NCBI GenBank assembly: GCA_034667945.1
Contig: JAXDQG010000535.1
Coordinates: 1-27,519 of the forward strand
Source: Acidimicrobiia bacterium
Lineage (GTDB): Bacteria > Actinomycetota > Acidimicrobiia > Acidimicrobiales > CAIXPF01
DNA length: 27,519 nt
Reading direction: 5' to 3'
The notes beneath the pieces are model-generated. The model had not been told where the DNA came from and made no database searches. It was given only the letters and a program-made list of their open reading frames with translations. The translations under genes were made by a program, and so were the position numbers. The stretch's first letter is position 1. Each line of letters opens with the position of its first letter. Shown here in pieces: positions 1 to 27,519 of this stretch.

Positions 1-1516
1 CGTTGGGCTCGACGTCCTGGCTGCCGTTGGGCTCGACGTCCTGGCTGTCGTTGGGCTGGGCGTCTTGGCGGCGATAGCCCTCGGCCCCGCCTTCGGCGGC
101 CGGCTCAGGGTGTGGTTCCAGCTCGGACGACGGGATGTCGCCCGTCTCAGCCACCGCCGCTAAGGGTGTCCGCTCATCCGGGGTCGGCTCATCCGGGGTC
201 GGCTCATCCGGTGTCGGCGCTTCCGGGGGCGCCGCGTCACCGACCGGCTCGGCCCCCGCCGGCTCGGCCCCAACCGGCTCATCCGTTGTGGGCTCGGCCG
301 CCGTCAGCTCTTCCTCGGTCGGCTCCACCGCGTCGCTCACGGGGCTGCCGTTGTGTGCCGCCTCACTGGCGTCGCCGTTGGCCGCGTACTCGCGCGTGAG
401 CTCTTCCTCGGTGCTGGGTGCGTCCTGGCGGTTGTCGACCAGCGCAGCCGCCGCGTCGGAAGGACCTGCCGCCGGCTCGGCCCCGGGCGCCGGTGTCGAT
501 TCCACTCCTGCCGCGCCGTTTGCCCAGCTGTCGCTCTCGGCCCGCTGCCCTTCGGCAGGCTCGGTCCCACGGGGTTGCGCGCCGGCGCGAGCTGCGTCGT
601 CGATGAGGACTCGCAGGCTGACCACGTGGAAGCCTTCCTCGACCCGGCTGAGCCGTAGCCGACCCGGCCGCTCGATGGCGTCGACGAGATCGGAGACGCC
701 GGCGAAACCCAACTCACGCAGCGAGCTCGGGAAATGCGCACGCAGCAGATCGCCGACTTCACGCAGACCCAACCCTTGCAGGCCGCGTTCGGCAGCCGCT
801 CGAACCTCGGACTCGACGAAGTCGACAACTTGGTCTCGCTCGGGCAGGTCGGCCCCGGACTCGAGCGAGCGACGATCCGCCGCACTGGCTCGGGACCCCG
901 CGGGCGCCCGATCTGGCGCTGGCGGAAAGGGGTCGAACCAACGGCCGCCGGACGGTAGGTCGAACAGGTTCGTGCGGGGGAGCGGCCGCTCGAAGGCACC
1001 GGGGATGTCTTCCATGTCCACGAACATGATCTCCGGGCTCGAATGGGCGAAGGTGTCCTTCTCGCGATAGCCGAGGACCAGCACCGGCACGCCCGCCTTG
1101 GCGTAGCGGCGCAGTGGACCGGCGAAGGCCTTGGCGTCGTGCGAGGCCACCACCAGCTCGACCAGCGGGCCGTGCGTGAAGCGCCGCTCGATGTGACGGG
1201 CGATATCAGGATCGACATCGTCTGTCTTCGTGCGCTTCGGCTTGGCGAAGACGGCAAAGCCCATGTGCCGCAGGCTCACGACCCAGGGGGTCATGGTGGC
1301 CTCGTAGCCGGGGGGCACGTTGCAGAAGACGCAAGCCTCGATGACGTCGCCGGGATGGGCCCGCTCGGCCAGCCACGCGTAGACCGCCGCCAGGTTCGGC
1401 CGACTGCTCGTGGAGGCGCGGGAGCCGATGACCTCCGACAAGCACATGTCCATGTTTGGGGCGTCCCAAGCCAGAAGTCGCCGCCCGCCGTTGCCGCGCT
1501 CCATCGCCCGCCTCAT
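1..1516 (-). CDS. NYN (PIN-like/LabA-type) domain protein with an OST-HTH/LOTUS-like domain and long acidic low-complexity C-terminal tail; 3' end beyond the window
   Basis: Not in the ORF track because there is no stop before the edge. Translated by hand from ATG 1516 (alternative 1504): RRLLAWDAPNMDMCLSEVIG...GFAVFAKPKRTKTDDVDPDI...ELVVASHDAKAF...VLVLGYRE...LPRTNLFDLP (actinobacterial NYN pattern), then LGLREVGDLLRAHFPSSLRELGFAGVSDLVDAI (OST-HTH-like), then a Glu/Asp/Pro/Ala-rich tail open to base 2. Confidence 0.85.
   Translation of the reverse strand, partial: MRRAMERGNGGRRLLAWDAPNMDMCLSEVIGSRASTSSRPNLAAVYAWLAERAHPGDVIEACVFCNVPPGYEATMTPWVVSLRHMGFAVFAKPKRTKTDDVDPDIARHIERRFTHGPLVELVVASHDAKAFAGPLRRYAKAGVPVLVLGYREKDTFAHSSPEIMFVDMEDIPGAFERPLPRTNLFDLPSGGRWFDPFPPAPDRAPAGSRASAADRRSLESGADLPERDQVVDFVESEVRAAAERGLQGLGLREVGDLLRAHFPSSLRELGFAGVSDLVDAIERPGRLRLSRVEEGFHVVSLRVLIDDAARAGAQPRGTEPAEGQRAESDSWANGAAGVESTPAPGAEPAAGPSDAAAALVDNRQDAPSTEEELTREYAANGDASEAAHNGSPVSDAVEPTEEELTAAEPTTDEPVGAEPAGAEPVGDAAPPEAPTPDEPTPDEPTPDERTPLAAVAETGDIPSSELEPHPEPAAEGGAEGYRRQDAQPNDSQDVEPNGSQDVEPN
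2..73. repeat. 24-bp tandem repeat in the NYN tail (encodes [G/D]SQDVEPN units)
   Basis: gttgggctcgacgtcctggctg(c/t)c at 2-25 and 26-49, degenerate third copy at 50-73. Confidence 0.85.
174..218. repeat. 15-bp tandem repeat x3 in the NYN tail (PTPDE units)
   Basis: tcatccggggtcggc at 174-188 and 189-203; tcatccggtgtcggc at 204-218. Confidence 0.9.
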
Positions 1517-1687
1517 GCCCCGTACATCGCCGTATCACATGCTATCGGTGGTCGGTGAGAGCCCAGATGACAGCCGTGTGACGGTGTCTCGGCGTGCCGG
1601 CACGCTGTGGGCTCAGCAATGCACGGGCCGTGACAACAGGTCGCCCGCGACTGTTGTCCTCAGGCCAACGCCGGAAAAATTCGTGGC

Positions 1688-2572
1688 TCAGCTGTAGCGG
1701 CGAACCCGGCCGCGTCGACGTGCCGACGGCAGCCAGAAGGCGATCACCAAGAGGGCGATGGTGAGCCAGGCGATCCAAGCAGTCGCCAGCCGGGAGGGCC
1801 GGAGCTCGATACCGATCTGTGAATGCTGGCCGGGAAGCTCGACGGCGATCAGCACGGTGTTGACGTCTTGCGTCTGACGCGGCATCTCGATCGCAGCCGC
1901 CAATTGGTTCGGCACGACGGCTATGACCGAACCGGTCAACTTCGGCGTCGTGTCGCGAGTGGTGGTCGGTGTCGTCTCGCTCGAACGCGGTTGCTGCGGG
2001 GCCGCCGAGGTCGCCGTGGTCGTCGTCGACGCCGGGGGATGCGTGGTCGGCACCTCCGTAGCGGTCGCGATGGTCTGCGGTGGGGCCGCCGTCGTGGTCG
2101 TGGTCGGCGCCGTCGTCGTTGTGGTGGTCGTCTGCTTGACGGTCGTGCTGGTCGTGGTGGTCGTGCCCGGCGGGCTGTTCCCCACTGCTCCCAACGAGTC
2201 CGGACCCGGCGTGGACGTTGTCGGCGACGGCACCGAACCGGTGGAGGGCGGCGCCGTGCTCGGCGTCGTGCCGGGCGGCGTCGTGTCCGGCGGCGTGGTG
2301 CTGCTGGTGGTTGGCGTGCTCGCCGGCGGGGCGGTCGTGCCCGGCTCATTCGCCCCGGCGACGCCGAAGGAGCCGCCCGCCGTGGTGGGGGTTGGCGCCG
2401 CCGTGGTCGTGGGCGCCGGGCTGGTGGCCGCCGTAGTGGTGCTGCCGACCTGCGCGGTGGCCAGCTTGACCGGCGAGAGGGCGAGAGCCCCGCAGGCCAA
2501 CGTGATCCCACCCAGTGCGAACAAGGCACGTCGGGTGGACTGTCGGCAATGGGCGGTGGTCTTCGACCTCAA
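1688..2572 (-). CDS. Secreted/membrane-anchored Thr/Pro/Ser-rich protein (signal peptide, mucin-like stalk, C-terminal TM helix with basic tail)
   Basis: N-terminal hydrophobic segment (RRALFALGGITLACGALAL), ~180 aa T/P/S-rich stretch, C-terminal AWIAWLTIALLVIAFWL followed by RRRGRVRR. TTG 2572 follows GGAGAG; the ORF track extends the frame to 2644. Confidence 0.75.
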   Translation of the reverse strand: MRSKTTAHCRQSTRRALFALGGITLACGALALSPVKLATAQVGSTTTAATSPAPTTTAAPTPTTAGGSFGVAGANEPGTTAPPASTPTTSSTTPPDTTPPGTTPSTAPPSTGSVPSPTTSTPGPDSLGAVGNSPPGTTTTTSTTVKQTTTTTTTAPTTTTTAAPPQTIATATEVPTTHPPASTTTTATSAAPQQPRSSETTPTTTRDTTPKLTGSVIAVVPNQLAAAIEMPRQTQDVNTVLIAVELPGQHSQIGIELRPSRLATAWIAWLTIALLVIAFWLPSARRRGRVRRYS

Positions 2573-2801
2573 AAGCTCTCCCAGGTCGGCGGTCCCGGGG
2601 AACCGTAACTGCGGGAGCGACCGGCGGTTCCCCGCTGGACGCAATGTTTGAGTTTCAAGTCAATGACAGCACCGAGACAGACCCGACGCCAGAACAGAAG
2701 GATAGGCAAACGTGCCCAAATCTCCACGGTGTGTGGTCACCGTTGTCCGCCGCTGAGCTCTCCCGAGTGCCGCCACGGGACGAGTGTGGTGAACACTAGC
2801 A

Positions 2802-4550
2802 GTGATGTCTCCGCCGCAGTGGTATGAATCGGCCGACGTTGCCGCGACCTTCTGCGCCACCCTGGTGGACGAATGGGTGCGGGCCGGCCTGACCGACGTG
2901 GTGGTCGCCCCTGGGTCCAGGAGCACGCCGCTGACCTTGGCGGTGGCAGCGGAACACCGCCGGCTGACCAGCCATGTCGTGCTCGACGAGCGATCAGCCG
3001 GTTTCATGGCGCTCGGCCTCGGCCTGGCGTCGGGGCGCCCCGCGGTCGTGGTCACGACCAGTGGAACGGCCGCCGCCGAGCTCCATGCCGCCGTCGCCGA
3101 AGCCCACCACGCCCGGGTGCCGCTCATCGTGTGCACCGCCGACCGCCCACCCGAGTTGCAGCACGTCGGCGCCCCACAGACGATCGACCAGACCCGCCTC
3201 TACGGCGGTGCAGTCCGGTTCTTCGCCGATCCGGGCGTGGCGGCAGCCGACGCTTCGGGTAGCTGGCGGTCGCTGGCCGGCCGGGCGTGGTCGGCGGCCA
3301 CGGGCATCTCGCCGGGCCCGGTACAGCTCAATCTGCCCTTCCGCGAGCCGTTGGTGGGCAGGGCGGGTCCTTTGCCGCCGGGCCGACCGGATGGCGCGCC
3401 TTGGCATCGCCGCCTGGTCGCCCACGCCCAGCTCGATGAGGCTGCCGCAGCCGGCCAGCGCGTCCACTGGGCCGGACGCCGTGGCGTCATCATCGCCGGT
3501 GCTGGCGTGGACGAAGCGGCTGCAGTGCTCGCCCTCGCCGTCCAGTTGGGCTGGCCCGTGCTGGCCGATCCTCGTTCGGGCTGCCGGCTCTACCACGACA
3601 CGGTGGTCAGTCAGGCCGACGGCTTTTTGCGTAGCGCTCTCCTGGCTGACCGCCTTCGTCCCGAGGTGGTGCTGCGCTTCGGCGACCCGCTGGCCTCGAA
3701 GGTGATCGGTCAGTGGCTGGCGGGTTCGGGCGCGGAGACCACCGTTGTCGACCCCACGGCGGCCTTCGCCGACCCCGACCGGCAGGCAGCCGTGCTCATT
3801 CCGGCACCAGCGGGCAACACGTGCCGAGCGCTGTGCGCCGCCGGTCAAGCCGGTCAGGCGGCTGCGCCGGATTGGCTGGCCCGCTGGCAACAGGCGGATC
3901 GAGCGGCCGGCGCTGCCCTCGACGAGTGGGTGGCGAGCACGCGTGAGGCCACCGAGCCCGGCGTCGCCCGGACCCTGATGGCGTCGGTGGAGGCCGGAGC
4001 CACCGTGGTGGTGTCGTCATCCATGCCGGTGCGGGACGTCGAATGGTATGCGCCGCCCCGCTCCGACGTGCGGGTTCTGGCCAACCGCGGGGCCAACGGC
4101 ATCGATGGCGTGGTGTCCACGGCCGTAGGCGTGGCGCTCAGCGGAGCGCCGACCTGGCTGCTCATCGGCGACCTGGCCCTCCTGCACGACAGCAATGGCC
4201 TGTTGGCGCAGACGCAGCGGTCGGTCAGACTGCGCATCGTCGTGGTCGACAACGGCGGCGGCGGGATCTTCTCGTTCCTGCCGCAGGCCGGCGCGCTCGA
4301 GAGCCAACGGTTCGAGCGCTTCTACGGTACGCCTCAACCCGTGTCGATCCCGCAACTGCTGGCCACCCACGGCATCACGAGCCGCACGGCCCGTACCGCG
4401 GACGAGGTCGCAAAAGGCCTGGCCGAGCTGGCCGAATCGACAGCCCCGGTGGAGGCGCTGGTGGTATCAACCGATCGGGCCGCCAATGTCGAGCACCACG
4501 AGACGGTCCATCGCCGCATGGTCGCGGCCGCGGAGGCGGTCCTGGCCTGA
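2802..4550 (+). CDS. menD: SEPHCHC synthase (ThDP-dependent, menaquinone biosynthesis)
   Basis: APGSRSTPL, LDERSAGF, TTSGTAAAE, ANRGANGIDG, IGDLALLHD, DNGGGGIF motifs; start GTG 2802 or ATG 2805. Confidence 0.95.
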   Translation: MMSPPQWYESADVAATFCATLVDEWVRAGLTDVVVAPGSRSTPLTLAVAAEHRRLTSHVVLDERSAGFMALGLGLASGRPAVVVTTSGTAAAELHAAVAEAHHARVPLIVCTADRPPELQHVGAPQTIDQTRLYGGAVRFFADPGVAAADASGSWRSLAGRAWSAATGISPGPVQLNLPFREPLVGRAGPLPPGRPDGAPWHRRLVAHAQLDEAAAAGQRVHWAGRRGVIIAGAGVDEAAAVLALAVQLGWPVLADPRSGCRLYHDTVVSQADGFLRSALLADRLRPEVVLRFGDPLASKVIGQWLAGSGAETTVVDPTAAFADPDRQAAVLIPAPAGNTCRALCAAGQAGQAAAPDWLARWQQADRAAGAALDEWVASTREATEPGVARTLMASVEAGATVVVSSSMPVRDVEWYAPPRSDVRVLANRGANGIDGVVSTAVGVALSGAPTWLLIGDLALLHDSNGLLAQTQRSVRLRIVVVDNGGGGIFSFLPQAGALESQRFERFYGTPQPVSIPQLLATHGITSRTARTADEVAKGLAELAESTAPVEALVVSTDRAANVEHHETVHRRMVAAAEAVLA

Positions 4551-4585
4551 GCCGCCACGGCTCGTGGCCGCACCGGCCGCACAGC

Positions 4586-5737
4586 TCAGTGCTGGTCGTC
4601 GCCCAGGCTGTTGGGAGGGGAGACCCGACCCGGTCTCGGCGGCAGCTCGGGCGCATCGGGCGGTGGGTTGAGCGGGCTGGCCTGCACGCCGGCCAGGAGA
4701 TCGTCCAGCGCGCCGACCGATGGGGGAGGCGGCGGCGGAGGAGGGAGCTCGATGGTTGCGCCATCTTCGTCGCTGGGTGGTGTCAGGGGGGTGCCGAACA
4801 GCCCGGTCGTCAGTGGGCTGGGTGGCGGCTCGGAGTGGATGCCGCCCCTGTCCTCATTCTCCGAGGCTCCGTCCGGTGTGGTCTCGGCATCTTCTGCCCC
4901 GTACGTGGTCGTCGCCTCGGCGGACGCGTAGTCGCCCAGCGTCGAGGTGGAGGTGTAGTCGCTACCGCTCGAGATGGGCGAGAATGCAGGCGGCGGATAG
5001 ACCACATCCGCACTGCTCCGCGACGCCCACGAGGGAGAAAGGCCCGAGCTATCCGGTGCAGGCGGCGGGGCCGGACGCTCCGACGATGGCGAGCCCACCG
5101 TACGCGAGCGATGGCGCGACGGCTTGCGCAGCGGCGGGAGGGCCACGCCTGCTTCGGGCAGGTCATAGAGGTTGGTGCGGGGCAGGGGGATGGCGAAGAC
5201 GCCCTCGACCGTCTCGAGGTCGACGAAGCCGACCACCGAGCTCTCGGCTGCATACTGGGCGCGCTCGCGGAAGCCGAGGACCGTCACGGGCGTGCCTCGT
5301 CCAGCCACCTGGTCCAGATAGGTCCGCAGGCCGTGGGCATCGTGGGAGGCGACGAGCAGTTCGGTGACGTCGCCTTCGGCGATCGCCTTGTCGACGTAGG
5401 CCTGCACTGAACTGGTCAGCGAGGCTCCTGAGGTGCTCGGGGCACCCGCGCCGCCCGAGGTGCTCGGGGCCGGGCGCACGACGACCGCGAACCCCTGGTT
5501 GCGGATATCGGTGACGTGCTGCGCGGCCTGTGCTTCCTGACCGGGTTCGATCGCCGTGAAGAGGCAGGCCTCCGCACCCTCGCCCTCCTGACAGCGCTCG
5601 GACAGCCAGAGGAACACGGCTTCGAGATCGGCATCAGGCTCGGTCTGCGGCTGACTGACCAGGACCGAGGCCAGCGAGGCCTTCACATCGGGGTCGTCCC
5701 AGACCAGAAGCCGGATGTGTGCGGACTCGTTCGGCAT
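4586..5737 (-). CDS. Second, divergent NYN-domain paralog with Pro/Ser-rich disordered tail
   Basis: RLLVWDDPDV, GFAVVVRP, ELLVASHD, VTVLGFRE, LPRTNLYDLP align motif-by-motif with the gene at <1-1516. ATG 5737 follows GAGGGAG; the track uses GTG 5749. Confidence 0.8.
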   Translation of the reverse strand: MPNESAHIRLLVWDDPDVKASLASVLVSQPQTEPDADLEAVFLWLSERCQEGEGAEACLFTAIEPGQEAQAAQHVTDIRNQGFAVVVRPAPSTSGGAGAPSTSGASLTSSVQAYVDKAIAEGDVTELLVASHDAHGLRTYLDQVAGRGTPVTVLGFRERAQYAAESSVVGFVDLETVEGVFAIPLPRTNLYDLPEAGVALPPLRKPSRHRSRTVGSPSSERPAPPPAPDSSGLSPSWASRSSADVVYPPPAFSPISSGSDYTSTSTLGDYASAEATTTYGAEDAETTPDGASENEDRGGIHSEPPPSPLTTGLFGTPLTPPSDEDGATIELPPPPPPPPSVGALDDLLAGVQASPLNPPPDAPELPPRPGRVSPPNSLGDDQH

Positions 5738-5953
5738 GTGCTCCCTCACCGGACGCCAGGAGAATTCGCGCTGGAGAACCTTGTTTCAGGATAGGTAGGC
5801 AAACGGCCGAACAAACCTGACGGTGTTCGCCATTGGCGCAGGTCAGAACTTCAGCCTGCACTGGTGGCGCGCCCGCCCGGGGCGAGCCCGCACATCCAGC
5901 CAGTCGGCATTTCGGCTGCTCAGCGTGGCAAGAGAGCTACACAGGGCAGCTCG

Positions 5954-7192
5954 TCAGGGCCGGATCAAGGCGCCCAACATGGCCTGGAACTTGGCCTGCG
6001 TCTCGGCGAACTCCGCCTGTGGGTCGGAGTCGGCCACGACGCCCACACCGGCGTAGACCCGCGCCCGGGCGCCGTGCAGCTCTGCCGAACGAATCCCTAC
6101 GGCGAACTCGCCGTTCCCCGCGGCATCGATCCAGCCCACCGGGCCGGCATAACGGCCCCGGCCGTGAGGCTCCAATCGGGCGATGAGCTTCAGCGCCTCG
6201 CTCCGCGGGTCACCGCCCACGGCTGGGGTCGGGTGCAGCGCGGCCACCAGCTCGAGGACCGACGGCAGCGGTCGGGACAGGCGCCCCTCGACCAGCGTGG
6301 CCAGATGCTGGACGTTCGCCACGGCGACCACCTCGGGCTGTGCCAGGGCGTCGAGGTAGGAGCAGAAGGGGAGCAAGGCGGTCTCGACCTCGTCGATGGT
6401 GACCTGGTGCTCGGTGCGATCCTTTTCGGAGGCCAGGAGGCCGGCCGCCAGGCGGGCGTCGGCGGCCGGATCGCCCAGCCGCGGCGCCGTCCCGGCCATG
6501 GGCTGGGCCCGCACGATGTCCCCCTGCCGAGCCACCAACAGCTCGGGGCTGGCGCCCACGAAGCCGTCCACGCCAAAGCGGAGGCAGGTGGGATAGGTGC
6601 CTCGCAGCCTCCGAAGTACCACCGTCTGGTCGAGCTCGACATCGGCCTCGACGTCGACGACCCGGGCCAGGACCACCTTGCGCAGCCGCCCGGCTCGGAC
6701 CTCGTCGCGCCCGGCTTCGACGCACTTCATCCAGTGCTCGGGCCGGTCGGCAGTCCGGACATAGTAACAGGTCGGCTGCGGCCAGGGGCGTGAGCCGTCG
6801 ACGAGCTGCGGCGGCGTGGCGGGCAAGCTCTCGGCGTCGCCCACGACGGTGGCCCAACGGGCTCCGTCAGCCGAGCGTCTGACCTGCAGGGCGGGTACGA
6901 CGACCGTGCCTTCATGGTCGGGATCGAAGGGCAGCGCGGTGAGCGCGAGGGGACCGGGGGCACCGGGCTCGCCCTCGATCGTCATGGCCGAGAGCACCTC
7001 GGCCAGCTTCCGGGCGGTAGCCGCTCGTCCGCTCACCCCTCCGGCCACGACGAGGCGCACGGCCTCCCCCCGCCCGGCCAGCGAAAGTCCCGCGCTCTCC
7101 CAGATCTGTCCCTCCGGACCGGCCACGGCCAAGAGGTCGACCTCGCCGTCGAGGCGCCAGGTGCGGGCCACGAGCGGCCGCTCGGCCGTCAC
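5954..7192 (-). CDS. menF: Isochorismate synthase
   Basis: KVVLAR, GASPELL, AGT, KDRTEHQ, VQHL, LHPTPAVGG, GRYAGPVGW, FAVGIRS, AGVGVV, ETQAK chorismate-binding motifs; GTG start overlaps the menG stop (GTGA); near menD. Confidence 0.88.
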   Translation of the reverse strand: MTAERPLVARTWRLDGEVDLLAVAGPEGQIWESAGLSLAGRGEAVRLVVAGGVSGRAATARKLAEVLSAMTIEGEPGAPGPLALTALPFDPDHEGTVVVPALQVRRSADGARWATVVGDAESLPATPPQLVDGSRPWPQPTCYYVRTADRPEHWMKCVEAGRDEVRAGRLRKVVLARVVDVEADVELDQTVVLRRLRGTYPTCLRFGVDGFVGASPELLVARQGDIVRAQPMAGTAPRLGDPAADARLAAGLLASEKDRTEHQVTIDEVETALLPFCSYLDALAQPEVVAVANVQHLATLVEGRLSRPLPSVLELVAALHPTPAVGGDPRSEALKLIARLEPHGRGRYAGPVGWIDAAGNGEFAVGIRSAELHGARARVYAGVGVVADSDPQAEFAETQAKFQAMLGALIRP

Positions 7193-7908
7193 GCGACCGC
7201 CCTATCGGACCGGGTGCCCACGATCAGCTGGGCCACCCCGAGCGTGAGCAGCTGGCGGTCGACCAGGTCGAAGCCCGCGTCGGCGAAGCACCGGAGCAGC
7301 TCGGCCGCCGGTGGCAGATACGCCACCGAGTCGGGCAGGTAGCGGTACGCGGCGGGATCCGACAGCCGTCCGCCCACCCAGGGCACTACCCGTCCGAAGT
7401 AGACGTGGTGTCCCCAGCGGAGCAGCGACTGGCGCGGCTCGGCCACCTCCAGCAGGGCCATCCGGCCGCCCGGCCGCAGCACTCGGGCGCACTCCTCGGC
7501 GAACGCCCGCAGCTCGACGACGTTGCGAAGCGCGAACCCGCAGGTGATGCCGTCCATGCTGGCGCCCCGGACAGGAAGTTGGAGTGCGTCGCCGTGGACG
7601 AGCGGTGCGCTTGTCCGGGCATGCACCAACATCCCCCAGGACACGTCCAGTCCGACGGGCCGATGGCCCGCAGACGCCAGCTCACGACACAGGTCGCCTG
7701 TCCCGCAGGCCAGATCGAGCACGCGGGAGCGGGGCGCCAACCCGAGGCTCGCCACCGTGCGGCGCCGCCAACGGACGTCGAGCCGGAACGTCATGATCCG
7801 ATTGACGAGGTCGTAGCGCGGTGCGATGCGGTCGAACATGTCCCGCACCGCCACGGCCTTGGCCTCGCCGGTGGGCAGCGACGGCTCGCTCGTTCGGGGT
7901 CGGCGCAC
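7189..7908 (-). CDS. menG: Demethylmenaquinone methyltransferase (UbiE/MenG family)
   Basis: MFDRIAPRYDLVNRIMT, VLDLACGTGD SAM motif, FALRNV, RVLRPGG, YRYLPDSV. Confidence 0.9.
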   Translation of the reverse strand: MRRPRTSEPSLPTGEAKAVAVRDMFDRIAPRYDLVNRIMTFRLDVRWRRRTVASLGLAPRSRVLDLACGTGDLCRELASAGHRPVGLDVSWGMLVHARTSAPLVHGDALQLPVRGASMDGITCGFALRNVVELRAFAEECARVLRPGGRMALLEVAEPRQSLLRWGHHVYFGRVVPWVGGRLSDPAAYRYLPDSVAYLPPAAELLRCFADAGFDLVDRQLLTLGVAQLIVGTRSDRAVA

Positions 7909-7914
7909 GAGCCG

Positions 7915-7920
7915 ATCGTA
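7915..7920 (-). promoter_or_regulatory. -10 element (TACGAT) of a probable leaderless menG-menF transcript
   Basis: TANNNT hexamer 6 nt upstream of GTG 7908; no SD. Confidence 0.6.
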
Positions 7921-7985
7921 GGACCCTGCTCCCTGCCCGAGCGGTCTCCGGGCCCGTTGGCCCGCAGGATCCCTTCCGGCTGATC

Positions 7986-8039
7986 GCGGCCAAGGCGGTC
8001 AAGGCGGCCAAGGCGGTCAAGGCGGTCAAGGCGGCCACG
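7986..8039. repeat. Intergenic 9-bp tandem repeat x6 (gcggYcaag)
   Basis: gcggccaag/gcggtcaag units from 7986, last unit gcggccacg, between the acyl-CoA synthetase stop and the menG promoter. Confidence 0.9.
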
Positions 8040-8043
8040 GGCC

Positions 8044-9600
8044 TCAGGCGTCGGCCAGCAACTCCGTCGCTCGGAGCACGTCCACCTTGCCGGTGGGCAG
8101 CCGGGGCAACTCGTCCACGATCACGAGACGTCTCGGCAGCTTGAACCGGGCCAGCTGCCCGCGGCAGTGCCGGCGGAGGCGCTCCAGTGACAGGGTCGCC
8201 CCGCCCCGCAACCGGACCACCGCGGCCACCACCTCGCCGAAGCGGGCGTCGGGCACCCCCACGACCACGGCGTCCCAGACCAGCGGGTGCGAACGCACCG
8301 CGGCCTCGACCTCGGCCGGGTAGACCTTCTCGCCACCGGAGTTGATGACCCGCTCGCTGCGACCGAGCAGCGTGACGGTGCCGTCCTCCTCCAGTCGGCC
8401 CACGTCGGTGGTAACCGCCCAACGCACCCCGTTCACCACGGGAAAGGTGGCCACCGTCCGCTGGGGATCGTTGCGGTAACCGAGCGGGATGTGGTTCTTG
8501 CGGGCCAAGCGTCCGACCAGAGGCGAACCCGGGTGAACGGGCTGCAGGCTCTCGTCGAGGACCGCACTGTCAGGGCCGAGCGCGAAGCGCGGCGGGCCAG
8601 TCGCCCTCGCGCCCGGCACGATCACCCGCCGACCCTGCCCGCCGGTCTCCGATGCCCCGTATCCGTCGACCACGACCGCCCCCGGCAGATGGTGGAGCAA
8701 CCGCTGGGCCACGGCGTCCGACATGCCGGCCCCGCCCGACGCCACGACCATCAGCGAATCGAGCTGCCACCGCTCGGGCTCGGCATCGAGCAGGTCGGCC
8801 AAGGGCAGCGCGAAGGCGTCCCCCACGAGCACCAGATGCGCGGCCCGCTGGGCGGCGGTCAGCTCCAGAACGGCTGCCGGGTCGAAGCCCACGTCGCCCG
8901 CCAGCAGCACGGTGGAGCCGGCCAGAAGGATCGCCAGCGCCGCCCATTGGGCGGTTCCGTGCATGAGCGGGCTGGCCACCACCGTGCGGGCCGGCTCGGG
9001 CGCCAGGTGGCGGACCAGCTGCTCCGGCGTCTCGATGGCGGCACCGCCCAGGTTCCCACCACCCAGGGCGGCGAAGAACAGGTCTTCGTGACGCCACAGC
9101 ACGCCCTTGGGTCGCCCGGCGCTGCCTCCCGTGTACAGCAGGAACCCGTCGTCGCCCGAGCGCTCGACCGCGGGACGGGCCGCCGGCTGGCCGTCGAGCA
9201 GCGCCTCGTAGTCCGCGCCGGCCAGCACCAGGTCGCGTGCGCCATCGGTGGCCTGGTGCAGCGCGTCGGCCAGCTCGGGCTCGCCGAGCACGAGGACGGG
9301 ATCGGCATCGTTGAGCACGTAGCGCAGCTCGTCCACCACGTAGTGGCGGTTCACGTTGACCGGGATGGCCCGCAGCTTGAAGGCGGCCAACATCGCCTCG
9401 AGATACGCCGGCCGATTGCCGAGCGCCAGGGCCACTCGGTCACCGGGACCTACGCCACGATGGGCCAGGGCACCCGCCAGCCGGTTCGCTCGGGTCTCCA
9501 GCTCGTCGAAGCTGAGACGGCCTGCGTAGCCGTCGATGGCCACGCGGTCCGGGACCGTCTCGCACACCAACTCCAGGAGATCGGCGAGGTTGAAGGCCAT
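8044..9600 (-). CDS. AMP-dependent acyl-CoA synthetase (FadD19-like)
   Basis: FNLADLLE N-terminus, LLYTGGSAGRPKGVLWRHED P-loop, SPLMHG, DGYGASETG, INSGGEKVYPAEVE, LPRLPTGK. Confidence 0.88.
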   Translation of the reverse strand: MAFNLADLLELVCETVPDRVAIDGYAGRLSFDELETRANRLAGALAHRGVGPGDRVALALGNRPAYLEAMLAAFKLRAIPVNVNRHYVVDELRYVLNDADPVLVLGEPELADALHQATDGARDLVLAGADYEALLDGQPAARPAVERSGDDGFLLYTGGSAGRPKGVLWRHEDLFFAALGGGNLGGAAIETPEQLVRHLAPEPARTVVASPLMHGTAQWAALAILLAGSTVLLAGDVGFDPAAVLELTAAQRAAHLVLVGDAFALPLADLLDAEPERWQLDSLMVVASGGAGMSDAVAQRLLHHLPGAVVVDGYGASETGGQGRRVIVPGARATGPPRFALGPDSAVLDESLQPVHPGSPLVGRLARKNHIPLGYRNDPQRTVATFPVVNGVRWAVTTDVGRLEEDGTVTLLGRSERVINSGGEKVYPAEVEAAVRSHPLVWDAVVVGVPDARFGEVVAAVVRLRGGATLSLERLRRHCRGQLARFKLPRRLVIVDELPRLPTGKVDVLRATELLADA

Positions 9601-9781
9601 GGCGGCCGAGACCGTAGCGAGCGGTTCTTGGCAGTGGCGAATGCCACACTACCGGCGGTCTTGTGCCCGTCCGGCGGCCCCCGAGCGGCCCTTCAGCATG
9701 CGACTTCCGGCGGCTGATCGGCCATCAAGATGGCCGTCCAAATTCCAAGCAGGCGGGTCCCGACTGGTAGAACAGCACACC

Positions 9782-10420
9782 ATGCGTGTCGCCCGGAACC
9801 GCTGCCTCGCCGGCCTCTTCGTCCTCTTCGTCCTCATGGCCAGCGCCTGCCAAGGCGGGTTCCGGGGCGCCATCCCCTACACCGGGGACCCCAAGCCGCA
9901 AAACCTGCCCAAGACCATCACCGATGTGCTGACCCATGACTCGCAGAAGCGTTTCACCACGCTGCTCGACCTGGTCACCGCCGCGCGGGCGTCGGACGCC
10001 ATCAATGGCACAGGGCCCGTGACCCTGTTCGCCCCCACCAACGACGCCATCCGGAAGGCCTACACGCCCGCCGAGCTCGAGGCGCTCAAGCAGGACATCA
10101 CCGCCCTCAGCACGATGGTCAAGTCGCACATCGTCAACAAGGACGTCGTGTTCAGCAGGCCTTCATGGGTGAAGCCCGTCACCAACAACGGCACCACCGT
10201 GGACAAGGTCGACGGCAAGGTCTCGCTGCAGGATGCCGGCATGATCATCGTGACCACCGACACCCCCCTGGTGACCGAGGCCAACACCAGAATCGTTGCC
10301 AGCCCGGACAAGTCGGTGACCAAAGTGGCCGGGTCGACCCAGAAGGCTCATGTCAATCCGGCCGACGTGGAGGCGCCCAACGGCTGGATCCAGGTGCTGG
10401 ACGACGTTCTGACCAAGTGA
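9782..10420 (+). CDS. Fasciclin (FAS1) domain lipoprotein
   Basis: Signal peptide with lipobox-like MASAC; FTTLLDLV, GPVTLFAPTNDA (H1), NGWIQVLDDVL (H2). ATG 9782 chosen over the track start 9536. Confidence 0.85.
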   Translation: MRVARNRCLAGLFVLFVLMASACQGGFRGAIPYTGDPKPQNLPKTITDVLTHDSQKRFTTLLDLVTAARASDAINGTGPVTLFAPTNDAIRKAYTPAELEALKQDITALSTMVKSHIVNKDVVFSRPSWVKPVTNNGTTVDKVDGKVSLQDAGMIIVTTDTPLVTEANTRIVASPDKSVTKVAGSTQKAHVNPADVEAPNGWIQVLDDVLTK

Positions 10421-10478
10421 TGCTCGGGCTACCGAGGCTCCGCCGGTGAGGCCCCGGACCGCCATCGACCGGTGTGGC

Positions 10479-10892
10479 TCACTTGAACCACACGCGCTGG
10501 TAGTCGCGGCTCATCGGGTGCAACAGCAGCGCCGCCCGGGCCACGGTGAACAGCGCCGTCACGAAGTGGTCGCCGAGGTTGGTGAGACTTCCGATGGCGA
10601 TGAACAACAGGATCACCTCGCCGGACGTCAGCGCCACGCCGAGCTTGTACCCCCACTTGCGCTCGTTGGCGATGCCGAAGGCGGCCACCGCCATGCCCAG
10701 GAACGACAGCCGCCCGATGTTGAGGGCCAGGTCCGCGCCCACCCACCGGTACAGCTCGTAGAACGGCGTGTAGCTGTTGGCGTTCAACAGCGCCGCCAGC
10801 AACAAGCCGAAGGCCGCATTGAGGTACATCAGGATCACCGCGATGTGGAGCGTCTGCGGCTGGGACGGATTGGTCCACCGGCGGGTTTGCAT
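10479..10892 (-). CDS. Small integral membrane protein (137 aa, ~4 TM), function unknown
   Basis: MQTRRWTNPSQPQTL start, four hydrophobic segments, C-terminal LLHPMSRDYQRVWFK; strong GC3 bias. Confidence 0.8.
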   Translation of the reverse strand: MQTRRWTNPSQPQTLHIAVILMYLNAAFGLLLAALLNANSYTPFYELYRWVGADLALNIGRLSFLGMAVAAFGIANERKWGYKLGVALTSGEVILLFIAIGSLTNLGDHFVTALFTVARAALLLHPMSRDYQRVWFK

Positions 10893-10905
10893 GGTTCCTA
10901 GTGTG
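10890..10905. promoter_or_regulatory. Candidate overlapping bidirectional leaderless promoter
   Basis: CATGGT (10890-10895, +) is 7 nt before GTG 10903; CACACT (10905-10900, -) is 7 nt before ATG 10892. Confidence 0.45.
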
Positions 10906-11691
10906 GCAGGAGTCGTTCTCGGAGCAGGAACAGGTCGACGGCTCCGACCGCTCACCGACATGCGCCCCAAGGTGCTGTGTCCGGTCGCCAACCGTCCGCT
11001 GGTCGATTGGGCCATCGATCGGGTGCGCGATGTGGCGCATGACGTGGCCGTCAACGTGCATGCCGGCCGTGCCCAGATGGAGGGACACCTGACCGGTCGT
11101 GTCCACCTCTCCATCGAGGACCGGCGGCCACTGGGGACGGCGGGCGCCCTGGGTGCACTGCGGAGTTGGTTGGACGGCCGGGCGGTTCTGACGGTCAACG
11201 GCGACACCTGGTGCCCGGCCCCGCTGGATCAACTGCTTTACCGCTGGGATGGCGAACGGGTGCGGGTCATGGTGGTAGGCGATCAGCCCCTCGGCCCGCG
11301 CTCTCTGGTCATCGGCTCGCTCACGCCGTGGTCGGCGGTGGCCGACATCCCGGCCCAGCCCCTCGGCCTGTGGGAACAGCTGTGGCGCGACCGCGTGCGC
11401 GACGGCACCTTGGAGACCATCGGCTGGTCGGGGCCCTTCGCCGACTGCGCCACGCCGGCCACGTACCTGGCGGCCAACCTGGCAGCGCTGGATTGGCTGA
11501 CGCTCGAGCAGTTGGTGGATCAACAGGCCGATGTCCGGGGCCCGGTGGACCGGTCGCTGGTCGGGGCCGGAGCGACGGTTTACGGCAGTCTGGAGCGGGC
11601 CGTCGTCTGGCCCGGCGGTGCGGTCGCCCGGGGCGAGCGATTGGTCGATGCAATCAGGGCCGACCGGGGCCTTACCGTTCTCGTGCGCTGA
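10903..11691 (+). CDS. Sugar-phosphate nucleotidyltransferase (NTP_transferase family) with short C-terminal beta-helix-like segment
   Basis: VLGAGTGRRLRPLTDMRPKVLCPVANRPL, GTAGAL, VNGD motifs; substrate not assignable. Confidence 0.82.
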   Translation: MAGVVLGAGTGRRLRPLTDMRPKVLCPVANRPLVDWAIDRVRDVAHDVAVNVHAGRAQMEGHLTGRVHLSIEDRRPLGTAGALGALRSWLDGRAVLTVNGDTWCPAPLDQLLYRWDGERVRVMVVGDQPLGPRSLVIGSLTPWSAVADIPAQPLGLWEQLWRDRVRDGTLETIGWSGPFADCATPATYLAANLAALDWLTLEQLVDQQADVRGPVDRSLVGAGATVYGSLERAVVWPGGAVARGERLVDAIRADRGLTVLVR

Positions 11692-12751
11692 GCTCAACCG
11701 GTGCGTCGGCCGCCAGCTGACCGCACGCAGCCGCGATCTCGGTGCCGCGGTTCCGCCGCACGGTGGCGTTGACCCCGAGGTGCGCCAAACGCTCAGCGAA
11801 CTGCGCTACCCCCGCCGCGGGAGTGCCTCGTGTGGGCCAGCCCGGCGTGGGGTTGAGCGGGATGAGGTTCACGTGAGCACCCAGGGGCCGAGCCCGCTCG
11901 GCCAGCTCGGCAGCATCGCTGGGGCGATCGTTCACACCGTCGATCAGAGCCCACTCGAACGAAAGCCGGCGCCCTTTGGCGTCGAGGTACTGCCGGCAGG
12001 CGGCCATCAGCTCGTCGAGCGGATACCGCCGGTTGAGCGGCACCAGCTCGTCGCGCAACCGGTCATTGGCCGCGTGCAGGGACACGGCCAGATTGATCGG
12101 CTCGGGCTCCGTTGTCATGCGGCGGATGCCCGGCACGACCCCGACCGTCGACACCGTCAGGTGGCGGGCGCCCAGACCGGCGTGGTCGTGCAGGCGGCGT
12201 AGGGCAGCCCAGACCCGGTCGTAGTTCGCCAGCGGTTCACCCATTCCCATCAGCACGACGTTGTCGAGCCGACGCGGTCTCGCCCGGCGGATGGCCCGCA
12301 TCACCTGCTCGACGATCTCGCCGCTGGTGAGGTGCCGTTGGAAACCGGCCTGGCCGGTAGCGCAGAAGCCGCAGGCCATGGCGCAACCCGCCTGGCTCGA
12401 GACGCAGACCGTGGTGCGCCTCGGGTAGTGCATCAGCACGCTTTCGACCCGGGCGCCATCACCTAGCGTCCACAGGGTCTTGACGGTGTCGCCGTTGTCG
12501 GTCGCCGACTCGGCCGCAGGATGCAGGGCCACGGGGGCCGCCTCGGCCAGACGAGCGCGCAGCCCCTTGGGCAGGTCGGTCATGTCGTCCGGGAGACGGG
12601 CCTGGCGGTACAGCCCGTCCCACACCTGACGGATCCGGTAGGCCGGCTGACCCTCGAGCAGGTGGCCAAGGCCTTCCTGGTCGAGGTCGTAGAGCGTGGG
12701 TCGGGTCTGCGCGGGTCGGGTCTGCGCGGGTCGCGTCTGCGTGGGACTCAT
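11672..12751 (-). CDS. rlmN: Radical-SAM RNA methyltransferase RlmN
   Basis: CVSSQAGCAMACGFCATG (CxxxCxxC), MGMGEP, SLHA, IAAACGQL; ATG 12751 overlaps the mshD stop (ATGA). Confidence 0.93.
   Translation of the reverse strand: MSPTQTRPAQTRPAQTRPTLYDLDQEGLGHLLEGQPAYRIRQVWDGLYRQARLPDDMTDLPKGLRARLAEAAPVALHPAAESATDNGDTVKTLWTLGDGARVESVLMHYPRRTTVCVSSQAGCAMACGFCATGQAGFQRHLTSGEIVEQVMRAIRRARPRRLDNVVLMGMGEPLANYDRVWAALRRLHDHAGLGARHLTVSTVGVVPGIRRMTTEPEPINLAVSLHAANDRLRDELVPLNRRYPLDELMAACRQYLDAKGRRLSFEWALIDGVNDRPSDAAELAERARPLGAHVNLIPLNPTPGWPTRGTPAAGVAQFAERLAHLGVNATVRRNRGTEIAAACGQLAADAPVELSARER
12698..12742. repeat. 15-bp tandem repeat x3 at the rlmN N-terminus (QTRP[A/T])
   Basis: gggtcgggtctgcgc twice, then gggtcgcgtctgcgt. 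Confidence 0.9.
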
Positions 12752-13683
12752 CCGGGCTGCAACTCGATGGCGAAGGACCGGTCGGTCCGCACGATGTGGA
12801 AGCCCAAGCGGTCGTAGAGCTTCAACGCCGATTGGTTGTCTGCTTCGACGAACAGCATCCCGACCGTGGCACCTGCTTTGGCCAGGTGATCGAGCCCGGC
12901 CAGGACGAGGCCACGGCCCAGGCCCTTGCCCTCGAAATCGGGATGAATGCCAATCACGTGGATCTCGCCGAGGACCGGGTCCTCCTCCGCGAACAGCTTC
13001 GTCCAACAGAAGCCGGCCAGCCGGCCCTCGAGCTCCGTGAGGAGGAAGCCGGCCGGGTCGAACCAGGACTGCGCCTCGCGCTCTTCGAGCATGGCGCGGG
13101 TCATCTGTCCCTGCTCGGGATGGTTGGCGAAGGCGACGCGATTGACCTCGACCACGGCGTCTTCGTCCTGACCGGGGACGAAAGCCCGAAGGGGCAGGTC
13201 GTAGGGCTCATCCAGGGGAAGGGGGCGTTCCATCTGGTGCAGACCACGGTGGGGACTGAGCCCTGCCCGAGCGGCGAGCTCGGCGTGGCCGGGCGTGGCG
13301 TTGGCGGCCCATAGGTGGACGGGGCCGCCGCCCAACTCGGCCGCAGCCCGCAGAGCCCGACTGAGCAGCGGGGCGCCGATGTCGGCAAGCGAACCTTGTC
13401 TGGCCGGGTCCACCAGCACTTCCGCGATCCAGGTGGGGTCGGCCGCCGAACGGACCAGCTGGACATAGGCATCGAGCCGGGTACTTGTGCCAGCGGCGTG
13501 GGCGGCGCCCTCGTCGGCTGCCCAGGCGGTGGCGAAGTTCCCGGTGGATCCACTGATGAGCTCTGACCAGCCGTTGTCGCCGAGCGGTGTATGCCCCACA
13601 TGACGCCCGGCGCGCTCGGCGAGATCCAGGACCGCGCGGGCGACGTCGTCGTCGAGAGCAGTAGCCGGCCCGTGCAATGCCAT
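12748..13683 (-). CDS. mshD: Mycothiol synthase (tandem GNAT)
   Basis: AFANHPEQG, WFDPAGF, GFCWTK, GEIHVIGIHP, GKGLGRGL, LFVEADNQSALKLYDRLGF. Confidence 0.88.
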   Translation of the reverse strand: MALHGPATALDDDVARAVLDLAERAGRHVGHTPLGDNGWSELISGSTGNFATAWAADEGAAHAAGTSTRLDAYVQLVRSAADPTWIAEVLVDPARQGSLADIGAPLLSRALRAAAELGGGPVHLWAANATPGHAELAARAGLSPHRGLHQMERPLPLDEPYDLPLRAFVPGQDEDAVVEVNRVAFANHPEQGQMTRAMLEEREAQSWFDPAGFLLTELEGRLAGFCWTKLFAEEDPVLGEIHVIGIHPDFEGKGLGRGLVLAGLDHLAKAGATVGMLFVEADNQSALKLYDRLGFHIVRTDRSFAIELQPG

Positions 13684-13691
13684 GGAGGGCC

Positions 13692-13741
13692 ACGCTACCG
13701 ACTCCGGTCGACAGGGCAGAGGTCTCCTGCGGCCCTACGCT
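13692..13741. promoter_or_regulatory. Divergent -10 elements for mshD (TAGCGT, 13697-13692, -) and nth (TACGCT, 13736-13741, +)
   Basis: Each TANNNT hexamer is 8 nt upstream of its start codon; neither gene has an SD. Confidence 0.55.
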
Positions 13742-13749
13742 GCCTGGCC

Positions 13750-14451
13750 GTGGGCAAGCCGAGGACGTTGAAGGGACGGGCGCTCGAAGTACATCGGCGG
13801 CTGGCGGAGATCTACCCCGAGGCGCTCTGTGAGCTCGACCATCGGGGCCCCTACCAGCTGCTCGTGGCCACGATCCTCTCGGCTCAGACGACCGACGCCC
13901 GGGTCAACACCGTCACGCCCGCCCTGTTCACGCGCTTTCCCGGACCGGAGGACCTGGCCAATGCCGATCCCGAGGAGGTCGAGCGGATCATCCAGCCGAC
14001 CGGGTTCTACAAGGCCAAGACCCGCAGCCTCATCGGCATGGCGAAGCGCCTGGTAGAAGCATTCGGAGGTGAGGTACCGCGCAAGTTGGAGGACCTTGTC
14101 ACGCTGCCGGGAGTCGGCCGGAAGACCGCCAACGTGGTGCGCTCGGTGGCGCTGGGCCTCCCCGGCCTACCGGTCGATACGCATGTGGCGAGACTGTCCC
14201 ATCGGCTCGGGCTGACCGCGGAGACCGATCCCGTGAAGATCGAGTTCGCGTTGAACGACATGATTCCGCCATCGCAGCGAGGCGACTTCAGTCTGCGCCT
14301 GATCCTCCACGGACGACGGGTCTGTCTGGCGCGGAAACCTGCGTGCGAGCGGTGTGTGCTTGCGGACATCTGCCCGTCGTCGCGCGTACCGGTGAGCACG
14401 CCCAATCAGCGCCGCCGCCGAGTCCCTGAAACGACTGTTTCAGAGGCGTAA
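13750..14451 (+). CDS. nth: Endonuclease III
   Basis: LLVATILSAQTTD, HhH LPGVGRKTAN, VDTHV, C-X6-C-X2-C-X5-C (CLARKPACERCVLADIC). GTG 13750 chosen; the track start 13591 overlaps mshD. Confidence 0.95.
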   Translation: MGKPRTLKGRALEVHRRLAEIYPEALCELDHRGPYQLLVATILSAQTTDARVNTVTPALFTRFPGPEDLANADPEEVERIIQPTGFYKAKTRSLIGMAKRLVEAFGGEVPRKLEDLVTLPGVGRKTANVVRSVALGLPGLPVDTHVARLSHRLGLTAETDPVKIEFALNDMIPPSQRGDFSLRLILHGRRVCLARKPACERCVLADICPSSRVPVSTPNQRRRRVPETTVSEA

Positions 14452-14599
14452 GTTGTGTGTGCGAAGTGTGACTTCCGGCTGACGAGCAATGCCTCTGGTG
14501 TCGTCGCCAAAGCAGATCTTTGCTGTTCGGACGGCCATTTTTCCCGCCGCTGAGCAAATTTCTGCGCCGGATCTTGCGCAATGGCCGGGGAGGTGTGGT

Positions 14600-14605
14600 T
14601 AGTAT
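14600..14605 (+). promoter_or_regulatory. -10 element TAGTAT upstream of the sRNA candidate
   Basis: TANNNT in a locally AT-richer tract, 7 nt before the first hairpin; no plausible + strand CDS follows. Confidence 0.5.
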
Positions 14606-14611
14606 GGTCGT

Positions 14612-14840
14612 CACCAGGTTCCCGCCACCTGGTATCGGCGACATAGGGATCCGCCGCCCAGTGTCGCCCCGTCAGCGCCGCCATGAGCGGCGCTGACGCC
14701 GTTTTGCGGCGCTGATCCTTTACTCGCAGCGGGCCCGCGAGGGTCCCGCTGGTGCCGCCATGAGCGGCGCGGACGCCGTGTTTCTGGAAGCCGCACCCGA
14801 GCCCTGGGGTGTTCCGCCAGCGCCGGGGCTCACGCCTTTT
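14612..14840 (+). ncRNA. Candidate structured small RNA with C-rich loops (6C-like); possible shorter form ending ~14705
   Basis: Six consecutive hairpins: 14613-14633 (loop UCCCGCC), 14637-14668 (loop AUCCGCCG), perfect 12-bp 14670-14698, GNRA-capped 14727-14751, 14752-14770, 14799-14831 followed by UUUU. Confidence 0.5.
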
Positions 14841-14844
14841 GCGG

Positions 14845-15048
14845 CTATCGCCGTTCCAGGTCTTGAAGCAGGCGGTTCAATCGCCGAGCTCCCGAGCGCA
14901 GGTAGCGCTCGATCTCCTCCAGGGCGGCCGACGTGTCTTCGTGTTTGGCGGCGCGCTCGCTGTCTCCCATGGCCGTCAGTCGATCGATCAAGTCCTCGAG
15001 GGTGCTGCTGATGGACGTCAACGGCGGGATCAGCGGGCTGGACGGCAT
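14845..15048 (-). CDS. Small helical/coiled-coil hypothetical protein (67 aa)
   Basis: Amphipathic heptad pattern (LTSISSTLEDLIDRL; LEEIERYLRSGARRLNRLLQDL); coding-like codon usage. Confidence 0.7.
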   Translation of the reverse strand: MPSSPLIPPLTSISSTLEDLIDRLTAMGDSERAAKHEDTSAALEEIERYLRSGARRLNRLLQDLERR

Positions 15049-15260
15049 CCCCCACTTCTAGCCGGTGGGTATCAGCCAGCCGATGCGACCGGTCATCGGC
15101 GACGGTGCCGTGGCGCAAAGACATGATTCAACGAGGGCGCTCAGCATCGCCCGATACGTCGAATTTGATTCATCGAGGAAGCGTTGCCTGGGTGCCGCGG
15201 AAAGAGTGGTTGTACAGACACTCTCTGCGCTTGCCGGGCCGCATTCCGCAGGGAGAGGGC

Positions 15261-15470
15261 ATGGCATCCCTCTCTCGCCCGGATAGGGCTTTCCCCGGTG
15301 ACGAAAGACGGGTGTGGCGCAAGGCCCTCTTCGCCGATCGTGATCGGCTGTGGCCAATCGCAACCCGCTGGAGCACCAGAGCCCTGCGAGCCGGTAGGAC
15401 CTCGCCCGGCTGCAGCCGTATGGACGACGGCGGGCCGAGGCGAGGCGCTTGGACCGGGCCGCGGCGCTGA
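15261..15470 (+). CDS. Possible 69-aa small ORF with hairpin-sequestered ribosome binding site
   Basis: GGAGAGGG directly precedes ATG 15261 and pairs with CCCTCTC 15268-15274; product MASLSRPDRAFPGDERRVWRK... has no recognisable family. Confidence 0.25.
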   Translation: MASLSRPDRAFPGDERRVWRKALFADRDRLWPIATRWSTRALRAGRTSPGCSRMDDGGPRRGAWTGPRR

Positions 15471-15821
15471 CCGAGCGTTTCCCCACCGGACAAACAGGTA
15501 GGGTAGCCGTCGCGAAAGTGCAGGTCGTGGCGCCGACGGATCCCGAGCAAGCGACCGGTCGTGGCAAGTTCGAGCGGTCGTCCCACCGCGTCGGACCAGT
15601 TCAGAGCCATTGCACCCGGCCCCCCCGGCCGCACGTTTCTCCACCGGAAAAACCTGTATGTGCACAACTGCAGCTGACCTGCTGATGCCGACTAAACCAA
15701 GCGATCGCTCGGCGAGTGCGCCACACATCCCGGCCCGCAAAGTCGCCTCTGCCTCCGCCACGACGGAGGTTGAAAGGTCTAGCCCGAACCCCCGCCCGCT
15801 CCCGGTTTTCCGGTGCGCACC
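15290..15821. repeat. Dispersed 17-bp dyad motif (TTTCNYC-ACC-GGRNAAA): three full copies and one half copy
   Basis: 15290-15306 (-), 15478-15494 (+), 15636-15652 (+), half copy 15805-15821 (-); the two + copies match at 20/24 over 15476-15499 vs 15634-15657. Confidence 0.6.
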
Positions 15822-15854
15822 CGACCCGGCCGTCCCGGTAGCGTCCCATCTGCC

Positions 15855-17153
15855 ATGTTGAAGCGACTTGATCTGCGCGGCGTTGCGGGTGACCTCGAGG
15901 CCCACCTCCCGCGGCCCACGCTGGGCGGGGACGAGCCGGTCGAGGCGGTGCGGGCGATCCTGGCCGACGTCAAGGCCCGGGGCGACCAGGCCCTGCGGGA
16001 CTACACGGCGCGATTCGACGGCGTCGAACTCGGCGCGGAGCTACGGGTGCCCCGCCAGGAGCTTCACGACGCCCTCGGTCGCATCGACAGCGCCCTGCGA
16101 GACGCCTTGGAGGAGGCGGCCGATTCCATCCGCAGCTTCCACGAGGGCCAGCTGCCCGTTGAACATCTCCATGAGCGGGGCGGCATCGCAGTCCGCGGCT
16201 ACGCCCGCCCGGTCGATCGAGCGGGCCTCTACGTGCCCGGTGGTCGTGCCGTGTACCCCTCCACCGTGCTCATGACCGCAGTGCCGGCGAAGGTGGCCGG
16301 TGTGCCGGAGACGGTGCTCTGTGTCCCGCCCGACCGCAGCACCGGCCGCGTGCCCGACGCCACCCTGGCCGCCGCGGCCCTGGCCGAGGTCGACGAGGTC
16401 TATCCGGTCGGCGGCGCACAGGCCATCGGCGCCCTCGCCTTCGGTACTGAATCGATCCGGCCGGTCGACGTCATCGTCGGCCCCGGCAACGTCTACGTCG
16501 CCGTGGCCAAGCGCGAGGTGGCGGGCCAAGGCCGCGTCGCAGTGCCGTCCAGCTTCGCCGGCCCCTCCGAGGTTGTCGTGGTCGCCGACGCCTCCGTCCC
16601 GGCCGAATACGCCGCCATTGACCTCATCGTCCAGGCCGAGCACGGGCCCGGCGGCCTTTCGTGGCTCCTCACCTGGTCCGAGGCGGTGGCCGACCACATC
16701 ATCGGGGTGATGGAGCAACTCGTCGAGAACGCTCCCCGCAAAGCGGACATCCTGTCCACACTCGACAGCAACGGCTATGCAGTGCTGTGCGACTCACCCG
16801 AACAAGCCATCGAGGTGAGCAACCTCATCGCCCCCGAGCACCTCGAGCTCCTGTGTGCCAACGGCGAGGCCCTGGTCCCGCTGGTGCGCAACGCCGGCGC
16901 CATCTTCTCCGGCGCGCTGGCGCCAGCCTCCATCGGCGACTACCTGGCAGGGCCCAACCACGTTCTGCCCACCTTCGGCTCGGCCCGATTCTCCAGCGCC
17001 CTCACCGTGCACGACTTCCTCAAGCACCTGCACGTGGTGACCGTCGACGAGTCGGGCCTCGAGCGGGTGGCGCCCCACGTTGTGGCTCTCGCCCGCGCCG
17101 AGGGCCTCGACGCCCATGCCCAATCAGTGCTGCTACGCCAGGCGCCACGATGA
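15855..17153 (+). CDS. hisD: Histidinol dehydrogenase
   Basis: [53 protein letters not shown]; -10-like TAGCGT at 15839-15844 before ATG 15855. Confidence 0.96.
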
Positions 17154-18229
17154 GCTCGACGAAACGGCCGCAGGTCCGGGCCGACCTCGGGCTGATGGAG
17201 GGGTACCACTCGCCGCAGGTGCCCGTCGAGGTGCGGCTCAACACCAACGAGTCGCCCTTCCCGCCGCCGCCCGAGTTCAGCGAACGGTTGGCGGCCGAGG
17301 TCGTCAACGTGGCCTGGCATCGCTATCCCGAGCGGTCGGCCTCGGCACTGCGCACAGGCATCGCCGCCCTGCACGACGTCAAGCCCGGGCAGGTCTTCGC
17401 GGCGAACGGCTCCAACGAGGTCCTGCAGACGCTGCTCCTTGCCTACGCCGGGCCGGGTCGGTCCGTGGCCACCTTCGAGCCCACGTACGCCCTGCACAGC
17501 CATATCGCCCGAATCACCGGAGCCACCGTGGTCGAGGGCGACCGAGGGAAAGACTTCGAGTTGCGGCTCGACGAGGCGGAGCGCGTTCTCGACCAGCACA
17601 AGCCGGCGGTGCTCTTCCTGTGCTCGCCCAACAACCCCACCGGTCTCCTCGAACCGCCAGAGCTCGTTCGAACGCTGGCCCAACGGGCGGCCGACGACGG
17701 CTTCGTCCTCGTGGTCGACGAGGCCTACGGCCAGTTCTCGCCCTGGTCGGCGCTCGAACTGCTCCACGACGACCTGCCATTGGTCGTCTCCCGCACGTAC
17801 TCGAAGACCTGGTCGATGGCGGCCGCACGCCTCGGCTACCTGGTCGGGCCCACGTGGCTCGTCGACGAGCTCGAGAAGGTCGTGCTGCCCTACCACCTCG
17901 ACGTCGTCACACAGCTCGCCGGCACGCTGGCGCTCGACTACGCGCCAGAGATGAGCGAGCGTGTCGCGGTGATCGTCGAAGAGCGGGGTCGGATCCAGGC
18001 CGCGCTGGCCGAGCTGCCGGTGCGCGCCTGGCCGTCCGCCGCCAACTTCCTGCTGTTCCGCCCGGAGGGGGGTTCCGGCGAGGCGGTCTGGCAAGGACTG
18101 GTCGAGCGCTCGGTGCTGGTGCGCAACTGCGCCTCCTGGCCCCGCCTGGAGGACTGCCTACGGGTGACGGTCGGCACCAGGGACGAGAACGACGCCTTCC
18201 TGGCGGCGTTGAAGGAGGTCTTGTCATGA
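17150..18229 (+). CDS. hisC: Histidinol-phosphate aminotransferase
   Basis: LNTNESPF, NGSNE, CSPNNPTG, VDEAY, RTYSK...ARLGY; ATG overlaps the hisD stop. Confidence 0.95.
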   Translation: MSSTKRPQVRADLGLMEGYHSPQVPVEVRLNTNESPFPPPPEFSERLAAEVVNVAWHRYPERSASALRTGIAALHDVKPGQVFAANGSNEVLQTLLLAYAGPGRSVATFEPTYALHSHIARITGATVVEGDRGKDFELRLDEAERVLDQHKPAVLFLCSPNNPTGLLEPPELVRTLAQRAADDGFVLVVDEAYGQFSPWSALELLHDDLPLVVSRTYSKTWSMAAARLGYLVGPTWLVDELEKVVLPYHLDVVTQLAGTLALDYAPEMSERVAVIVEERGRIQAALAELPVRAWPSAANFLLFRPEGGSGEAVWQGLVERSVLVRNCASWPRLEDCLRVTVGTRDENDAFLAALKEVLS

Positions 18230-18242
18230 GTGGGGGTGGATC

Positions 18243-18836
18243 ATGAGCAGGGTCGGTACCCGGTCGCGCTCGACCAAGGAGACGACGGTCGAGGTCAGGA
18301 TCGACCTGGACGGCGCCGGACGGGTCGAGGCAGCGACCGGCATCCCCTACTTCGACCACATGCTCGATCAGCTCGGGCGGCACGGCGGCTTCGACCTTGT
18401 CGCCAAGACGGTGGGGGACCTGGCGGTCGACACCCACCACACCATCGAGGACACCGGCATCGCCATCGGGCAGGCGCTGGCCGAGGCGCTGGGCGACAAG
18501 GCCGGCGTTCGGCGGTTCGCCTCCATCCGGGTGCCGCTCGACGAAGCGCTGGTCGAAGTGGTCATCGACCTCTCGGGACGCCCCTACCTGCACTACGAGG
18601 TGGAGTTCCCCGAGCACGAAATCATCTACGGACAGCCGCCCTTCGACGCCCAGCTGACGGAGGAGTTCTTCCGGGCGGTGGTCGTTGCTGCCGGCATCAC
18701 CCTCCATGTGACCCGGGTGCGGGGTAAGAACACGCATCACATCGTCGAGGCGTCCTTCAAGGGAGTGGCCCGGGCGCTGCGCGACGCCGTGCGGGTCGAG
18801 GGCACTGGTGTGCCGTCCACCAAGGGGACGCTGTGA
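18243..18836 (+). CDS. hisB: Imidazoleglycerol-phosphate dehydratase
   Basis: TGIPYFDHML, DTHHTIED, LDEAL, DLSGRP, NTHHIVEASFK, PSTKG. Confidence 0.96.
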   Translation: MSRVGTRSRSTKETTVEVRIDLDGAGRVEAATGIPYFDHMLDQLGRHGGFDLVAKTVGDLAVDTHHTIEDTGIAIGQALAEALGDKAGVRRFASIRVPLDEALVEVVIDLSGRPYLHYEVEFPEHEIIYGQPPFDAQLTEEFFRAVVVAAGITLHVTRVRGKNTHHIVEASFKGVARALRDAVRVEGTGVPSTKGTL

Positions 18837-19456
18837 CCTTCGTGGCGGTGCTCGACTACGGCATCGGCAACCTGCGTTCCGCCCAGAAGGCGCTCCAGCG
18901 GCAGGGGGCCGACGCCCGCCTGACCGCGGATGTCGAGGAGATCCGCCGGGCTGACGGTGTGGTGCTCCCCGGCGTGGGCGCCTTCGGGCGGTGCATGGAG
19001 GCCCTGCGCGAGGCCCGCCTCGACGGGGTGGCGCTCGAGGCCAGCGCTTCAGGCCGCCCGTTCCTCGGCATCTGCATCGGCATGCAGATGCTCTACGAAG
19101 CCTCGGAGGAGTCGCCAGGGGTCAAAGGCCTGGGCATCATGCCCGGGGTCGTGCGTCTGCTGCCCGAAGGGGTCAAGCGGCCGCAGATGCAGTGGAACCG
19201 GCTCGACATCCCCTGCCCGCACCCACTGTTCGAGGGTCTGCCCGAGCGGCCGTGGATGTACTTCGTGCACTCGTACGCCCCCTACGACCCTGACCATGCC
19301 GTCGCCACCTGCGACTACGGCGGCCCGGTCGTAGCCGCGGCTGCCCGTGACAACGTGTGGGCCACGCAGTTCCACCCGGAGAAGTCGGGCGACAATGGTC
19401 TCGCGCTGCTGTCGAATTTCCTCCGGGCGTGTTCGGCGCGCACGGTGGCCGCGTGA
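18833..19456 (+). CDS. hisH: IGP synthase glutaminase subunit
   Basis: DYGIGNLRS, LPGVGAF, GICIGMQ, YFVHSY, QFHPEKS. Confidence 0.96.
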   Translation: MTFVAVLDYGIGNLRSAQKALQRQGADARLTADVEEIRRADGVVLPGVGAFGRCMEALREARLDGVALEASASGRPFLGICIGMQMLYEASEESPGVKGLGIMPGVVRLLPEGVKRPQMQWNRLDIPCPHPLFEGLPERPWMYFVHSYAPYDPDHAVATCDYGGPVVAAAARDNVWATQFHPEKSGDNGLALLSNFLRACSARTVAA

Positions 19457-20205
19457 CGGACTTCCGCCTCTATCCGGCCATCGACCTTCGCGGAGGCCGC
19501 TGCGTGCGCCTTTACCAGGGTGAATACGGCCGAGAGACCATCTACGACGATGACCCGGTGGCCCGGGCGCGACTGTTCGCCGACGCCGGTGCCCCGTGGA
19601 TTCACGTGGTCGACCTCGACGCCGCCCGTACGGGGGAGCCGCTGAACCGGCCCACGGTGGCCGCCATCGCCAAGGCCGTAGACGTGCCGGTGCAGACCGG
19701 CGGAGGGGTGCGGACGGTCGAGGCTGCCCAGGAGCTGGTCGCCGCTGGCGTGGCCCGCGTGGTCGTGGGCACCGCGGCGCTCGAGTCGCCGGAGCTGGTG
19801 CCCACGCTCGCCCCGCAGCTACCGGTGGCCATCGGGCTGGACGTCCGGGGTCGAGAGGTCGCGGTCCGGGGCTGGGAGAAGGCAGCCGGTCTCGACCTGC
19901 TCGGCGCGGTCGACCGCTTCGCCGGGTTGCCGCTGGCAGCTTTCATCGTCACCCAGATCGCAGTGGACGGCACGCTGGCCGGACCGGACCTGGAGCTCTA
20001 CGCCGAGCTGCTGGCCCACACCGAGGTGCCGGTGGTGGCCTCCGGTGGAGTGGGCTCGCTGGCCGACATCGCGGCGCTGCGCGACCTGCGACAGCCGGGA
20101 CGCTCGCTCGATGGGGTCATCGTCGGCCGAGCGCTGTACGACGGAGCCTTCTCGCTGGTCGACGCGTTGGCCGTCGCCGCTGGAGGACCGGCGCCGTCCG
20201 GGTGA
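19453..20205 (+). CDS. hisA: ProFAR isomerase (HisA/PriA family)
   Basis: YPAIDLRGGRCVRL, HVVDLDAA, QTGGGVR, DGTLAGPD, ASGGV, IVGRALY; GTG overlaps the hisH stop. Confidence 0.94.
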   Translation: MTDFRLYPAIDLRGGRCVRLYQGEYGRETIYDDDPVARARLFADAGAPWIHVVDLDAARTGEPLNRPTVAAIAKAVDVPVQTGGGVRTVEAAQELVAAGVARVVVGTAALESPELVPTLAPQLPVAIGLDVRGREVAVRGWEKAAGLDLLGAVDRFAGLPLAAFIVTQIAVDGTLAGPDLELYAELLAHTEVPVVASGGVGSLADIAALRDLRQPGRSLDGVIVGRALYDGAFSLVDALAVAAGGPAPSG

Positions 20206-20212
20206 CGGCCTA

Positions 20213-21625
20213 TCAGCCCGCTGCCGGTTGCGGCTGGGCTGACGTCGCGTGACCGACGTAGACCAGGCCCAGCTGACCGGCAACGCTGCGGGGCTCGGCC
20301 CAGGCGATGGCCCTGGCGTCACTCGTGACCAGGACGACCTGTTGATCGGCAGCCATCCGTAGGACGGTCTCGAGCAAGCGGACCCTCTCGGTGGCCTCCA
20401 GGTGGAGGAAGGGCTCTTCGAGCACGAGCGGTAGGCGTTCGTGCTGCGGACCGACCGCCCGCAGCTCCAACAGCCGATGGACGACCAGACGGGCTGTGTC
20501 GGCGGGTGCTCCGCGCTCGCTCTTGAACTCGGCGCCCAAATGCTCGCTCGTGGTCTGCCGCCGATGGGCCAGCGTCTCGATCGCCGCCCGATTGGCCAGC
20601 GCCCACTTCACCGCCACGCCGCCGCTGAGCAGGCGCCAGCGCGTGGTCAACAGGTCGTGCTGGGCTGCCGTCTCCAGCACCGCAGTACGGGCCATGTCGT
20701 CGGCCAACGGCCCGCTGCGGAGCTCAAGGGCCAGACGTGAGGACTCGGGGAGCGCGGCGCGCATCCGGCGTTCCTGGCGCTTGGTCGCCGAGAGATGCCG
20801 ACGATCGGCGAGCGCCACGACGAGGGACACGACAGCCAGAAGCAACAGCGCCTTGGCTGTCCAGTTGTTGTCCTGAAGCACGCCATTGAGCGCCAGCAGC
20901 AGCAGGCCGACTCCCGTGCAGGCGCCGGCGACGAGCAGCCCGAGCCGCATCACGCTCCGGTGTGCCTTGGCGGCCAGCTCCACCTGGCTGCGCGCCTCGT
21001 CGGCCAGCTCGATGGCCCGGGCATGCTGCACGACGAGCGCGCCGTTCGCACCGTGTCCCCCTTGCGGGCCGTGGGCCGCCTCGCCCGCATCGCTGTTGCT
21101 CCGGCCCCCGACTGCTGGTTGGTCAATAAGCGCAGCCGTCGCTTCGGCCAGACGCCGCTCGGCGGCCGCCAACTGGTCTGCCAGCTCCCACAGCTGGGCC
21201 TGGTCCAGGGTGGCCAGGTGGTGGGCCAGACGATGGTCGTCCGTGCCGGAGTCGTCGGCGTGCTCGACCTCGTAGGGGCCGAGGTGCATGAGCCGCAGCC
21301 CGGCGGTCCGGTCGATGCCGGATCCACCCAGAAGGTCGACCGACCCCCCAGCTCGGGTGAACGAGGCGGTGACCTCTCCGCCGGCATCGGCGTCGATGAC
21401 CCGGTGAGGCGAGGCCGCCGGGCGGAAGACCACGAGGTAGTGGCCGTTGCGGTCGGTGAGCTCCAGATGCACGCCGTCGCGGTCGCCACCGAGGCTCTCC
21501 AGCAGGCCGCTTACGAAACGGGTGCGGTAGCCGGGCTCGCCGAGCGCGACCACGGTGAGACCGGGATGGAAGTCGGCTGAGACGGATTGCTCACCGTCGT
21601 CGATGACCAGCCGTTGTAATTCCAA
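20213..21625 (-). CDS. Hypothetical membrane protein with coiled coils and degenerate SMC/Rad50-like (YhaN/AAA_27-type) termini
   Basis: 470 aa with two central TM helices flanked by helical segments; C-terminal LPLVLEEPFLHLE...QQVVLVTSD resembles the Walker B/D-loop/H-switch region; TTG start after GGACGAG. Confidence 0.75.
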   Translation of the reverse strand: MELQRLVIDDGEQSVSADFHPGLTVVALGEPGYRTRFVSGLLESLGGDRDGVHLELTDRNGHYLVVFRPAASPHRVIDADAGGEVTASFTRAGGSVDLLGGSGIDRTAGLRLMHLGPYEVEHADDSGTDDHRLAHHLATLDQAQLWELADQLAAAERRLAEATAALIDQPAVGGRSNSDAGEAAHGPQGGHGANGALVVQHARAIELADEARSQVELAAKAHRSVMRLGLLVAGACTGVGLLLLALNGVLQDNNWTAKALLLLAVVSLVVALADRRHLSATKRQERRMRAALPESSRLALELRSGPLADDMARTAVLETAAQHDLLTTRWRLLSGGVAVKWALANRAAIETLAHRRQTTSEHLGAEFKSERGAPADTARLVVHRLLELRAVGPQHERLPLVLEEPFLHLEATERVRLLETVLRMAADQQVVLVTSDARAIAWAEPRSVAGQLGLVYVGHATSAQPQPAAG

Positions 21626-21784
21626 GTCTCGTCCACCCTGCCATGCGTCGTCCGGAACTTACCGGTCGTCGACTGAGCTGTCGCATCACCCCTGTTCAGC
21701 AGGGGAGTGGTTCCCCAACCACCGCGCGACGGAACATCCGCGCCCACCGGTAGCCCGGCCGGGGGCTGCGCAACCACGGCCGTA

Positions 21785-21790
21785 TAGCCT
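21785..21790 (+). promoter_or_regulatory. -10 element TAGCCT of a probable leaderless hisF transcript
   Basis: TANNNT 6 nt before GTG 21797; no SD. Confidence 0.6.
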
Positions 21791-21796
21791 CCGCCT

Positions 21797-22561
21797 GTGC
21801 GCACGATTCGGGTCATCCCCTGTCTCGATGTCGATAGGGGACGGGTGGTCAAGGGCGTGAACTTCGTCGACCTGCGTGATGCCGGCGACCCCGTCGAACT
21901 GGCGTCCCGTTACGACGCCGAAGGTGCGGACGAGGTGGTCTTTCTGGACATCACCGCCAGCTCGGACGCCCGGCGCACGATCGTCGACGTCGCCCGACGC
22001 ACAGCCGAGCAGGTGTTCATTCCCTTCACGATCGGCGGCGGCGTCCGGGCCGTGTCCGACGCCCGCGAGCTGCTCCGCGCGGGTGCCGACAAGGTGTCGA
22101 TCAATACTGCGGCGGTTGATCGGCCGCAGCTGGTGCGCGAGCTGGCCGTCGAGTTCGGCGCCCAGTGCGTGGTGGTCGCCGTCGATGCCCGGCGCACAGC
22201 TGGGCAGCCTTCGGGCTTCGGCGTCTACACGCACGGCGGCCGCGTGGCCACCCCGCTCGACGCCGTCGACTGGGCCCGTCAGGTGGAGGATGCCGGCGCC
22301 GGCGAGATCCTGCTCACCTCGATGGATCGCGACGGCACGCGCGACGGTTTCGATGTGGAGCTCACCCGGGCCGTGGCCGACGCGGTCGGCATTCCGGTGA
22401 TCGCCTCGGGTGGCGTGGGGACGCTGCAGCATCTGGTCGACGGGGTGATCGAGGGGCACGCCGATGCGGTGCTGGCCGCCTCCATCTTCCATTTCGGTGA
22501 GCATCGGGTGGGCGAGGCCAAGCAGGTGTTGGCCGACGCCGGCCTGGCCGTCCGCCTCTGA
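21797..22561 (+). CDS. hisF: IGP synthase cyclase subunit
   Basis: [54 protein letters not shown]. Confidence 0.97.
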
Positions 22562-22593
22562 TCGATCCCCGCTACTCCCGCCCGATACGCCAC

Positions 22594-22662
22594 CCGATCA
22601 GCCCAGCTCCGAGGCAAAGCCGTCCGATCAGTTCAGCCGATCAGCCCAGCTCGGAGGCAAAG
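22594..22662. repeat. 26-bp direct repeat duplicating the last codons and stop of the hydrolase gene
   Basis: ccgatcagcccagctc(c/g)gaggcaaag at 22594-22619 and 22637-22662, one mismatch. Confidence 0.85.
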
Positions 22663-23267
22663 GCGACCACCTGCTCGGCGATCTCGCCGGCGTGGCCCCA
22701 CACGAAGTGGTCGGCTCCCGCAATCGTGGTCACCGTGGTCGACGTCCACCCCGAGGTGGCCTCGCTCGCCGACGCAGGCGGGCGGAACTGGTCGTGCTCG
22801 GGCACCAGCAGCAGCTTCCGACGGGGGTCGGCGGGGGCGGCCATCTCGTCCACCGGCACCAGCCGGAGGGGTGGGGCGACACAGACCCAGCCGGCGTGGC
22901 TCGGCTCGCCGACGCTGAGGCTCATGTCGGCGCCGAACGACCAGCCGCAGAAGAACACCGGTGTGCCGGCAGGCACCTCGGCCGCCGCCGCCCTCAAGGC
23001 CGCGGCCGCGTCCAGACGCTCGCCTCGTCCTTCGTCGTGAGTGCCCGTCGATCCGCCGACACCTCTGAAGTTGAAGCGGAACGCACCCACGTTCTTCCTG
23101 GGCAAGAGGCCGAAGAGCTCGTCGATGAGCCCGGCGTCCATCGAACCGCCGTACAGCGGGTGCGGATGGGTGAGCACCGCCAGGGCACGGGCGTCGTCGG
23201 GCAGGTCGACCTCGGCCTCCAGCCGCGTGCCGTCGGGAACGTCGACCGTGAGGTGTCGGACGGGCAT
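22641..23267 (-). CDS. Alpha/beta-fold hydrolase (HPHP...GGS type)
   Basis: THPHPLYGGSMD, RFNFRGVGGS, GWSFG nucleophile elbow, HDQF, ADHF; TAGGGT -10 at 23278-23273, 5 nt before ATG 23267. Confidence 0.87.
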   Translation of the reverse strand: MPVRHLTVDVPDGTRLEAEVDLPDDARALAVLTHPHPLYGGSMDAGLIDELFGLLPRKNVGAFRFNFRGVGGSTGTHDEGRGERLDAAAALRAAAAEVPAGTPVFFCGWSFGADMSLSVGEPSHAGWVCVAPPLRLVPVDEMAAPADPRRKLLLVPEHDQFRPPASASEATSGWTSTTVTTIAGADHFVWGHAGEIAEQVVAFASELG

Positions 23268-23395
23268 GGCGCACCCTAACCCAGCAGGCATCAACCGGTC
23301 CCCGGGCCGAGTCCTCCCCTCGATCGGCGCCGGGCGGCGCACCCACAGTGCTGCGCTATTCCCGCCTGGACGGCCGGCTGGAGTACGTTCGAGGT

Positions 23396-23860
23396 GTGAC
23401 CAGCCCTTCCACCGATGAGGCGATTCAGTCCACCGAGAAAGCCGCTCAGTCCACCGAGAAAGCCGCTCAGTCCAACGAGAAAGCCGCTCAGTCCACCGAG
23501 AACGCCGCGGTGAAGGAGCGGTACACACGCGGGCGGCACACGGCCGAGGGTCAGCCGATCCGGATGCTGAACGACCGCATCCTGGTCAAGATCGAGATGG
23601 CCGAAGGCGAGCGGCGCTCCTCCGGGGGCATCCTCATCCCGGCAACCGCCCAGGTCGGCAAGCGGCTTGCATGGGCGAAGGTCGTGGCCGTGGGCCCGAA
23701 CGTGCGGGCCATGCAGGCCGGCGACAAGGTCTTGTTCAACCCGGAAGACCGCTACGAGGTCGAAGTCCGGGGCGATGATTACATCATCCTGCGAGAGCGC
23801 GACATTCACGCCGTTGCGGCCGACCGCCTCGAGGAATCCGCCCCGGGTCTGTACATCTGA
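23396..23860 (+). CDS. GroES/Cpn10-like paralog with N-terminal repeat extension and C-terminal GLYI tail
   Basis: PIRMLNDRILVK, ERRSSGGILIP mobile loop, VVAVGP, GDKVLF, YIILRERDIHAV; TACGTT -10 at 23384-23389, 6 nt before GTG 23396; no groEL adjacent. Confidence 0.85.
   Translation: MTSPSTDEAIQSTEKAAQSTEKAAQSNEKAAQSTENAAVKERYTRGRHTAEGQPIRMLNDRILVKIEMAEGERRSSGGILIPATAQVGKRLAWAKVVAVGPNVRAMQAGDKVLFNPEDRYEVEVRGDDYIILRERDIHAVAADRLEESAPGLYI
23426..23509. repeat. 21-bp tandem repeat x4 (QSTEKAA units) in the GroES-like N-terminus
   Basis: cagtccaccgagaaagccgct units at 23426, 23447, 23468 and 23489 with few substitutions. Confidence 0.92.
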
Positions 23861-23875
23861 GCCAGCTGCTCAGGG

Positions 23876-23910
23876 TCCGAGCCATCTCCTCAGATCCGAG
23901 CCATCTCCTC
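23876..23910. repeat. 16-bp direct repeat between the convergent groES-like and trpE(G) genes
   Basis: tccgagccatctcctc at 23876-23891 and 23895-23910. Confidence 0.85.
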
Positions 23911-23938
23911 CCGCGCCTCACCAGGAGACGGCACTTGG

Positions 23939-27519: not shown

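Follow-up and report, generated by a model that had tools for sequence, protein, structure and literature searches.

A roof-less GroES-fold paralog of Actinomycetota as a candidate seven-fold partner of the proteasome

Results

We describe a GroES-like paralog, encoded in a soil Acidimicrobiia-type metagenome-assembled genome (about 80% complete), which is, judging from its sequence and its distribution, a candidate and probable seven-fold partner of the proteasome. The most likely reading, and one that we hold with moderate confidence, is that the protein would form a heptameric ATP-independent ring docking on the alpha-ring of the 20S particle. A role as proteasome partner had been proposed in a preliminary description of the same DNA. 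The invariant tail of the protein, the presence of prcBA in the genome and a distribution restricted to PrcA-bearing genomes speak for this proposal, with the reservation that the paralog is not a universal companion of the proteasome.

Gene structure and gene context

The window, i.e. the whole stretch of DNA that was analysed, is 27,519 nucleotides long. The paralog, its parts and its neighbours are distributed as follows:

21797..22561, + strand: hisF, last gene of the upstream his cluster (Pfam His_biosynth, E 2.9e-83)
22641..23267, - strand: alpha/beta-hydrolase gene, divergent from the paralog (weak matches to Pfam Hydrolase_4 and Abhydrolase_6)
23348..23860, + strand: open frame of 170 aa from the upstream alternative start GTG 23348
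23396..23860, + strand: coding sequence of the GroES-like paralog, 154 aa and stop (list of open reading frames and translations)
23396..23557, + strand: low-complexity N-terminal extension (comparison of homologues)
23425..23508, + strand: tandem repeat in the N-terminal extension, four 21-bp units encoding STEKAAQ-type heptads
23558..23815, + strand: Cpn10/GroES domain (Pfam PF00166, E 1.3e-19)
23594..23665, + strand: equivalent of the mobile loop, EMAEGERRSSGGILIPATAQVGKR (alignments to GroES, conservation, pLDDT)
23693..23704, + strand: site of the roof-hairpin deletion, G-P-N-V (alignment gaps relative to GroES)
23819..23845, + strand: acidic flexible linker ADRLEESAP from the last strand to the terminal motif (pLDDT about 49)
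23846..23857, + strand: C-terminal G-L-Y-I, tail of HbYX/GQYL type (conservation; comparison with the tails of ARC and Bpa)
23858-23860, + strand: stop codon of the paralog
23939..26086, - strand: fused anthranilate synthase TrpE-TrpG, convergent with the paralog (NCBIfam TrpE-clade3, 1086 bits)

The start at GTG 23396 fits the V/M-T-S-P-... N-termini of close homologues; the 154-aa form and the 170-aa form are both exactly recorded in databases by gene callers. The conserved core begins at about position 23549, and the stretch that precedes it in homologues is of very variable length (0 to 192 residues, median 34). The 21-bp repeat of the extension was found in 4.0 copies with a 95% match by Tandem Repeats Finder. 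In a variant of the gene from a soil metagenome exactly 21 nt, corresponding to one repeat unit, are missing at 23455 and the frame is kept. Scans of positions 23150-24000 for promoters and terminators, and of 22500-24500 for Rfam families, found none. A soil metatranscriptome contains one 167-nt contig, derived from a relative, that is 96% identical over 23695-23861; its four substitutions are all at third codon positions. We did not count this contig as proof of expression of the paralog, because of its origin in a relative and because DNA carry-over is possible.

The his cluster that precedes the paralog has the order hisD, hisB, hisH, hisA, an unassigned gene of the opposite strand, and hisF. 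On the other side the TrpE-TrpG fusion also matches the Pfam families Chorismate_bind and GATase. Similar neighbours recur elsewhere: of 80 related loci, 57 have hisF upstream, 65 have trpE downstream, 57 have a YgfZ-like gene and 40 have the alpha/beta-hydrolase neighbour. No groEL was found beside the paralog in the window or in any of these 80 loci. The preliminary description had already reported that groEL is not adjacent, and the direct neighbours are indeed the alpha/beta hydrolase and the fused TrpE-G. The place of the paralog is therefore the his/trp junction of actinobacteria, and none of the loci examined has it next to genes of the proteasome. Wherever paralog and prcA share a contig they are tens to hundreds of kb apart, a distance which rules out an operon link with the proteasome locus. 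Co-expression of the paralog with amino-acid biosynthesis genes, if it occurs, would fit the role in amino-acid recycling that has been proposed for the proteasome.

Fold, mobile loop and loss of the roof

The relationship of the protein to GroES was analyzed with family models, structure prediction and alignments. Its Pfam Cpn10 match (E 1.3e-19) reaches 70.4 bits, where the gathering cut-off is 21.1. Cpn10 is the sole Pfam family matched, and there is no homology to Bpa (PF10759) or to an AAA+ ATPase. The paralog falls below the cut-off of all 14 NCBIfam GroES models (best score 51.1 bits, cut-off 96), and it shares 33% identity with the genome's own GroES, which is encoded in a canonical groES-groEL pair on another contig (C152). 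An AF2 model built from an alignment of 50 sequences shows a beta-barrel core with pLDDT values of 80-89. The mobile loop (about 52) and the 13 C-terminal residues (about 49) have low values, which fits two flexible elements. When this model was compared with the PDB by Foldseek, the top 35 matches were all GroES, Cpn10 or Gp31 chains with TM values of 0.5-0.66, T4 Gp31 and the Cpn11/20/23 subunits of 7ekq among them. A look-up in the ESM Atlas likewise gave only Cpn10 clusters, from Actinomycetota.

Two regions of the domain were then of particular interest. The mobile-loop motif ...GERRSSGGILIPATAQ... is retained and nearly invariant across the family, and its GGILIP aligns with the canonical GroES mobile loop, which carries the hydrophobic tripeptide. 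The earlier claim of an intact GroEL-binding mobile loop is thus borne out for the sequence of the loop and for that alone. The roof beta-hairpin of GroES is missing. The alignment gap, located between AVGP and NVRAM, amounts to 9 residues relative to solved GroES and to 10 relative to the genome's own GroES. Together with the Pfam match, this gap agrees with the earlier identification of 23396-23860 as a roof-less GroES paralog. GroES heptamers form via the first and last strands, and these strands, i.e. the heptamer interface of GroES, are conserved in the paralog family. Among solved structures the best sequence match is the Cpn20 of 7ekq (E 3.5e-15). The paralog is a member of the Cpn10 fold that lacks three features of a functional GroES: the roof, scores at the level of the curated models and an operon with groEL.

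C-terminal tail

The tail AADRLEESAPGLYI overruns the canonical GroES end by about 11-13 residues, and the C-terminus of the protein reads ...EESAPGLYI. An extension of about 13 residues with a G-L-Y-I end had been noted before and is present as described. Such a terminus, made of Gly, any residue, a penultimate Tyr and a hydrophobic residue at the very end, has well-studied counterparts. In Mpa/ARC and in Bpa/PafE a C-terminal GQYL is needed for docking between alpha subunits and for gate opening, and the Gln of this motif is not essential (PMC12288473, PMC8223512, PMC4254994).

Conservation of the tail was examined in a large family: at least 7,980 homologues are counted by a word-indexed search, and 1,372 were obtained at E <=0.001 when 1.84 billion cluster representatives were searched exhaustively with HMMER. 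In the alignment of 50 paralog sequences (44-79% identity) the tail shows no variation at its G and its Y, and conservation of at least 90% at the two flanking Leu positions. Over the homologues, positions -3 and -1 are each L in 98%. Among 225 homologues containing the last-strand motif, 204 end in G-x-Y-[LIV], 12-15 residues past the last strand. These ends are distributed as follows: GLYL in 196 cases, GLYI in 3, GMYL in 2, GQYL in 2 and GLYV in 1. GQYL, exactly the end of ARC and Bpa, occurs in more distant members of the family. Most of the 21 exceptions look like read-through or frameshifted metagenome calls, several of which keep TGLYL internally. The terminal G-x-Y-[LI], whose strict conservation was a point to be checked, is thus essentially invariant. 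The linker is variable in sequence, and the tail as a whole (linker and terminal four residues) measures 12-13 residues in 198 of the 204 homologues, a fixed length of the kind that a geometric docking constraint would produce.

To situate the tail in its own genome, candidate reading frames of at least 80 aa and GC3 >=0.70 were screened for their last residues. Only 5 of 16,724 end in G-x-Y-[LIVM]: ARC (GQYL), Bpa (GTYL), the paralog (GLYI), a DUF5925-AAA ATPase (GLYL) and a probable chance hit (CGRYL). Results concerning conservation and rarity clearly indicate that the tail of the paralog is more than chance.

The DUF5925-AAA ATPase brought out by the same screen has its own pattern. A G-x-Y-L end, mostly GQYL, is present in 113 of its 120 homologues; the protein was found in 15 of 401 Actinomycetota genomes, 14 of which have PrcA.

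Distribution and co-occurrence with the proteasome

Exact look-ups place the paralog in Streptomyces, Micromonospora, Aeromicrobium, Phycicoccus, Kineosporiaceae/Quadrisphaera, Egicoccus, Egibacter, Kribbella and Sporichthyaceae, and in many Acidimicrobiia (Microthrix, Ilumatobacter, Iamiaceae). GLYL-ending GroES paralogs, which the preliminary description mentions for other actinomycetes, were found in Streptomyces. Databases name the family GroES or "GroES family chaperonin". Since a second, canonical GroES match is usual in paralog-bearing genomes, the paralog is an addition to GroES and not a replacement of it.

The source genome was checked for its proteasome, and prcB/prcA, ARC and Bpa are all present. 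The prcB-prcA pair adjoins ARC, which ends in GQYL, and Dop on one contig (C790); Bpa, which ends in GTYL, is on another (C727).

To extend this observation, 401 Actinomycetota genomes were scanned with a profile of the paralog (A1) and with the model of the bacterial alpha subunit (TIGR03691). The scores of the A1 profile fall into two well-separated groups: full-length matches of 98 bits or more correspond to the paralog, and matches of at most 60 bits to canonical GroES. Paralog and PrcA are found together in 125 genomes, the paralog without PrcA in 0, PrcA without the paralog in 72, and neither in 204. These tallies include five unpublished genomes, one with both genes (G088) and four with PrcA only (G001, G048, G120 and G336); without them the counts are 124, 0, 68 and 204. 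All 125 paralog-bearing genomes of this sample thus have PrcA, and the A1 profile found the paralog in none of the 204 PrcA-less ones. The association expected between the two genes holds in this direction only: 72 of the 197 PrcA-positive genomes, including Mycobacterium, Nocardia and Arthrobacter, are devoid of the paralog.

Part of this co-occurrence is phylogenetic, as large PrcA-less clades may each represent a single loss. Relatives are not independent, so that co-absence inside paralog-bearing groups is the more telling evidence. Three independent co-absences of paralog and PrcA were observed inside paralog-bearing families. Genome G062, which is 100% complete in 2 contigs, is without the paralog, PrcA/B, ARC, Dop/PafA and Bpa, whereas in its congener G379 the genes searched for, namely the paralog, PrcA/B, ARC and Bpa, are all present. 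Between these congeners the entire Pup-proteasome system has disappeared along with the paralog. In one genus (g45, family f21) PrcA and the paralog are missing in 3 of 3 genomes, and Bpa was not found in the two of them that were searched (G022 and G081). In family f39, G037 has neither PrcA, paralog nor Bpa, and its family-mate G216 has PrcA and the paralog.

A denser sample at the level of the order was also considered (301 genomes at least 90% complete, including the unpublished G511, which has PrcA only). The paralog is present in 273 of these genomes and PrcA in 298. PrcA accompanies the paralog in 271 of the 273 cases. The two others are 91%-complete metagenome-assembled genomes in which the search for PrcA gave no match. 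The contig of G441 breaks off within dop, just ahead of the expected position of pup-prcBA, which makes this absence an assembly gap. G493 has ARC, but the dop-pup-prcBA-pafA block of two congeners was not found in it. The paralog is missing from 28 genomes, and 27 of them have kept PrcA (27 of the 298 PrcA-positive genomes), which indicates that the paralog is dispensable and has been repeatedly lost. It is not needed by the proteasome, and no universal companion of it.

Discussion

Comparison with known partners of protease rings

The closest functional parallel is Bpa/PafE (Rv3780; PF10759). Both proteins are small and expected to form a ring, both have a flexible C-terminus ending in G-x-Y-L, and both are restricted to prcBA genomes and encoded far from the proteasome locus, as reported for Bpa (PMC4254994). 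They are unrelated in sequence and fold, Bpa being a dodecamer of helical bundles and the paralog an expected beta-barrel heptamer. Bpa is reported in all proteasome-bearing actinobacteria (PMC8223512, PMC4254994), whereas the paralog is missing from more than a third of the PrcA-positive genomes (72/197); and binding to the 20S particle is proven for Bpa and predicted from sequence for the paralog. ARC/Mpa shares with the paralog a C-terminal tail of G-x-Y type, its GQYL docking in the pockets of the alpha-ring, but it is a hexameric ATP-driven unfoldase and is not homologous. The 11S activators (PA26/PA28) resemble the proposed ring in being ATP-independent, symmetry-matched heptamers with an open channel; they differ from the paralog in being bundles of helices, found in eukaryotes, that have an activation loop and do not require a penultimate Tyr, and they are not homologous either.

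With GroES/Cpn10 (PF00166; PDB 1aon, 1p3h) the paralog has in common the fold, the hydrophobic tripeptide of the mobile loop and the conserved first and last strands. It differs from GroES, which has its roof and its groEL operon, also by the addition of a disordered N-terminal extension and a 13-residue tail. A GroES-type ring on a protease has a precedent in the chloroplast co-chaperonin Cpn11/20/23, which caps the heptameric ClpP ring via its mobile loops and represses proteolysis (PDB 7ekq; bioRxiv 10.1101/2021.07.26.453741). The mode proposed for the paralog is similar in that a seven-fold ring of GroES type would be stacked coaxially on the seven-fold ring of a self-compartmentalising protease, and the N-terminal Cpn20 domain of this structure, the top sequence match, aligns with the paralog gap-free across the roof region. 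The contacts differ: the mobile loops of Cpn11/20/23 dock in the clefts of ClpP and there is no HbYX tail, whereas in the paralog the presumed docking element is the C-terminal tail and the presumed target the 20S proteasome. ClpP was considered as the main target in place of 20S and rejected. ClpP is general to bacteria, and the paralog tracks PrcA.

A proposed seven-fold ring on the proteasome and its alternatives

The favoured mechanism is as follows. Subunits of diverged GroES fold would assemble, as in GroES, into a seven-membered ring. As the deleted hairpin is the one that closes the dome of GroES, the axial pore of this ring should stay open. Seven flexible tails of 12-13 residues ending in G-L-Y-I/L would insert into the pockets between alpha subunits, and the ring would thereby dock coaxially on the seven-fold alpha-ring of 20S. 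Most likely the ring would compete with ARC and Bpa and open the gate or have a modulating effect; given docking, activation is somewhat more likely than inhibition or a role in assembly. The mobile loop is nearly invariant yet flexible, which implies a second binding partner: through it the ring may touch the surface of the alpha-ring, bind substrates or engage GroEL. Retention of the loop is equally compatible with a GroEL-linked role.

The tails might also bind the alpha-ring without activating it. The ring would then compete with ARC and Bpa and block them, as a cap or an inhibitor, or it would act in assembly, as a chaperone by which alpha-rings are templated or guarded. We regard this as unlikely, while noting that the evidence for docking (tail conservation, restriction to PrcA-bearing genomes) applies alike to both readings. 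Moreover the one GroES-type cap whose structure on a protease ring is solved, that of Cpn11/20/23 on ClpP, represses proteolysis, which gives an inhibitory or competitive role of the paralog some plausibility; an HbYX-dependent bacterial assembly factor has been raised as a possibility (Delley 2014, PMC4254994), the HbYX-bearing assembly factors PbaA/B and Pba1/2 being comparable cases; and the dispensability of the paralog in many PrcA-positive lineages fits a modulator. What speaks for an activating ring is that loss of the roof favours an open channel over a plug, and that in known systems penultimate-Tyr tails of HbYX type open gates alone. An adaptor between chaperonin and proteasome, whose mobile loops would bind GroEL and whose tails would bind 20S so that unfoldable clients are passed to degradation, appears improbable. 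The mobile loop (GGILIPATA) and the tail are two separate flexible elements, both nearly invariant, and the same loops of Cpn11/20/23 serve both Cpn60 and ClpP; in that case, however, the two bindings are mutually exclusive, the mobile loops of GroES are all on one face of the ring, and a ring of subunits of about 10 kDa holding two large rings at once is without known precedent. With equally little confidence one may go further and suppose that the ring couples GroEL and 20S and routes failed clients via the roof-less pore, its presumed co-transcription with his/trp genes tying triage and amino-acid recycling to a shortage of amino acids.

Least probable to us, and ranked only slightly behind the adaptor, is a specialised co-chaperonin for an actinobacterial GroEL paralog, in which the tail would act as a degron or have another purpose, and a phylogenetic coincidence would account for the link with the proteasome. 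The Cpn10 fold, the mobile-loop motif and the database labels all agree with it. However, the protein is below every NCBIfam GroES cut-off, its roof is deleted and groEL is never adjacent in the loci examined. The distribution and the tail weigh in the same sense: the paralog occurs in none of the 204 PrcA-less genomes, though all of them need GroEL/GroES, it was lost with the Pup-proteasome system between congeners, and its tail is of the same type as those of ARC and Bpa.

Significance

In the literature searched, which was mostly that outside subscription journals, no description of a GroES-like proteasome partner was found. A 2025 review recognises only Mpa/ARC, PafE/Bpa and Cpa as interactors of the bacterial proteasome, and treats the regulation of activator binding as an open question (PMC12288473). 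The search for HbYX termini by Delley et al. was made in the genome of M. tuberculosis (PMC4254994); the paralog was not found in Mycobacterium, the genus of the model organisms M. tuberculosis and M. smegmatis, which would explain why the field has missed it. None of the three recognised interactors matches the seven-fold symmetry of the alpha-ring. If the proposed seven-fold docking is true, the paralog would be the first symmetry-matched partner of a bacterial proteasome, and a GroES-fold, ATP-independent partner would constitute a new structural class linking the chaperonin and proteasome lineages. Streptomyces and Micromonospora carry the paralog and are easy to handle, so that the idea is directly testable by standard biochemistry.

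Sequence features around the paralog

The following features were recorded in the window, in and near the roof-less GroES paralog:

20213-21625, minus strand: 470-aa ORF lying between hisA and hisF on the opposite strand
23425-23508: four tandem 21-bp units encoding STEKAAQ-type heptads, in the N-terminal extension of the paralog
23876-23910, intergenic: 16-nt direct repeat TCCGAGCCATCTCCTC, two copies, starts 19 nt apart
23939-26086, minus strand: fused TrpE-TrpG (NCBIfam TrpE-clade3, 1086 bits), convergent with the paralog

In one contig from a soil metagenome, exactly 21 nt are missing at position 23455, within the array of 21-bp units, which indicates that the copy number of this repeat varies in frame in natural populations. 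The direct repeat is located 3' of the paralog stop codon, in the 78-bp convergent intergenic region; in two variants from metagenomes, 3 nt are deleted at position 23905. A terminator-like hairpin was sought 3' of the paralog by a terminator scan of 23150-24000 and was not found.

Comparison with related loci

The closest related locus (L043) contains, downstream of the paralog and on the same strand, a counterpart of the fused TrpE-TrpG that is 66% identical. In most other related loci the downstream match reaches only about 32% identity to the fused enzyme over about 370 residues; it probably corresponds to an unfused trpE. The his cluster is interrupted by the 470-aa ORF, for which a Pfam search gave no match and a similar gene was present in only one of the 80 related loci.

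Four Acidimicrobiia-type paralog loci (L084, L105, L120 and L057; 72-78% identity) come from public MAG records entitled "Bifidobacterium breve", "Bifidobacterium sp." or "Acidobacteria bacterium". The records were probably given wrong labels, or the contigs were assigned to the wrong bin.

The proteasome and its candidate partners

Genome G493 (locus L125), a 91%-complete MAG, retains both ARC and the paralog, and the genes after ARC are def, fmt and rpe. The dop-pup-prcBA-pafA block was not found in this MAG and is present in its congeners G437 and G533. Either a contig is missing from the assembly, or the 20S was lost recently and its partners were kept.

Elsewhere in the genome under study, outside the window, one further gene was recorded:

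Contig C731 (locus L127), 2562-3677, plus strand: DUF5925 (PF19347) + AAA ATPase, 371 aa

Its C-terminus reads RRGLYL, and 113 of its 120 best homologues have a G-x-Y-L end, GQYL being the commonest form. The family was found in 15 of the 401 sampled Actinomycetota genomes, including Streptomyces, Nocardia and two Acidimicrobiia, and 14 of these 15 carriers have PrcA. The DUF5925-AAA ATPase is, beside the paralog, a second candidate for an undescribed proteasome partner.
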